From positions 2,048,001 to 2,112,000 of the forward strand of contig CAVZZO010000001.1 of the NCBI GenBank assembly GCA_963779755.1: a stretch of 64,000 bases of DNA, in the 5' to 3' direction. This document shows, one piece after another, positions 1 to 64,000 of the stretch (within the stretch, counting starts at the first letter, position 1; each line of letters opens with the position of its first letter). A program made the position numbers and the translations under genes. The notes under the pieces were generated by a model. The model made no database searches and was not told the origin of the DNA. It saw nothing but the letters and a program-made list of their open reading frames with translations. The DNA comes from an uncultured Gemmatimonadales bacterium (GTDB lineage Bacteria > Gemmatimonadota > Gemmatimonadetes > Gemmatimonadales > GWC2-71-9).

Positions 1-1272
1 CGCGCCGCCGATCCGGCGGCCCGGCTGGTGGATGCGGTGAAGGCCGGGTCGGCCACGCGGGTCCGCGCCGTCCTGCAGCAATCGCCGGCGCTGGCGGCGC
101 GGCTGAACGAGCCGCTGCCCGGTTTCGGCTTCGGCGGCACTGCGCTGCTGCACGCAGTCTCCCACGGCAAGCTGGAACTGGTGGATGTGCTGCTCGATGC
201 CGGGGCCGACATCAACCAACGCAGCCATTGGTGGGCCGGCGGCTTCGGCGTGCTGGACGACGACGGCGGTCTGGCGCCGCAGCTCATCGCGCGCGGCGCG
301 CGAGTCGACATCCACGCCGCCGTGCGGCTGGAGATGCGCGAGCGGGTGGAGGCGCTCCTCCGTCAATCGCCGGAGCTGGTGCATGCGCGGGGCGGCGACG
401 GCCAGACCCCGCTGCACGTCGCACCTACCGTCGAGATGGCCGCCCTGCTGCTGGAGGCCGGGGCGGACATCGATGCCCGGGATGTCGACCACGAGTCCAC
501 TCCGGCGCAGTACATGGTGCGGGACCGGCAGGGGGTGGCGCGGCATCTCGTGGCGCGCGGATGCCGGACGGACATCCTGATGGCGGCCGCCCTGGGCGAT
601 CTGGCGCTGGTGCGCGAGTACCTGGACCGGGACCCTTCCAGCCTCCGCACCGAGGTATCGGAGCGGTACTTCCCCCGGCAGAACATCCACAGCGGCGCCA
701 CCATCTACCTCTGGACCCTGGGCAATCACAAGACGGCGCACCTGGTGGCGCGGGAGTTCGGCCACGAGGACATCCTGCAGCTTCTGCTGGAGCGAAGCCC
801 GGAAGACCTCCGGCTGGCGGTGGCGAGCGAGCTGGGAGACGAGCCGCTCGGCCGCCGGTTTCTGAAGGCGCGGCCCGGATCAGGGATGGAGATTCCCGAC
901 AGCGACCGTCGCCGCGTGGCCATCGCCGCGCAGAACAACAATGGCGACGCGGTGCGGTTGCTGCTGGAGGGGGGCTGGCCCGCCACAAGCCGGGGCCAGC
1001 ATGGCGGTACGCCGCTGCACTGGGCGGCCTGGCACGGCAACGCCGCCATGGTGCGGGAGCTCCTGGCGCATGGGGCCGCCGTGCATGTTCGCGGTGACGA
1101 GTACGACCTGCCGCCCCTCGGCTGGGCGCTGCACGGCTCGCTCAACAGCTGGCATCGGGACAGCGGCGATTACGCGCTCACGGTGCGCCTGCTGCGGGAG
1201 GCGGGGGCGGAGCTGCCCCGGCCGGCCAGCGAACTGGAGGGCAGTGACGAAGCCTTGGGCGCGCTGGGGTAG
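1..1272 (+). CDS. Ankyrin-repeat protein (probably 5'-truncated by the window edge)
   Basis: Repeated ankyrin motifs (GGTALLHAV..LLDAGADIN, GQTPLHVA..LLEAGADID, GGTPLHWAAWHG..LLAHGA); frame is open from base 1, GTG at 28. Confidence 0.85.
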   Translation, partial: RAADPAARLVDAVKAGSATRVRAVLQQSPALAARLNEPLPGFGFGGTALLHAVSHGKLELVDVLLDAGADINQRSHWWAGGFGVLDDDGGLAPQLIARGARVDIHAAVRLEMRERVEALLRQSPELVHARGGDGQTPLHVAPTVEMAALLLEAGADIDARDVDHESTPAQYMVRDRQGVARHLVARGCRTDILMAAALGDLALVREYLDRDPSSLRTEVSERYFPRQNIHSGATIYLWTLGNHKTAHLVAREFGHEDILQLLLERSPEDLRLAVASELGDEPLGRRFLKARPGSGMEIPDSDRRRVAIAAQNNNGDAVRLLLEGGWPATSRGQHGGTPLHWAAWHGNAAMVRELLAHGAAVHVRGDEYDLPPLGWALHGSLNSWHRDSGDYALTVRLLREAGAELPRPASELEGSDEALGALG

Positions 1273-1287
1273 GGCCGGCCCGCCGCC

Positions 1288-1316
1288 TTGCTCTCCGGGC
1301 CCTGTCGGCTTAATTT
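1288..1316 (+). promoter_or_regulatory. sigma70-type promoter of infC-rpmI-rplT
   Basis: TTGCTC-17 bp-TAATTT. Confidence 0.6.
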
Positions 1317-1321
1317 CGGGT

Positions 1322-1465
1322 CCAGTGAAGCGGGGCAGCGGACCGCCCCCACCCTCAGCCGCAGCAGGATGCGCGCGACCGGGTCCAGACATGAAGCACC
1401 GGGGGGAGGCGTGTCCCCGTGGCGATGTTCGGACATCCGGCTCGACTGGGTGTCCGTTTTTGTTC
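1322..1465 (+). promoter_or_regulatory. Putative L20 (rplT) leader / transcription attenuator
   Basis: Long leader before infC; GAAGC..GCGGACCGCCCCCACCCT resembles L20-leader 5' segments (from memory); hairpin CGGACATCCGG-CTCGA-CTGGGTGTCCG followed by TTTTTGTT at 1430-1464. Confidence 0.55.
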
Positions 1466-1493
1466 TGGGTGTCTCATTTGCCGGGAGGTTTTA

Positions 1494-2015
1494 CTGTCAA
1501 CGACTGATAGAGAAAAGAGGGTCCGGGTCAATCGGCAGATCCGCATCAGTCCCGTCCGGGTGGTCACGGGGGACGGCGAGCAGCTCGGAGTGATGCCGAT
1601 CGAACAGGCGATGGCGGCGGCCGATGAGCGCGGGCTCGATCTGGTTGAGGTCGCCCCGATGGCGCGGCCGCCCGTGGTCAAGATCATGGACTACGGGAAG
1701 TACAAGTTCGAGGAAGCGAAGGCCGCGCGGGCGGCCAAGAAGAAGCAGCACGTCATCCAGCTCAAGGAAGTGAAGCTGCGGCCGGGCATCGACGAGCACG
1801 ATCTCGAGTTCAAGTCGCGCCACGCCCGCGAGTTCCTGGGTGAAGGCAACAAGGTCAAGCTGACGATGATGTTCCGGGGCCGGCAGATGGCCCATACCGA
1901 GTTCGGGCGCGCGGTGCTCGATCGGGTGGCCGAGTCCCTGGGTGATATTGGCAAGGTGGAAGTCGAGCCCAAGCTGGAAGGGCGCAACATGACGATGGTC
2001 CTGGCGCCACGATAG
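1494..2015 (+). CDS. infC: Translation initiation factor IF-3 (non-AUG start, probably CTG at 1494)
   Basis: [51 protein letters not shown] at 1484-1489 precedes in-frame CTG; start position uncertain. Confidence 0.95.
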
Positions 2016-2037
2016 GCCCGGATCAGACGGAGATGAT

Positions 2038-2232
2038 ATGCCGAAAATGAAGACCAAGCGGGCGGCGATGAAGCGCTTCAAGCGCACCGGCAGCGGCAAG
2101 CTCAAGCGCTTTCACGCCAACCACAGCCACATCCTGACCAAGAAGACGCGCAAGCGGAAGAATCACCTGCAGAAGCCCGACCTGGTGAGCAGCGCCGACT
2201 ATCCGCGCGTCAACCGCCTGCTTCAGGCGTAA
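2038..2232 (+). CDS. rpmI: 50S ribosomal protein L35
   Basis: [21 protein letters not shown]; between infC and rplT. Confidence 0.97.
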
Positions 2233-2244
2233 AGGAGACGGGTC

Positions 2245-2598
2245 ATGCCTCGAGTCAAAAACGGCCCCGCCCACCACGCCCGGAAGCGGAAGATCATGCA
2301 GGCCGCCAAGGGCGCGCGCGGCGGCCGCAGCAAGCTGTACAAGTCGGCCAAGGAAACGGTCGAGCGCGGCATGCGCTATGCCTATCGCGACCGGCGCAAG
2401 AAGAAGGGCGAATTCCGCATGCTCTGGATCGCCCGGATCAACGCGGCGGCCCGGATGCACGGGCTGAGCTACAGCCGGCTCATGAGCGGGCTGCGGAAGG
2501 CCGGGCTGGAGATCAACCGGAAGATGCTGGCCGATCTGGCGGTGCGGGACGCCGAGGCGTTTGCCCGCATTGCGGAGGCGGCCAAGGCACAGGGCTGA
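2245..2598 (+). CDS. rplT: 50S ribosomal protein L20
   Basis: [42 protein letters not shown]. Confidence 0.97.
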
Positions 2599-2628
2599 GC
2601 CGGGCGAGTCGCCCGGCCGGAAGCTGAC

Positions 2629-2669
2629 GCCAGGGGTCGCCCGCCGCGGACGGCCCCTGGCTTTATTTT
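2629..2669 (+). terminator. Intrinsic terminator after rplT
   Basis: GCCAGGGGTCG...CGGCCCCTGGC stem followed by TTTATTTT. Confidence 0.65.
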
Positions 2670-2676
2670 GGATCCC

Positions 2677-3828
2677 ATGTCAGAACTCACCGACCTGCAA
2701 GCGAAACTCTCCGCCTTGCGCCAGCGGCTGGGCGGCATCGGCGCTCTGGACCGGCCCGCCCTGGACGCCGAGCATACGGCGGTGCTGGGCCGCAGGCAGG
2801 GGGCGCTTACCGCCCTGCTCCGTGCCCTTCCCAGCCTGGCCCCCGCCGAACGGGTGGTCGTGGGGCGCGAAGCCAACGAGCTGCGCCAGGCCTTCGAGCA
2901 CGCCTTCGAGGAGCGCCAGCAGGCGCTGGCGGTCGAGGCACTGCTGGCCGACAGCGCAGCCCGCGACCTGACCATGCCGGGCCGGGGCCGCTGGACCGGC
3001 GGCACTCACCCGGTCACCCGGGTCATGGCGGAGATCTGCGAGATCTTCCGCGAGCTGGGCTTCACCCGCGCCGTCGGGCCCGAAGCCGAGACCGAGTGGT
3101 ACAACTTCACCTCGCTCAATTTCCCGCCCGATCATCCGGCGCTGGATCAGCACGACACCCTCTACCTCGATACCGGGGAGCGGCGCAGCGGGGAAGAGCG
3201 GCGCCGGCGCCCGGGCGCGCATCCCGGTGTGGAGCGGCGGGTGAGCGGGCAGGACCGTCGCGCGCCCGGCGGCCGCATCCTGCTCCGCACCCACACTTCG
3301 CCGGTGCAGATCCGCACCATGCTGGCCTGGCCCCCGCCCATCCGGGTGGTGATCCCGGGGATGGTCTACCGCAAGGACACCTTTGACGCCTCGCACGCCC
3401 CCGCCTTCAGCCAGATCGAAGGGCTGGTGGTGGACGAAGGCGTATCCTTTGTAGACCTCAAGGCCACGCTGGCGCACTTCGCCCGCCGCTTCTTCCGCGC
3501 CGATACCCTGGTGCGGTTCCGCCCCTCCTACTTCCCCTTCACCGAGCCGTCGGCGGAGATGGACGTGAGCTGTGCGCTGTGCAGCGGCGGCGGCTGCCCC
3601 GCCTGCAAGCAGTCGGGCTGGATGGAGATTCTGGGCTGCGGCATGGTCCATCCCGCCGTCTTCGAGGCGGCGGGCGTCGACCCCGAACGCTATACCGGTT
3701 TCGCCTTCGGCATGGGGCCGCACCGGATCGCCATGCTGCGCTACGGCATTCCCGACATCCGGCTGCTCTGCGAAGGCGACATGCGCTTCCTGGGGCAGTT
3801 CGAGCGCCCCAGGGGAGCCGGCGCATGA
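2677..3828 (+). CDS. pheS: Phenylalanine--tRNA ligase alpha subunit (with Arg-rich insertion)
   Basis: YNFTSLNFPPDHPA, LLRTHTSPVQIR, FRPSYFPFTEPS, WMEILGCGMVHP, GFAFGMG. Confidence 0.96.
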   Translation: MSELTDLQAKLSALRQRLGGIGALDRPALDAEHTAVLGRRQGALTALLRALPSLAPAERVVVGREANELRQAFEHAFEERQQALAVEALLADSAARDLTMPGRGRWTGGTHPVTRVMAEICEIFRELGFTRAVGPEAETEWYNFTSLNFPPDHPALDQHDTLYLDTGERRSGEERRRRPGAHPGVERRVSGQDRRAPGGRILLRTHTSPVQIRTMLAWPPPIRVVIPGMVYRKDTFDASHAPAFSQIEGLVVDEGVSFVDLKATLAHFARRFFRADTLVRFRPSYFPFTEPSAEMDVSCALCSGGGCPACKQSGWMEILGCGMVHPAVFEAAGVDPERYTGFAFGMGPHRIAMLRYGIPDIRLLCEGDMRFLGQFERPRGAGA

Positions 3829-6203
3829 ACATCTCGCGCGCCTGGCTCGAGGCCTTCCTGCGCCGCCCCCTGGATGCCGGCGAGGTCGCCGGCCGCCTGG
3901 CCATGCTGGGCGCCACCGTGGACGCGATCGAACCGGTGCATCCCGGCCTGGGCGATATCGTGGTCGGCCTGGTGGAGGCGGTGGCACCGCACCCCAACGC
4001 CGACCGGCTCCGGGTGTGCACCGTGGACGACGGCTCGCCCGCGCGCCGGCAGGTGATCTGCGGCGCGCCCAACGTCGAGGCAGGGAAGAAATACCCCTTT
4101 GCGCCCATCGGCAGTACGCTGCCCGGCGGGATCGCCATCGAGAAGCGCAAGCTCCGCGGCGTCGTGTCCGAAGGCATGCTCTGCTCCGCCCGGGAGCTCG
4201 GGTTGGGCGAGGACCATGCCGGCATCCTCGAGCTGGACACCGATGCGGCGCCCGGCGCGGCGCTCGCCGCGGCGCTGCCCGTGGGCGACCAGCGGCTGGT
4301 GGTGGACGTCACCCCCAACCGCCCCGATCTGCTGGGCCACAAGGGCGCCGCCCGTGAGTTGGCCGCCGGCTATGGGGTACCGCTGCGCCTGCCGGAGATT
4401 CCCGGCGCCGACCCCGCGGGGGTCCCCACGCCCCGGCGGGCGGAAGCCACCGAAGGCACCATCGGCGGAGTGCGGGTGCGCATCGACGATGCCGACGGCT
4501 GCCGGCGCTTCGTCGCCGCGGTGCTGCGGGGGGTGCAGGTGGGGCCGTCGCCCCGCTGGCTGGCCGAGCGCATCGTGGCCATCGGCATGCGCTCCATCAA
4601 TAACGTGGTGGACGCGACCAACTACGTGATGTTCGAGCTGGCGCAGCCGATGCATGCCTACGACGTGGCCCGGCTGGAGGGGCCGCTGGTGGCGGCCCGG
4701 CGCGCCCGGCCGGACGAGCGGCTGGTTACGCTGGACGACGTCCCCCGGATTCTCACCGACGATATGGTCGTGATCGCCGATGCCAAGGCGGCGGTGGGCG
4801 TGGCCGGCGTCATGGGCGCGGCCCACGTCGAGGTCACCGGGGCGACGACCGATCTCTTCCTCGAGTGCGCCTGGTTCGAGCCCCGGCGGGTCCGCCGGGC
4901 CCGGCGGCGGCTGGGCATCTCCAGCGAGGCGAGCTACCGCTTCGAGCGCGGGGTGGACCTCTGGAATGCCCCGGAGGCCATGCGCCGCTGCATCGAGATC
5001 ATCCAGGCGACGGCCGGGGGTACGCTCGAGGAGCCGCCGCTGGACCTCTACCCCCGTCCCACGCCGCCGCCGCGGGTCTTCCTGCGCGGCAGCCGGGTGG
5101 CCCAGGTGCTGGGCATCGAACTGCCCTGGAGCGAGCTGGAGCGGACCCTCTCGGCGGTCGGAGCGACCATCCTCTCCAAACCGGATGATGGCCGGATCGC
5201 GGTGGACGTGCCCGGCTGGCGGCCCGACCTCGCCCGGGAGATCGATCTGGTCGAGGAGATTGCCCGGATCTACGGCTATGACAATTTCCCCGTGGACCTG
5301 CGGCCCTACCGGCCCGGGACGGTGCCCGACGCGGTGGAGGCTCGGGCCGAAGACCGGTTGCGCGACGGGCTCACGGCCTGGGGGTTGCTGGAGGCCATGA
5401 CCCTGCCGTTCGGGCCTGCCGAAGGTGCCGACAGCGTCCGGGTGGTGAACCCGCTCTCGGCGGAGGATGCCTGGCTGCGGCAGCGGCTGGTCCCCGGCCT
5501 GGTGCGCCAGGTCGAGGCCAACTGGGCCGCGGGCACCCGCGCGGTCCGGCTGTTCGAGGTGGGCCACGTCTTCCGTCAGGCCGATCCGGGACGGCCGCCG
5601 GCCGAGGAGAGCCGGGTGGCGGCGGTCATTACCGGCGAGCGCGAGCCAGCCCACTGGACCACGGCCGGGCACACGCCGGTCTATGATGAATGGGACCTCC
5701 AGGGCCTGTTCCGCGCGGCGGTGGCTCTGGCGCAACCGGACGCATCGGTGCAAGTTGAAGGCAATTCTTGGGTTGCCATAACCAGCGACGGCCGCACCGT
5801 GGGCCGCGCCGAGCGACTGCCGGCCGATGCGCCGCCCTGGGCGGCGCCGGTCTACGGCTTCGAGTTGAGCCTGGTCATGACGCCCGAGCCTCCCCTCCAG
5901 GTCCGGCCGCTGCCCGGCACCCCAGCTTCGGACCGCGATCTGGCGCTGGTGCTGCCGGCCGGGGTGGCCGCCGCCCGGATTCTCGAGGTGGTTCGCCGGG
6001 CCGGCGGAACGCTGCTCGAGACGGCCGACATTCTGAGCGAGTATCGCGGGTCCGGCCTGGCGGCGGGCACCCGGAGCCTGGCGGTTCACCTGGTCTTCCG
6101 GGCGGCCGACCGCACGCTGCAGCGGGATGAAGTCGAGCAGACGGTGGGCCGGATCCTCAAAGTCCTGGAAAGGGAACTCGGTGTTCACCTACGAGAGGCC
6201 TGA
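3825..6203 (+). CDS. pheT: Phenylalanine--tRNA ligase beta subunit
   Basis: HPNADRL..CGAPNV, SEGMLCS, TPNRPD, INNVVDATNYVM, SYRFERGVD, C-terminal anticodon-binding domain; ATGA overlap with pheS. Confidence 0.96.
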   Translation: MNISRAWLEAFLRRPLDAGEVAGRLAMLGATVDAIEPVHPGLGDIVVGLVEAVAPHPNADRLRVCTVDDGSPARRQVICGAPNVEAGKKYPFAPIGSTLPGGIAIEKRKLRGVVSEGMLCSARELGLGEDHAGILELDTDAAPGAALAAALPVGDQRLVVDVTPNRPDLLGHKGAARELAAGYGVPLRLPEIPGADPAGVPTPRRAEATEGTIGGVRVRIDDADGCRRFVAAVLRGVQVGPSPRWLAERIVAIGMRSINNVVDATNYVMFELAQPMHAYDVARLEGPLVAARRARPDERLVTLDDVPRILTDDMVVIADAKAAVGVAGVMGAAHVEVTGATTDLFLECAWFEPRRVRRARRRLGISSEASYRFERGVDLWNAPEAMRRCIEIIQATAGGTLEEPPLDLYPRPTPPPRVFLRGSRVAQVLGIELPWSELERTLSAVGATILSKPDDGRIAVDVPGWRPDLAREIDLVEEIARIYGYDNFPVDLRPYRPGTVPDAVEARAEDRLRDGLTAWGLLEAMTLPFGPAEGADSVRVVNPLSAEDAWLRQRLVPGLVRQVEANWAAGTRAVRLFEVGHVFRQADPGRPPAEESRVAAVITGEREPAHWTTAGHTPVYDEWDLQGLFRAAVALAQPDASVQVEGNSWVAITSDGRTVGRAERLPADAPPWAAPVYGFELSLVMTPEPPLQVRPLPGTPASDRDLALVLPAGVAAARILEVVRRAGGTLLETADILSEYRGSGLAAGTRSLAVHLVFRAADRTLQRDEVEQTVGRILKVLERELGVHLREA

Positions 6204-6486
6204 TTTCCGCGCGCTGGAGGAGCTGCAGGGTCTGCTGCAGCACCTGGGGGAGGAGCTGGCGGCATGGCGCCGCCGCTGCCTCAAGGCCGAGGCGGAGCTG
6301 CAGCAGTTCCAGGACGCCGGGGGAGCCGGCGGGCCCGACCTGGTGCAGTCGCGGCAGCGGGTGGTGGAGCTCGAGGTGGAAAACCAGCGGTTGCGCGAGC
6401 GCATCGACGCGGCGAAGGACCGCGTGCGCATGATCGAAAACCGGCTGGCTTTCGTGGATCAGGGTTCCGAGGACGGTGCCGCATGA
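6181..6486 (+). CDS. Coiled-coil protein, ZapB-like
   Basis: Heptad-rich (VVELEVENQRLRERIDAAKDRV); sits between pheT and zapA; GTG start overlaps the pheT 3' end. Confidence 0.65.
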   Translation: MFTYERPDFRALEELQGLLQHLGEELAAWRRRCLKAEAELQQFQDAGGAGGPDLVQSRQRVVELEVENQRLRERIDAAKDRVRMIENRLAFVDQGSEDGAA

Positions 6487-6809
6487 GCGCGTCGAAGCAC
6501 GCCGTCCGGGTGGTGATCGGCGGCGAGGAATACACGGTGCGCTCGGAGCTGCCGCCGGAATACACCCGGGAGGTCGCCGCCTACGTGGATCAGGCGCTGG
6601 CCCGGGTACGGGACATGGTCCCGAGCGTAGAGTCGCACAAGGCGGCGATCCTCGCCGCCCTGGCCATTACCGACGAGCTGTTTCAGGCGCGGCGCGGCGA
6701 CCGGGAGCTGGCGGCCCGGTTGTCGGCACTGGGCGATGAGCTGGCCCGGTTGCTGCCGCCGGCCAAACGGGGCCGTCGGGTTTCCGGGAGTGTCCCGGCG
6801 CAGGACTGA
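6483..6809 (+). CDS. zapA: Cell division protein ZapA
   Basis: VRVVIGGEEYTV..VAAYVD..AILAALAITDEL; pheT-zapA-rny synteny. Confidence 0.88.
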   Translation: MSASKHAVRVVIGGEEYTVRSELPPEYTREVAAYVDQALARVRDMVPSVESHKAAILAALAITDELFQARRGDRELAARLSALGDELARLLPPAKRGRRVSGSVPAQD

Positions 6810-6854
6810 CCGCGAGCGGACGCCGCCCCGCGTCCCCGTGCTGGAGATAGATCT

Positions 6855-8435
6855 ATGCCTCAGCCATTCCTGCTGCCTCTGCTCGGAGGCGTCGCCGCCG
6901 GGCTGATCGTGGCTGTTGTCGCCATTACGCTCTACATCCGCGCCCAGAAGAAAGAGGCCGCCGGCATCGTGGCGACCGCCCGGGTCGAGGCCGAGCGCCT
7001 GGTCGCCGAAGGCCGCCGGGAGGTCGAGGCGGCGCGCGCCCAGGCCGCGCTGGAAGGCCGCATGGAGACCATCCGGCTGCGGGAGGAGGTCGACCGCGAG
7101 GTCCAGCGCCGGCGGGAAGAGCTGGAGCGGCTGGAGCGCCGGGCGGAAGACCGGGAGCGCTCGCTCGACCGCAAGCTGGGCGAGGTGCGGGAACAGGAGA
7201 AGCGGCTGGAGGCACGCGAGGGCGAAGCCCGGCGGCGGCTGGAGGAGCTGGAACAGCGGCAAGTGGAGCTGGGCAAGGGGGAGGCGGAGCAGCGCCGCCA
7301 GCTGGAGCGGGTGGCCGGCATGACGGTCGACGATGCCCGCAAGGAATTGCTGCAACAGGTGGAGGACGAGGCCCGGGGCGCCGCGGCCGCGCTGGCCCGG
7401 GACATCAAGGACCAGGCCCGCAAGGGCGCGGAACGGGAATCCCGGCGCATCGTGGCCATGGCGATGCAGCGTATCGCCGCCGAGCACACCGCCGAGTCCA
7501 CCGTGGCGGCCGTGACCCTTCCCAGCGACGAGATGAAAGGCCGGATCATCGGCCGCGAAGGCCGGAACATCCGCGCCTTCGAGGCGGCCACCGGCGTGGA
7601 CGTGATCATCGACGACACGCCGGACACCGTGGTGGTTTCCTGCTTCGATCCCATCCGGCGCGAAGTGGCGCGCCGGGCCCTGGACGCCCTCATCGCCGAC
7701 GGGCGCATTCATCCCGGACGCATCGAAGAGGTGGTGAGCAAACTGCAGAAGGAGCTGGACGAGCAGCTGGTGGAGCTGGGCGAGCAGGCGGCCTACGAAA
7801 CCAGCGTGAACGGCCTGCATCCCGAAATCATCAAGCTGATCGGCCGGATGCGCTACCGCTCGTCCTACGGGCAGAATCTGCTGGAGCATTCCAAGGAGGT
7901 GGCCTGGCTGGCCGCCATGATGGCCGCCGAGCTGGGGGTCGACGTCAAGCTCGCCCGGCGGGGCGCGCTGTTGCACGATATCGGCAAGGTCCTGAGCCAC
8001 GAACACGAGGGGACCCACGTGGAGCTGGGAGTCGAGATCGCGCGCAAGTTCGGCGAGGATGCCGCCGTCATCAACTGTATTCACGCCCACCACGACGACG
8101 TGCCGCACGAGAGCACCGAGTCGGTGCTGGTCCAGGCCGCCGATGCCATCAGCGGCTCCCGGCCCGGCGCGCGGCGGGAGGCTTTCGAGAGCTACGTCAA
8201 GCGGCTCACCCGCCTGGAGGAAATCGCCAACGGCTTCGAGGGCGTGGAGAAGTGCAGCGTCATTCAGGCCGGCCGCGAGATCCGGGTGGTGGTCCGGCCC
8301 GACCGGATCAACGACGATGCCGCCGCCACCCTGAGCGACCAGATCGCCCGCCGCATCGAGAACGAACTGCAATACCCGGGGCAGATCAAGGTGGTGGTGG
8401 TGCGCGAGACCCGCGCCGTGGAGTTTGCCCGATGA
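6855..8435 (+). CDS. rny: Ribonuclease Y
   Basis: N-terminal TM, coiled coil, KH domain ([14 protein letters not shown]), HD domain (LLHDIGK), RPGARRE, YPGQIKV. Confidence 0.96.
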
Positions 8436-9325
8436 GCGCCCGGCGGCTGGACGGCGCGGCCCTGGGCAAGACCATCCGCGCCGAGGTGGCCGGCGTGGTG
8501 AAGGAGCTGGTGGCGGCGGGCACCACGCCGGGCCTCGCCGTGGTGCTGGTGGGGGACAACCCGGCCAGCCAGGTGTACGTCCGGAGCAAGGGGCGCGCCT
8601 GCGAAGAGGCGGGGATGCACTCGGTCACCATCCGCATGCCGGAGGAGTCGAGTGAGGAGGAGGTGCTCGCGACGGTCGACCGCCTCAACGCCGACCCGGC
8701 TATCCACGGCATCCTGGTGCAGCTTCCGCTGCCGCCCCAGATCAACGCCGAGCTGGTGCTGGAGCGGATCGACCCGCGCAAGGACGTGGACGGATTCCAT
8801 CCGGTGAACGTCGGCAGGCTGGTGCAGGGCGATCCCGCCGGCTTCCGGCCGGCCACGCCCTACGGCGTGCAGCAGATGCTGATCCGCTCCGGCATCGAAA
8901 CGAAGGGTGCCCATGCCGTGATCGTCGGCCGGTCCAATATCGTGGGGAAGCCCATGGCCAACCTGCTGGTGCAGAACGGTCCCGGGGGCAACGCCACGGT
9001 GACCGTCTGCCATTCCCGCAGTCGCGATCTTCCCTCCATCACCCGCCTGGCCGATATCCTGGTGGTGGCGATCGGCAAGCCCGGCTTCGTGACCGCCGGC
9101 ATGGTCAAGCCCGGGGCCACGGTGGTCGACGTCGGTATCAACCGGGTCGACGACGCCAGCCGCGAGCGCGGCTACCGGCTGGTGGGCGACGTGGACTTCG
9201 AGCCCGTCTCCGAGGTGGCCGGCGCGATCACGCCGGTGCCCGGCGGGGTAGGGCCCATGACCATCGCCATGCTGCTGGTGAATACCCTGCAGGCGGCGAA
9301 GGCGGTAGGGGCGACGCAGCGGTAG
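8432..9325 (+). CDS. folD: Bifunctional methylenetetrahydrofolate dehydrogenase/cyclohydrolase
   Basis: [47 protein letters not shown]. Confidence 0.96.
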
Positions 9326-9410
9326 GGGCGACGCATGCGTCGCCCCTACCGCCTCGCCCCTACCGCCTGCGTCGCCCCTACCGCTGCGTCGCCCCTATCG
9401 CTGCGCCCCT
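9302..9410. repeat. GTAG-type REP cluster (17-nt unit GCGGTAGGGGCGACGCA and its inverse)
   Basis: Two direct copies then four to five inverted copies; perfect 34-bp palindrome at 9319-9352; folD stop TAG lies in the second unit. Confidence 0.9.
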
Positions 9411-9447
9411 CGGTCCTTTTCTCTCAGTCCTGCGGTAAGTTTCAGCC

Positions 9448-10620
9448 ATGACCCTCCCGTTGTTCACCGCCCCCACCGACACCGCCTGGACCGTCACCCA
9501 ACTGGCCCGGGCGGCGAGGAAGCAGGTGGAAGGCAGCCTGGGGCAGGTCTGGGTACGGGGAGAAGTCCGCGGGCTCAAACAGTACCAGAGCGGCCACTGG
9601 TATTTCTCCCTGCGCGATGCCGAGAGCCAGATCCGTTGCGTCATGTGGCGTACCTGGTCGCGCCAGGCGGGGCCGCCCCCCGCCGAAGGCACGGAGGTAT
9701 TCGCCTGTGGCACGCCCACCATCTGGGAAGAGCGGGGCGAGTTCCGGCTCAATATCACCCAGCTGCTGGCAACCGACGGACGGGGAGAGCGGCACCGCGA
9801 ATTCGAGCGGGTGAAGAAACTGCTGGAAGGGGAGGGGCTCTTCGCCGCCGCGCGGAAACGGGCGCTGCCGGCGCTCGCCACCTGCATCGCGGTGGTGACC
9901 AGCCCCGACGGCGCCGCCCTGCGCGACATCATTACGGTCACGCGTAAACGCTGGCCCTGCGTGCGGCTGCTGGTCTTCGGGGCCCGCGTCCAGGGCAACG
10001 AGGCCGAGGGAGACCTGGTGCGGGCGCTCCAGCGGGTGAACCGCATGGATGGGCCGGAATTGTGTATCGTGGGCCGGGGCGGGGGTGACGGCGAGGACCT
10101 CTGGGCCTTCAATCGCGAAGGCGTGTGCCGGGCGCTGGCGGCGGTGCGCGTGCCCACCGTCTCCGCGGTAGGCCACGAGACCGACGTGACGCTCTGCGAT
10201 TTCGTCGCCGACGCCCGCGCCGCCACCCCCTCGGCGGCCGCCGAGCTGGCGGTGTGCGACCGCGAAGACCTGCGGCGCCGCTGCGACGCGCTGGGCTCCC
10301 GCCTGGGAGGTGGGCTGCAGCGCTATACCCGGGTCGCCTCGGAGCGGCTGCACCGCAACGCCGACCGGCTGGAGCACTGCCTGGAGCAGCGGCTGGAGCG
10401 CTGGCGCCGGCGGCTGGAGCAGGCCGGCAGCCGGCTCGATGCCCTGAGCCCGCTGCAGGTGCTGCAGCGCGGCTACAGCATGGCGCAGGACGCCGAGGGC
10501 CGTGTGCTCCGGCGCGTCGAGGATTTCCCTGCTGGCCTGCGGTTTTCGCTCCGGGTGGCGGATGGGCGAGTCCCGGCCCGCGCCGACGATTCTTTCCCTT
10601 CGAGGCCCGCTGGTGACTGA
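9448..10620 (+). CDS. xseA: Exodeoxyribonuclease VII large subunit
   Basis: VWVRGEV..SGHWYFSLRD, VVTSPDGAALRD, GRGGG..EDLWAFN, SAVGHETD, TPSAAAE. Confidence 0.95.
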   Translation: MTLPLFTAPTDTAWTVTQLARAARKQVEGSLGQVWVRGEVRGLKQYQSGHWYFSLRDAESQIRCVMWRTWSRQAGPPPAEGTEVFACGTPTIWEERGEFRLNITQLLATDGRGERHREFERVKKLLEGEGLFAAARKRALPALATCIAVVTSPDGAALRDIITVTRKRWPCVRLLVFGARVQGNEAEGDLVRALQRVNRMDGPELCIVGRGGGDGEDLWAFNREGVCRALAAVRVPTVSAVGHETDVTLCDFVADARAATPSAAAELAVCDREDLRRRCDALGSRLGGGLQRYTRVASERLHRNADRLEHCLEQRLERWRRRLEQAGSRLDALSPLQVLQRGYSMAQDAEGRVLRRVEDFPAGLRFSLRVADGRVPARADDSFPSRPAGD

Positions 10621-10864
10621 CGAACCGGGTTCCGCACCTACCGCTCGTACCCGATCACTCGGCGACGAGCTGCGCCGGCTGGAAGAGATCCTCCGCGCCA
10701 TGGAATCCGAGGATCTCGATCTCGATGCCGCGCTGGCGCTCTTTGAAGAGGGCGTGGGCCGGCTGCGGGCCGCCCGCGAATGGCTGCGTGATGCCGAGGT
10801 CCGGGTGCAGAAGGTCCTGGAGGACGCCGGCGGAACCCTCCGGGTTTCCGACACCGACCGCTGA
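10613..10864 (+). CDS. xseB: Exodeoxyribonuclease VII small subunit
   Basis: LRRLEEILRAMESEDLDLDAALALFEEG..AEVRV; xseA-xseB-ispA synteny. Confidence 0.9.
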   Translation: MTDEPGSAPTARTRSLGDELRRLEEILRAMESEDLDLDAALALFEEGVGRLRAAREWLRDAEVRVQKVLEDAGGTLRVSDTDR

Positions 10865-11790
10865 TGCCGCCGGAGGGCAGCGGGACACCCACGCTGACAC
10901 TCGCCGACCGCCTGCTGGCGGAGGCCCGCGCCCGCACCGACGCCCGGCTGGCTCGCTGGGCCGGCCGGCTCTCGGCCCGCGCCCCGGACGGACTGGGCCC
11001 GGCCCTGGCCTACGCGCTGCAAAGCCCGGGAAAACGGGTCCGGGCGGCGCTGGTGCTGGCCGGCTATCACGCGGCCGCCGGCGAGCTGCCCGGGATTGAC
11101 GGCATCGCGGCGGCAGTGGAGACGGTCCATACCTACTCCCTGGTGCACGACGATCTTCCCTGCATGGACAACGACGACCTGCGGCGCGGCCGGCCCACGG
11201 TGCACCGCGCCTTCGGCGTCCCCCGCGCCACCCGGGCCGGCTACGTCCTGGTACCGGTGGCCGCGCTGGTCCTGAGCGAAGGCGCCCGCGAGCTGCAGCT
11301 GCCCGGCGCCTCGCTGGGCGCTCTGGCGCGCGAACTGTTCCATGCCGGCGGCATTGAAGGCATGGTGGGTGGGCAGTGGCGGGATCTCGAGGCGGAGCAG
11401 CGGCGGCTCGATCTGGCGGGCCTCATGACGGTGCATCGGGGCAAGACCGGCGCGCTGATCCGGGCCTCCTGCGTGCTCGGCGGGCTGGCCGCGCAGGCCC
11501 CGCCGCCGCTGCTGGCGGGGCTGCGCGCCTTCGGCGAGGACATCGGCCTGGCGTTCCAGATCGCCGACGATGTGCTGGATGTGACCGGTACCAGCGATGA
11601 GCTGGGCAAGACCGCCGGCCGCGACGAGGCGCTGCAGAAATCCACCTACGTGCGCCTCCTGGGCGTCGAGGGCGCCCGGGCGGAAGCGGGTCGGCTGGCC
11701 CGCCAGGCGGTGGAACACCTGGCGGCGGTCGGATTGCCGCCGGGATCTCTGGCCGCCCTGGCCGAGTATATTGTTAGACGGAGGCACTGA
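10864..11790 (+). CDS. ispA: Farnesyl/geranylgeranyl diphosphate synthase
   Basis: GKRVR, HTYSLVHDDLPCMDNDDLRRGRPT, GMVGGQ, FQIADDVLD. Confidence 0.93.
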   Translation: MPPEGSGTPTLTLADRLLAEARARTDARLARWAGRLSARAPDGLGPALAYALQSPGKRVRAALVLAGYHAAAGELPGIDGIAAAVETVHTYSLVHDDLPCMDNDDLRRGRPTVHRAFGVPRATRAGYVLVPVAALVLSEGARELQLPGASLGALARELFHAGGIEGMVGGQWRDLEAEQRRLDLAGLMTVHRGKTGALIRASCVLGGLAAQAPPPLLAGLRAFGEDIGLAFQIADDVLDVTGTSDELGKTAGRDEALQKSTYVRLLGVEGARAEAGRLARQAVEHLAAVGLPPGSLAALAEYIVRRRH

Positions 11791-11806
11791 GGGCAGGAGG
11801 GGTATT

Positions 11807-11890
11807 CACCGCAGAGACGCAGAGGACGCGGAGAAAGCGAGAATACCGGCGAGGGCCTCCATTCTCCGCGCGCTCAGCGCCTCTGGGGTT
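11807..11890. repeat. Empty inverted-repeat element with 9-nt-period arms (same end family as the GxxExxY cassette)
   Basis: Left CACCGCAGAGACGCAGAGGACGCGGAGAA; right TTCTCCGCGCGCTCAGCGCCTCTGGGGTT; arms are imperfect reverse complements (23/29 by eye). Confidence 0.75.
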
Positions 11891-11945
11891 CAGTGTTTGT
11901 CCGTCTCCCGTCGCCATCGGCACTTGCTGAAAACGTGGTGAGCTC

Positions 11946-13844
11946 ATGTCCCTTCTCTCCGCCATCTCCGGGCCCGATGACCTCAAGCACCTCAGCCAGG
12001 ATGAGCTGGCCGCGCTGGCCGCCGAGGTGCGCGAGCGCCTGATCGACTGCTGCTCGGTCACCGGCGGGCACATCGGCGCCAGCCTGGGCGTGGTGGAGCT
12101 GGCCATCGCGTTGCTCCACTGCTTCGACTCGCCGCGCGACAAGATCCTCTGGGACGTGGGCCACCAGGCCTATGCCTGGAAGCTGCTGACCGGGCGCAAC
12201 GACGCCTTTCCCACGCTGCGGCAGGCCGGCGGCATCTCCGGCTTCCTCAAGCGGACGGAGAGCGAACACGACCAGTTCGGCGCCGGCCATGCCGGCACCG
12301 CCATGTCGGCCGCGCTGGGCATGGCCACGGCGCGCGACCTCCAGGGCGATTCCTACAAGGTGCTGGCGGTCGTGGGCGATGGGGCGCTCACCTGCGGGCT
12401 GTCCTACGAGGGCATGAACAACGCGGGCCATTCCGACCGCGACATCATCCTGATCGTCAACGACAACGGCATGTCGATCTCTCCCAACGTGGGGGCGATC
12501 AGCAAGATGCTGGGCCGCATCGTGGCCAATCCCGCCACCAACCGGGTGCGCGAGGGCATCAAGAGCGTCACCCGGGCGCTGGGCGGCGTCTTTGGGGAAG
12601 GCGTGGTGGAATTCGCCAAGAACGTGGAGGAGAGCGCCAAGAACCTCTTCTCGCCCGGGATGCTGTTCGAAGAACTGGGGTTCCGCTATTTCGGGCCGCT
12701 CGACGGCCACGATCTGGGCAAGCTGATCGAGACGCTCCGCTTCGTGAAGCCGATGAGTGGCCCCCGGGTGATCCACGTGATTACCGAAAAGGGGAAGGGC
12801 TTTTCTTTTGCCGAGGACAATCGCGAAAAGTGGCACGGGCTGGCCGCCTACGACCCGGTCACCGGCGAGGCGCGCAAGAAGCCCAGCGGCCCGCCCGCCT
12901 GGACCCAGGTCTTCGGGAACGCCCTGGCGGAGCTGGGGGCCGAGCATCCCGAGCTGGTGGCCATCACCGCCGCGATGCCCTCGGGCACCGGCACGGCCAT
13001 CTTTCAGAAGCGCTGGCCCGGCCGCTTCTTCGACGTCGGCATTGCCGAGGGACACGCCGTCACCTTTGCCGGCGGCCTGGCGACCCAGGGCATCCGGCCG
13101 GTGTGCGCCATCTACAGCACCTTCCTGCAGCGGGCCTACGACAACATCATCCACGATATCGCGGTGCAGCAGCTCCCGGTCATCTTCTGCATGGACCGGG
13201 CGGGGCTGGTCGGCGAGGACGGCCAGACCCACATGGGGCTGTACGATATTGCCTACATGCTGGCGGTGCCGGGCATGACGGTCACCGCACCCCGGGACGG
13301 CGACGAACTGATCGGGCTGCTCAAGTGCGCCCTGGCCCATACCGAGGGGCCGTTCTGCACCCGCTATCCCCGCGACAAGGCCCCGGCCGACCCCAGCCCG
13401 GTGAGCGAGGTGCCGGCCGTGCCCTACGGCCGCTGGGAACTGCTGCGGCAGGGCCGGGACGTGGCCGTGCTGGCGGTGGGAACCATGGTGCGTGCCGCCG
13501 AAGGCGCCGCCGCCCGGCTGGCCGGCGAAGGCGTCGACCCCTCGGTGGTGAACTGCCGTTTCCTGAAGCCGCTGGATACCGCCATGCTGGAGGCCCTGGT
13601 GCAGGACCACCGTATTCTGGTTACCGTGGAAGAAGGCACGGTGGTGAACGGGTTCGGCGCCTATCTGGCCGAGGTGCTGAGCACCATGCATCCGGAAGTG
13701 CGGGTAGTGGCGCTGGGCGTGCCCGACCGGCTGATCGACCAGGCGCCGCGGGCCGAGCAGCTGGAGCGCTACGGGCTCACGCCCGAGGGCATCGCCCGGC
13801 GGGTGCTGGCCCTGCATCGCGAAGAGAGCCTGGACCCGCGATGA
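11946..13844 (+). CDS. dxs: 1-deoxy-D-xylulose-5-phosphate synthase
   Basis: GGHIGASLGVVEL, WDVGHQAY, VGDGALT..NDNGMSI, FDVGIAEGHAV, YSTFLQRAYD. Confidence 0.97.
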   Translation: MSLLSAISGPDDLKHLSQDELAALAAEVRERLIDCCSVTGGHIGASLGVVELAIALLHCFDSPRDKILWDVGHQAYAWKLLTGRNDAFPTLRQAGGISGFLKRTESEHDQFGAGHAGTAMSAALGMATARDLQGDSYKVLAVVGDGALTCGLSYEGMNNAGHSDRDIILIVNDNGMSISPNVGAISKMLGRIVANPATNRVREGIKSVTRALGGVFGEGVVEFAKNVEESAKNLFSPGMLFEELGFRYFGPLDGHDLGKLIETLRFVKPMSGPRVIHVITEKGKGFSFAEDNREKWHGLAAYDPVTGEARKKPSGPPAWTQVFGNALAELGAEHPELVAITAAMPSGTGTAIFQKRWPGRFFDVGIAEGHAVTFAGGLATQGIRPVCAIYSTFLQRAYDNIIHDIAVQQLPVIFCMDRAGLVGEDGQTHMGLYDIAYMLAVPGMTVTAPRDGDELIGLLKCALAHTEGPFCTRYPRDKAPADPSPVSEVPAVPYGRWELLRQGRDVAVLAVGTMVRAAEGAAARLAGEGVDPSVVNCRFLKPLDTAMLEALVQDHRILVTVEEGTVVNGFGAYLAEVLSTMHPEVRVVALGVPDRLIDQAPRAEQLERYGLTPEGIARRVLALHREESLDPR

Positions 13845-14710
13845 ACGTCGGGATCATCGGGAATCCCCGCTATCCCGATCTGCGTGGCCTGCTCGACCAC
13901 ATCGCCGAGCTGGCGTCGGTGCGCGGCATGTCGCTCTTCGCCGAGGAAGGCCTCACCGCCATCTGGCAGCGCGAGATGCCGTCGCTGGACGACGCCGATC
14001 TCGACGTGCTCATTACCCTGGGCGGTGATGGCACCCTGCTGCGCGGGGCCCGCGCCATCCAGGGCCGCCAGATCCCCATCCTGGGCATCAATCTGGGCCG
14101 GGTGGGCTTTCTCACCACCTCTACCGGCGAGGCGCTGGATCCGGCGCTCGACGCCCTGGTGGCGGGCGCCTATCAGGTAGACGACCGCATGGCGCTCTCC
14201 GCCCAGATCAGCGGCACCGACGGTACCACCCATACGCGGCAATTCGCGCTGAACGACGTCGCCATTCACAAGAGCGGCGTCGCCCGCGTGGTGCGCCTGA
14301 GCGTGGAAATCGAAGGCGAAGAAGTCGGCCCCTACAGCGCCGACGGCATCGTCGTGTCGTCGCCCACCGGGTCCACCGCCTATTCGCTGAGCGCCGGCGG
14401 CCCCATCATGGTGCCGGGGGTCGAGGGGATGATCGTCACCCCGATCTGCGCCCACACGCTGGCCGTGCGGCCGCTGGTGGTGCCGGCGCGGTTCTCCATC
14501 ACCGTTACCCCGATCCCTCCCTGGGCCGACGACCTGCTGGTTTCCTACGACGGCCAGGTCGGTACCACCCTGACCGGCGGCGACCGGGTGACCGTCTGCC
14601 GCGCCTCCAGCGTGGTCCGGCTCATCCGCATCGGGCCGGAGGGGTTCCTCACCCGGATGCGGAAGAAGCTGCACTGGGGCGATCTCTCCGGGCGGGAGCG
14701 GCGGACCTGA
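13841..14710 (+). CDS. nadK: NAD kinase
   Basis: LGGDGTLL, GINLGRVGFL, ALND, ADGIVVSSPTGSTAYSLSAGGP. Confidence 0.95.
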   Translation: MNVGIIGNPRYPDLRGLLDHIAELASVRGMSLFAEEGLTAIWQREMPSLDDADLDVLITLGGDGTLLRGARAIQGRQIPILGINLGRVGFLTTSTGEALDPALDALVAGAYQVDDRMALSAQISGTDGTTHTRQFALNDVAIHKSGVARVVRLSVEIEGEEVGPYSADGIVVSSPTGSTAYSLSAGGPIMVPGVEGMIVTPICAHTLAVRPLVVPARFSITVTPIPPWADDLLVSYDGQVGTTLTGGDRVTVCRASSVVRLIRIGPEGFLTRMRKKLHWGDLSGRERRT

Positions 14711-14736
14711 TTCCACCCCATCCGCGGGGACGCACC

Positions 14737-16956
14737 ATGAACCCAGGCCGCGGGATCCTCTCCGGCGCGTTGATGCTGCTCCTGGCTGCCGCGAGCGCGC
14801 GGGCGCAGGAATCCGCCGCCCCCTCCGCGCTGCGAACCCGCTGGGCGGCTTCTGTCGATACGGCCCATCCCTGGCCGGAATACCCCCGGCCCCAACTGGT
14901 GCGGCCAGCGTGGCGCAACCTGAACGGCTGGTGGGACTACGCGGTGCGCGATTCGGCCGCCCCCGCGCCGGACCGCTATGACGGCCGCATCCTGGTGCCC
15001 TATCCCATCGAATCCCGGCTGAGCCGGGTGCAGCGGGCGGTCACGCCGTCGCAGCGGCTCTGGTATCATCGTACCTTCGTGGTCCCTGCGGACTGGCGGC
15101 GAGGGCGGGTGCTGCTGCACTTCGGCGCGGTGGACTGGGAGGCGGCCGTGTACGTCAACGGCCGCCGGCTCCGGACGCATCGCGGCGATTACGATCCGTT
15201 CACTCTGGACATCACCGGTGCCCTGGTACCGGCCGCGCATCAGCAGGTGGTGGTCGCGGTGCGGGACCCGACCGACAGCGGCGGCCAGCCGCGGGGCAAA
15301 CAGGTGCTGCACCCCCGCAGCATCTGGTACACCGCGGTCACCGGCATCTGGCAGACGGTGTGGCTCGAATCGGTACCCTCCACCTATATCGCCGCCCTGA
15401 CGGTCACGCCCCGGGTGGATTCCGGCGCGGTACGCGTTGCCCTGCGGGTGGAGGGCGCCGGCTCCGGCGGCACCGCGACGGTCGAGGTGCGCGACGGGGC
15501 GCGCACCATAGGCCGCTCGAGCGGGCCGGCAGACCGGGCGCTTACCATTGCCATTCCCCGGCCGAGGCTCTGGGCACCGGGCCATCCATTTCTGTACGGC
15601 CTGCGGATACGGCTGGCCGGCGGCGACTCGGTGTCGTCCTACTTCGGTATGCGGTCGATCGCGCTCGGTCGCGACTCGGCCGGGGCGGTGCGCCTGCTCC
15701 TGAACGGCTCGCCGCTGTTCCAGCTGGGGGTGCTCGACCAGGGCTGGTGGCCCGACGGGCTGTACACGCCGCCGACCGAGGCCGGCATGCGCCACGACCT
15801 CACCACGGTGCAGCGGCTCGGATTCAACCTGCTGCGCAAGCACGTGAAGGTGGAGCCGGCGCGCTGGTACTATCTCTGCGACAGCCTGGGCCTGCTGGTG
15901 TGGCAGGACATGCCCAGCGGGGACAACGCCAGCGACAGCGCCCGGTCGGAATTCGGGCGGGAGCTGGAACACATGGTGGCGGCGCTGGAAAACCACCCGT
16001 CGATCGTCATGTGGGTGCCGTTCAACGAGGGGTGGGGACAGCACCAGACCCCCCGCTACGTCGCCTGGCTCGAGCGGCGCGACCCCAGCCGGCTGGTGGA
16101 TGACGCCAGCGGCTGGACTGATCGCGGCGTGGGCGAGGTGATCGATCTGCACGCCTATCCCGGGCCCGGGATGCCCGCGCCGGACAGCGTCCGGGCGCGG
16201 GTGCTGGGAGAATTCGGCGGCCTCGGACTCCCGCTCGAGGGCCATACGTGGGTAGGGCGCGACAACTGGGGCTATCGCACCTTCACTTCGCTCGATTCCC
16301 TGAATGCCGCCTACCGCCGGCTGATGGGGCAGCTCCGTATTCTCATCGGGCGGGGTCTGGCGGCCGCGGTCTACACCCAGACCACCGACGTCGAAGTCGA
16401 GGTGAACGGGCTCATGACCTACGACCGCGAAATGGTGAAGCTCGACTCCGCATCCATCGCGGCAACCCGCCGGATTTACCGTCCGCCGCCGGCCGTCCGC
16501 ATGATCGTTCCTACCTCGGAAGATTCCCCGCAGCCGTGGACCTACACCACCCGGCGGCCCGACGGCGAATGGTACCGGGCCGGATACCATGCCGCGGGGT
16601 GGCAGGAGGGCAGGGGCGGATTCGGCACGCCCGATACGCCCGGCGCCCACGTGGGGACGACCTGGAACACGGCGGATATCTGGGCCCGGCGCACCTTCGA
16701 GCTGGGGGCGGTGCCCGCGGCACCGCTCTATCTGGCGCTCCACCACGATGAAGATGCCGAGGTCTATGTGAATGGCGTGCTGGTAGGTCGCTACCCCGAC
16801 TATACGGTGGACTATGCCTACCTGCCGCTGCCCGATTCCGCCCGGGCCGCGCTTCACGCCGGCCGGAACACCCTCGCGGTTCATGTGCACCAGACGAAGG
16901 GCGGCCAGTTCCTGGATGCCGGGATTGCCTCCGTGGCCGACCCGGCGCGCCCGTGA
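14737..16956 (+). CDS. Secreted glycoside hydrolase family 2 (beta-galactosidase-like)
   Basis: Signal peptide (..LLAAASARAQ); PEYPRPQL, LHFGAVDW, GIWQTVWLE, LDQGWWPDG, RKHVKVEP, WVPFNEGWGQ, GEFGG, YTQTTDVE. Confidence 0.85.
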   Translation: MNPGRGILSGALMLLLAAASARAQESAAPSALRTRWAASVDTAHPWPEYPRPQLVRPAWRNLNGWWDYAVRDSAAPAPDRYDGRILVPYPIESRLSRVQRAVTPSQRLWYHRTFVVPADWRRGRVLLHFGAVDWEAAVYVNGRRLRTHRGDYDPFTLDITGALVPAAHQQVVVAVRDPTDSGGQPRGKQVLHPRSIWYTAVTGIWQTVWLESVPSTYIAALTVTPRVDSGAVRVALRVEGAGSGGTATVEVRDGARTIGRSSGPADRALTIAIPRPRLWAPGHPFLYGLRIRLAGGDSVSSYFGMRSIALGRDSAGAVRLLLNGSPLFQLGVLDQGWWPDGLYTPPTEAGMRHDLTTVQRLGFNLLRKHVKVEPARWYYLCDSLGLLVWQDMPSGDNASDSARSEFGRELEHMVAALENHPSIVMWVPFNEGWGQHQTPRYVAWLERRDPSRLVDDASGWTDRGVGEVIDLHAYPGPGMPAPDSVRARVLGEFGGLGLPLEGHTWVGRDNWGYRTFTSLDSLNAAYRRLMGQLRILIGRGLAAAVYTQTTDVEVEVNGLMTYDREMVKLDSASIAATRRIYRPPPAVRMIVPTSEDSPQPWTYTTRRPDGEWYRAGYHAAGWQEGRGGFGTPDTPGAHVGTTWNTADIWARRTFELGAVPAAPLYLALHHDEDAEVYVNGVLVGRYPDYTVDYAYLPLPDSARAALHAGRNTLAVHVHQTKGGQFLDAGIASVADPARP

Positions 16957-16966
16957 GGGAGCCGCG

Positions 16967-18100
16967 ATGCGAATCCGGATGGTCGTCTTCGCGCTTGCGG
17001 CGTTCGCGCTCCTTCCCGCCGCGGCGGCGGCTCAGGCGCCGCGCGTGAGCTCGGCGCCCTTCGGCCGGCTGCCCGACGGCACGGCCGTCAGGTTGTTCAC
17101 CCTGGACAACGGCCACGGCATGCGGGTGCGCGCCATGACCTACGGGGCCATCATCCAGCAGATCACCGTGCCCGACCGGAACGGGACGCCGGGCGACGTC
17201 GTCCTGGGGTTCGATTCGCTGGCCGGCTACCTGCACGACTCGCCCTACTTCGGGGCGGTGGTGGGGCGGTACGCCAATCGCATTGCGGGCGGCAGGTTCA
17301 GCCTCGACGGCGCCACCTATCACCTGGCGGTGAACAACGGGCCCAACGCGCTGCATGGAGGCGTGCGGGGGTTCGACAAGGTCGTCTGGCAGGCCGAGCC
17401 CTTCCGGCGGGGCGACAGCGTCGGCGTGGTGTTCAGCCATACCAGCCCCGACGGAGACGAAGGCTACCCCGGCACCCTCCGGGCCCGGGTGACCTACACC
17501 CTGACGCCCGACGATCGCCTGACGGTGGAGTATCACGCGGTGACCGACAAGGCGACGCCGGTCAACCTGTCCCAGCATTCCTATTTCAACCTGGCGGGAG
17601 AGGGCAGCGGCGACATCCTCTCGCAGGTGCTGACCATCCACGCCGACGGCTTTACGCCGGTGGATTCGACCCTCATCCCCACCGGGGAGATCCGCCCGGT
17701 CGCCGGCACGCCGTTCGATTTCCGCACGCCGCACGCGATCGGCGCGCGGATCGACGAAGCCGACGAGCAGCTTCGCTTCGCCGGCGGGTACGACCACAAC
17801 TTCGTGCTGGCGCGGACCGGGCCCGGGCTGTTCCATGCCGTCCACCTGCTGGCGCCTTCCACCGGCCGCACGCTGGATGTCTACACCACCCAGCCGGGGC
17901 TGCAGTTCTATAGCGGGAATTTCCTGGATGGGACGCTGCGCGGGAAGGGCGGCCACCCGTACCTCCACCGGGGGGCCCTCTGCCTGGAGACCCAGCATTT
18001 TCCCGATTCGCCCAATCAGCCGGAGTTCCCCTCGACCATTCTCCGGCCGGGGCAGCAGTTCCAGTCCCGGACGGTCTTTGCCTTCGGCGTGGCGCCGTGA
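16967..18100 (+). CDS. galM: Aldose 1-epimerase (mutarotase) with signal peptide
   Basis: GRYANRI, LHGG, GYPG, NLSQHSYFNL, GYDHNF, QFYSGNFL, CLETQHFPDSPN. Confidence 0.93.
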   Translation: MRIRMVVFALAAFALLPAAAAAQAPRVSSAPFGRLPDGTAVRLFTLDNGHGMRVRAMTYGAIIQQITVPDRNGTPGDVVLGFDSLAGYLHDSPYFGAVVGRYANRIAGGRFSLDGATYHLAVNNGPNALHGGVRGFDKVVWQAEPFRRGDSVGVVFSHTSPDGDEGYPGTLRARVTYTLTPDDRLTVEYHAVTDKATPVNLSQHSYFNLAGEGSGDILSQVLTIHADGFTPVDSTLIPTGEIRPVAGTPFDFRTPHAIGARIDEADEQLRFAGGYDHNFVLARTGPGLFHAVHLLAPSTGRTLDVYTTQPGLQFYSGNFLDGTLRGKGGHPYLHRGALCLETQHFPDSPNQPEFPSTILRPGQQFQSRTVFAFGVAP

Positions 18101-18113
18101 GAGGCCCGGCCCG

Positions 18114-19766
18114 ATGATCACCGAGCTTCGGGTTCGCGACCTCGCGACCATCGCCGACGTGACGCTCCAGTTCGGCGCGGGGCTCAACGTGCTCACCGGC
18201 GAAACCGGGGCCGGCAAGTCCATGTTGGTGGACGCGCTCTCCCTGCTGCTGGGCGAGCGGGGGGACAGCCAGCTGGTCCGGCCCGGCGCGGCGCGCGCTG
18301 TGGTGGAAGGCGCCTTCGAAGTGGCCGACCCCGCGGCGGAGCGGGGCATCACCGACCTCGGCCTGGACCTCGACGAGCACCGGGTGGTCATCCGGCGCGA
18401 GGTGAGCGCCGAAGGCCGCTCACGCGCATGGATCAACGGCAGCCCGACCACGGTCGGCGTATTGCAGCAGGTGGGCGCGCTGCTGGTGGACCTGCATGGG
18501 CAGCACGAAACCCAGTCCCTGCTGCATCCTGCCACCCAGCGCGACCTGCTGGACGCGCTGGGCGATGCGGCGGCCGAACGCCAGGCGGTAGCCGAGGCGC
18601 ATCGGGACGCCGCCGCCCTGATGCAGGAGGAGGCCGCGCTGCTGGGCCGGCGCGACGACGTGCGGCGCCGCGCGGACTACCTCCGGCACGTGGTGCAGGA
18701 GATCGACCAGGCGCGGGTGCAGCACGGCGAGGACGAGGAGCTGCAGGCCGAAGCCCGGCGGCTCACGCATGCCGGCCTGCTGGGAGAGAACGCCCGGATG
18801 CTGGCCGAGCTGGTCGGGGGCGACGACGCCTCGGCCCTGGTGGCATTGGGACGTGCCGAGAAGCCCCTGGCCGCGCTGGAACGGACCGACCCGGCCACCG
18901 GGGCCTGGCGGGAGCTGCTCGACGCCGCCTATGCCAATCTCACGGAGCTGGCTCGGGTGGCCGGTGAATACGCCGGGCAGATCCAGGAAGATCCCGGCCG
19001 CCTGGCCGACATTGAACGGCGGCGCGATCTGCTCTTCCGGCTTCGGCAGAAGTACGGCGAGACGCTGGATGCGGTTCGCATGGCGCGGGTGAATGCCGCC
19101 GCCGAGCTGGAAGTTCTGGACACGGCCGAGTTCGATCTCAAGACACTGGCGGCGCGGCGCGTGGCGGCCGAGGGTGCGCTGCAGGCAGCGGCCGCGGCAT
19201 TGACCGGCAAGCGCCGGGCGGCGGCGAGCCGACTCGCGCGGGGCGTGAACCGTCTGCTCCCGAAGCTCGGGATGCCCGGCGGCAAGGTGCGGGCCGAGCT
19301 GGCCACGCTCGATGCGCCGGGCCCAGCGGGGCGCGAAAGCGTCTCGTTCATGGTGCAGCTGAACCTGGGCCTGGACGAGCGGCCGCTGGCGAAGTCGGCC
19401 TCGGGCGGCGAGCTCTCCCGGCTCATGCTGGCGCTCAAGGTGGTGCTGGCCAGTCACGATGCGGTCGAGACGATGGTCTTCGATGAGGTCGACCAGGGGA
19501 TCGGCGGCGAAGTGGGCCGGCAGGTAGGCGACGCGCTGGCCACCGTGGCCGGGCGGCGCCAGGTGCTGGTCATTACCCATCTGCCGCAGATCGCCGCCCG
19601 GGCCGACCGGCATCTGGTGGTCTCCAAGGAGGCGCGGGGCGGCATCGCGACCAGCGACGTGGGGGTGGTCCATGGCGAGGACCGGGTGGTGGAACTGGCG
19701 CGCATGCTGGGCGACAGCGGCAGCCCCGAGGCGCGCCGCCACGCGCAGGCGATGCTGCGGCGGTAG
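18114..19766 (+). CDS. recN: DNA repair protein RecN
   Basis: LNVLTGETGAGKS, DLHGQHE, ASGGELSR, FDEVDQGIGG, ITHLPQIAA. Confidence 0.96.
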   Translation: MITELRVRDLATIADVTLQFGAGLNVLTGETGAGKSMLVDALSLLLGERGDSQLVRPGAARAVVEGAFEVADPAAERGITDLGLDLDEHRVVIRREVSAEGRSRAWINGSPTTVGVLQQVGALLVDLHGQHETQSLLHPATQRDLLDALGDAAAERQAVAEAHRDAAALMQEEAALLGRRDDVRRRADYLRHVVQEIDQARVQHGEDEELQAEARRLTHAGLLGENARMLAELVGGDDASALVALGRAEKPLAALERTDPATGAWRELLDAAYANLTELARVAGEYAGQIQEDPGRLADIERRRDLLFRLRQKYGETLDAVRMARVNAAAELEVLDTAEFDLKTLAARRVAAEGALQAAAAALTGKRRAAASRLARGVNRLLPKLGMPGGKVRAELATLDAPGPAGRESVSFMVQLNLGLDERPLAKSASGGELSRLMLALKVVLASHDAVETMVFDEVDQGIGGEVGRQVGDALATVAGRRQVLVITHLPQIAARADRHLVVSKEARGGIATSDVGVVHGEDRVVELARMLGDSGSPEARRHAQAMLRR

Positions 19767-19845
19767 GGGCACAGGGGCGGTAGGGGCGAGGCGGTAGGGG
19801 CGAGGCATGCCTCGCCCCTACCTACCGCCTCGCCCCTACCGCCCC
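19760..19845. repeat. GTAG-type REP cluster (unit GCGGTAGGGGCGAG)
   Basis: Perfect 30-bp palindrome GGTAGGGGCGAGGCATGCCTCGCCCCTACC at 19793-19822 with flanking partial copies, between convergent genes. Confidence 0.9.
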
Positions 19846-20627
19846 AATTCCGCCAGGGCGGGGTGCCCATACCGCGCCCCCGCCACCATCACCCGCACAT
19901 TGGGCAGGACCTGCACATCGGCCGGGGTATGGGTGTGGCCGGCCAGCACCAGGATCTCCCGGTCGGGGAAGCGCGGCGCGATCTGCCGGATGGCGTCTCC
20001 CGTCGCCCGCGAGGTGAAGTACGGCAGCCAGTGCTCCGCCGGCATGTCCTCGCGGTGCCGGGCCCCCTGGGCGAAGGGCGGCACGTGGGTCAGCAGAACG
20101 ACGCGGGGCCAGCGCTCCAGCGCAGCCGGCAACTGTTTCCGGATGGTCGCTGCTCCTTCGTCGGCCAGGGCGCGCATCTTCGCCAGGCGGCCCGGCGGAT
20201 CGAGCCCGGCGAAATCGGTGATCAGGCGGTGGTCGGCCGGAACAAGAGGCGAAGCCTCGACCTCGCCCAGCCGCGCATCGGACCAGCCGCCGTGTCCCAC
20301 CAGTCCCAGGCCGTCGCCCAGCGCAACCAGTCCCGCATCCGGCAACCAACCCAGCTGCGGTACCGCGGCGCAGAGCTCCCGGACGTCGGCCCGCACCTGC
20401 GCGATACTGCCGCCGTAGTAATCGTGATTCCCCAGGACGAAGGAGACCGGCGCCTCGACCGTGCGGGCCAGCACCCGCAGGCGGGCCGTGAGCCCCGAGG
20501 CATTGTGAATGTCCCCGCCCAGCAGCAGGTGGGTCGGGTGGCGCCGCGCCAGGGCGACGCAGAAGCGGGAGAGGCCGGCGGGGGTGAGAAACTCCAGGTG
20601 GAGATCGCTGCCCCAGAGGAGCCGCAC
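19836..20627 (-). CDS. Calcineurin-like metallophosphoesterase
   Basis: Motifs SDLH, GGDI, GNHD, THVPP, GHTH. Confidence 0.88.
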   Translation of the reverse strand: MRLLWGSDLHLEFLTPAGLSRFCVALARRHPTHLLLGGDIHNASGLTARLRVLARTVEAPVSFVLGNHDYYGGSIAQVRADVRELCAAVPQLGWLPDAGLVALGDGLGLVGHGGWSDARLGEVEASPLVPADHRLITDFAGLDPPGRLAKMRALADEGAATIRKQLPAALERWPRVVLLTHVPPFAQGARHREDMPAEHWLPYFTSRATGDAIRQIAPRFPDREILVLAGHTHTPADVQVLPNVRVMVAGARYGHPALAELGR

Positions 20628-20629
20628 CC

Positions 20630-22198
20630 TCAGAACATCCGGGCGTAGAGGCGGAACCCGATGTCCATCGAGCGCCGTTTGGGCACCGCACCGCCGGAGC
20701 CGCGGACCGGCCCCTGGATGGTCCAGTGGGCCTCCACCGGCAGCCCGTGGGCGGCGGGATCTCGCGCGCCGGGGCTGGAATAGGTAATGCCCGCCTCGAA
20801 ACTGGTGAGGCTGGCTTCGGTATCCCGGCCCAGCACCGACGCGCTGATGCCCGGCAGCGAGTCCTGCGTCGAGGGATAGACGTACTGGTCCGCGCCGGCG
20901 CGCCAGTACCGCAGGCCTCCCAGCAGCGCCAGCGAGGGCGCCAGCCGCAGATACGGTGTGACGCCCACGTCCAGCACCGCTCCGCGGGTGCGCCGCACGG
21001 TGGTCTGCAGGTTGGCGAACGGCAGCGGCGCCGAAGGCGGCGCCACCCGCTGTTCCAGGTTCCGGGCGAAGCGGTATTCGTACCCGCCATCCACCCGCAG
21101 GCCCACGCCGCCGCCGCCCAGATCCAGAATGCCGCCGACACGCAGACCGAGGTCGCCCCCGCCGGTGCCCAGCCCGGTAAAATTTCCCGGCAGGTTGACC
21201 AGTCCGGTGGGCAGCCGGACGCGGATGTCCGCCGCGGTGCGGAGACCGCCCGCATGGCCATTCCGGTTCCAGTGATCGATCAGGGTGATGATCGCCCCGG
21301 CTTCGGCGTCCCCCACCCGGGCCAGCTTGTAGCTCTCCAGCAGGTTGCCGCCCACGGGGCCCGAGGGGTTGGACAGGAACCCCGCGAATTCATCCGAGCT
21401 GATCGGCTGCACGGCATACACCGGCCGGGCCGCGAAGCCGCCCACGCCGAGCGAGCCGCTCAGCGTGTTCTGCAGCGAGACCACCGCGCTGTCGATCGCC
21501 TGGCTGGTGTTGCTGCCGGCCAGCGGCACGAAGGGGCTGGCGGGATCGAGATAGACCGCCGCCAGATCCTGCTGCAGGCCCTGCGCTTTGGCGAGGGTCG
21601 CCTCGGCCAGGGCCTTCTGGGAGGGGCTGCCGTCGTAGCCGCCCGCGGCAATGTTGGACGCGAGCGTGCTGATGGCGCCGTCCAGCTCGTTGAAGAACTG
21701 CTGGGTCTGCTGCCGGCCCGCGACGGTGCCGAAGACCGGGTCGGCCGGATTGAATCCGGCGTTGGCGGTGGCGGAATCGAAGGCCAGCGAGATCTGGATC
21801 CGCTGGCGGACGATGGGCACATTCCCGTAGAGCGTGATCCGGCTGGTCAGGCCCAGCGCCAGTCCGAGGTTGAACGTCCCCGTGGTAACCAGGCCGTTGG
21901 CGCTGGTATGGCCGATGGACAGCCGGTAGGCGGGCTGGCCGGTGAGCCGGGCAAGGCCGGTCTGGGCCGCGGTGAGGGAAGGGAAGAGATCGGCCCCGGC
22001 TGCCGCCGACGAATAGTCCTGGAAGATGTCCTGGGTGCTGCCGCCCAGAAACCGGGAGTCGTAGTGCTGGAACCGTCCCCCGAACTCGAAGCGCAGCACC
22101 CCGCCGGGCACGCCGGGCTCCGGTAGCTGGGCCGTTGCCGCCGCCGGGAACAGCACCAGCAGCAGGCCCAGCACCGAGCGGCCTCTTCGTTGCTTCAC
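20630..22198 (-). CDS. Exported protein, probable outer-membrane beta-barrel with a helical insertion
   Basis: Signal peptide (..FPAAATAQ); alternating amphipathic strands, VRLPTG motif, C-terminal aromatic residue (..FRLYARMF); SD GGAGGAG. Confidence 0.65.
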   Translation of the reverse strand: MKQRRGRSVLGLLLVLFPAAATAQLPEPGVPGGVLRFEFGGRFQHYDSRFLGGSTQDIFQDYSSAAAGADLFPSLTAAQTGLARLTGQPAYRLSIGHTSANGLVTTGTFNLGLALGLTSRITLYGNVPIVRQRIQISLAFDSATANAGFNPADPVFGTVAGRQQTQQFFNELDGAISTLASNIAAGGYDGSPSQKALAEATLAKAQGLQQDLAAVYLDPASPFVPLAGSNTSQAIDSAVVSLQNTLSGSLGVGGFAARPVYAVQPISSDEFAGFLSNPSGPVGGNLLESYKLARVGDAEAGAIITLIDHWNRNGHAGGLRTAADIRVRLPTGLVNLPGNFTGLGTGGGDLGLRVGGILDLGGGGVGLRVDGGYEYRFARNLEQRVAPPSAPLPFANLQTTVRRTRGAVLDVGVTPYLRLAPSLALLGGLRYWRAGADQYVYPSTQDSLPGISASVLGRDTEASLTSFEAGITYSSPGARDPAAHGLPVEAHWTIQGPVRGSGGAVPKRRSMDIGFRLYARMF

Positions 22199-22225
22199 GG
22201 CTCCTCCACGGCTACTCTCTCACTC

Positions 22226-23371
22226 GTGAGTCCCAGTCCCGCGCGCGACGCAACTTCGCTCTTCCGGAGCCGCTTCGGAAGCCACCCGACCGTCGGAGCC
22301 TCCGCCCCCGGCCGGGTCAATCTGATCGGCGAACATATCGATTATAACGGCGGCCCCGTGCTCCCCTGCGCCCTGCGCCGCCGGATCGCCGTCATGGCCG
22401 GGCCGTCCCCGGTGTGGGAATTCGTATCGGCCCTGGATGGAACCGTGGTCCGGCATGATCCCGCCGCCGGGCTTCGAGGCGACTGGTCCGACTATCTGAC
22501 CGGAGTCCTCCGGGTCCTGGCCCGTCGCGACGCGGCGCCACCGGTCGCGCGTATCAGCGTGGCGAGCGACCTCCCGGCCGGTGCCGGGCTCTCCTCCTCG
22601 GCCGCGCTGTGCGTGGCGGCCGTCAAGGCGCTGGCCGCCCTGGCCGGCGTGCGCGCGCGGCCGGCCGAAATCGCCGAGTGGGCCTGGGAAGCGGAGCACT
22701 TCGAAGTCGGGGTGCATTGTGGCCGTATGGACCAGACCGTCGCCGTCCACGCCCGGGCCGGCACCGCCCTGCTGTTCGAGACCGCCACCGGGACGCTGAC
22801 TCAGGTTCCCATGGGGGAACGCCTCTGGATCGTCGAGACCGGCGTGGCTCACACCCTCAGGGAAGGCGGTTACAACCAGCGCCGCCGTGAATGTGAGGAA
22901 GCCGTTGCGCTGCTGCGCGAACGGGGCTGGAGCATCGAGCGGCTGGCAGAGGTCCCGCCGGAGCGGCTGTTCGAGGCGGAGCGTGTCCTGCCGCCGCCGC
23001 TCGGCCGGCGGGTCCGCCATGTGGTCGGGGAGACGATGCGGACTCGTGAGGCCGCCGACCGTCTGAGGCGGGGTGACATCCCCGGTGTGGGACGTCTCCT
23101 GGTCGAGGGGCACGAATCCCTGCGCGACAGCTACGAATCGTCCTGTCCCGAGGCCGACTTTCTGGTGGAGCAGGCGGTGGCCCTGGGAAGCCGGGGTGCC
23201 AGGCTGACCGGTGGCGGTTGGGGGGGAGCCGTCCTGGTGCTGGCTCCCCCGGAGCGGGAACGCCGCATCCTGGCGGCCCTGGGCGAGACCTTCGCCGGCC
23301 GCTTTGGCCGTACGCCGTCGATCTGGTGGAGCCGGGCGGGCGCGGGAGTCAGGCGGGAACGGGCAGACTAG
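22226..23371 (+). CDS. galK: Galactokinase
   Basis: APGRVNLIGEHIDYNGG, LPAGAGLSSSAA, CGRMDQ, YNQRRREC, GARLTGGGWGG. Confidence 0.92.
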   Translation: MSPSPARDATSLFRSRFGSHPTVGASAPGRVNLIGEHIDYNGGPVLPCALRRRIAVMAGPSPVWEFVSALDGTVVRHDPAAGLRGDWSDYLTGVLRVLARRDAAPPVARISVASDLPAGAGLSSSAALCVAAVKALAALAGVRARPAEIAEWAWEAEHFEVGVHCGRMDQTVAVHARAGTALLFETATGTLTQVPMGERLWIVETGVAHTLREGGYNQRRRECEEAVALLRERGWSIERLAEVPPERLFEAERVLPPPLGRRVRHVVGETMRTREAADRLRRGDIPGVGRLLVEGHESLRDSYESSCPEADFLVEQAVALGSRGARLTGGGWGGAVLVLAPPERERRILAALGETFAGRFGRTPSIWWSRAGAGVRRERAD

Positions 23372-23432
23372 CGGCAGAGTACAAGGTTGGGGTCGACACC
23401 CGGCGTTATCTTATGGGACAGGTTCGCAGCAT

Positions 23433-23517
23433 GCCCGGGTGGTGAAACGGTAGACACAAGGGACTTAAAATCCCTTGAGGCTCACGCCTCGTCTGGGTTC
23501 GAATCCCAGCCCGGGTA
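23433..23517 (+). tRNA. tRNA-Leu (anticodon UAA), CCA not encoded
   Basis: Acceptor GCCCGGG/CCCGGGT-A; D-loop with GG; anticodon arm AGGGA-CTTAAAA-TCCCT; long variable arm GAGGC-TCAC-GCCTC; T-loop TTCGAAT. Confidence 0.95.
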
Positions 23518-23578
23518 CTCCCGCAGGCCCGCGCGCCCGCGGAACAGACGATCCGGACGCTGACCTTGCAGGTGTTCG

Positions 23579-26078
23579 ATGGTTATGAGAGCCCAGGCTT
23601 CCCTACCGCCCTCCCGGCACCACGTCGGGTCCGCTTCTTTCATTTCGGGGGCGGTTCCCTGGGGTGTAGGCCTGCTGGGCACCGTCGTATCGCTGCTGCT
23701 CTGGGAAGCGTTTCGCCAGCATTTCGCGGCCGATGTGCGCCGCCAGACGGAACTGGCGGCGCGGGGGGCGGCCGCCGATCTTGGCGGCCACCTGGACGAC
23801 CGGGTGCTGACCCTGATCCGAATGGCGCAGCGCATCGAGCACGGCCCGCCAAGCCTCGCTCCCTGGCGGGCCGATGCCCGGTTGCAGCTCTCCCAGTACG
23901 ACGACCTGCTTACCCTGGCGCTGCTCGATACGGCCGGGCGGATGCACGCCAGGCTCGACCGGCCCGGACTCGCTGTTCCCCCTCCATTGCGGCCCGTCCC
24001 CGGCTCCGCCTATGCCGAGGCGATGCGGGACACGGCCCGGGGCTCCCGACCCGTGGCGGTCCGGCCCGGGGAAAATGGGAACGGTGCCGATCTTCTGATC
24101 GTGGCGCCCCTGCGCCTGCCCTCGGCGGTACCGGGAAACCTGGTGGCCGTATGGCGGCTTGACCGGGTCCTGGCGCTGGTGGATTCGGCCCTTTCGGATG
24201 AGTTCGTGCTGCACATTCGGCAACAGGGACACCCGCTGTTTATCTCGGCCTCGGCCCCGGCTTCGGATGACGCCTGGGCCCGGGCCGAGCTGGACCGGTC
24301 CTACGGGATGTGGGAGATTCAGGCCGCGCCGGTTGCCAACAGCCTGACGGCCCGATCGTCCCGCCGGCTGACCTCCCTCATGTTGGCCGGAGGGTTGCTC
24401 AGTTCGGGGCTGGTGGCCATCACGCTCCAGTCGCGCCGCCGCACCCGGCTGGCCCGCGATCGCGCCAACGCGATGGCCGATCAGTTGCGGGAGGAAGTCT
24501 CCAGCCGGGCGGATGCGCAGCGATCGCTGGAAGCCGCGCGGGAGCGGCTACGGCATGTGCTGGATGCGCTGCCGGTGGGTGTCTGGCTGTTCTCGCCCGA
24601 AGGGACGCCGGTGGACCACAATCCCGCGGCGCTGCGGATCTGGGGCGGCCCCGGATTCGCCGGTCGGGGCGGGGAACTGCGGTTGCCATGCCTGGATCCG
24701 GTGACGGAGCGGGCCGTGGGCTCGGGCGACTGGGCATTGGCCCGGATGATTCAGCGGCAGGAGCAGGCCGGCCCTGAGACGCTGCTGATCCAGTTTCCCG
24801 ATGGCCGCCACCGGGTCATCGTCTCCGAGGTCGCGCCGCTGGAGGAGCGCGCGGCGAGTGGTGGCCCGGCCGGTTATGTGCTGGTGAGCGATGACATCTC
24901 CGAGCGTTTCGCCCTGGAGCGGCAGCTGCAGCAGGCCCGCCGCCTGGAGTCCCTCGGCCGGCTTGCGGGCGGCGTGGCGCATGACTTCAACAACATCCTC
25001 ACTGTGATCCTGGCCGGGGCAGACCTGCTGCTGGATGAGGTCGCGCTGCCGGCGCCCGCCCGGGAGGACGTGCGACAGATCCGGTCGGCGGCCCACCGCG
25101 CGGCGAACGCTCACGGCCCAGCTGCTGGCCTTCGGCCGGCGCACCGCCATGCGGCCGGCGGCCCTGGACCTGAACGAGGTCGTGCGCGGGCTGATGGAGA
25201 TGCTGGGCCGGATCATCGGCGAGCATATCCAGGTGGATGCCGTCCTGGACGAGACGGTCCCGCCCGTGCACATGGACCGGACCCAGTTGGAACAGGTGAT
25301 CCTCAACCTGGTCTTCAACGCGCGCGATGCCATGCCCGGCGGTGGGGTGCTGACCATCGAAACCAGCGCGATCCTGGTCGACGAGCACGACGTGCGCGCC
25401 CAGGCCGGCGCCGTGGCGGGCCGGTACGGCCTGCTCGCCATCAGCGACACCGGCGAGGGTATGAACGAAGCAATCCGCAAACGGGTCTTCGAGCCGTTCT
25501 TCACTACCAAGAGTCCCGGCAAGGGCACGGGGCTGGGGCTGGCCACGGTCCACGGGATCATCCATCAGAGCGGCGGCTGGGTCCGGGTGTACAGTGAGCC
25601 GGGCCTGGGGACCACCTTCCGGGTCTACCTGCCGCTGGCCGCGATGGAAGCGGGCCCGGTCGCCTCGGAGCCGGCGGTGCCGTTGCGCCTCTCCGGCACC
25701 GAGACACTGCTCCTGGTGGAGGACGATGCCGCCGTCCGCACCGCCACGGCCGCCGCCCTGCGCCAGGCGGGGTACCGCGTGCACGAGGCCGCCGGCCGGG
25801 ACGAGGCCACGCTGCTGCTGCGGCAGGGCCCGCAGCCCGCGCTGGTTATCACCGACATCATGCTGCCGGAAGGCACCGGCGCGGATCTCGCCGCCGCCGT
25901 CCCACTCCTGCGGCCGGGCCTTCCGGTGCTGTTCACCTCGGGTTACGCCGCCGAGAGCGTCCTGCGCCGTGATATCCTCGATCCCGGAGCGCTGTTCCTG
26001 CAGAAGCCGTACGCCATGGCGGATCTGCTCCGGATGGTGCGGACCGCGCTCGATCGCGGTGCGCGCACCGGTAGCTGA
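23579..26078 (+). pseudogene. Hybrid sensor histidine kinase/response regulator (TM-sensor-PAS-HisKA-HATPase-REC) split by a +1 frameshift near 25106
   Basis: [13 protein letters not shown] in one frame; [29 protein letters not shown] and receiver LLVEDD..TDIMLP..LQKP in another; removing one A from GCGGCGAACGCTC restores AHRAATLTAQLL. May be a sequencing error. Confidence 0.85.
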
Positions 26079-26202
26079 GCGCCGGGTGTGAGCGGCATCA
26101 CACCGGGCCCATCTCGTCCCGCCCAACCCTGATACATTCCAAGACCGGCAGAGCGCGGCAGCCGCGAGAGGGAGGAAACGCTCAGGCAGAGGAGGAGAGG
26201 GC

Positions 26203-28071
26203 ATGGCGAAGTCCACGGTCCGCGCCACCATCGGCGATTACGCGATCATCGGCGACTGCCTGAGCGCGGCGCTGATCTCGCGCGATGGCAGCGTGGACTG
26301 GCTCTGCTGGCCCCGGTTCGACAGCCCTTCCATTTTCGGCGCCCTGCTCGACCGCGGCTGCGGCGGCGAGTTCAGCATCCGGCCGGTCGCCGACGAGCTG
26401 CATATCTCCCGCGCCTATCTCGGTTTCAGCAACGTGCTGGAGACCACCTTCCGCTGCGAGACCGGTGTGGTGCGCGTGATCGACTTCATGCCGATCGCCG
26501 CCCAGCCACTGAAGAACCGGGAGCTCTGGCCCGACGGCCAGCTGGTGCGCATTGTCGAATGCGTCGAGGGCGAGGTTGAAATCGAGGTGGTCTGCCGCCC
26601 GCGGCCGGAGTACGGGCGGGTGGTGCCCCATCTGGTGAGTCGGGGGAAGCTGGGCTTCTACTATAGCCACGAGGGCCGCTCCCTCGTCCTCCGCAGCGAG
26701 GTGCCGCTCCGGCTCTCCGAGGCGATGAGCGATCTCGCGGGCCGGGTCACCCTGCGGGCCGGCGAGCGCCGCCGGCTGGCGCTGGGCTACATGCGGGGGG
26801 AGATCGCGGTGCTGCCCGCGCTGGGCGACGAGGCCGACCGGCGTCTGCGGCTCACGCTCGACTGGTGGGAACGCTGGGCCGCCCGCTGCACCTATGACGG
26901 GCTCTACCGGGATGCGGTCCTCCGCAGCGCCCTGGTGCTGAAGCTGCTCTGTTACGCGCCCTCGGGCGCCGTGGTGGCGGCGCCCACCACCTCGCTGCCG
27001 GAGAGGATCGGCGGGGTGCGCAACTGGGACTACCGCTACTGCTGGCTGCGCGACGCCTCCCTCACGGTCCAGGCGCTCTACGACCTGGGATACACCCAGG
27101 AAGCCGCGGCCTTCGTCTCCTGGCTGCTGCACACCACCAAGATCACCCGGCCCGAGCTGCAGGTGGTCTATGACATCTTCGGCGAATCCCATCTGCACGA
27201 GCGCACCCTGGACCATCTGCACGGCTTCGCCGGTTCCCGGCCGGTGCGCGTGGGCAATGCCGCGCACGGGCAGTTCCAGCTCGACGTGTACGGCGAAGTG
27301 ATCGACGCAGTGCATGAATTCGTGCTGCGCGGCGGCCAACTGGACCGCGCCAGCGCGGCCATGCTGGAAGACTGGGGCGAGGCCATCTGCCGCCGCTGGG
27401 ACGAGCCCGACAACGGTATCTGGGAGAAACGCTCCGAGCGCCAGCACCATACCTACTCGAAGGCCATGGCCTGGGTGGGGCTCGACCGGCTGCTGCATCT
27501 GCATGAGAAGTGCGGACTCAAGGTCGACCGGAAGAAGCTGTCGGATATCCGCGATGCCATTCGCCGCCGGGTCGACACCGACGGCTACGACGCGGGGCTC
27601 AACAGCTACGTCGCCGTCTTCGGCCGGCAGGAGGTGGACGCCAGCCTGCTGCTGCTGGACCGGATGGGTTACACCGACGGGGACTCGGCACGGATGCGCG
27701 GTACCTACGACCTCGTCGTCACCCGGCTCAGTGCCAATGGGCTGCTCTACCGCTACGCCACCCAGGACGGGCTGCCGCCGGGCGAGGGCGCCTTCGGGAT
27801 CTGCGGGTTCTGGGCGGTGGGGACGCTGGCCCGGATGGGTGAGCTGGAAGCCGCCCACCGCAGCTTTCAGCGGCAGATCGACTATGCCAACGATCTCGGC
27901 CTCTTTTCCGAGGAGATCGATCCAGCCACCGGCGAACTGCTGGGCAACTTTCCCCAGGCCTTTACCCATGTCGGCCTGATCGACGCGGCCCTGACCATCA
28001 AGGAGTTCAGCGGCGAGGAGGCGCGGCCGCAGAAGAACCGTCCCGCGCGGGAGGAGAAGCAGCTGCTATGA
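26203..28071 (+). CDS. Glycoside hydrolase family 15 (trehalase/glucoamylase-like)
   Basis: IGDYAIIGD..DWLCWPRFDSPS, AAPTTSLPE..RNWDYRYCWLRDA, QLDVYGE, GIWE, LFSEE..LGNFPQAFTH. Confidence 0.92.
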   Translation: MAKSTVRATIGDYAIIGDCLSAALISRDGSVDWLCWPRFDSPSIFGALLDRGCGGEFSIRPVADELHISRAYLGFSNVLETTFRCETGVVRVIDFMPIAAQPLKNRELWPDGQLVRIVECVEGEVEIEVVCRPRPEYGRVVPHLVSRGKLGFYYSHEGRSLVLRSEVPLRLSEAMSDLAGRVTLRAGERRRLALGYMRGEIAVLPALGDEADRRLRLTLDWWERWAARCTYDGLYRDAVLRSALVLKLLCYAPSGAVVAAPTTSLPERIGGVRNWDYRYCWLRDASLTVQALYDLGYTQEAAAFVSWLLHTTKITRPELQVVYDIFGESHLHERTLDHLHGFAGSRPVRVGNAAHGQFQLDVYGEVIDAVHEFVLRGGQLDRASAAMLEDWGEAICRRWDEPDNGIWEKRSERQHHTYSKAMAWVGLDRLLHLHEKCGLKVDRKKLSDIRDAIRRRVDTDGYDAGLNSYVAVFGRQEVDASLLLLDRMGYTDGDSARMRGTYDLVVTRLSANGLLYRYATQDGLPPGEGAFGICGFWAVGTLARMGELEAAHRSFQRQIDYANDLGLFSEEIDPATGELLGNFPQAFTHVGLIDAALTIKEFSGEEARPQKNRPAREEKQLL

Positions 28072-28547
28072 ATCTGCCGAGTATCCTGCTCTGGGGGTTT
28101 CTCGCCACCATCGTGCTCACCTCGACCATGGCCGCCAGCCAGGGCCTGGGGCTCTCCCGGATGGGCCTGCCCTTCATGCTGGGGACCATGTTCACGCCCA
28201 ACCGGGGACGCGCCGGCGTGATCGGCTTCGTCGCCCACATGGTCAACGGCTGGATCTTCGCCCTGCTCTACGCGCTCATCTTCGAGAGCCTGGGGAAGGC
28301 CACCTGGCTGCTGGGGGCGGGGATCGGGTTCGCGCACGGCCTGGTGGTGCTGGTGGCCTTCATGCCCCTCATTCCCGGCATCCACCCCCGCATGGCGACC
28401 GAACGCGACGGGCCCGATCCCACGCGGGCCCTGGAGCCCCCCGGCTTCCTGGCGCTGAACTACGGCCGGCGCACCCCGATCATCGCCCTCCTGGCCCACA
28501 CCATGTACGGGCTCATCCTCGGGGCCTTCTATCATCTGAGCCACTGA
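28068..28547 (+). CDS. Small integral membrane protein (about 4 TM)
   Basis: Four hydrophobic segments with intramembrane His residues; ATGA overlap with the GH15 gene. Confidence 0.75.
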   Translation: MNLPSILLWGFLATIVLTSTMAASQGLGLSRMGLPFMLGTMFTPNRGRAGVIGFVAHMVNGWIFALLYALIFESLGKATWLLGAGIGFAHGLVVLVAFMPLIPGIHPRMATERDGPDPTRALEPPGFLALNYGRRTPIIALLAHTMYGLILGAFYHLSH

Positions 28548-28551
28548 CGCC

Positions 28552-30066
28552 ATGCGTACCAGCCGGCTGGTCGTGCCCGAGTCCGGCATGCGCCGGGGCC
28601 AGCGCCCCGAGCCGTCGCTGCTGGTGATCTTCGGCGCGACCGGCGATCTCACCCACCGCGAGCTCGTGCCCTCGCTCTTCGAGCTGAGCTGCCAGGATCT
28701 GCTGCCGGAACACTTCGCCGTTCTGGGCGTGGCCCGGAGCGAATGGAGCGACCAGGAATTCCGCCGCCGCATGTACGACTCGGCGCGCGAGGTGGGACGC
28801 TGCGACGAGGCCACCTGGGCGGGGTTCCAGCATCGCCTGTTCTATCAGCCGGGCCACTTCGATGCATCGGAGGATTTCACCCGGCTGGCCGGGCGCATCG
28901 CCGCGCTGCAACGGGAGCAGGGACTGGGCGGCAATGTGCTGTTCCATCTGGCCACGCCGCCGGCCTTCTTTCCCGTCATCGCCGCGCATCTCGACCAGGC
29001 GGGGCTGGCCCACAGCGAGGCGGGCTGGCGCCGACTGGTGATCGAGAAGCCCTTCGGCTCGGACCGCGGGTCCGCCCGGGCGCTGGACCAGGGGCTGCGC
29101 GCGGTGTTCGACGAGTCGGCCATCTACCGGATCGACCACTTCCTGGGCAAGGAGACGGTGCAGAACATGCTCGTGTTCCGCTTCGCGAACCCGAGCTTCG
29201 AGCCGGTCTGGAACCGGAACTACATCGATCATGTGCAGATCACCGTCGCCGAAGAGATCGGCATCGGCACCAGAGCGCGGTTCTACGAGAAGGTGGGCGT
29301 GGTGCGGGACATGGTCCAGAACCACCTGCTCCAGCTGCTCTGCATGGTGGCCATCGAACCCCCGGTGCGCTACGCCGGGGGCGCCCTGCGCGACGAAACC
29401 GTCAAGGTGCTGGAAGCGGTGCAGCCGCTGGTCCCGGCGCGCGACGCCGTGCGCGGCCAGTACGGGGCGGGGCTGGTCGACGGCCAGATGCTGCCGGGCT
29501 ACCGGGAGGAAGCCCATGTCGCCCCCGATTCCACCACCCCCACGTTCGCCGCCCTGCGCCTCGGCATCGACAACTGGCGCTGGGCGGGGGTGCCGTTCTA
29601 CCTGCGCACCGGCAAACGGATGCGGCGCAAGCTTACCGAGGTCGCCATCCGCTTCAAGCCTACGCCGCACCTCATGTTCCCCTTCGAGGAGCGGCTGCTG
29701 CACAATGAGCTGGCCTTCCGCCTCCAGCCGCAGGAAGGCATCATCCAGACCTTCGGCGCCAAGCAGCCGGGCCCCGACCTGTGTATCCGGCCGGTCACCA
29801 TGAATTTCCTGTATGCCGATGCGTTCGGCGTGGCCGAGCCGCCCCGGGCCTACGCCTGGCTGCTGCTGGACGCCATGCAGGGCAATCAGACCCTCTTTGC
29901 CCGCAGCGACTGGATCCGGCGGGCCTGGGAGATCGTGGACCCGGTGGTGGCGCACTGGGAAGCGCACCCGTCCGGCGATTTTCCCAATTATGCCGCGGGC
30001 ACCTGGGGCCCCGCTGCCGCGGAGCGGCTCATCGGCGACGACGGCCGCGAATGGCGGGTGATCTGA
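28552..30066 (+). CDS. zwf: Glucose-6-phosphate 1-dehydrogenase
   Basis: IFGATGDL, IEKPFG, RIDHFLGKE, DMVQNHLLQ, RWAGVPFYLRTGK. Confidence 0.96.
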   Translation: MRTSRLVVPESGMRRGQRPEPSLLVIFGATGDLTHRELVPSLFELSCQDLLPEHFAVLGVARSEWSDQEFRRRMYDSAREVGRCDEATWAGFQHRLFYQPGHFDASEDFTRLAGRIAALQREQGLGGNVLFHLATPPAFFPVIAAHLDQAGLAHSEAGWRRLVIEKPFGSDRGSARALDQGLRAVFDESAIYRIDHFLGKETVQNMLVFRFANPSFEPVWNRNYIDHVQITVAEEIGIGTRARFYEKVGVVRDMVQNHLLQLLCMVAIEPPVRYAGGALRDETVKVLEAVQPLVPARDAVRGQYGAGLVDGQMLPGYREEAHVAPDSTTPTFAALRLGIDNWRWAGVPFYLRTGKRMRRKLTEVAIRFKPTPHLMFPFEERLLHNELAFRLQPQEGIIQTFGAKQPGPDLCIRPVTMNFLYADAFGVAEPPRAYAWLLLDAMQGNQTLFARSDWIRRAWEIVDPVVAHWEAHPSGDFPNYAAGTWGPAAAERLIGDDGREWRVI

Positions 30067-30773
30067 TGCCGGAACGCGACGACCTGGCCGCCGGGCGCCT
30101 GATCACTGAGCCCGATGCCTGGGCCGCGACCGCCGCACTGCGGCTGGCGGCACTCATCACGGCCGCGCAGCGGGAGCGGCCCCGCCTCGCGCTCGCGCTG
30201 GCGGGTGGTGGCACCCCCGCGCCGGTCTACCGCCGCCTGGCCGCGCTGGAGGGGCCGGACTGGCAACAGGTGGATATCTTCTTCGGAGACGAACGGGCCG
30301 TGCCGCCGGACCATCCCCAGAGCAATCTCCGGATGGCGCGCGAGACGCTGATCGGGCCCGCCGGCATCGCCCCGGAGCGGGTCCACCGCATGGAGGCCGA
30401 TGCGCCCGACCGCGAGGGCGCGGCGCGGCGCTACGCCGCCCTGCTGCCCGACCGTCTCGACCTGCTGCTCCTCGGCATCGGTGAGGATGGCCATACGTTG
30501 TCCCTCTTCCCCGGCGCACCCGCGCTGCAGGAACGCGAGCGGCTGGTGCTCCCGGTCAGCGGGCCCAAGCCGCCGCCGGAGCGGCTGACCCTGACGCCTC
30601 CAGTGGTCCGGCGGGCCCGCGCCGTGGTGGTGCTCGCGGTGGGGGCGAAGAAGGCCGACGCGGTCGCGCGGGCGCTCGAGGGGCCGCTCGATCCGGCGCA
30701 GTGCCCGGCGCAACTGGCCCGCGACGGGCTCTGGATCCTCGACCGCCCCGCAGCCGCTCACCTCAAGGAGTAG
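30066..30773 (+). CDS. pgl: 6-phosphogluconolactonase
   Basis: ALAGGGTP, FGDERAVPPDHPQSN, LGIGEDGHTLSLFPG, RLTLT. Confidence 0.93.
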   Translation: MPERDDLAAGRLITEPDAWAATAALRLAALITAAQRERPRLALALAGGGTPAPVYRRLAALEGPDWQQVDIFFGDERAVPPDHPQSNLRMARETLIGPAGIAPERVHRMEADAPDREGAARRYAALLPDRLDLLLLGIGEDGHTLSLFPGAPALQERERLVLPVSGPKPPPERLTLTPPVVRRARAVVVLAVGAKKADAVARALEGPLDPAQCPAQLARDGLWILDRPAAAHLKE

Positions 30774-30779
30774 CCCCGC

Positions 30780-31760
30780 ATGGATGTGCTGGTGGGTGAT
30801 ATCGGCGGGACCCACGCGCGGCTCGCCGTCATGAGTCTCGAGGAGGACCGGTGGAAAATCCGGCGCCAGCAGGACTACCGCAGCGCCGAGTTCCCCGGCC
30901 TGGCGGCCGTCGTGCGCGCCTTCCTCGCCACTCTGGACCAGGTGCCGGACCGCGCCTGTTTCGGCGTGGCCTGTCCGGTGGACACCGGCATCTGCCGGCT
31001 CACCAACCTGGACTGGGAAGTGGATACGGCGAAGCTGCCCGGCGAGTTGGGCATCGAGCGCACCCGGCTGATCAACGATTTCCATGCCGTCGGCCTGGCC
31101 GTGCCCCTCCTCCGCGCCGAGGACCTGGTCGTGCTGCAGCCGGGCCGGCCCGAGCCCCGGGGCGCGCTGGCCATCATCGGGGCCGGCACCGGGCTGGGCC
31201 AGAGTCTGCTGGTGTGGGACGGCAGCGCCTACCGGGTCCACGCCTCCGAAGGGGGGCACGCCGATTTCGCCCCCCGCTCCCGGCTCGAGGCCCAGTTGTT
31301 TCTCTACCTGCTGGAGCGCTACGGCCACGTGAGCTACGAGCGGGTGCTGTCCGGCCCGGGCCTGGTGAATCTCTATCGATTTCTGCTGGACAGCGGCATC
31401 GGCACCGAACAGCGCGCCGTTCGCTCGGAGATGGAAACCGGCGACCCCGCCGCCGTCATCAGCCGGCACGGACTGGAGGGCACTGACGCCGTCTGCGTCC
31501 GCGCTCTGGACCTCTTCGCCGGCATCTATGGCGCGCAGGCGGGAAACCTGGCGCTCACCGTGCGGGCGGAAGGCGGGGTCTTTCTGGCCGGCGGTATCGC
31601 GCCGGTCATTCTGGAGAAGCTGCGCGACGGCACCTTCCTGCAGGCCTTCACCGGCAAGGGCCGCATGGCCTCGCTGCTGGAGCAGGTCGCGGTGCGCGTC
31701 ATCGTGAATCCCAACACCGGGCTCATCGGCGCCGCCGCCGCGGCCCGGGCGCTGGAGTGA
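30780..31760 (+). CDS. glk: Glucokinase
   Basis: GDIGGTHAR, LINDF, GAGTGLG, SEGGH, SYERVLSGPGL, GGVFLAGGI. Confidence 0.94.
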   Translation: MDVLVGDIGGTHARLAVMSLEEDRWKIRRQQDYRSAEFPGLAAVVRAFLATLDQVPDRACFGVACPVDTGICRLTNLDWEVDTAKLPGELGIERTRLINDFHAVGLAVPLLRAEDLVVLQPGRPEPRGALAIIGAGTGLGQSLLVWDGSAYRVHASEGGHADFAPRSRLEAQLFLYLLERYGHVSYERVLSGPGLVNLYRFLLDSGIGTEQRAVRSEMETGDPAAVISRHGLEGTDAVCVRALDLFAGIYGAQAGNLALTVRAEGGVFLAGGIAPVILEKLRDGTFLQAFTGKGRMASLLEQVAVRVIVNPNTGLIGAAAAARALE

Positions 31761-32584
31761 GCCGGGTGGCGCTCAAGCCCGTGCCCCCCGGCGCCAACCT
31801 CCGGCTGGACAACCGTCTGGCCGAGCCGCCGGACGATCTTCCTTCGAGCGGCGCGCTCAAGGAGTCGCTGGCCCAGCTCATGCACCGCATGCAGGACCTC
31901 CAGTACGAGCTGTACGCGGAGGGTCGGCGGGCCCTGCTGATCGTGCTCCAGGGCCGGGACACCGGGGGCAAGGACAGCACCATCCGCCATGTCTTCGGGC
32001 CGCTCAACCCGCAGGGCGTGGAGGTCAGCGCCTTCCGCGCCCCTACCGCGGAAGAGCTGGCCCACGATTTTCTCTGGCGGGTGCACCGGCGCGTGCCGGC
32101 GAAGGGGATGATCGGGATCTTCAACCGGTCGCACTACGAGGACGTGCTGGCGGTCCGGGTCCACAATCTCGCGCCCGAGGCCGTCTGGTCCCGCCGGTTC
32201 GCCCAGATCAACGATTTCGAGCGGCTGCTCGTCGATAGCGGGGTCACTATCCTGAAGTTCTTCCTGCAGATTTCGCGGGAGGAGCAGCGGCAACGGCTGC
32301 TGAAACGGCTGAACGATCCGCGCCGGAACTGGAAGTTCAACCCGCGCGACCTGGAAGAGCGCCGCCGGTGGGACGACTACACCGCGGCCTACGAGGACGT
32401 GCTGAGCCGGTGCAGCCCGGAATGGGCGCCGTGGTTCGTCGTTCCGGCCGATCGCAAGCCCGCGCGCGATGTGCTGATTGCCGAGACTGTCGTGCGCACG
32501 CTGGAACGGATGAAGCCCGAGCCGCCGGCGGCAGATGCCGAGGTGATTCGCCAGGGAAGGGAATTGCTGGGGAGCACCGGCTAG
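31757..32584 (+). CDS. ppk2: Polyphosphate kinase 2 family (class III-like)
   Basis: LQGRDTGGKD, HDFLWR, FNRSHYEDVL, LKFFLQIS, WKF, APWFVVPAD. Confidence 0.92.
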   Translation: MSRVALKPVPPGANLRLDNRLAEPPDDLPSSGALKESLAQLMHRMQDLQYELYAEGRRALLIVLQGRDTGGKDSTIRHVFGPLNPQGVEVSAFRAPTAEELAHDFLWRVHRRVPAKGMIGIFNRSHYEDVLAVRVHNLAPEAVWSRRFAQINDFERLLVDSGVTILKFFLQISREEQRQRLLKRLNDPRRNWKFNPRDLEERRRWDDYTAAYEDVLSRCSPEWAPWFVVPADRKPARDVLIAETVVRTLERMKPEPPAADAEVIRQGRELLGSTG

Positions 32585-32610
32585 CCCCCTCCCGCCTCAC
32601 TCCTCCGGTC

Positions 32611-33096
32611 TTATTGCCGTCCGTCCTTCCCATTCAGCACCTCCATCGCATTTCCCAGAAACGATTCCGGGCCGGACGCGCTGTGGTAGACGAGACGCGG
32701 CGTTTCCAGGATGAGCTGGTATCCGCCCTCGCCGGTCATCCGGTACTGGATGTCGGGGAGCACGGGGCCCACCGCCGCCAGGGTGGCGGGGAGGTGGCCG
32801 CTGTCGGCGGCAAACCGGTCGATCCGGCGGGCTTGCAGATAGAGTGCCAGGCGGGCACTGGCTTCCGCGCGCTCGGGCGAGACTTTCGGTCCCTGCAGCC
32901 AGGCCGGCGGGGAGAGGATGAACCATCCCAGCAGCGCGGCGAGGATCAGCGCCAGCACCGCCCGCGGCATGAGGCTCCGGCCCGGCGGCGGCGCCGCCGG
33001 CTCCGAGGGCCCGGCCCCCGACTGGATCGCCTGCTGATACGCCTCCGCCAGAGCGCGGCGGTGCGGGGGGGTCTGGTGGCCTTGCGGGTCGGTCAT
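32611..33096 (-). CDS. Hypothetical single-pass membrane protein
   Basis: One TM (AVLALILAALLGWFIL) then a helical domain with GHLPATL (pseudopilin-like); downstream of the receiver gene. Confidence 0.6.
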   Translation of the reverse strand: MTDPQGHQTPPHRRALAEAYQQAIQSGAGPSEPAAPPPGRSLMPRAVLALILAALLGWFILSPPAWLQGPKVSPERAEASARLALYLQARRIDRFAADSGHLPATLAAVGPVLPDIQYRMTGEGGYQLILETPRLVYHSASGPESFLGNAMEVLNGKDGRQ

Positions 33097-33129
33097 CGGC
33101 GCGTTGGCTCCACGGGGTCGAGTATCGGC

Positions 33130-33507
33130 CTAGTCGGTGACGGTCTCGCCGGCCAGCGCCCGTTCCACCTGGGCCGGGAACCCGCGGACGTCCAGCGGCT
33201 TGGTGACGTAGCCGTCGAATCCGGCTTCCAGCGCGCGGTCCCGGTCGCCCGCCATGGCATGAGCCGTCAGCGCCACCACCCGCAGTGCCGGCCAGGAGGA
33301 CTCGCGAATCCGCTGCAGGAGGGTATATCCGTCGGCCTCCGGCAGCTGAATATCCATGAGGACCAGATCGGGGCGGCTCGCCTCGATGGTTTCCAGCAGC
33401 CCCTCGCCGCTGGTCAGCTCGGCCACTTCATGGCCTTTCAGCGTGAGCAGCGCGCGGCAGAGCTTCATGTTGTCCGGGTTGTCTTCCACCACCAGTATGC
33501 GCGCCAT
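33130..33507 (-). CDS. Single-domain response regulator (DivK-like)
   Basis: ARILVVEDN..PDLVLMDIQLP..ALTAHAMAGDR..GYVTKP. Confidence 0.92.
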   Translation of the reverse strand: MARILVVEDNPDNMKLCRALLTLKGHEVAELTSGEGLLETIEASRPDLVLMDIQLPEADGYTLLQRIRESSWPALRVVALTAHAMAGDRDRALEAGFDGYVTKPLDVRGFPAQVERALAGETVTD

Positions 33508-33601
33508 GCAGATGTTCCGTTGTGGGGACCGTCGCCAATAACTACCATTCGCGCAGGTACGACGCAACTCCGGTTCCGCCATTCCCGTTCCCCTGCTTAG
33601 C

Positions 33602-34450
33602 ATGCGTCCACAATCACTCGCCGTTCTGGGACTCGGTACGCTCGGCGGGTCCGTTGCCGCCGGCGCGCGCGACGCCGGGGTGGAACGGATCGCCGGCTAT
33701 GCCACTGCCCGCTCCGACGGTGTCCGGGCGCTGCAGAGCGGCGTGATCACCGAGCTGGCCGGCACCGCCGCCGGGGCGGTCCGCGGTGCCGACGTGGTGG
33801 TGATCGCCTCGGCTGCGCGCACCGCCATGACTCTGCTCGAGCGCATCGCGGGGCGCGTGGGGGAGGGCTGTCTCGTCACCGACGTGGCGGCGGTCAAGGC
33901 GCCGGTAGTCCAGCGGGCCGAGCGGCTCGGACTGGCCGACCGCTTTGCCGGCAGCCACCCCCTGGCGGCCTCGATGCCCGATGACGGCACTGTCCCCCGG
34001 CCCGACCGCTTCCGGGATGCCCTGGTATACGTCTGTCCCACCACTACCGACGGCGGGTACGCCGCCGCACGGAACATCATGTCCTTCTGGCAGGATCTCT
34101 ACGGCGCCCAGGCAGTGCTGATCGAGCCGGCGCAGCATGACCAACGGCTCGCCTGGAGCCACCACCTTCCCCAGGCCGCCGTCTTTGCGCTCGCGCGCGC
34201 GCTGGCGGGAAGCGGTCTCCCCGGGGCCGCTTTCGGCCGCGATGCGCGCGAGATTACCCGCGCGGCCGGCACGGGCACCGACGCCTGGGCCGACGTGCTG
34301 CTGCTCAACCGGCAGGCGGTCGCCGGGGCGCTCGCGCAGGCCGGCAGCGAGCTGGCCGAGCTGCAGCGGCGGCTCGCCGCCGGCGACCGGGACGGGGTGC
34401 AGGCCTTCCTCGAGGAGGCGGCGGCGTTCCGCCGGACGCTGGGCGAATGA
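33602..34450 (+). CDS. tyrA: Prephenate/arogenate dehydrogenase family (divergent)
   Basis: GLGTLGGS Rossmann motif, TDVAAVK, GSHPLA, HDQ..SHHLPQ; upstream of aroA. Confidence 0.8.
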   Translation: MRPQSLAVLGLGTLGGSVAAGARDAGVERIAGYATARSDGVRALQSGVITELAGTAAGAVRGADVVVIASAARTAMTLLERIAGRVGEGCLVTDVAAVKAPVVQRAERLGLADRFAGSHPLAASMPDDGTVPRPDRFRDALVYVCPTTTDGGYAAARNIMSFWQDLYGAQAVLIEPAQHDQRLAWSHHLPQAAVFALARALAGSGLPGAAFGRDAREITRAAGTGTDAWADVLLLNRQAVAGALAQAGSELAELQRRLAAGDRDGVQAFLEEAAAFRRTLGE

Positions 34451-35724
34451 TCGTCCAGGGAGTGATCCGTCCCCCGGGAGACAAGAGCATCACCCACCGG
34501 GTGCTGCTGTTCGCCGGTCTGGCCCGCGGCATCAGCCACGTCGGCGGTGCGCTGACATCGCTCGACGCCCGTTCCACCGCTCATGTGCTTCGGGCCCTGG
34601 GCGCGGAGATCTCCCCCCTGCGGCCGGGACAGGTGCTCCGCATCCGGGGCCGGGGGCGGTTCTCGCGTCCCGCGGGCCGGCTCGACTGCGGCAACTCCGG
34701 CACCACCGCCCGCCTGCTGCTCGGCCTCCTGGCCGCGCACCGTTTCAGCAGCACCCTGACCGGCGACCGGTCGCTCCGCCGCCGGCCCATGCGGCGCATC
34801 ACCCACCCGCTGCACCTGATGGGCGCCCGCATCCGGGAATACGACGGCGACGGCCTCCCGCTTACCATCCGCGGCGGTCCGCTCTTGCCCCTGCGCTACG
34901 AGCTGCCCGTCTCCAGCGCCCAGCTCAAGAGCAGTCTGCTGCTGGCGGGGCTGGCCGGTAATGTGGCGGTGGCGGTGCGCGAGCCCACGGGCCGCTCGCG
35001 CGACCACACCGAGCGCTTGCTGCGCGCCTTCGGCTACAGCGTCCAGGACACGAATGGCTGGATCGCCTTCGAGCCGGACGGTGAGCTTTCGCCGTTCGAG
35101 CTCCAGGTGCCGGGCGATGTGTCCTCCGCCGCCTTTCTGGTCGGGGCCGCTCTGCTGGCCGAGGCCGGCGAGCTGCTGGTGGCCGGGGTGGGGCTCAATC
35201 CCACCCGCACCGGGTATCTCGGGGTGCTGCGGCGGATGGGAGGCCTGGTGCAGGAGACCGTCACCGGCGAGGAACACGGTGAGCCCATCGGGGATCTGCT
35301 GGTGCGTCCTTCCGCCCTGCGCGCCGTCGTGGTGGAGGCCGAGGAGATCCCCGGGCTGATCGACGAGATCCCGCTGCTGGCGGTGCTGGCCTCCCGGGCG
35401 GAGGGCACCAGTTGTTTTCGCCAGGTGGGCGAGCTGCGAGTCAAGGAAAGCGACCGGCTGGGCCTCCTGGCCGCCAACCTCCGGGCGCTGGGCGTGGAAG
35501 CCGAGGTGCAGGGCGAGGATCTCCACGTGACCGGCACCGACCATCCTCCCGCCGGCCGGGTAAAGACCGAATCTGATCACCGGCTGGCCATGGCCTTCAG
35601 TGTCCTGGCCCGGGTGCCGGGCGCCAGGGTCCGGGTGGACGACCCGGAGTGCGCCGAGGTGAGCTTCCCCGACTTCGGCGACGCGCTGGGCGCCATCCTC
35701 GCCGGGGGCAAAGGGCGTGGCTAG
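34447..35724 (+). CDS. aroA: 3-phosphoshikimate 1-carboxyvinyltransferase
   Basis: PGDKSITHR, DCGNSGTTAR, RRPMRR, SAQLKS, RDHTER, IDEIP, ELRVKESDR, DHRLAMAF. Confidence 0.96.
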   Translation: MIVQGVIRPPGDKSITHRVLLFAGLARGISHVGGALTSLDARSTAHVLRALGAEISPLRPGQVLRIRGRGRFSRPAGRLDCGNSGTTARLLLGLLAAHRFSSTLTGDRSLRRRPMRRITHPLHLMGARIREYDGDGLPLTIRGGPLLPLRYELPVSSAQLKSSLLLAGLAGNVAVAVREPTGRSRDHTERLLRAFGYSVQDTNGWIAFEPDGELSPFELQVPGDVSSAAFLVGAALLAEAGELLVAGVGLNPTRTGYLGVLRRMGGLVQETVTGEEHGEPIGDLLVRPSALRAVVVEAEEIPGLIDEIPLLAVLASRAEGTSCFRQVGELRVKESDRLGLLAANLRALGVEAEVQGEDLHVTGTDHPPAGRVKTESDHRLAMAFSVLARVPGARVRVDDPECAEVSFPDFGDALGAILAGGKGRG

Positions 35725-36421
35725 CCGGGTCATCGCCATCGACGGTCCTTCCGCCAGCGGCAAGTCCAGCACCGCCCGCGCGGTGGCGCGGGCCCTGGGC
35801 TTCGGCCACCTCGATTCCGGAGTGCTCTACCGGGGAGTAACGCTGGTGGCACTGACGGAGCGGGAGCGGCGGGGCGGGGCGGGCAGGACCCTGCCGCCGC
35901 ACGAGCTGCTGCAGGCGGCGGAAGCCCGCGGGCTCATGCTGCAGTCCGACGGCGAGGCATTTGTGATTTATCTGGACGGCGAGCCGGCGGAGGCCCTGGT
36001 CCGCACCGCCCCGGTCACCGCCGAGGTGTCTGCCGTGGCCGCCATTCCGGAGGTGCGGGAATGGGTGAACGAGCGGCTGCGCCAGGTGGTCCGGACCGGC
36101 CTCTCGGTGGTGGTGGACGGGCGCGACATCGGTAGCGTGGTCTTTCCGGATGCCGGCCTCAAGATCTTTCTCACGGCCTCATCCGAAACCCGGGCCCGGC
36201 GGCGCCTGGCCCAGCGGGGGGAGGGCGACGATCCCGAACAGGTGCGCAGCGAGTCCGCCCTGCTGGCGGCCCGTGACCAGGCGGACAGCACCCGGGAGGT
36301 GGCGCCGCTGCGCCAGTCGGAGGACGCCGTGCCGCTGGATACGACCGGCCTGAGCTTCGAGGGGCAGGTGGAGCGGATCGTGGCCCTGGCCCGGCAGCGG
36401 TTCCCGGAAGGTGAGAGGTGA
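35717..36421 (+). CDS. cmk: Cytidylate kinase
   Basis: IAIDGPSASGKSS, LDSGVLYR, DGRDIGSVVFPDA. Confidence 0.95.
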   Translation: MASRVIAIDGPSASGKSSTARAVARALGFGHLDSGVLYRGVTLVALTERERRGGAGRTLPPHELLQAAEARGLMLQSDGEAFVIYLDGEPAEALVRTAPVTAEVSAVAAIPEVREWVNERLRQVVRTGLSVVVDGRDIGSVVFPDAGLKIFLTASSETRARRRLAQRGEGDDPEQVRSESALLAARDQADSTREVAPLRQSEDAVPLDTTGLSFEGQVERIVALARQRFPEGER

Positions 36422-36472
36422 GCCGTAAGGCGTGAGGAGTGTCCCCCCATGCCTCAGGTCTTACCTCTTACC
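36410..36472. repeat. Inverted array of heptamer repeats
   Basis: GGTGAGA GGTGAGC CGTAAGG CGTGAGG ... CCTCAGG TCTTACC TCTTACC; cmk stop lies in the second unit. Confidence 0.65.
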
Positions 36473-36482
36473 CTGCCGTGAC

Positions 36483-36512
36483 TTGCCATTTCCAGTGCGT
36501 CTCTCGTATTAT
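36483..36512 (+). promoter_or_regulatory. sigma70-type promoter of rpsA
   Basis: TTGCCA-18 bp-TATTAT, followed by a GC hairpin at 36517-36541. Confidence 0.6.
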
Positions 36513-36604
36513 TACCGGCTCCCTCCCAGTCTGGGAGGGCCGTTTACCTTTGTCCCGCAGCCCCTCCGGTGCGGCCGTACCTGGAAGAGGAAGACCACTT
36601 TCGC

Positions 36605-38362
36605 ATGCCTGAACTCAGCTCCTACGAACCGATTACCTCCCACACCGGGCTTCGTGTCCGGGAAGACCTTCTTGACGAGGAATACAGTCAGGAAGACTAC
36701 GAAAAAATGCTCCCTCTGTACGAGCAGACGATGGCGTCTATCGCCGAGGGGGAGATCGTCAAGTCGAAGGTCCTGCGGGTCACGGACAACGCCGTCATTC
36801 TGGATGTCGGCTTCAAGTCCGAGGGCTCGGTGCCGCTGGATGAGTTCAAGGAACCGGAAAATCTGAAGGAAGGCGACGAAGTCGAGGTCTTCCTGGAGCA
36901 CCTGGAGGATCAGGAGGGCGCGGTCGTGCTCTCCAAGAAGAAGGCCGACTTCATGCGGGTCTGGGAGAAGATCCGCCAGGCCTATGAAAGCGATCAGCCG
37001 GTCGAAGGTACCCTGGTCAAGAAGATCAAGGGCGGCGTCGTGGTGAACCTGATGGGGGTGGATGCCTTCCTCCCCGGCAGCCAGATCGCGCTGCGCCGGG
37101 TGCCCAACATCGACGAGCTGCTGGGCAGCACCTACGAGTTCAAGATCATCAAGCTGAACAAGCGCCGGCGGAACATCGTGGTGAGCCGCCGCGTCATTCT
37201 GGAGCACGAGCGGGCGCACAAGCGCGAGCACCTGATGAAGGAGCTCGAGGTCGGGCAGGTGCGGAAGGGTGTGGTCAAGAACATCACCGATTTCGGCGCC
37301 TTCATCGACCTGGGCGGCGTGGACGGCCTGCTGCATATCACCGATATGTCCTACGGGCGGGTCTCCCATCCGTCGGAAGTGGTCCAGATCGGCCAGGAGG
37401 TCGAGGTCAAGATTCTCGACATCGACTGGCAGCGCGAGCGCATCAGCCTGGGCATGAAACAGCTCCAGCCCTATCCCTGGAAGGACGTGGCCGAGAAGTA
37501 TCCGGTGGGCACCCGGGTCCAGGGCAAGGTCGTCTCCATCACCAACTACGGGGCCTTCGTGGAGCTGGAGCCGGGCATCGAAGGCCTGGTGCACATCAGC
37601 GAAATGAGCTGGACGCGCAACGTGCGCCACCCGTCCAAGATCGTGAGCATCGGCGAAACGATCGAAGCCGTGGTGCTCAAGGTGGACGAGAGCGAGGAGA
37701 AGATCTCCCTCGGCATGAAGCAGACGGAGCAGGATCCCTGGGTGGTGCTGCCGCTCAAGTATCCGGTGGGCACCCGCATCAACGGCAAGGTGCGCAACCT
37801 GACCAGCTTCGGTGCCTTCGTGGAAATCGAGCCCGGCATCGACGGCCTGATCCACATCTCCGACATGTCCTGGACCAAGCGGATCCAGCACCCCTCGGAG
37901 GTGGTCAAGAAGGGCGACGCGGTGGACGTCGTCATCCTCAACATCGACGGCGACAACAAGCGGATCAGCCTCGGCCTCAAGCAGGCGGAAGAAGATCCCT
38001 GGCTCAAGATCGGCGAAACCTATCCGGTCAACATGGAGTTGCGCGGCACCGTGACCCGCCTGATGGACAAGGGGGTGGTGGTGGACCTGGGCAACGACAT
38101 CGAGGGCTTCGTGCCCATGTCGCAGCTGGGCGTGGCCGAGATCCAGCAGCCGGGCGATGCGGTCCGCGAGGGCCAGCCCGTGGATCTCAAGGTCCTGGAG
38201 GTCGATCCCATCCATCACCGGATCGTCCTGGCGGTGGTGGGCTACCCCGAGTTCGACCCCTCCACCCTGCCGCCCCCGCGCCCGCCGGAAGAGACCCCGG
38301 CCGAGAGCGAGAGCGAGAACGACGCCGAGGCCTCCGCCGAGGAAGCGGCCCCGTCGGAATAA
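36605..38362 (+). CDS. rpsA: 30S ribosomal protein S1
   Basis: Tandem S1 domains (GFKSEG, AFLPGSQ, FGAFIDLGGVDGLLHITD, YGAFVELEPGIEGLVHISE); follows cmk. Confidence 0.97.
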   Translation: MPELSSYEPITSHTGLRVREDLLDEEYSQEDYEKMLPLYEQTMASIAEGEIVKSKVLRVTDNAVILDVGFKSEGSVPLDEFKEPENLKEGDEVEVFLEHLEDQEGAVVLSKKKADFMRVWEKIRQAYESDQPVEGTLVKKIKGGVVVNLMGVDAFLPGSQIALRRVPNIDELLGSTYEFKIIKLNKRRRNIVVSRRVILEHERAHKREHLMKELEVGQVRKGVVKNITDFGAFIDLGGVDGLLHITDMSYGRVSHPSEVVQIGQEVEVKILDIDWQRERISLGMKQLQPYPWKDVAEKYPVGTRVQGKVVSITNYGAFVELEPGIEGLVHISEMSWTRNVRHPSKIVSIGETIEAVVLKVDESEEKISLGMKQTEQDPWVVLPLKYPVGTRINGKVRNLTSFGAFVEIEPGIDGLIHISDMSWTKRIQHPSEVVKKGDAVDVVILNIDGDNKRISLGLKQAEEDPWLKIGETYPVNMELRGTVTRLMDKGVVVDLGNDIEGFVPMSQLGVAEIQQPGDAVREGQPVDLKVLEVDPIHHRIVLAVVGYPEFDPSTLPPPRPPEETPAESESENDAEASAEEAAPSE

Positions 38363-38382
38363 GACGGCCCATCAGCACCAGG

Positions 38383-38414
38383 AAAAGCCCCGTTCATTCG
38401 AGCGGGGCTTTTTT
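38383..38414 (+). terminator. Intrinsic (possibly bidirectional) terminator after rpsA
   Basis: AAAAGCCCCGTTC-ATTC-GAGCGGGGCTTTTTT. Confidence 0.85.
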
Positions 38415-38871
38415 ACCGCGAAGACGCGAAGGGCGCGAAGGGTCCGAATACCTTGTCTTTTGTAGGCCGGTGTTGATTTACAATTCGCCGGATCCCTCTC
38501 CCAAGGACCGGGACGTTGAAATTCATCAGCAGCGCCAGAGGCAGGCGGAGCAGTCGGAGGTAGGTTAGCACCTGGGCCAGGTGGATAGCAGTTACCTCTT
38601 CAACCGCTTTGACCTCCACCAGCAGCACCCCTTCAATCAGGAAGTCAGCCCGGTAACTGCAAGGAAGCCGGACGCCTTTGTAGAAGACCGGCAGTGCCAC
38701 CTCGCGCTGGTGTTCCAGGCGCCGCAGGGAAAGTTCGTGACCCAGGCATGTCGCATACGCGCTTTCGAGCAGGCCCGGGCCGAGGCTCCGGTGAACTTCG
38801 ATCGCCGCGCCGATCACCTGATGGGACAGACGGTCCGCAAGGTCGGACTTTTGTACTAGGTCGATTGCCAT
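38413..38871 (-). CDS. GxxExxY protein (PD-(D/E)XK nuclease-like), 152 aa
   Basis: VIGAAIEVHRSLGPGLLESAY, RADFLIE..LVEVKAV, HLAQVLTYL, LLMNF; hidden at the 3' end of the long antisense ORF 38413..40560. Confidence 0.92.
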   Translation of the reverse strand: MAIDLVQKSDLADRLSHQVIGAAIEVHRSLGPGLLESAYATCLGHELSLRRLEHQREVALPVFYKGVRLPCSYRADFLIEGVLLVEVKAVEEVTAIHLAQVLTYLRLLRLPLALLMNFNVPVLGRGIRRIVNQHRPTKDKVFGPFAPFASSR

Positions 38872-38965
38872 GCCCCCACAGTACACATCCCAACGCCTTG
38901 AAACGTACCAAAAACTCACGATCCTCATCCTTTCGCGCTCTTCGCGAGCTTCGCGTCTTCGCGGT
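38415..38965. mobile_element. Putative mobile cassette: GxxExxY gene within periodic terminal inverted repeats
   Basis: Ends ACCGCGAAGACGCGAAG.. and ..CTTCGCGTCTTCGCGGT are perfect 17-bp inverted repeats, extended by further CGCGAAG units of about 9-nt period; interior is visibly more AT-rich than the flanks. Confidence 0.6.
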
Positions 38966-38989
38966 TCCGCCCCGGCTATATTCCGGCCC

Positions 38990-40542
38990 ATGCCCGATCC
39001 CCGAAACCTCCTCGACGATCTCCACCGCCGGCAGGCCGAGGCCGAGCAGGGCGGGGGGAGCAGCGCATCGCGCAACAGCACAAACGCGGCAAGCTCACCG
39101 CCCGCGAGCGGCTCGATCTCCTCCTCGACGAGGGCAGCTTCGTCGAGTACGACCGCTTCGTAGTCCATCGGGCCACCTCGTTCGGCCTGGACCAGGAGAA
39201 ATACCCGGGCGACGGCGTCGTCACCGGCTACGGGCGCATCGACGGACGCCTGGTGTACGTCTTCTCCCAGGATTTTACCGTCTTCGGCGGCTCGCTCTCG
39301 GAAACCTTCGCCGAGAAGATCTGCAAGATCATGGACCTCGCGGTGCGCAACGGCGCGCCGGTGATCGGCCTCAACGATTCGGGCGGCGCCCGCATCCAGG
39401 AGGGCGTCGCCTCCCTCGGCGGGTACGCCGACATCTTCCTGCGCAACACCCTGGCGTCCGGCGTGGTCCCCCAGATCTCCGCCATCCTGGGCCCCTGCGC
39501 CGGCGGCGCCGTCTACAGCCCCGCCATCACCGACTTCGTGTTCATGGTCCGCAACCTGAGCTACATGTTCGTCACCGGGCCCAACGTGGTGAAGACGGTG
39601 ACGCACGAGGAGGTGAGCTTCGAGGAGCTGGGCGGCGCCGACACCCACGCCGGTACCTCGGGCATCGCCCACTTCGCCTGCGACAGCGAGCCGGAATGTC
39701 TCGCCGCCATCCGGGAACTGTTCAGCTACCTCCCCGGCAACAACGTGGACGATCCGCCCTTGCGCCCCAGCGATGATCCTCCCGGGCGGCGCGACGAGTC
39801 GCTGCTGGGGGTCATCCCCGAGGCGCCGTCCCGCCCCTACGACATGCACGAGGTCATCCGGGCCGTGGTGGACGAGGGCACCTTCTTCGAGGTGCATCGC
39901 GAGTTCGCCGGGAATCTCCTGACCGGATTCGCCCGGTTGGGCGGCCGCCCGGTGGGGCTCATCGCCAATCAGCCCGCCGTGCTGGCCGGAGTGCTGGACA
40001 TCAACGCGTCGGTCAAGGGGGCGCGGTTCATCCGTTTCTGTGATGCTTTCAATATCCCGCTCGTCACCTTTGTAGACGTCCCCGGGTTCCTGCCCGGGGT
40101 GGCCCAGGAGCACGGCGGCATCATCCGGCACGGGGCCAAGCTGCTCTACGCCTACTGCGAAGCCACCGTGCCCAAGCTGACGGTGATCACCCGCAAGGCC
40201 TATGGCGGAGCCTATGACGTGATGAGCTCCAAGCACATTCGGGGCGACCTCAACCTGGCCTGGCCCTCGGCGGAGGTGGCGGTCATGGGGCCCAAGGGCG
40301 CGGTCGAAATTCTGTTCCGCAAGGAGATCGCCGAGTCGGCCGACCCGGCCGAAGCCGCCGCCCGGTTTACCGACGACTACACCAGGCGGTTCGCGAATCC
40401 CTATAGCGCGGCGGAGCGGGGCTTCGTGGATGACGTCATCGACCCGCGCGACACCCGGCCCCGGCTGATCGACGCGCTGGCCACCCTGGCCACCAAGCGC
40501 GACCGGAATCCGCCGAAGAAGCATGGGTGTATACCGCTGTAG
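38990..40542 (+). CDS. pccB: Acyl-CoA (propionyl/methylmalonyl-CoA) carboxylase carboxyltransferase subunit; apparent 1-bp deletion in the G6 run at 39053-39058
   Basis: [13 protein letters not shown] continues in another frame as [73 protein letters not shown]. Confidence 0.9.
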
Positions 40543-40607
40543 GGACAGGGGATAAGGCACCAGGGACAGGGGATCCCGTCTGTCCCTGGTCCCTTGTGCC
40601 CTGTCAC
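40541..40607. repeat. Inverted array of heptamer repeats
   Basis: AGGGACA GGGGATA AGGCACC AGGGACA ... CTGTCCC TGGTCCC TTGTGCC CTGTCAC; starts at the pccB stop. Confidence 0.7.
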
Positions 40608-40655
40608 GGTATGAACCATGTTACAGGCCTGAAACAGATCTCCGATTCCAAGCCC

Positions 40656-41648
40656 ATGCACCGAATCCCACCTGTCTGGCATCGCGGCGTCTGCGCCGCC
40701 CTGGCCCTGTGCCTCGGCGGCTCCGGCCTGCTGTACGGCCAGGGGTCGGTGGACCCGACGGTGACGCCCCGGGCCGCCCTGATGGACCGGGCCGGGGAGC
40801 GGGGGATGGCCACCGAGATGCTGGGGCGCTACCTGGCCACCGCGCCGGACGACGGAACCGCCTGGTTCCATCTGGCGCGGTTCTACCTGCTCGATGCCCG
40901 CGACTGGCATCTTCAGGGCCACACCGGCGATCCGCCGGGGCCGCTCTATCTCGATCTGGCCGGAACCGCCATGGACGAAGCCGTGCGGCTGCTGGTCGAT
41001 TCCGGCGTGGTCTACCGCGCCCTGGTGGAGATGGAACGCGCCCGGCTGTTCGTGGAGGCCCACGGCTGGAATGCGGCCCGCGAGCGCCCGCGCGACGAAC
41101 CGGTCTATCTGCCGCCCTTCCTGCGTGAGCTGGGCACCAACCTGCTCTCCAGCTGTCCCCGGAACGGAGTCCTGGTGACGGGCGGCGATCTGGAAATGGT
41201 CGCGGTATGGTACGCCTCGCTGGAAGGCGGCCACCGGCCCGATGTAACCCCGCTCGATCCCCGCTTCTACGCCACCGATTCCCTCTACCGTGCGGCCATC
41301 GCAACGGCGCTGGGAGTCGATCCCGGCCTGCCGGTGCAGCAGGCGCTGCAGCAGGTGGCCAGCCGCCGGCCCGTCTGCCTGGCCCCGCTGGCCGACCCTG
41401 CGGCGGTTCCCTTCGACAACTTCGCCCCGCGGCGCCTGGTGCGGGTGAGCCCGGCCGATGCCGCCGGCGAGCCGGCCCCCGGCGCCCTCAGCGTCGCGCG
41501 GCTCATCGCCGTCGAGCGCGGCAGGGGCTCCGTCTGGACCACCACGGTCCGGCGGATCTACGGCCAGGCCGCTCAGTTCAACCCGCTCCTCTGTCAGGGC
41601 CTGTTCCAGCCGCTGGGAGACCGACCTCTCGGCGCATGCGGCCGCTAA
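40656..41648 (+). CDS. Hypothetical exported protein
   Basis: Signal-peptide-like N-terminus (VCAALALCLGGSGLLYGQ), TPR-like helical start, overlaps the accC start; start codon uncertain. Confidence 0.6.
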   Translation: MHRIPPVWHRGVCAALALCLGGSGLLYGQGSVDPTVTPRAALMDRAGERGMATEMLGRYLATAPDDGTAWFHLARFYLLDARDWHLQGHTGDPPGPLYLDLAGTAMDEAVRLLVDSGVVYRALVEMERARLFVEAHGWNAARERPRDEPVYLPPFLRELGTNLLSSCPRNGVLVTGGDLEMVAVWYASLEGGHRPDVTPLDPRFYATDSLYRAAIATALGVDPGLPVQQALQQVASRRPVCLAPLADPAAVPFDNFAPRRLVRVSPADAAGEPAPGALSVARLIAVERGRGSVWTTTVRRIYGQAAQFNPLLCQGLFQPLGDRPLGACGR

Positions 41649-43138
41649 GCCGCATCCTCGTCGCCAACCGCGGCGAAATCGCTCTCCGGATCATCCGCGC
41701 ATGTCATGAAGAAGGCCTCGAGGCCGTTGCGGTCTATTCCGCCGTCGACCGGCTGAGTCCGCACGTCCAGGCCGCCGACCTCGCTATTCCCATCGGGCCG
41801 GCCTCCCCCGCCGAGAGCTACCTGCGGATCGACCGGCTGATCGACACGGCCCGCGAAAGCGGCTGCCAGGCGGTGCATCCCGGCTACGGGTTTCTGGCCG
41901 AGCGGGCCGCCTTTGCCGAGGCGGTAACTGCCGCGGGACTGGTGTTCGTCGGGCCGCCGGCCGACGCCATTCGTGCCATGGGCGACAAGACCGAAGCGCG
42001 CCGGCGCATGGCCGAGGCCGGTGTGCCGATCGTGCCGGGCACCACCGTGCCCGACGCCGACCCGGGCCGGAGCCGTAAGGCGGCCGATGAGATCGGCTAT
42101 CCCGTGGTGGTGAAGGCGGCGGCGGGCGGAGGGGGAAAGGGCATGCGCGTAGTGCGGGAGGGGGCGGCGCTGGCCGGCGCGCTCGCTACCGCCTCCTCCG
42201 AAGCGGAAAAGGCCTTCGGTGACGGCGGGGTCTACCTGGAGAAGTACATTGAGCGGCCCCGGCACGTGGAGATCCAGGTCCTGGCCGATCACCAGCGGAC
42301 CGTCCATCTGGGCGAGCGCGAATGCTCGGTGCAGCGGCGCCACCAGAAACTGGTGGAGGAAGCGCCCTCGCCCGCCGTTTCGCAGGAGCTGCGGCAGCGC
42401 ATGGGGGCCGCCGCGGTGCAGGCCGCGGAAGCCGTGGGCTACCTCGGCGCGGGTACCTGCGAATTTCTTCTCGGGGCCGACGGCAGCTTCTACTTCCTGG
42501 AGATGAACACCCGGATCCAGGTCGAGCACCCGGTGACGGAGCTGGTCTACGGTGTGGATCTGGTGCGCGAGCAGCTCCGGATTGCGGCCGAGAAGCCGAT
42601 GCGGGTGCCCACCCGGCCGCTGCATCCCCGGGGCTGGGCGCTGGAATGCCGGATCACCAGCGAGGATGCCGCCAACGGTTTCCTGCCTTCTACCGGCCGG
42701 ATCGAATATCTGGAGACTCCCGCCGGCCCCGGTGTGCGCTGGGACGGCGGCATCGCGGTGGGCAATGAGGTCACGCTCTACTACGACTCGCTGCTGGGCA
42801 AGCTCATCGCCTGGGGCGCCGACCGCAGCCAGGTGATCTCCCGGATGCTGCGCGCGCTCGACGAGCTGATCATCGTGGGCGTCTCCACCAATCTGCCCTT
42901 CCATGTCCGGCTGCTGCGCGATCCCGACTTCCAGGACGGCGAGCTCGACACCCAGATGCTGGAGCGCCGCCCCGACCTGCTGCAGCTGGATCTCCCCGAC
43001 GATCAGGCCGCGACCCTGGCGGTGGCGGCCGCCCTGGCGGAGGACGAGTCCCGGCGCCGGCGGCGCCCGCCGGTGAGCGCCGAGGCCCCGGCGGCCAGTC
43101 TCTGGTCGCGCACCGGCCGGCTCGACCAGCTGCGATGA
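41636..43138 (+). CDS. accC: Biotin carboxylase subunit
   Basis: ILVANRGEIALR, HPGYGFLAE, KAAAGGGGKGMR, RECSVQRRHQK, FLEMNTRIQVEHPVTE. Confidence 0.94.
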   Translation: MRPLSRILVANRGEIALRIIRACHEEGLEAVAVYSAVDRLSPHVQAADLAIPIGPASPAESYLRIDRLIDTARESGCQAVHPGYGFLAERAAFAEAVTAAGLVFVGPPADAIRAMGDKTEARRRMAEAGVPIVPGTTVPDADPGRSRKAADEIGYPVVVKAAAGGGGKGMRVVREGAALAGALATASSEAEKAFGDGGVYLEKYIERPRHVEIQVLADHQRTVHLGERECSVQRRHQKLVEEAPSPAVSQELRQRMGAAAVQAAEAVGYLGAGTCEFLLGADGSFYFLEMNTRIQVEHPVTELVYGVDLVREQLRIAAEKPMRVPTRPLHPRGWALECRITSEDAANGFLPSTGRIEYLETPAGPGVRWDGGIAVGNEVTLYYDSLLGKLIAWGADRSQVISRMLRALDELIIVGVSTNLPFHVRLLRDPDFQDGELDTQMLERRPDLLQLDLPDDQAATLAVAAALAEDESRRRRRPPVSAEAPAASLWSRTGRLDQLR

Positions 43139-44406
43139 CCGGGGGCGAAACTGTGCGGATTGACCGGCTGGCCGCCGGGGGCGACGGCGTGGGCCGCCTG
43201 GCTGACGGCCGGGTGGTGTTCATCCCCCGCACCGCGCCGGGCGACCTGGTCCGAACCGGCCCCATCCGGCGGGCGCGCCGTCTGGCTCGTGCGCGCGTGG
43301 CCGCCCTGCTCGAGCCGGGGTCCGGGCGGGTGGAGCCGGCCTGCCCCCACTACACCCGCGACGAGTGCGGCGGCTGCCAGCTGCAGCACCTGACCGCGGA
43401 AGCGCAGGTACAGGCCAAGTCCGGCTTCGTGGCCGATGCTCTGCGGCGGATCGCCCATCGCGAGACCGGACCACCGCCGGTGGAGGCCGCGCCCGAGGGC
43501 TGGCGCTACCGTACCCGCATCGCGATGGCGGTCGGACGCGATGGGCGGATCGGGTTGCATCCCGTGGATCGCCCCGGCGCGGTATTCGATCTGGACGACT
43601 GCCCCATTACCGCGCTGCCCCTGATGCGGCTCTGGCGATCGCTGGCGCCACATCGCGGCCTGCTGCCGTCCGATACCCGTCGCCTGCTCCTCCGGCTGGA
43701 TGAACACGGCGGCCGGCACGTCATCGCCGAGGTGAGCGGGACGGTCCCCTGGAGCCGCGCCCCGGACCTGGCCGGTGCGCTGGAGCGGGCGGGCGAGCAA
43801 GCAGTGCTGTGGTGGCATCCGGAAGGCGGGGCCGCGCGGACGGTGGCGGCCAGCGGCGAGGCCTATCCCGCCACCGTCTTCCAGCAGGTATACCCGGTGA
43901 TGGCCGCCCGGGTGCGTGCCCACGCGCTGCGGCGGCTGGCCGCGGGCACGGGTTCGACGGTGTGGGACCTGTACGCCGGCACCGGCGATACCTCCCTGGC
44001 GCTGGTGGCGGCCGGGGCGAAGATCGCCAGCGTGGAGCAGGATCGCCGGGCCGTCGCCCTGGCCGAGGTGCGTCTCCGGGGGCATCTCGGCATCGCGCCG
44101 GAGCGGCCGCTGCCGCCGGCGGTGGATATCCGGAGCGGCCGGGCGGAGACCCTGGTGTCTCGGCTCCCCCGGCCCGACCTGATCATCACCAACCCGCCCC
44201 GGACCGGCATGGCGGAGGGGGTCACCCTGGCCGTGGGCAGGGGCGGCGCGCATCGGGTGGTGTACATCTCCTGCGACCCGGCCACGCTGGCGCGCGACGT
44301 GAGCCGGCTGGGTTCCGGTTGGCGGCTGGCCGATGTGCACGCGTTTGATCTCTTCCCCCAGACGGCCCACGTGGAGACGGTGGCGGTGCTGGAGCGCGCG
44401 TCATGA
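43135..44406 (+). CDS. RNA m5U methyltransferase, RlmD/TrmA family, with TRAM domain and Fe-S motif
   Basis: CPHYTRDECGGCQLQH, DLYAGTG, NPPRTG, YISCDPATLARD, DLFPQTAHVE. Confidence 0.9.
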   Translation: MTGGETVRIDRLAAGGDGVGRLADGRVVFIPRTAPGDLVRTGPIRRARRLARARVAALLEPGSGRVEPACPHYTRDECGGCQLQHLTAEAQVQAKSGFVADALRRIAHRETGPPPVEAAPEGWRYRTRIAMAVGRDGRIGLHPVDRPGAVFDLDDCPITALPLMRLWRSLAPHRGLLPSDTRRLLLRLDEHGGRHVIAEVSGTVPWSRAPDLAGALERAGEQAVLWWHPEGGAARTVAASGEAYPATVFQQVYPVMAARVRAHALRRLAAGTGSTVWDLYAGTGDTSLALVAAGAKIASVEQDRRAVALAEVRLRGHLGIAPERPLPPAVDIRSGRAETLVSRLPRPDLIITNPPRTGMAEGVTLAVGRGGAHRVVYISCDPATLARDVSRLGSGWRLADVHAFDLFPQTAHVETVAVLERAS

Positions 44407-44930
44407 AATACTTCGTGCGGGTGGCAGGGAAAGAGTGGGTGGTGGAGGTCGATGGCGACCGGGTGGCGGTGAACGGCCGCGAAAGCCGCGCCCAGCTCGG
44501 CGCCATCGCCGGCACTCCGCTGCGGCACCTGGTGCTGGACGGGCGCTCCCACCGTTTCCCGTTCGCCCCGGGGGGGCGCGGCAGCTGGCGTATCGGCCAG
44601 GGCGGCGAGTTCTGGGACGTCGAGGTGGTCGATGAGCGCACCCGCCACATCCAGAGCCTCACCGGCCAGGCGGGCGGCGCCCGGGGGCCGGGAGTGCTGC
44701 GGGCGCCCATGCCGGGGCTGGTGGTCCGGCTCGAGGTCCGGCCGGGCCAGCAGGTGGCCGCGGGACAGGGGGCCGTGGTGCTGGAGGCGATGAAGATGCA
44801 GAACGAGCTCCGGGTGGCGAGCCCCGGGACGGTCAAGGCGGTCCGGGTCGCGGCGGGGCAGGCGGTTGAGAAGGGGCAAGTGCTTGTGGAATTTGATGAT
44901 GAGGAGCCAGGGGAGGAGAGCGGGGAGTAA
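44403..44930 (+). CDS. Biotin carboxyl carrier protein
   Basis: RAPMPGLVV..LEAMKMQNE biotinylation motif. Confidence 0.92.
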   Translation: MKYFVRVAGKEWVVEVDGDRVAVNGRESRAQLGAIAGTPLRHLVLDGRSHRFPFAPGGRGSWRIGQGGEFWDVEVVDERTRHIQSLTGQAGGARGPGVLRAPMPGLVVRLEVRPGQQVAAGQGAVVLEAMKMQNELRVASPGTVKAVRVAAGQAVEKGQVLVEFDDEEPGEESGE

Positions 44931-44977
44931 AGGGCCTCTCCCGCGCCCCGGGGGAGGGTGGCGGCCCGATTTCGGCC

Positions 44978-45007
44978 TTGACCTAAATCGTTACTGCCAG
45001 CTAGTTT
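44978..45007 (+). promoter_or_regulatory. sigma70-type promoter of rplM-rpsI
   Basis: TTGACC-18 bp-TAGTTT. Confidence 0.6.
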
Positions 45008-45050
45008 TAGCGTCTGGCTTCTTTCGGGAATTTTCTGGACTTCCGGGGTT

Positions 45051-45503
45051 ATGAACACCTATACGGCAACACCGAAGGACATCACGCACGACTGGCACGT
45101 GGTTGACGCTGCCGGCGTGCCGCTGGGCCGGCTGGCGAGCCAGGTGGCGCAGCTCATTCGCGGCAAGCACAAGCCGACGTTCACGCCGCATATGGACGGC
45201 GGCGACTTCGTCGTGGTCATCAACGCCTCGCAGGTGCGGCTTACCGGCCGCAAGCTGACGCAGAAGACCTACTTCGCGCACAGCGGCTACATGGGGCACG
45301 AGTCGCATACCGCCGCCCGCGACATGCTGGCGCGGCACCCCGACCGGGTGATCGAGAAAGCCGTCTTCGGCATGCTGCCCAAGAATTCGCTCGCCCGGCA
45401 GAAGCTGCGGGGCAAGCTCAAGGTCTATCCCGGGGCGGAGCATCCTCACGAGGCGCAGCAGCCGGCGCCGTTTGTCATCGCTTCTTCGACGGTGAAGTCA
45501 TGA
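45051..45503 (+). CDS. rplM: 50S ribosomal protein L13
   Basis: WHVVDA..LGRLAS..GKHKPTFTPHMDGGDFVVVINA..GMLPKN. Confidence 0.97.
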   Translation: MNTYTATPKDITHDWHVVDAAGVPLGRLASQVAQLIRGKHKPTFTPHMDGGDFVVVINASQVRLTGRKLTQKTYFAHSGYMGHESHTAARDMLARHPDRVIEKAVFGMLPKNSLARQKLRGKLKVYPGAEHPHEAQQPAPFVIASSTVKS

Positions 45504-45901
45504 GCGCGAGTCCGGAATTCCGCTGGCAGGCCGTGGGCCGCCGCAAGACCAGCGTGGCCCGGGTGTACCTGACGCCGGGAACCGGCAAGTGGGACATCAA
45601 CGGCCGCACCCTGGGCGATTTCTTCCCCCGGCCCTCGCTGGTGCAGCACATCCAGCAGTCGTTCACCGCCACCGATACGCTGGGTGCCTTTGATGTACGG
45701 GCCCACGTGCGGGGCGGCGGCGTGTCGGGGCAGGCGGGCGCCATGCGCCTGGCCATCGCCCGGGCGCTGGTGGAAGCCGACGGGACGCACCGCACCAAGT
45801 TGCGCGGCGCCGGCCTGCTGACGCGCGATCCCCGCGCGGTGGAGCGGAAGAAGCCCGGGCAGCCGGGCGCCCGGAAGCGCTTCCAGTTCTCGAAGCGGTA
45901 G
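45500..45901 (+). CDS. rpsI: 30S ribosomal protein S9
   Basis: GRRKTSVARV, GGGVSGQAGA, LTRDPRAVERKKPG..RFQFSKR. Confidence 0.97.
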   Translation: MSASPEFRWQAVGRRKTSVARVYLTPGTGKWDINGRTLGDFFPRPSLVQHIQQSFTATDTLGAFDVRAHVRGGGVSGQAGAMRLAIARALVEADGTHRTKLRGAGLLTRDPRAVERKKPGQPGARKRFQFSKR

Positions 45902-45944
45902 TCCGCGGCCCGGGCGGGCAATGCTGCCCGCCGGGTCGAATCTT

Positions 45945-46008
45945 CACATCACCGGATTTCCGTCCGGGTGCCCCGCGGGGTTCGACGGAGAGAGGAAGGT
46001 GATGGACG
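45945..46008 (+). promoter_or_regulatory. Putative S2 (rpsB) leader RNA, t44-like
   Basis: CATCACC/GGTGATG outer stem, TTCCGTC/GACGGAG inner stem, central GGGTGCCCCGCGGGGT resembling rpsB leaders; directly upstream of rpsB. Confidence 0.6.
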
Positions 46009-46042
46009 ATCAACCCTGAGCAGGAGAGGAACAACCGTCTGC

Positions 46043-46936
46043 ATGTCTCAGCCGCAACTGCAGGACCTGCTTGAAGCCGGAGTTCACTTCGGCCATCAGA
46101 CCCGCCGCTGGAATCCGAAGATGCGCCGGTTCATCTTCGCGGAGCGTTCCGGGATATACATCATCGATCTGCAGAAGACCCTCCGCCAGATCCTGAAAGC
46201 GGAGGAACTGCTGCGCTCCATCCTGCTGCGGGGCGAGAACGTGCTCTTCGTCTGCACCAAGCGGCAGCTCAAGGGCATCGTCCGGCAGGAGGCGGTGGAC
46301 TGCGGCGCCTTCTACGTCACCGAGCGGTGGCTGGGCGGTACGCTCACCAATTTCCAGACCATCAAGCGCCAGCTGCGGCGCTACAAGGAGCTGGAGCAGG
46401 GCAGCGCGGAAGGCGAGTTCGCCCACTATACCAAGAAGGAAAAGCTGCTCTTCGAGCGCGAGCGGGAGAAGCTGGGCCGCAATCTCGAGGGCATCAAGAA
46501 CATGAGCCGGCTGCCCGGGGTGCTCTTCGTGGTGGATGCCAAGAAGGAGCGCATCGCGGTGGCCGAGGCCAACAAGCTGGGGATCCCGGTGGTCGGCATC
46601 GTGGATACCAACGCCGATCCGGACCTCATCACCGTGCCGATTCCGGGCAACGACGACGCCATCCGCTCCGTCTCGCTCATTACCGGCGCGCTGTGCGATG
46701 CCATCCGCGAGGCCCGCGCCCAGATGCCGGTGCGCGAGGCGAACGAAGATCTCGAAGCCGAGACCTACAGCACCGATGCCGGCTCGGAGGCCGACATGGA
46801 CGCCGAGCGCCGCAAGCGGCGGACCCGGCGCAAGCGCCGGCCCAAGCCCGAAGCGATCGCCGCCCGGCTGAAGACGGAGAGCGAAGGGAGCGAGGGCGAG
46901 GGCGCCCCCGCGGCCGCGAGCGGCCCCGAAGCCTGA
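46043..46936 (+). CDS. rpsB: 30S ribosomal protein S2
   Basis: LLEAGVHFGHQTRRWNPKM, RWLGGTLTN, DTNADPD..PGNDDAIRS. Confidence 0.97.
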   Translation: MSQPQLQDLLEAGVHFGHQTRRWNPKMRRFIFAERSGIYIIDLQKTLRQILKAEELLRSILLRGENVLFVCTKRQLKGIVRQEAVDCGAFYVTERWLGGTLTNFQTIKRQLRRYKELEQGSAEGEFAHYTKKEKLLFEREREKLGRNLEGIKNMSRLPGVLFVVDAKKERIAVAEANKLGIPVVGIVDTNADPDLITVPIPGNDDAIRSVSLITGALCDAIREARAQMPVREANEDLEAETYSTDAGSEADMDAERRKRRTRRKRRPKPEAIAARLKTESEGSEGEGAPAAASGPEA

Positions 46937-47024
46937 CCGCGGAGGCCGGCCGATCAGACGCGCCGCCGCTCGGGGCCCGGGAGGGCTCGGGCGGCGGTCT
47001 TGTAATTCACCAGAGGAACGACCG

Positions 47025-47636
47025 ATGGCTCAGACCATAGCAACGACCAAGGATATCGCCGAGCTGCGCCAGCGCACCAGCGCCGGCATGATGGACTGCA
47101 AGAAGGCGCTCGAGGAGTCGGGCGGCGACATGGAGAAAGCCGTGGAGGTCCTGCGCAAGAAGGGGATCGCCCGGGCGGAGAAGCGGGCCGGCCGCAGCGC
47201 CGCCCAGGGGCTGGTGCTGAGCTATATCCATCACAACGCCCAGGTGGGCGTGCTGCTGGAGCTCAACAGCGAAACCGATTTCGTCGCCCGCACCGACGAC
47301 TTCCGCGAGCTGGGCCGCGAGATCGCCCTGCACATCGCCTCGCACGACCCGTCGCCCATCGGGGTGTCGGCGGCCGATCTGCCGGCCGATCTGATCGACC
47401 GGGAACGGCGCATCGCGAAGGAACAGGTCGAGGCCGAGGGCAAGCCCGAGAAAATCCGCGACAAGATCGTCGAGGGCAAGGTGCAGAAGTTCATCAGCGA
47501 ACGAGCCCTGCTGGAGCAGAAGTTCGTCAAGGACGACAGCAAGACCATCGCCCAGCTGGTGCAGGAAGTGAGCGGCAAGGTCGGCGAGGCCGTCCAGGTC
47601 CGCCGCTTCGCCCGGTTCAAGGTCGGGGAGGCCTGA
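47025..47636 (+). CDS. tsf: Elongation factor Ts (short form)
   Basis: [33 protein letters not shown]. Confidence 0.96.
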
Positions 47637-48349
47637 TGCCGCCGGCCTACGCGCGCGCACTGCTGAAGCTGTCAGGCGAGGCGTTGGCCGGAGACAAGGG
47701 CTATGGGCTGGACTATCGCGTGGTGGACGCGCTGGCCGACGAACTCAAGGCCGTCTATGCCAGCGGCGTCCGCCTCGGCCTGGTGGTGGGTGGAGGCAAC
47801 ATCATGCGCGGCGCCGCGGCGAGCCGGGACGGACTCCTCGATCGCGTCGCCGCCGACAACATGGGCATGCTCGCCACCGTGATCAACGCGCTGGCGGTGC
47901 AGGACATTCTGGAAAAGAAGGGCGTGGACACGCGGGTGATGACCGCCATCCGGATGGAGTCGCTGGCGGAACCCTACATCCGCCGGCGCGCCATCCGCCA
48001 CCTGGAAAAAGGCCGCCTGGTTATCTTTGCGGCAGGGACGGGGAATCCCTATTTCTCGACCGATACGGCGGCGGTGCTGCGGGCCCTGGAAATCGAAGCG
48101 GAAGTGATCCTCAAGGGCACCAACGTGGACGGCGTCTACACCGCCGATCCGCGGAAGGACCCGGCAGCGAAATTCATTCCGGAGTTGTCGTTCCAGGAGG
48201 CGCTGGTCAAGCAGTACGCCGTGATGGATGCCAACGCCTTCGGGCTCTGCATGGGGCACCACCTCCCCATCAACGTGTTCAACATCAACCAGCCCGGCGC
48301 CATTCACCGGGTCCTCCAGGGCGACCGGGTGGGGACCATCGTCCGATGA
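47636..48349 (+). CDS. pyrH: Uridylate kinase
   Basis: [38 protein letters not shown]. Confidence 0.96.
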
Positions 48350-48900
48350 CGACCATTGCCGACACACTGAAGCAGGCTCGCGAGTCCATGGACAAGGCCG
48401 TGGAGAGCACCAAACGCGAGCTCCAGACCATCCGCAGCGGCAAGGCCAGCCCGCAGCTGCTCGATCTCGTCCGGGTGCCGGCCTATGGGGCCGAGGTGCC
48501 GCTGAACCAGGTGGCCATGGTGGCCGCCCCGGAGCCGCGGATGCTCACGGTGCAGCCCTTCGACAAGTCGCTGGCCCACGCCATTGAAAAGGCCATTCGC
48601 GACTCGGACCTCGGGCTCAACCCCGCCGCCCAGAGCGGCATCATCCGGGTGCCGATTCCGTCGCTCAACGAGGAGCGGCGCAAGGAGCTGGTGAAGCTCA
48701 CCCACAAGCTGGCCGAAGAGGGCCGGGTGGGCGTCCGCCATGCCCGGACCGACGCGCTGCATCGGATCAAGAAGACCGAGCACGTCTCCGACGACGACAA
48801 GTCGCGCGCCGAGAAAGACGTGCAGAAAATCACCGACGAGCACATCAAGCAGATCGACCAGCTGCTGACGGCCAAGGAAGCCGAAATCATGGCAGTGTGA
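48346..48900 (+). CDS. frr: Ribosome recycling factor
   Basis: [39 protein letters not shown]. Confidence 0.96.
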
Positions 48901-48925
48901 CCGGTGCGGCCGGTGCGAGACTGAG

Positions 48926-49666
48926 ATGACCCAGGACCTCCTGCAGCAGATCCGCGTGAACGGCGCCATTCCCGCCCATGTGGCCATCATCATGGACGGG
49001 AACGGCCGCTGGGCCCGCACCCGTGACCTCCCCCGCCCGGCGGGCCATCAGGCCGGCATGGCCGCGGTGCGCGAAGTGGTCGAGGGCAGCCTCGCCGCCG
49101 GCATCGAAGTGCTCACCCTCTTCGCCTTCAGCCAGGAAAACTGGCAGCGGCCGCCGGACGAGATCGACGCCCTCATGGCCCTGCTGGAGGAGTATATCGC
49201 ACGGGAAATGGCCGAGCTGCGCGACCAGGGTGTCACCGTACGCGTCCTGGGCGACATCGAGCGCCTTTCTCCCGGCGCCCGGGGCGCGGTGGACCGCATC
49301 ATGGCCGAGACCGCCCGGGGGGAAAAACTGGCGCTCAATCTCTGCATCTCCTACGGCTCCCGGGCGGAGCTCACCCGCGCCGCTCGGCGACTGGCCGAGC
49401 AGGTGGCACGGGGCGAGCTGGCGCCGGGCGACATCGACGAAGCGGCCGTGAGCCGGGAGCTCTATACCGCGCCCTGGCCCGATCCGGATCTGCTCATCCG
49501 CACCTCGGGCGAGATGCGCATTTCCAATTTTCTCCTCTGGCAATTGGCCTACGCCGAAATCTGGGTGACCCAGGTGCTCTGGCCCGACTTCAACCGGCAG
49601 CATCTCTTCCAGGCCATTCTCGACTTCCAGCGCCGCGACCGGCGGTTCGGACGCGTGCTCACCTGA
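48926..49666 (+). CDS. uppS: Undecaprenyl diphosphate synthase
   Basis: HVAIIMDGNGRWA, FAFSQENWQRP, DLLIRTSGEMRISNFLLWQ, RRFG. Confidence 0.96.
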   Translation: MTQDLLQQIRVNGAIPAHVAIIMDGNGRWARTRDLPRPAGHQAGMAAVREVVEGSLAAGIEVLTLFAFSQENWQRPPDEIDALMALLEEYIAREMAELRDQGVTVRVLGDIERLSPGARGAVDRIMAETARGEKLALNLCISYGSRAELTRAARRLAEQVARGELAPGDIDEAAVSRELYTAPWPDPDLLIRTSGEMRISNFLLWQLAYAEIWVTQVLWPDFNRQHLFQAILDFQRRDRRFGRVLT

Positions 49667-50532
49667 TGGACGCCAATCTGCTGCGGCGGGTGGGGTTCGC
49701 TGTCCTGGCCATCCCGGCGGCGCTCCTGCTCATCTGGTACGGCGGGTGGCCGCTGGTGCTGCTGGTGGCCCTGGCCGGCATGCTGGGCACCCGCGAGCTG
49801 TTCGACCTCGCCCGGCGGCAGCGGATCGAGCCCGCCATGGAGCTGGGCCTTCTCACCGTGCTGGTGTTCGCTCCGGTGGCCTACGTGGCGCTCACCGCCA
49901 TGTACGAGAGCTGGTGGGTGCTGGCGGCCGGTGTCTACGCCGGCGCCGCCTGGCTCATGCTGGTCATGTTCTGGGCGCTCTGGCGCCGCCCCCCGGGCCA
50001 GCACCCCCTCGCCTCCATCGCGGTCACCGTCTTCGGGGTGCTCTACGCCGGGTTGCTGCCCGCCTTCCTCATCATCATTCGCCACAGCGGCTACCGGTTG
50101 CAGTCGCTGCCCGGCGCCTCGCTGGTGGTCTTTCCCCTGGCGGTAACCTGGATCTGCGACACCGCCGCCATGTTCGGCGGACGTGCGCTGGGCGGGGCGA
50201 AGCTGGCCCCGGTGGTGAGCCCGGGCAAGACCTGGTCCGGGACGCTGGTGGGCGTGGCCGCCGGCCTGATCGTCGCCCCGCTCTACCAGGCGCTGGTCTT
50301 CGAACCTCTCGGTCTGCATTTCGCGCTCTGGAAGCTGCTGCTCTGCGCCGGCCTCTGGGCCACGCTGGGCCAGGCGGGAGACCTTGCCGAATCGCTCTTC
50401 AAGCGGGAAGCCGGCGTGAAGGACTCCAGCGCCCTCATCCCCGGCCACGGCGGCGTGCTCGACCGGCTGGATTCCCTCTACGTGGTCATCCCGTTCGCCG
50501 CGCTGCTCTATCGCGTCCTGGGCATTCGCTGA
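49666..50532 (+). CDS. cdsA: Phosphatidate cytidylyltransferase
   Basis: Multi-TM; DTAAMFGG..SPGKTWSG, GDLAESLFKR..KDS..PGHGGVLDRLDS. Confidence 0.95.
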   Translation: MDANLLRRVGFAVLAIPAALLLIWYGGWPLVLLVALAGMLGTRELFDLARRQRIEPAMELGLLTVLVFAPVAYVALTAMYESWWVLAAGVYAGAAWLMLVMFWALWRRPPGQHPLASIAVTVFGVLYAGLLPAFLIIIRHSGYRLQSLPGASLVVFPLAVTWICDTAAMFGGRALGGAKLAPVVSPGKTWSGTLVGVAAGLIVAPLYQALVFEPLGLHFALWKLLLCAGLWATLGQAGDLAESLFKREAGVKDSSALIPGHGGVLDRLDSLYVVIPFAALLYRVLGIR

Positions 50533-50533
50533 C

Positions 50534-51652
50534 ATGAAGGGCGTGGCCATTCTGGGATCCACCGGATCCATCGGGCGGAGCACCCTGGCCGTGCTGGGGC
50601 GGCAGCGCGACCATTTCCGGCTGGTCGCGCTGACGGCCCACCGCAACGCCGAGCTGCTGCGCAGCCAGGCGGCAGAGTGGCGGCCGGCCTTCGTCGGCCT
50701 GGCCGACCCGGCCGCGCAGGGCAACGGCGATGCGCGCCGGGGGCCGGATGTGCTGGTCGAGGCGGTCCGGCATCCCGACGTGGACATCGTCGTCAACGCG
50801 GTGGTGGGCAGCGCCGGCCTGGAGGCGACGCTGGCCGCGCTCCGGGCCGGCAAGCGGGTGGCGCTCGCCAATAAGGAAACGCTGGTGATGGCCGGGGAAC
50901 TGGTGCGGCAGGCCGCCCGGGAGGGCGGGGGCGAGCTCATCCCCGTCGATTCCGAGCACAGCGCGGTGCTGCAATGCCTGGCGGGGAGCGCGACACCCTG
51001 CAGCCGTCTGATTCTCACCGCCTCCGGCGGCCCCTTCCGCGGATGGGACCCGGAGCGGATGGCGCGCGCCACCGTACGGGAAGCGCTCAACCACCCCACC
51101 TGGCAGATGGGCCCCAAGGTGACGGTCGACAGCGCCACCCTGGCCAACAAGGCGCTGGAAGTGATCGAGGCGCATCATCTCTTTGGCCTGGGATACGACG
51201 ATATCGAGGTCGTGGTCCATCCCCAGAGCGTAGTCCACGCGTTCGTGGAGTTCTGCGACGGCAGCGTCATTGCCCAGGTCGGCTTTCCTTCGATGGAGAT
51301 GCCGATTCTCTACGCCCTGACCTATCCCGGCCGGCTGGCCGACCGGGGGCCCCGGCGCTTCGATCCGGTGGCCGCCGGCCCGCTCGAGTTCGAAGCGGTG
51401 CCCGGGACCTTCCGCGCCTTCGCCGCCGGTGTTGCGGCCGGGCGGGCGGGCGGTACCGCGCCGGCGGTGTTCAATGCCGCCAACGAGACGGCGGTCGCTG
51501 AGTTCCTGGCCGGCCGGATCGCCTTCGGCCGTATTGCGGAGGCGGTGGAACGCGTGGTGCAGGAACACGTGCCCCGGCCCTCCCCCGACCTGGCCACGAT
51601 TCGCGAGGCCGATACCTGGGCCCGGCGCCGGGCGCTGGAGGTGTTGCAGTGA
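50534..51652 (+). CDS. dxr: 1-deoxy-D-xylulose 5-phosphate reductoisomerase
   Basis: LGSTGSIG, LANKETLV, PVDSEHSA, TASGGPF, HPTWQMGPKVTVDSA, NAANE. Confidence 0.96.
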   Translation: MKGVAILGSTGSIGRSTLAVLGRQRDHFRLVALTAHRNAELLRSQAAEWRPAFVGLADPAAQGNGDARRGPDVLVEAVRHPDVDIVVNAVVGSAGLEATLAALRAGKRVALANKETLVMAGELVRQAAREGGGELIPVDSEHSAVLQCLAGSATPCSRLILTASGGPFRGWDPERMARATVREALNHPTWQMGPKVTVDSATLANKALEVIEAHHLFGLGYDDIEVVVHPQSVVHAFVEFCDGSVIAQVGFPSMEMPILYALTYPGRLADRGPRRFDPVAAGPLEFEAVPGTFRAFAAGVAAGRAGGTAPAVFNAANETAVAEFLAGRIAFGRIAEAVERVVQEHVPRPSPDLATIREADTWARRRALEVLQ

Positions 51653-53016
51653 ATATCGAGGCGGTGCTGATTGCGCTCGGCGCGCTGGCCATCGTGCTGG
51701 GGGTGCTGGTGTTCGTCCACGAGCTGGGGCATTTCGTTGCCGCCAAGATCGCCGGCATCTACGTCCACCGGTTTTCGCTGGGCATGGGCAGCCCGGTCCG
51801 CTGGCTCACCACCCGGCGGGGAGAGACGGAGTACTCCATCTCCTGGCTGCCGCTGGGCGGCTACGTCAAGATGGCGAGCAGCGCCGAGGATTCGGCCAGC
51901 AGCATGCTGGAGGGCGGCCAGGCGGCCACCCCGGTGCCGCCCGGCCGGGTCTTCGAGGCAAAACCGGTCTGGGTGCGGATGATCGTGATCCTGGCCGGCG
52001 TCACCATGAATGTCCTCTTCGCCTGGGGCGCCTATACCTACCTGGCGGCCCGGCACGGCGAGGAGATCCTGCTGACCACGCGGGTGGGGCAGATCGTCCC
52101 CGGGGTCCTGCCTCCGGAGGCGCAGGCGGTAGAGCACCTGCAGCCCGGGCAGCGGATCACCGCCGTGAACGGAACGCCGGTCGCCAACTGGAACGAGGTG
52201 GTGGACGGGCTGCTCAACGCGCCCGGCGATTCGCTGGCCATTTCTCTGGAAGGCCGCGCTCCGCTGATTCTGCCCATTCCCGCCGTCGCGGTGGACAGCC
52301 GCATGCGCATCCGCCTCGCGGTGCAGCCCTTCATTCCCGCGGTAGTGGGGCAGGTGCTGCCCAACTCGGCGGCGGCAGCGGCGGGCATCGAGGTGGGCGA
52401 CAGCATCGTGAAGATCGGGGGGCAGCCCATCACCGAGTGGTACGATCTGGTCGATCAGATCGAGCCCGGCGCCGGCCAGGCAATCCCGGTCGAACTGGTG
52501 CGCCAGGGCCGGCCGCTCAGCCTGGTGGTCACCCCTCGCGCGGAGCCGGGGCCGGACGGGAAGGACGTGGGCAAGATCGGCGTGGGCGTCCGGCGCGAGG
52601 TGCGCCACCGGTCGTATTCGCTGGGCGAGGCGTTCGGGGTCGGCTTCGACTCTACCGTGGCGGCGTCCACCCAGCTGCTGCGCGGTATCCGCGGAATGAT
52701 CGGCGGCCAGGTCTCGCGCCGCTCGCTGGGCGGCCCGATCCTCATCGGCCAGCTGGCGGGGCAGAGCATTCAGCTGGGACTGGATGTGTTCCTCTCGTTC
52801 ATGGCGCTCATCTCGGTGAACCTGGCGGTGCTCAACCTGCTGCCGATCCCCGTGCTGGATGGCGGCCAGTTCCTGTTCCTGCTGGCCGAGGCGGCCATCC
52901 GCCGCCCGCTGTCGCTGCGGTTGCGCGAACGGCTGACGGCGGTGGGGCTGGTGGTCATCGTGCTGCTCATGGTCTTCGTATTTTCCAATGACATTCTGAG
53001 GCTGTTCGGGATCTGA
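51649..53016 (+). CDS. rseP: RIP metalloprotease RseP (two PDZ domains)
   Basis: HELGH, PLGGYVKM, AGVTMN, GGPI, NLLPIPVLDGG. Confidence 0.95.
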   Translation: MNIEAVLIALGALAIVLGVLVFVHELGHFVAAKIAGIYVHRFSLGMGSPVRWLTTRRGETEYSISWLPLGGYVKMASSAEDSASSMLEGGQAATPVPPGRVFEAKPVWVRMIVILAGVTMNVLFAWGAYTYLAARHGEEILLTTRVGQIVPGVLPPEAQAVEHLQPGQRITAVNGTPVANWNEVVDGLLNAPGDSLAISLEGRAPLILPIPAVAVDSRMRIRLAVQPFIPAVVGQVLPNSAAAAAGIEVGDSIVKIGGQPITEWYDLVDQIEPGAGQAIPVELVRQGRPLSLVVTPRAEPGPDGKDVGKIGVGVRREVRHRSYSLGEAFGVGFDSTVAASTQLLRGIRGMIGGQVSRRSLGGPILIGQLAGQSIQLGLDVFLSFMALISVNLAVLNLLPIPVLDGGQFLFLLAEAAIRRPLSLRLRERLTAVGLVVIVLLMVFVFSNDILRLFGI

Positions 53017-53088
53017 GCAGGACGGCAGGACGGCAGGACGGCAGGACGGCAAGATTTCCCGTTTCCGCTTCCCATTTCCCTTTTCCCG
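53017..53088. repeat. Composite tandem array: (GCAGGACG)x4 then about five TTCCC-type heptamers
   Basis: Four perfect octamers at 53017-53048 directly after the rseP stop, then TTTCCCG TTTCCGC TTCCCAT TTCCCTT TTCCC. Confidence 0.8.
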
Positions 53089-53097
53089 GCGAGTACG

Positions 53098-54735
53098 ATG
53101 CGGCGTGCGCTCATACTCCTGTTGGTCACTGCGGCTCCGTTGGCCGCTCAGACACCCGCCACGGTTCCTGAGCGCACCAACTACCAGCGCACCTCCACCA
53201 CGGCCGAGGTCGGGGCATTCCTCGACAGTCTGCAGACTATGGGGGCTCCGATCACTCTCGGTACCATGGGGCATTCGGCGGGCGGCAAGCCCCTGTATCT
53301 GGTGATCGCCTCCGAGCCGCGGATCACCAGCCCGGCCGAGGCCGCCGCGTCCGGGAAGCTGGTGGTCTACCTGCAGGCGAACATCCACGGCGGCGAGGTG
53401 GAAGGGAAGGAGGCGGTGCAGCAGATCCTGCGCGAGCTCATGGGCCCGCGCCGCTCGCTGCTGGAGAAGCTGATTATTCTGGTGGCTCCGGTCTACAACG
53501 CCGACGGGAACGATGCGCTGGGGCCGCAGGAACGGAATCGTTCGGAGCAGAACGGTCCGCCGCTGGTGGGCCAGCGGCCCGATGGGCTCAACCTCGATCT
53601 CAACCGGGACTATCTGAAGGCGGAGGCGCCCGAGACGCAGGCCTCGCTGGCGGCGATCTACGACACCTGGGATCCCGCACTGATGATGGACCTGCACACC
53701 ACCGACGGCACGCTGCACGGGTATCTGCTGACCTACTCGCCGCCGCTCGATCCCAACGGGCCCGGGGGCCCCACCGCGTTCGTTCGCGACAGTCTGTTGC
53801 CGTCGGTGCGGAAGACCCTGCAGGACCGGCATCATGAGCCGGTCTTCGACTACGGTAACGTCGAGAACCCGATGGAGCCCAAGGCGTGGACCACCTACGC
53901 GCCGCTGGGCTGGTACGGGACCAACTACGTAGGGCTGCGCGGGCGCATGGCGGTGCTGAGCGAGGCCTATTCCCACGCCGATTTCGCCACGCGCGTCCGG
54001 GTGACGCACGATTTCACGGTGGCCATTCTGGAGTATGCCGCGGCCCATGCCGGCGAGATCCGGGACATCGAGCGCGCCGCCGACCGGCAGACCACGCTGG
54101 AGGGTACGGCCACCGTTCGGCCGGCCCTGGCGGTAGAGTACCAGCCGGCCTCGCGCGGCAGCAACGAGCCCATTCCCCTGGAGATCGTCCGCCCGACGGG
54201 CGATACCGGCGTGGAAGGGCCGCGTTACCAGGGAACGGGCAAGCTGCACACCGTCTCGCTTCCGGTGTACGATCGCTTCCGCGCGAAAGAAACGCGGCCG
54301 CTGCCGGCGGGATACTTTCTCCCGGCCTCGCTCCGGGGCATCGTGGACAAGCTGCGCCTGCACGGCATCCAGGTACAACAGCTGCGGCAGGCGTTGACCG
54401 ACACGGTGGAGGCAGTGCATCCCGATAGCCTGCGCTGGAGCCCGCGGGAGTTTCAGGGGCACCACCTGCTCTCCATCCGTGCCAGCTACGCGCGCGAGGC
54501 GCGAACCTTCCCGGCCGGCACCTGGTATGTCCCCACCGGGCAGCCGCTGGGCCGGCTGGTGTTTACGCTGCTCGAGCCCGAGGGCTACGGCCTCTGGGCC
54601 TGGGGCGACTTCGACCGGATGCTGGGCTCGGAGGTCGGCGCGCTGTCGGGGCTGGTGTACGGGTCGTCCCGTGTGGGGGAGCTGCCGATCTGGCGGGCGC
54701 TCAGGGAGCCGAAGAGTGTGATGCGGACTGAGTAG
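53098..54735 (+). CDS. Secreted zinc carboxypeptidase, M14 family
   Basis: Signal peptide (..AAPLAAQ); HGGEVEGKE, YNADG, DLNRD, DLH. Confidence 0.85.
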   Translation: MRRALILLLVTAAPLAAQTPATVPERTNYQRTSTTAEVGAFLDSLQTMGAPITLGTMGHSAGGKPLYLVIASEPRITSPAEAAASGKLVVYLQANIHGGEVEGKEAVQQILRELMGPRRSLLEKLIILVAPVYNADGNDALGPQERNRSEQNGPPLVGQRPDGLNLDLNRDYLKAEAPETQASLAAIYDTWDPALMMDLHTTDGTLHGYLLTYSPPLDPNGPGGPTAFVRDSLLPSVRKTLQDRHHEPVFDYGNVENPMEPKAWTTYAPLGWYGTNYVGLRGRMAVLSEAYSHADFATRVRVTHDFTVAILEYAAAHAGEIRDIERAADRQTTLEGTATVRPALAVEYQPASRGSNEPIPLEIVRPTGDTGVEGPRYQGTGKLHTVSLPVYDRFRAKETRPLPAGYFLPASLRGIVDKLRLHGIQVQQLRQALTDTVEAVHPDSLRWSPREFQGHHLLSIRASYAREARTFPAGTWYVPTGQPLGRLVFTLLEPEGYGLWAWGDFDRMLGSEVGALSGLVYGSSRVGELPIWRALREPKSVMRTE

Positions 54736-54820
54736 GGTCGAAGGTCAAACTCCGGGAGTTTCCACCACGCCGATGGGGAACCCTCCCGGACTTCGACCTT
54801 CGACCTTTGACCTTCGACCT
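54735..54820. repeat. Inverted array of heptamer repeats with internal hairpin
   Basis: GGGTCGA AGGTCAA ..TCCGGGAG..CTCCCGGA.. TCGACCT TCGACCT TTGACCT TCGACCT; fills the gap between two convergent TAG stops. Confidence 0.8.
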
Positions 54821-55747
54821 CTATTTCCGGAATCTTCGCCACCAAGGGCGCTTCTCCTCCGGGGCCGGCGGGGTGCGAGACTCGGCCGTCACCCAGCCCG
54901 CCGGGAGGCTGATGTCACTGGTACGCCGGTGGGAGGGATGCTCCAGGTCTTCCAGCAGCGCCTGGGCGTCGGGGTAGCGGTCGTCCGGGTGCTTGGCCAG
55001 CAGCTTGAGGATGATCCGCTCCAGCCGCCGGGTCAGTTCCGGCCGGCGGCTGCGCGGCGGCTCGGGCCGGGTCTCCACGTGCATCCGGGCCAGCTCGAAC
55101 CAGTCCTGGGAGCGGAACGGCAACTCGCCGGTGGCGGCCTGGTAGAGGGTGATCCCCAGGGAATAGAGATCCGACCGGCCGTCGAGCGTGCGTCCCTGGG
55201 CCTGTTCAGGGCTGATGTAGCTGGGCGTGCCGATGGTCGTGCTGTAACCGGTAGCGGCGGCATAGCCGTTGATGGCCCGCGCCAGCCCGAAGTCGGTCAG
55301 GACGGCAGTTCCGTCCGCCGCCAGCAGCACATTGTCGAGCTTGATATCGCGATGCACAATGCCGCTGTCGTGTGCGAAGGCCAGCGCCCGGGCCACGTCG
55401 GCTCCCATCCGGAGCACGTCGGCCTCGGGCAGCGCCCCCCCGCGGCCCAGCCGGGCGGCCAGGGTATCGGGGTAGAGGTCCATGGCGAAGAAGACCCGGT
55501 CGCCGCTGCGGCCGACCTCCTCGATATGGACGATGTGGGGATGGCGGAGCTGGGCGGCCAGCTCGGATTCCTGGAGGAAGCGCTGCCGGAAGGCGTTGTC
55601 GATCCCGAACCGCGGCTTCAAGAGCTTGACGGCAAAGGAGTTACCGTCATCGCGCGAGGCGGCGAAGACCCAGGCAAAGCCCCCCTGGCCGAGCAGGCGG
55701 TCGAGGGTGTAGCGGCCCAGTACCATGCCGGCGTCGGGCAAGTTCAC
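54821..55747 (-). CDS. Hanks-type Ser/Thr protein kinase (cytoplasmic)
   Basis: LGQGGFAWV, AVK, HRDIKLDN, TDFGLA, GTPSYISPEQ, SDLYSLG. Confidence 0.93.
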   Translation of the reverse strand: MNLPDAGMVLGRYTLDRLLGQGGFAWVFAASRDDGNSFAVKLLKPRFGIDNAFRQRFLQESELAAQLRHPHIVHIEEVGRSGDRVFFAMDLYPDTLAARLGRGGALPEADVLRMGADVARALAFAHDSGIVHRDIKLDNVLLAADGTAVLTDFGLARAINGYAAATGYSTTIGTPSYISPEQAQGRTLDGRSDLYSLGITLYQAATGELPFRSQDWFELARMHVETRPEPPRSRRPELTRRLERIILKLLAKHPDDRYPDAQALLEDLEHPSHRRTSDISLPAGWVTAESRTPPAPEEKRPWWRRFRK

Positions 55748-55852
55748 AGACGGCCCCCGGGTTGCTTGGGGTAAAGATCCCCGTTAATTTTAAATGCTGT
55801 GAAAGAGTGGTGATAAGTGATGCTCGCGCAACTAGATGAGGATACAGCAAGA

Positions 55853-56113
55853 ATGAGTATTGACAAGCAGGCCGTGATGGAGCGTCACGGCGCACATGAA
55901 GGCGACACCGGCTCGGCCAAGGTACAGGTCGCCCTGCTCACCGAGCGGATCAACTACCTCACCGACCATTTTCGCACGCATCCCAAGGATCACCACAGCC
56001 GGCGCGGGCTCCTCAAGATGGTCGGCCGCCGCCGGCGGCTCCTGACCTACCTGCGGCGGAGCGATCTGGGAACCTACCGCGCGCTCATCGAGCAGCTGGG
56101 TCTCCGCCATTAA
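55853..56113 (+). CDS. rpsO: 30S ribosomal protein S15
   Basis: [36 protein letters not shown]. Confidence 0.97.
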
Positions 56114-56203
56114 TCTGATGCAGCCTCCGACGGGCGCCCCTCATGTTCCCCTGGGGCGCCCGTGTCGTATTGGTGTCTCCTGAAACTCGCAAAGGCCGAA
56201 ATC

Positions 56204-58285
56204 GTGCAACGGATCGAAACGCAGTTCGCCGGACGCAATCTGGTCATTGAATCGGGCCGCCTGGCCAAACAGGCCGCCGGCTCCGCCCTGGTTCGCTTCG
56301 GCGATACGGTCGTGCTGGCGGCGGTGACCGTCTCCCAGAACACCTCGGTGCTCCCCTTCTTTCCCCTCACCGTCGAATATCGCGAGAAGACCTACGCCGC
56401 GGGCAAGATCCCGGGCGGGTTCCTCAAGCGCGAAGGGCGCCCGTCGGACGAGGAAATCCTCTCCGCCCGGGTGATCGACCGGTCCATCCGGCCGCTCTTC
56501 CCCGAGGGGTTCAAGAACGAGGTGCAGGTGTTCTGCACCGTGATGTCGGCCGACCAGGAAAACGATGCGGACGTCGTGGCGGCGCTGGCGGCCTCCACCG
56601 CGCTGAGCCTCTCGACGGTGCCGTGGAACGGCCCCATTGCGGCGGTGCGGGTGGGCCGGGTGGAGGGCAACTGGATCCTGAACCCCACCTTCCAGCAGCT
56701 CGAGTTCAGCACGCTCGATCTCATCGTGACCGGCACCGCCGACAGCATCATCATGGTCGAGGGCGGCTCGCTGGAGATCAGCGAAGCGGAAATGATCGAA
56801 GCCCTCAAGGTAGCGCAGAAGGGCCTCAAGGAGCTGATCGGCCACCAGCAGACCCTGCTCAAGAAGATGCCCCCCGCCAAGCTGGAGTGGACCCGTCCCG
56901 CGCCCTCGGCCGAGGTGGTGGAGAAGGTGCGCCAGATGGGCGAGAAGGCCATGGCCCAGGCCATCAACGCCAAGGACAAGGCGGGGCGGGCGGACGCGGT
57001 GCGCGCCCTGCGCAAGGACATCGTCACGCAGTTGAGCGAGCAGTACCCCGAAAATCTCCGGGACATCACCGGCGAGCTGGAAGAGATCGAATACCGCACC
57101 ATGCGGGCCCAGGTGCTGGACAAGGCCGAGCGGGTGGACGGGCGCGATCTCGATACCATCCGGCCCATCAGCATCGAAGCCGGCCTGCTGCCGCGAGCCC
57201 ATGGCTCCGCCCTGTTCACCCGGGGCCAGACCCAGGCGATGGTGGCCGTCACGCTGGGCACCATGGACGACGAGCAGCGGATCGACAGCATCGATGTGGC
57301 GGGCGAGACCACCAAGTCGTTCATGCTGCACTACAACTTTCCGCCCTACTCCACCGGCGAGGTCCGGCCCATCCGCGGCACCAGCCGGCGGGAGATCGGC
57401 CACGGGGCACTGGCGGAGCGCGCGCTGCAGCCGCTCTTGCCCGACTATGACAAGTTTCCCTACACCCTGCGCGTGGTTTCCGAGATCCTGGAGTCCAACG
57501 GCTCCAGCTCGATGGCCACCGTCTGCGGCGGCTCGCTGGCCCTGATGGACGCGGGCGTGCCGATGAAGTCTCCCTGCGCCGGCGTGGCCATGGGGCTCAT
57601 CAAGGAAGGGAAGAAGGTCGCGATCCTGACCGACATCCTGGGCTCGGAAGACCACCTGGGCGACATGGACTTCAAGGTGGCCGGGACGCGCAACGGCATT
57701 ACCTCCATCCAGATGGACATCAAGATCGAAGGCATGGATCTGTCCATCATGGAGGAGGCCATGGAGAAGGCGCGCAAGGGCCGCCTCTTCATTCTGGACC
57801 AGATGGAAAAGGCCGTGCCCGGCCCCAGGGCCGATCTCTCCCCCTATGCGCCGCGCATCATCACGGTGCAGATCAAGCCCGACCGGATCGGCGACATCAT
57901 CGGCCCCAAGGGCAAGACCATCCGCGGCATCCAGGACCAGACCGGCGCCCGCATCAACGTCGACGACAGCGGGGTGGTGACCATCTCCGCGGTGGGCGGC
58001 GAAGCCGGCGCCCGGGCCAAGGAGATGATCCTGGCCCTGGTGGAAGAGCCCGAGGTGGGCAAGACCTACGAAGGCCCGGTCAAGAGCACCACCGCGTTCG
58101 GCGCCTTCGTGGAGATCATGCCGGGCGTCGAGGGGTTGCTGCATATCAGCGAGCTGCAGCACGGCCGCACCGAGAAGACCGAAGACGTCGTCAAGAAGGG
58201 CGATGTCGTGAAGGTCAAGCTCATCGAGGTGGATGAGCGCGGGCGCATGCGGCTGTCCCGGAAAGCGCTGCTGTCCAAGGAGTAA
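56204..58285 (+). CDS. pnp: Polyribonucleotide nucleotidyltransferase
   Basis: FFPLTVEYRE..GKIPGGF.KREG, RRE.GHG, ESNGSSSMA, GDMDFKVAG, KH and S1 domains; follows rpsO. Confidence 0.97.
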   Translation: MQRIETQFAGRNLVIESGRLAKQAAGSALVRFGDTVVLAAVTVSQNTSVLPFFPLTVEYREKTYAAGKIPGGFLKREGRPSDEEILSARVIDRSIRPLFPEGFKNEVQVFCTVMSADQENDADVVAALAASTALSLSTVPWNGPIAAVRVGRVEGNWILNPTFQQLEFSTLDLIVTGTADSIIMVEGGSLEISEAEMIEALKVAQKGLKELIGHQQTLLKKMPPAKLEWTRPAPSAEVVEKVRQMGEKAMAQAINAKDKAGRADAVRALRKDIVTQLSEQYPENLRDITGELEEIEYRTMRAQVLDKAERVDGRDLDTIRPISIEAGLLPRAHGSALFTRGQTQAMVAVTLGTMDDEQRIDSIDVAGETTKSFMLHYNFPPYSTGEVRPIRGTSRREIGHGALAERALQPLLPDYDKFPYTLRVVSEILESNGSSSMATVCGGSLALMDAGVPMKSPCAGVAMGLIKEGKKVAILTDILGSEDHLGDMDFKVAGTRNGITSIQMDIKIEGMDLSIMEEAMEKARKGRLFILDQMEKAVPGPRADLSPYAPRIITVQIKPDRIGDIIGPKGKTIRGIQDQTGARINVDDSGVVTISAVGGEAGARAKEMILALVEEPEVGKTYEGPVKSTTAFGAFVEIMPGVEGLLHISELQHGRTEKTEDVVKKGDVVKVKLIEVDERGRMRLSRKALLSKE

Positions 58286-58291
58286 CTCGCC

Positions 58292-59584
58292 GTGGAGAGC
58301 GTGGGGCTCGACCGCGGTGTAACGCGCACGACGGCGGCCAACGGCCTCACGGTGCTCACGGAGTCGTTGCCCGGAGTCCGCTCGGTCGCCATCGGTATCT
58401 CGGTCCGCAGTGCCAGCGCGCGGGAGGCCCCCCGCGTGCTGGGCGTGTCCCACCTGCTGGAACACATGGTCTTCAAGGGCACCGAGCGCTATAACGCCCG
58501 CGAGCTCGCCATGGCACTGGAGCTCCGGGGCGGCAGCCTCGATGCCTATACCGGCCGCGACCACACCACCTTCCAGGCCCACCTGCTGGACGAGGACCTC
58601 CCCCGCGCCGTGGAAGTCCTGACCGAGCTGGTCCGCCGGCCGCTGCTGCGGCAGAGCGATCTCGACCTCGAGCGCAACGTGGTGCTGGAGGAGATCAACA
58701 TGGTGGAGGATACGCCGGACGACCTGGTCTTCGATCTGGCCAGCGCCCGGCTCTGGCCCGGGCACGGCTACGGCTATCCCATCCTCGGCACCCGCGAGAC
58801 GGTCGGCACCCTCATGGCCGACGACCTGCAGGCCACCCACCGGCGGGCCTACTACCGCGGCAACTGCGTGGTGGCCGCCGCCGGCAACCTGGAGCACGAT
58901 GCGCTGCTCGAACTGCTGGCGGCGGCGGGCTGGCTCGACGGCGGGGAGCGCGAAGCGCCGCTGCCGCCGGTCGCTCCCGGGGCCGCGCGGCGGGGAGACG
59001 TCACGCAGGTGGCCCGCGAGGGCGCGCAGGTGCACATGGTCTTCTCCACCGACACCTTCCCCTACCGCGACCCGCGCCGCTTCGGCCTGGCCATGCTGGT
59101 GAACGCCTTCGGCGGCGGGATGTCGAGCCGGCTCTTTCAGCGGATCCGCGAAGAGCTGGGGCTGGCCTACGCCGTGTACGCCTACCAGACGCTGTATCAG
59201 AGCACCGGAGTGGCCGGCGTGTATATCGGCACCCAGGCGGCCACCGCCGGCCGGGCCGAGGCGGCGATTCGCGAGGAGTACCGCCGGTTGGCGGCCGAGG
59301 CCCTCTCGCCCGCCGAGCTGGATGAATCCAAGCGGCAGCTCAAGGGGCAGGTGGTGCTTTCGCTGGAAAGCCCACAGAGCCGCATGAACCGGCTGGCGGC
59401 GGTGGCCCTCCACGGCGACCGCTACCGCACGCTCGACCAGATGCTGGCGGAGATCGAAGCGGTCACCGCCGGGGAGATCGCCGAGCTGGCCGCGGAGTAC
59501 TTTGCGCCGGAACGGCAGACGGTCCTGCGCCTGGGGCCGGACCGCGGCGAAACGGGAAACGGGGAAACGGGAATAGGCAAATGA
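58292..59584 (+). CDS. M16 family zinc peptidase
   Basis: HLLEHMVFKGT (HxxEH), GGGMSSRLFQRIREELGLAY; follows pnp. Confidence 0.93.
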   Translation: MESVGLDRGVTRTTAANGLTVLTESLPGVRSVAIGISVRSASAREAPRVLGVSHLLEHMVFKGTERYNARELAMALELRGGSLDAYTGRDHTTFQAHLLDEDLPRAVEVLTELVRRPLLRQSDLDLERNVVLEEINMVEDTPDDLVFDLASARLWPGHGYGYPILGTRETVGTLMADDLQATHRRAYYRGNCVVAAAGNLEHDALLELLAAAGWLDGGEREAPLPPVAPGAARRGDVTQVAREGAQVHMVFSTDTFPYRDPRRFGLAMLVNAFGGGMSSRLFQRIREELGLAYAVYAYQTLYQSTGVAGVYIGTQAATAGRAEAAIREEYRRLAAEALSPAELDESKRQLKGQVVLSLESPQSRMNRLAAVALHGDRYRTLDQMLAEIEAVTAGEIAELAAEYFAPERQTVLRLGPDRGETGNGETGIGK

Positions 59585-59640
59585 CTGGCGGAGCCCTTTC
59601 CCTTTTCCCGTTTCGCCCTTTCACCATTCCCTTTTCCCGT
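59549..59640. repeat. Inverted array of 7/8-nt GGGAAA-type repeats
   Basis: GAAACGG GAAACGGG GAAACGG GAATAGG ... CCCTTTCCCTTTTCCCGTTTCGCCCTTTCACCATTCCCTTTTCCCGT; left arm is translated as the peptidase tail ETGNGETGIGK. Confidence 0.75.
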
Positions 59641-59681
59641 GGCCGAATTCGGCCGTCCTTCACCCATAAATCGAGTCTCCC

Positions 59682-60794
59682 ATGATCATCGGCGTCCCGA
59701 AGGAAATCAAAACCAACGAAAATCGCGTTGCGCTGGTTCCCGCCGGCTGTGAGGCGCTGAGCGCCGCGGGGCATACCGTCTATCTCGAGAAGGATGCCGG
59801 GGTCGGGAGCGGTTTCGCGGACGAGGCCTATACCGCCGTGGGCGGCAGGATCCTCCCGACCGCCGACGAGGTCTGGGCCAAGGCCGACATGATCATGAAG
59901 GTGAAGGAGCCGATCGAGGTCGAGTGGCCCCGCATGCGCCGGGGCCAGCTGATCTATACCTACTTCCATTTCGCCGCCGCCGAGGGGCTTACCCGGGCGG
60001 TGATCCAGTCGGGCGCGGTGGCGGTGGCCTACGAGACGGTCCAGCTGCCCAACCGCGAACTGCCGCTGCTGACCCCCATGTCGGAGGTGGCCGGCCGGAT
60101 GGCGGTGCAGGAAGGGGCCAAGTACCTGGAGAAGGTGTTTGGCGGCAGCGGGATCCTGTTGGGCGGCGTGCCCGGCGTGGCGCCGGGCGAGGTGGTCATC
60201 ATCGGCGGCGGCGTGGTCGGCACCAACGCAGCCAAGATGGCCGCCGGGCTGGGGGCACATGTGGTGATCCTCGACGTCTCGCTCGACCGGCTGCGCTATC
60301 TGGACGATGTGCTGCCGGCCAACGTGGATACCACCTACTCCAACCGCCACAATATTCTGGACGCAATCCGGCGGGCCGACCTGGTCGTGGGCGCGGTCCT
60401 GTTGCCGGGCGCCAAAGCCCCGCATCTGGTGAAGCGGGCCGACCTGTCGCAGATGAAGCCTGGGTCGGTCATCGTGGACGTGGCCGTGGACCAGGGCGGG
60501 TGCGTGGAAACCATCAAGGCCACTACGCACGAGAACCCCACCTACGTGGTGGACGGTATCCTGCATTACGGCGTCGCCAACATGCCGGGCGCGGTCCCGC
60601 GGACCTCCACCCTGGCGCTGACCAACGCGACGCTGCCCTACGGGGTCAAGCTGGCCAAGCTCGGCTGGCAGGAGGCCTGCCGCCGCGACGACAGCCTGCG
60701 GCTGGGATTGAACGTGGTGGAAGGGAAGGTGGTCTACCCCGGCGTCGCCGAGGCCTTCGATCTGAAGCTGGTGCCGGTGGAGCAGGTCCTCTGA
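59682..60794 (+). CDS. ald: Alanine dehydrogenase
   Basis: [61 protein letters not shown]. Confidence 0.96.
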
Positions 60795-60811
60795 GCAACG
60801 ACGGAACGGGG

Positions 60812-61240
60812 GTGCTGATCACGCGGCTGGACCACGGGGAGGGGATGCCCCTCCCCGCGCGGGCCACGGCGGGGTCGGCAGGCTATGACCTGGCCAGCGC
60901 GGAGGAGGGAGAACTGGCGCCCCTGGAACGGCGGCTCTTCCGTACCGGGTTCGCCATCGCCATGCCCGGCGGCTGGGAATGCCAGATCCGGCCCCGGTCG
61001 GGCCTGGCCCTGAGGCAGGGCGTCACGCTGCCCAACGCGCCGGCGACGATCGACAGCGATTACCGGGGCGAGATCATGGTCGCTCTGGTCAACCTGGGGT
61101 CGGAGCCGGTGCGGATTACCCGGGGCATGCGGATCGCACAGATGGTATTTGCCCGGGTGGAACTGCCGGTGTTCACGGAAGTGGCGGAGCTGCCGCCCAG
61201 CGGCCGCGGCGCCGGAGGGTTTGGCAGCACGGGGCATTGA
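60812..61240 (+). CDS. dut: dUTP diphosphatase (start GTG 60812 or CTG 60791)
   Basis: SAGYDL, QIRPRSGLA, TIDSDYRGEI, RIAQMV, RGAGGFGSTG. Confidence 0.94.
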   Translation: MLITRLDHGEGMPLPARATAGSAGYDLASAEEGELAPLERRLFRTGFAIAMPGGWECQIRPRSGLALRQGVTLPNAPATIDSDYRGEIMVALVNLGSEPVRITRGMRIAQMVFARVELPVFTEVAELPPSGRGAGGFGSTGH

Positions 61241-61487
61241 CGGGGCATGAGGCTTGCCCCTGTTCCTCCTGTCCCGCTGCGGTGATGTTGGGCCGGAGAT
61301 CTACGTCCGTACCGGGTTCCGCGGCACAAGTGCATGCCAATCCGCATGCTAGCCCAGCGTGCGGGAGCGCGGCTCCGGGCCGGTCGTGGCGCCGGGAGCG
61401 GGGGCGCCGCCGGGCCGCCGGCTGGTGCAGGGGCATGCAGTAAGCCAGTCGGAGTGCGGTTTCCGGCAGTGGGCCTAGGCGCCTGTC

Positions 61488-61516
61488 TTGTATGCAGTTA
61501 GCTCGCACGTTACTTT
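61488..61516 (+). promoter_or_regulatory. sigma70-type promoter of the mre operon
   Basis: TTGTAT-17 bp-TACTTT. Confidence 0.55.
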
Positions 61517-61547
61517 GTGACCTACCCCAGCCCTTGCCAGCCAGCCG

Positions 61548-62585
61548 ATGAAGTTTCCCAGCTTGAAATTGAGTTCGCTCATCCCCGCGAACGAGATCGC
61601 GGTAGATCTGGGCACGGCCAACACCCTGGTGTATGTGAAGGGTGAGGGGATCGTGCTCAACGAGCCCTCGGTGGTGGCCATCGAGAAGGCCACGGGGAAG
61701 CCGAAGGGGTACGGGCTGGACGCGAAGCGCATGCTGGGGCGCACACCGGACGGCATTCTGGCGGTGCGGCCGCTGAAGGACGGCGTGATCGCCGACTTCG
61801 ACGTCACCGAAAAGATGCTGCGCTACTTCCTGAAGACGATCATCGACAAGCACGTCTTCAAGGTGAAGCCGCGGGTCATCGTCTGCGTGCCCTCCGGCAT
61901 CACGGAAGTCGAGCGGCGGGCGGTACGCGATTCGGCCGAGACGGCGGGCGCCAAGCAGGTCCTGATGGTAGCGGAGCCGATGGCGGCCGCCATCGGCGTG
62001 GGGCTGCCGGTGGAGACGCCGACCGGCAACATGGTCATCGACATCGGCGGCGGCACCACGGAGATTGCGGTGATCGCGCTCTCCGGCATCGTGAGCGACA
62101 CCAGCATCCGGACCGGGGGCGACGAGCTGGACCAGGCTATCGTCCAGTTCATGCGGAAGAACTACAACCTGCTGGTGGGCGAGCCGACGGCCGAGTTGAT
62201 CAAGATCAAGATCGGCTCCGCCAGCCCGGTGGGCGAGGAGCGGGAGATGGAAGTGAAGGGCCGCGACCTGGTCTCCGGGATCCCCAAGACGGTGCGGGTC
62301 CACTCCAGCGAAATCCGCGAGGCGCTGCAGGAGCCGATTCAGCAGATCGTGGACGCGGTGCGGCGGGCCCTGGAAATCACGCCGCCCGAACTGGCCAGCG
62401 ACATCGTCGACCGGGGCATCATCATGACCGGCGGCGGGGCCTTGATCCGCGGGCTGGACGTGCTGCTCTCCCAGGAGACGGGCCTGCCCATTCACGTGGA
62501 CGAAGATCCGCTCACCTGCGTCGTCCGCGGCGCCGGCCGCATCCTGGACGACTTCGAGAAGTACCGCAGCGTCCTTACCACCTGA
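61548..62585 (+). CDS. mreB: Rod shape-determining protein MreB
   Basis: [56 protein letters not shown]. Confidence 0.97.
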
Positions 62586-62588
62586 TCC

Positions 62589-63431
62589 ATGGTGCTGGTT
62601 CCGGATCGCTCTACCTATCGCCGGGACACCCTCAGTTTCGTGCTGTGCATCGTACTGTCGGTGGTGGCGCTCTTTGTCCCGCAGTCGTGGGGCGACGCCG
62701 TCTCCACCGGCATCCGCCGCACCGCGCTGCAACCCTTCCTCTGGATGCAGCGGGCGGGCGAGGAAGGCCGGACCAGCCGGTCGCGCTTCCGCGCGGTCGA
62801 GTCGGAGCGCGACAGCGCGGCGCTGATGGCGCGCAGTGTGCCCGGCCTGGCGGCGGAGAACCGCGAACTACGCCGCCTGCTGGGGTTGAGCGACCGGCTG
62901 GGCCCCGCTCATATCGCCGCCGAAGTGCTGCACCAGCCGCTGCCCACCGACGGCCGGACCCTGCTGCTGGGGGTCGGCCGCAATGGGGGGGTGAAGCCCT
63001 TCTCGCCGGTGCTGGCGCCCCAGGGGCTGGTGGGGGTGGTGCGGCAGGTGGGACCCAATTACTCGGTCGCGATGACCTGGGCCGATCCCGATTTCCGGGT
63101 GAGCGCCCTGACGCTGGACGGCAGCATCTCCGGCATCGTCGCCGCGGCCCCCGCCTCCACCCCGGCCGAATCCATGCTGGAGCTGCAGGGCGTGCCCTAT
63201 CGCGATTCGCTTGCCGCGGGCACGCTGGTGGTCTCCTCCGGGCTGGGCGGGGTGTACCCGCACGGGATTCCCATCGGGACGGTCATCGGCGTGCTGCGGG
63301 AGGAGCGGGGCTGGGAGCGCACCTACCTGCTGCGCCCGGCCGCCAACCCGTCGGCGGTCAGCCACGTCATCATCCTGGTCTCGTCGCCCACCGCGGTGGA
63401 CCAGGCCTACCCGGCGGATTCGTTACCGTGA
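62589..63431 (+). CDS. mreC: Rod shape-determining protein MreC
   Basis: N-terminal TM, ENRELRRLL, GLVG, SSGLGGVYPHGIPIG. Confidence 0.92.
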   Translation: MVLVPDRSTYRRDTLSFVLCIVLSVVALFVPQSWGDAVSTGIRRTALQPFLWMQRAGEEGRTSRSRFRAVESERDSAALMARSVPGLAAENRELRRLLGLSDRLGPAHIAAEVLHQPLPTDGRTLLLGVGRNGGVKPFSPVLAPQGLVGVVRQVGPNYSVAMTWADPDFRVSALTLDGSISGIVAAAPASTPAESMLELQGVPYRDSLAAGTLVVSSGLGGVYPHGIPIGTVIGVLREERGWERTYLLRPAANPSAVSHVIILVSSPTAVDQAYPADSLP

Positions 63432-63925
63432 GCGGCATGCGCTCGGGCCGGGTCCGGCTGGCGGTGGTCATCGCCATCCTGCTGGCGCTGCACTTCTATG
63501 TGCGGCCCCGGATGCTGGAGGGCCGGCTGGCGCCCGATTTCCTGCTCATTGCGCTCCTGGTGTATGCCATCCGCAGCCGTCCCGGCGATGCGGCCATCGC
63601 GGGCTTCATCGTGGGGCTGCTGGGTGACGCCCTGGTGCCGGCCCGGTTCGGGGCGGGAGCCCTGGCGAACACGGTGGTGGGCTATCTCACCGCCTGGGGG
63701 CGCGAGGTGTTCTTTGCCGATAATCTGATCGTGAGCGCCGGCGTGTTCGCGGGCGGGCTGTGGCTGCGCGATCTCATCGTGCTGCTGGCCAGCGGCACCA
63801 GCGGGGCCGCGCTGCTCAACCAGCTGAGCGTCTGGTCGCCCCTCCGCGCGCTCACCACGGCCGCCGCGGGCACCCTGGTCCTGTTCCTGTTCCGGGAGTG
63901 GCTCGAGATCCGGTTCGAAGAATGA
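63428..63925 (+). CDS. mreD: Rod shape-determining protein MreD
   Basis: Multi-TM, PDFLLI..GFIVGLLGD..FG; position after mreC. Confidence 0.88.
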   Translation: MSGMRSGRVRLAVVIAILLALHFYVRPRMLEGRLAPDFLLIALLVYAIRSRPGDAAIAGFIVGLLGDALVPARFGAGALANTVVGYLTAWGREVFFADNLIVSAGVFAGGLWLRDLIVLLASGTSGAALLNQLSVWSPLRALTTAAAGTLVLFLFREWLEIRFEE

Positions 63926-64000
63926 GCGGCTTTCATCCTGTCCGCCTGCGGCAGCGGGCGGCCGGCGCCCGCTGGATCCTCGCCGCGCTGTTTACCATCC
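63922..64000 (+). CDS. mrdA: Probable penicillin-binding protein 2, N-terminus only (truncated by the window)
   Basis: ATGA overlap with mreD; basic stretch then TM start (MSGFHPVRLRQRAAGARWILAALFTI); call rests on synteny. Confidence 0.55.
   Translation, partial: MSGFHPVRLRQRAAGARWILAALFTI

Follow-up and report, generated by a model that had tools for sequence, protein, structure and literature searches.

Our analysis revealed that the GxxExxY gene in the window (the whole stretch of 64,000 nucleotides analysed here) lies between inverted arms built of heptamer units, that homologues in several phyla are bracketed in the same way, and that the arm variant tracks the protein. The cassette is likely a slow-moving selfish unit, and the arms are the likely target of its protein. 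The features in the window are as follows:

38415..38965, no strand: the whole cassette, arm to arm, 551 bp
38415..38448, + strand: arm at the 3' end of the gene, ACC followed by three CGCGAAG units (38417, 38425, 38434) and a degenerate fourth
38413..38871, - strand: GxxExxY gene P0001, 152 aa, a predicted PD-(D/E)XK nuclease
38878..38883, - strand: putative leaderless -10 box TACTGT, 6 nt before the ATG, a match of pattern only
38931..38965, - strand: arm at the 5' end of the gene, ACC followed by three CGCGAAG units and one CGCGAAA
38383..38414, no strand: terminator of host rpsA, a hairpin (38383-38412) with an A-tract before and a T-tract after it, abutting the arm
38977..38982, + strand: putative -10 box TATATT of host pccB, 7 nt before its ATG at 38990 and 11 nt outside the arm
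11808..11889, no strand: two inward arms without a gene, in an intergenic spacer; they belong to the arm family of the cassette (CGCAGAG sub-variant), and one unit is damaged

The original prediction described a 551-bp unit after the rpsA terminator that is more AT-rich than its neighbours. The coordinates agree, and the GC content is 0.593 in the cassette versus 0.684–0.686 in two large contigs of the genome, with a GC3 of 0.69 in the cassette gene versus 0.89 in rpsA and 0.91 in pccB. The perfect 17-bp inverted ends were also confirmed, and identity is 85% over 34 nt (38415-38448 and 38932-38965). The arms do contain three to four CGCGAAG units each, but their period, originally given as about 9 nt, is not purely 9, since the units are spaced 8, then 9 (and again 9) nt apart. 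In homologues, the outer end is conserved about 3 nt beyond the edge of the cassette (consensus TTCACC).

As predicted, the 152-aa ORF reads through the repeat to the boundary: P0001 (38871 to 38413) crosses one arm, ends in PFAPFASSR and stops at the outer edge of that arm, with a TAA made up of the terminal arm base and two T of the rpsA terminator tract. Two database proteins that are 79–80% identical to P0001 (P0003 and P0004) share the arm-derived C-terminal tail. With a tract on either side of its hairpin, the rpsA terminator probably also ends the antisense transcript of the cassette. Of the leaderless promoter proposed for the gene, the TACTGT pattern is present, but a sigma-70 scan found no promoter at the cassette; a hexamer similar to TATATT precedes pccB in relatives too. 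The left and right arms can pair with each other, with the gene inside the resulting long stem (z -3.4). On its own, an arm folds like shuffled sequence (z 0.09 and -1.55), and it pairs only with the opposite arm. Folding of single units into mini-hairpins was rejected as a general feature, since the commonest unit, CACAGAG, is not self-complementary. There was no Rfam match at E<=1.

P0001 is a full-model member of TIGR04256 and PF13366 (GxxExxY / PDDEXK_3), well above the curated cut-offs (PF13366, E 1e-38, 132.7 bits versus 22; TIGR04256, E 1.2e-39, 135.3 versus 35). The earlier statement that no transposase is visible was upheld, as profile searches at E<=0.1 returned no other family, including DDE, DEDD, Tyr, Ser or HUH/Y1 transposases and GIY-YIG. 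Residues H27, E36, Y39, D76, E86, K88, Y104 and N117 are invariant among 117 aligned proteins. The predicted catalytic set of P0001 comprises E36, D76, E86, K88, Q100 and Y104, in which the helix acid, D and ExK of the PD-(D/E)XK superfamily are complete (E36, D76, E86, K88). Among arm-flanked proteins, D76 is kept in 130/130 and E86, K88 and Q100 in 129/130. The predicted structure (mean pLDDT 86.9) is confident over residues 1–133, and its structural neighbours are mostly PD-(D/E)XK enzymes: 4ic1 (Z 7.3, rmsd 4.0, 108 aligned residues), 3s1s BpuSI (Z 7.2) and 4r5q Cas4 (Z 6.0). This fold match is modest, as the best Z of 7.3 is below 8, the tool's level for a clear match, and no neighbour is clearly ahead. 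Our search found no solved structure with a sequence relationship to P0001. The Cas4/RecB-like nucleases have the D...ExK triad and the QxxxY motif, a motif associated with the RecB/Cas4 group, in common with P0001, and probably the core fold too. In contrast to Cas4, no Fe-S cysteines occur among the invariant columns, and with Z below 8 no specific relative is singled out.

The GxxExxY family is very large (7,912 of 8,000 scored candidates match). Long homologues are mostly head-to-tail fusions of two domains (69/91). In domain 1 of these fusions, E86 is retained in 67 and K88 in 68, whereas domain 2 has mostly lost both. The dead domain, nearly always the second, retains H27, G31, G33, Y39, E46 and N117. 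Because the fusions carry a dead second domain, the single-domain protein may act as a dimer in which one working active site suffices, that is, as a nicking enzyme. This two-domain clade with one catalytically dead domain comprises P0005, P0006 and P0122–P0188. Database entries in which GxxExxY is “fused” to housekeeping enzymes (P0189, P0193, P0194, P0197 and P0205) seem to arise where a cassette directly adjoins the end of a host gene and translation continues through the arm. The family is described as being of unknown function, with multiple transfers and mixed clades, and the entry available for GxxExxY/PDDEXK_3 mentions no repeats or cassette (PMC3424549). In the main texts of the open literature searched, we found no paper that gives GxxExxY a function or links it to repeats; for P0001 as a member of this family, the arms add a candidate substrate.

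The original prediction proposed that the flanks of homologues be searched for inverted arrays, and homologues do generally carry them. Loci comprised 80 from genomes and 80 from metagenomes, plus the best family matches and a hand-picked set, with counts made on loci with full flanks. Both inward arms were present in 45/70 genome loci, 42/60 metagenome loci, 14/30 best family matches and 4/16 hand-picked loci, versus 0/56, 0/20, 0/24 and 0/12 of the respective distal control windows (0/76 for the genome and metagenome sets together). A motif-free inverted-repeat score gave the same picture (58/74 loci versus 0/57 controls). The hosts include Pseudomonadota, Planctomycetota, Bacteroidota, Acidobacteriota and Chloroflexota. 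Both arms were called in 137/214 loci, with a median cassette length of 517 bp and the consensus end TTCACC.

The proposed co-phylogeny of protein and repeat is also supported, as the left and right arms covary and the arm variant tracks the protein. Base 2 of the unit is equal in the left and right arms of 131/137 cassettes (shuffled mean 69, maximum 87) and base 5 in 134/137 (shuffled mean 89, maximum 104). On the protein tree, base 5 changes 13 times versus 24.8 in shuffles, and it associates with residues 16–17 in the first helix: residue 16 is not Thr in 25/27 cases where base 5 is A, versus 17/97 where base 5 is G. In sisters of the same genus (G076/G137), both arms change from CGCGAAG to CGCGGAG and residues 16–17 from SS to TD. 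A Bacteroidota lineage with A-type arms carries the S-H pair of the window protein in 6/6 copies, which as one lineage count as one event. An independent-pairs test of residue and base had only 2 pairs on well-supported branches, a number that cannot reach significance. The protein likely recognises the arms, and residues 16–17 of helix 1 are candidate readers. One genome (G142, L221–L233) has 15 GxxExxY matches with many arm variants, and the arms within a cassette agree wherever both were called.

Arms are also dispersed in the genome of the window. Arm-like matches number 191 genome-wide versus 15–19 in three shuffles; in the window alone, the two-unit pattern has 3 matches, a number reached by 30/100 shuffles and thus not above chance. 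The arms of the genome fall into two families, A (CGCRRAG) and B (CRCAGAT). With a stricter pattern, family A comprises 68 arms, of which 59 lie outside crude ORF calls even though 89% of the genome is called coding, and 58 begin with the cassette's own CGCGAAG; gene-less pairs thus share the variant of the resident gene. These arms form 22 inward pairs, namely the cassette and 21 gene-less pairs of 63–256 bp. The interiors of the 22 pairs, compared where they were at least 20 nt long, are almost all unrelated, with only two short matches; the idea that the gene-less pairs are mobilised copies of one mini-element therefore fails. The gene-less copy originally placed at 11807-11890 does consist of two genuine inward arms, whose units are of the CGCAGAG sub-variant and not the cassette's CGCGAAG. 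It folds with z -3.3 and -3.9, and no contig among those matched to it bridges it. The P0001 protein type is present in a single copy. Family B (CGCAGAT) has its own GxxExxY genes, 42–46% identical to P0001, one of which is bracketed at a span of 551 bp, equal to the window cassette. Elsewhere in the genome, BIME-like tandem arrays consist of family-B arm pairs duplicated together with the spacer outside the arms (G000:C1:708200-728400 and other sites), and at G000:C3:1488000-1507500 a cluster of family-B GxxExxY copies and fragments is tandemly amplified, 95–97% alike over 0.6–1.9 kb.

Inverted arms are not confined to GxxExxY genes in this genome: 7/8 genes of the four-helix-bundle family (TIGR02436) and 2/2 DUF559 genes (L365–L374) have their own, and several of these genes are preceded by a TAnnnT hexamer just before the ATG. 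To our knowledge, the four-helix-bundle family has no nuclease activity. The inverted-arm architecture thus does not need the GxxExxY nuclease, which may not be the mover.

The presence of arms goes with the gene across genomes. In the host family, 79/201 genomes have the gene, and it is carried by 35/38 genomes with at least five arm matches versus 44/163 of the others. Matches were counted for one arm pattern, in the 44 carriers with fewer than five as elsewhere, and the three arm-rich genomes without the gene are 69–80% complete. Within genera, carriers had more arms in 14 comparisons, fewer in 2 and equal numbers in 4, where the carrier's own two arms inflate small differences. GxxExxY copies per genome range from 0 to 15 and are patchy within genera. 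A collection of 50,697 phage records contained no cassette gene; the cassette was found in 6 plasmid records and 1 viral contig, and is otherwise chromosomal. In three of the plasmid records (Bacteroides, Sphingomonas and Bernardetia), arm-bracketed genes lie just past a host stop codon within conserved runs, for example fabD-fabG. The 201 loci with flanks fall into 139 neighbourhood clusters, a number that short flanks may over-split.

The history of the rpsA-pccB site indicates long residence. The cassette was found in 0/29 of the relatives first sampled (rpsA lay inside the examined locus in 20 of them) and in 8/29 of a second sample ranked by pccB similarity, with six more among other loci; an early reading that relatives lack the cassette at this site was overturned by the wider sample. 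Altogether, 15 family genomes have the cassette at rpsA-pccB, 12 antisense and 3 sense. The antisense orientation noted originally is therefore true of the window but not general, with 3/15 sense here and 16/16 sense at another site. Occupancy clusters on the host tree (4 state changes versus 7.9 shuffled), with the position of the cassette unchanged in same-genus pairs. The proteins of the site are 72–92% identical in same-genus pairs and 43–63% across genera; their monophyly was neither shown nor rejected (p-AU 0.27 and 0.28). The cassette gene is under purifying selection (pN ~0.05 at saturated pS). Since the 15 occupied family genomes group together on the host tree and genera pass the cassette on by descent, the window copy is most likely an old resident and not a fresh insertion. 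Vertical conservation of the locus, which the original prediction listed as evidence against itself, is thus found in part. In G076/G137, the cassette lies in opposite orientation between colinear flanks that are 88–93% identical. No filled and empty junction pair close enough to define the ends was found among the relatives examined, and a metagenome scan for the pccB-side flank gave 0 matches. Relatives without the cassette (L022, L028, L029, L004, L005 and L400) have unrelated 7–8-nt periodic repeats or hairpins in the rpsA-pccB spacer.

Evidence of exchange comes from a Flavobacteriales genus, in a 10–15-bp spacer between two conserved genes (75/131 genomes matched, 68 distinct two-flank alleles). 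The alleles comprise 14 empty, 16 GxxExxY, 1 arms only, 35 other hairpins and 2 other genes, and a few more look arms-only by eye. Unrelated hairpins thus alternate with GxxExxY cassettes here as they do at rpsA-pccB. The state of the spacer is random on the host tree (27 changes versus 28.5 shuffled), and the proteins of the 16 cassettes belong to four lineages, with three variants of the arm. Cassette and flanking genes diverge about equally within a lineage, where the cassette is under purifying selection; between lineages, the cassette pN is 0.38 versus a flank pN of 0.014 (one pair). The flanks are alike and the cassettes far apart between lineages, and cassettes have therefore been replaced. 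Recent hopping is not supported, as same-lineage divergence is similar to that of the flanks. In a check for homing or co-conversion, same-lineage pairs were 1–4 points more alike in their flanks than different-lineage pairs, with no gradient, in genomes too distant for this comparison.

The lack of a target-site duplication, stated originally for the window, extends to 100 cassettes: none exceeded shuffles at offsets 2–6 and lengths 2–8, with one of 30 cells marginal (3 versus a shuffle maximum of 2). In genus g76, two sites have the cassette in both species, and at a third G186 lacks the gene and has a shorter spacer, at a divergence too great to place the ends. In L330 (G317), a duplication takes in the left arm and the final ten bases of the host gene, and additional arms are nested in lineage-IV cassettes; both hint at repair-type or repeated insertion. 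In the picture that emerges, the cassette inserts rarely, stays for long and is now and then lost, swapped or inverted, and the spacers it favours lie immediately behind stop codons and terminators.

The analogy with RAYT/REP drawn in the original prediction is apt, as both have a bracketed gene and dispersed repeats. The cassette resembles REPtrons/TIRtrons and, most closely, the Ssn/NTS system, and its enzyme family excludes membership of both. As far as the available texts describe them, REPtrons (RAYT/REP/REPIN) and TIRtrons (TIRYT) consist of one gene bracketed by dispersed repeats, often in inverted pairs or clusters, at low copy number, mostly vertical and rare on plasmids (PMC5581495, PMC3733652). 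The cassette likewise belongs to a dispersed intergenic repeat family, is mostly inherited vertically and is rare on plasmids. In contrast, RAYT and TIRYT are HUH tyrosine transposases with known joining chemistry, whereas the cassette has no HUH/Y1 match, and its arms are periodic 7-mers without a GTAG/CGTC tag. The Ssn nucleases are encoded by a small GIY-YIG gene between inverted NTS/SRM repeats that are also dispersed, each homologue with its own repeat variant, and NTS-ssnA-NTS has been likened to a domesticated mobile element, according to the available text (Chenal et al. 2025, PMC11893778). There, SsnA is described as cutting single-stranded DNA a few bases outside the repeat and as modulating transformation. 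The cassette shares with this system a single-domain nuclease gene in inverted, dispersed repeats whose variant follows the protein. However, Ssn is GIY-YIG (cd10448), whereas the cassette protein is a predicted PD-(D/E)XK enzyme with no GIY-YIG match; each NTS/SRM is its own hairpin, whereas an arm consists of tandem 7-mers that alone fold like shuffles; and cleavage is demonstrated for Ssn and only predicted for GxxExxY. This closest published analogue was absent from the original prediction.

Together, these results lead us to a mechanism that we hold to be evenly balanced between right and wrong: an arm-bracketed GxxExxY cassette moved rarely via its nuclease and host repair. The predicted PD-(D/E)XK protein would recognise its own arm variant and likely nick near the outer end of the arm; from time to time, repair by the host would then insert the cassette, replace it or turn it around, and the same process would seed gene-less arm pairs. 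By analogy with Ssn and Cas4, the substrate may be single-stranded or formed by paired arms. That the protein itself causes the movement is plausible but unproven. No strand-transfer chemistry is known for a lone domain of the PD-(D/E)XK fold, which counts against this explanation, as does the lack of defined junctions and of signs of recent hopping. Further points against it are the arms around four-helix-bundle and DUF559 genes, the long residence at the window's site, the two-pair basis of the residue-base link, the unrelated gene-less interiors, the 44 carriers with fewer than five arm matches and the modest fold match. A bolder version, which we offer tentatively and think rather improbable, is a transposase-free mobile class based on a 130-residue PD-(D/E)XK domain, with a 7-mer code read via two helix-1 residues, a half-active nicking dimer, and host repair that inserts, swaps and inverts the cassette. 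It would belong, with the four-helix-bundle and DUF559 cassettes, to a wider super-class that generates much of the unexplained 7–9-nt intergenic repeat content of bacteria and would be a source of very small re-programmable nucleases.

Since four-helix-bundle and DUF559 genes also have arms and hairpins alternate with cassettes, a shared outside mover is a live rival, although we consider it unlikely. Separate trans-acting machinery of the host or of an element would build and move the arm pairs, and the GxxExxY, four-helix-bundle and DUF559 genes would be cargo or mere arm-binding specificity factors, with the movement of the DNA independent of the nuclease site. Three unrelated small-gene families with inverted arms in this genome, the alternation of GxxExxY-type arms with unrelated 7-nt hairpins at the 10–15-bp spacer and at rpsA-pccB, and the different interiors of all gene-less pairs speak for it. 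However, the type of arm goes with the family and lineage of the protein, 129–130/130 proteins have retained the catalytic residues, and 35/38 arm-rich genomes have the gene. Alternatively, as a further live rival that we consider about as unlikely, the protein may serve a domesticated Ssn- or RAYT-like host function, cutting arm-bearing single-stranded DNA to modulate recombination or foreign DNA uptake, or processing RNA or DNA at repeats. The cassette would then be mostly vertical, with allele differences arising from loss and homologous exchange. Such a role is consistent with vertical residence under purifying selection, with the virtual confinement to chromosomes (0/50,697 phage records, 6 plasmid records, 1 viral contig), with the effect of SsnA on transformation (PMC11893778) and with RAYTs being mainly vertical, as stated in the text available (PMC5581495). 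It is at odds with 0–15 patchily distributed copies per genome, with four lineages at one spacer whose occupancy is random on the host tree, and with 139 neighbourhoods among 201 loci.

A conventional cut-and-paste insertion sequence with MITE derivatives is largely refuted and thus very improbable. The terminal inverted repeats around one ORF and the short gene-less derivatives recall such elements, but there is no target duplication in 100 cassettes and no transposase match, the genome has one copy of the protein type, and the interiors of the 22 family-A pairs lack the sharing expected of MITEs. It is equally hard to credit that the arms are regulatory, as operators or a silencing RNA stem, and that the dispersed copies are neutral recombination debris. 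The long stem that the arms can form around the gene and the ORF crossing one arm would fit this role, which nevertheless leaves unaccounted for the dozens of gene-less pairs with a matching variant and the fact that they are found together with the gene. Nuclease-driven movement with host repair remains the preferred reading. The Rpn/YhgA-like nucleases, which have the PD-(D/E)XK fold, warn against assuming mobility. They were once labelled transposases, tied to RecA-independent DNA transfer, and later recast as defence toxins, according to the texts accessible (PMC5350276, PMC10400941); they form a different Pfam family (PF04754), and the available descriptions mention no bracketing arms.

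This study also provides insights into an orphan protein family, as the arms give GxxExxY a concrete candidate substrate, a specificity prediction (base 5 with residues 16–17) and a catalytic control. If the protein also moves the cassette, dispersed bacterial repeat families would have a third enzyme chemistry besides HUH and GIY-YIG, and a class of intergenic hairpins and a class of false gene fusions in annotated genomes would be accounted for. The intergenic heptamer repeats known from Xanthomonas and Nostoc, short tandem units near stop and start codons, are described in the available text as G-rich and quadruplex-forming, with no enzyme assigned (PMC4692102). They resemble the four-helix-bundle arms of this genome and not the CRCRRAG arms.

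The host gene pccB shows a one-base frame break (window positions 38990-39253): the distance from its ATG at 38990 to the matched downstream part is 263 nt, versus 264 in the closest relatives. The break is likely placed in the G-run near 39050-39060 and is either an assembly error or a true frameshift.
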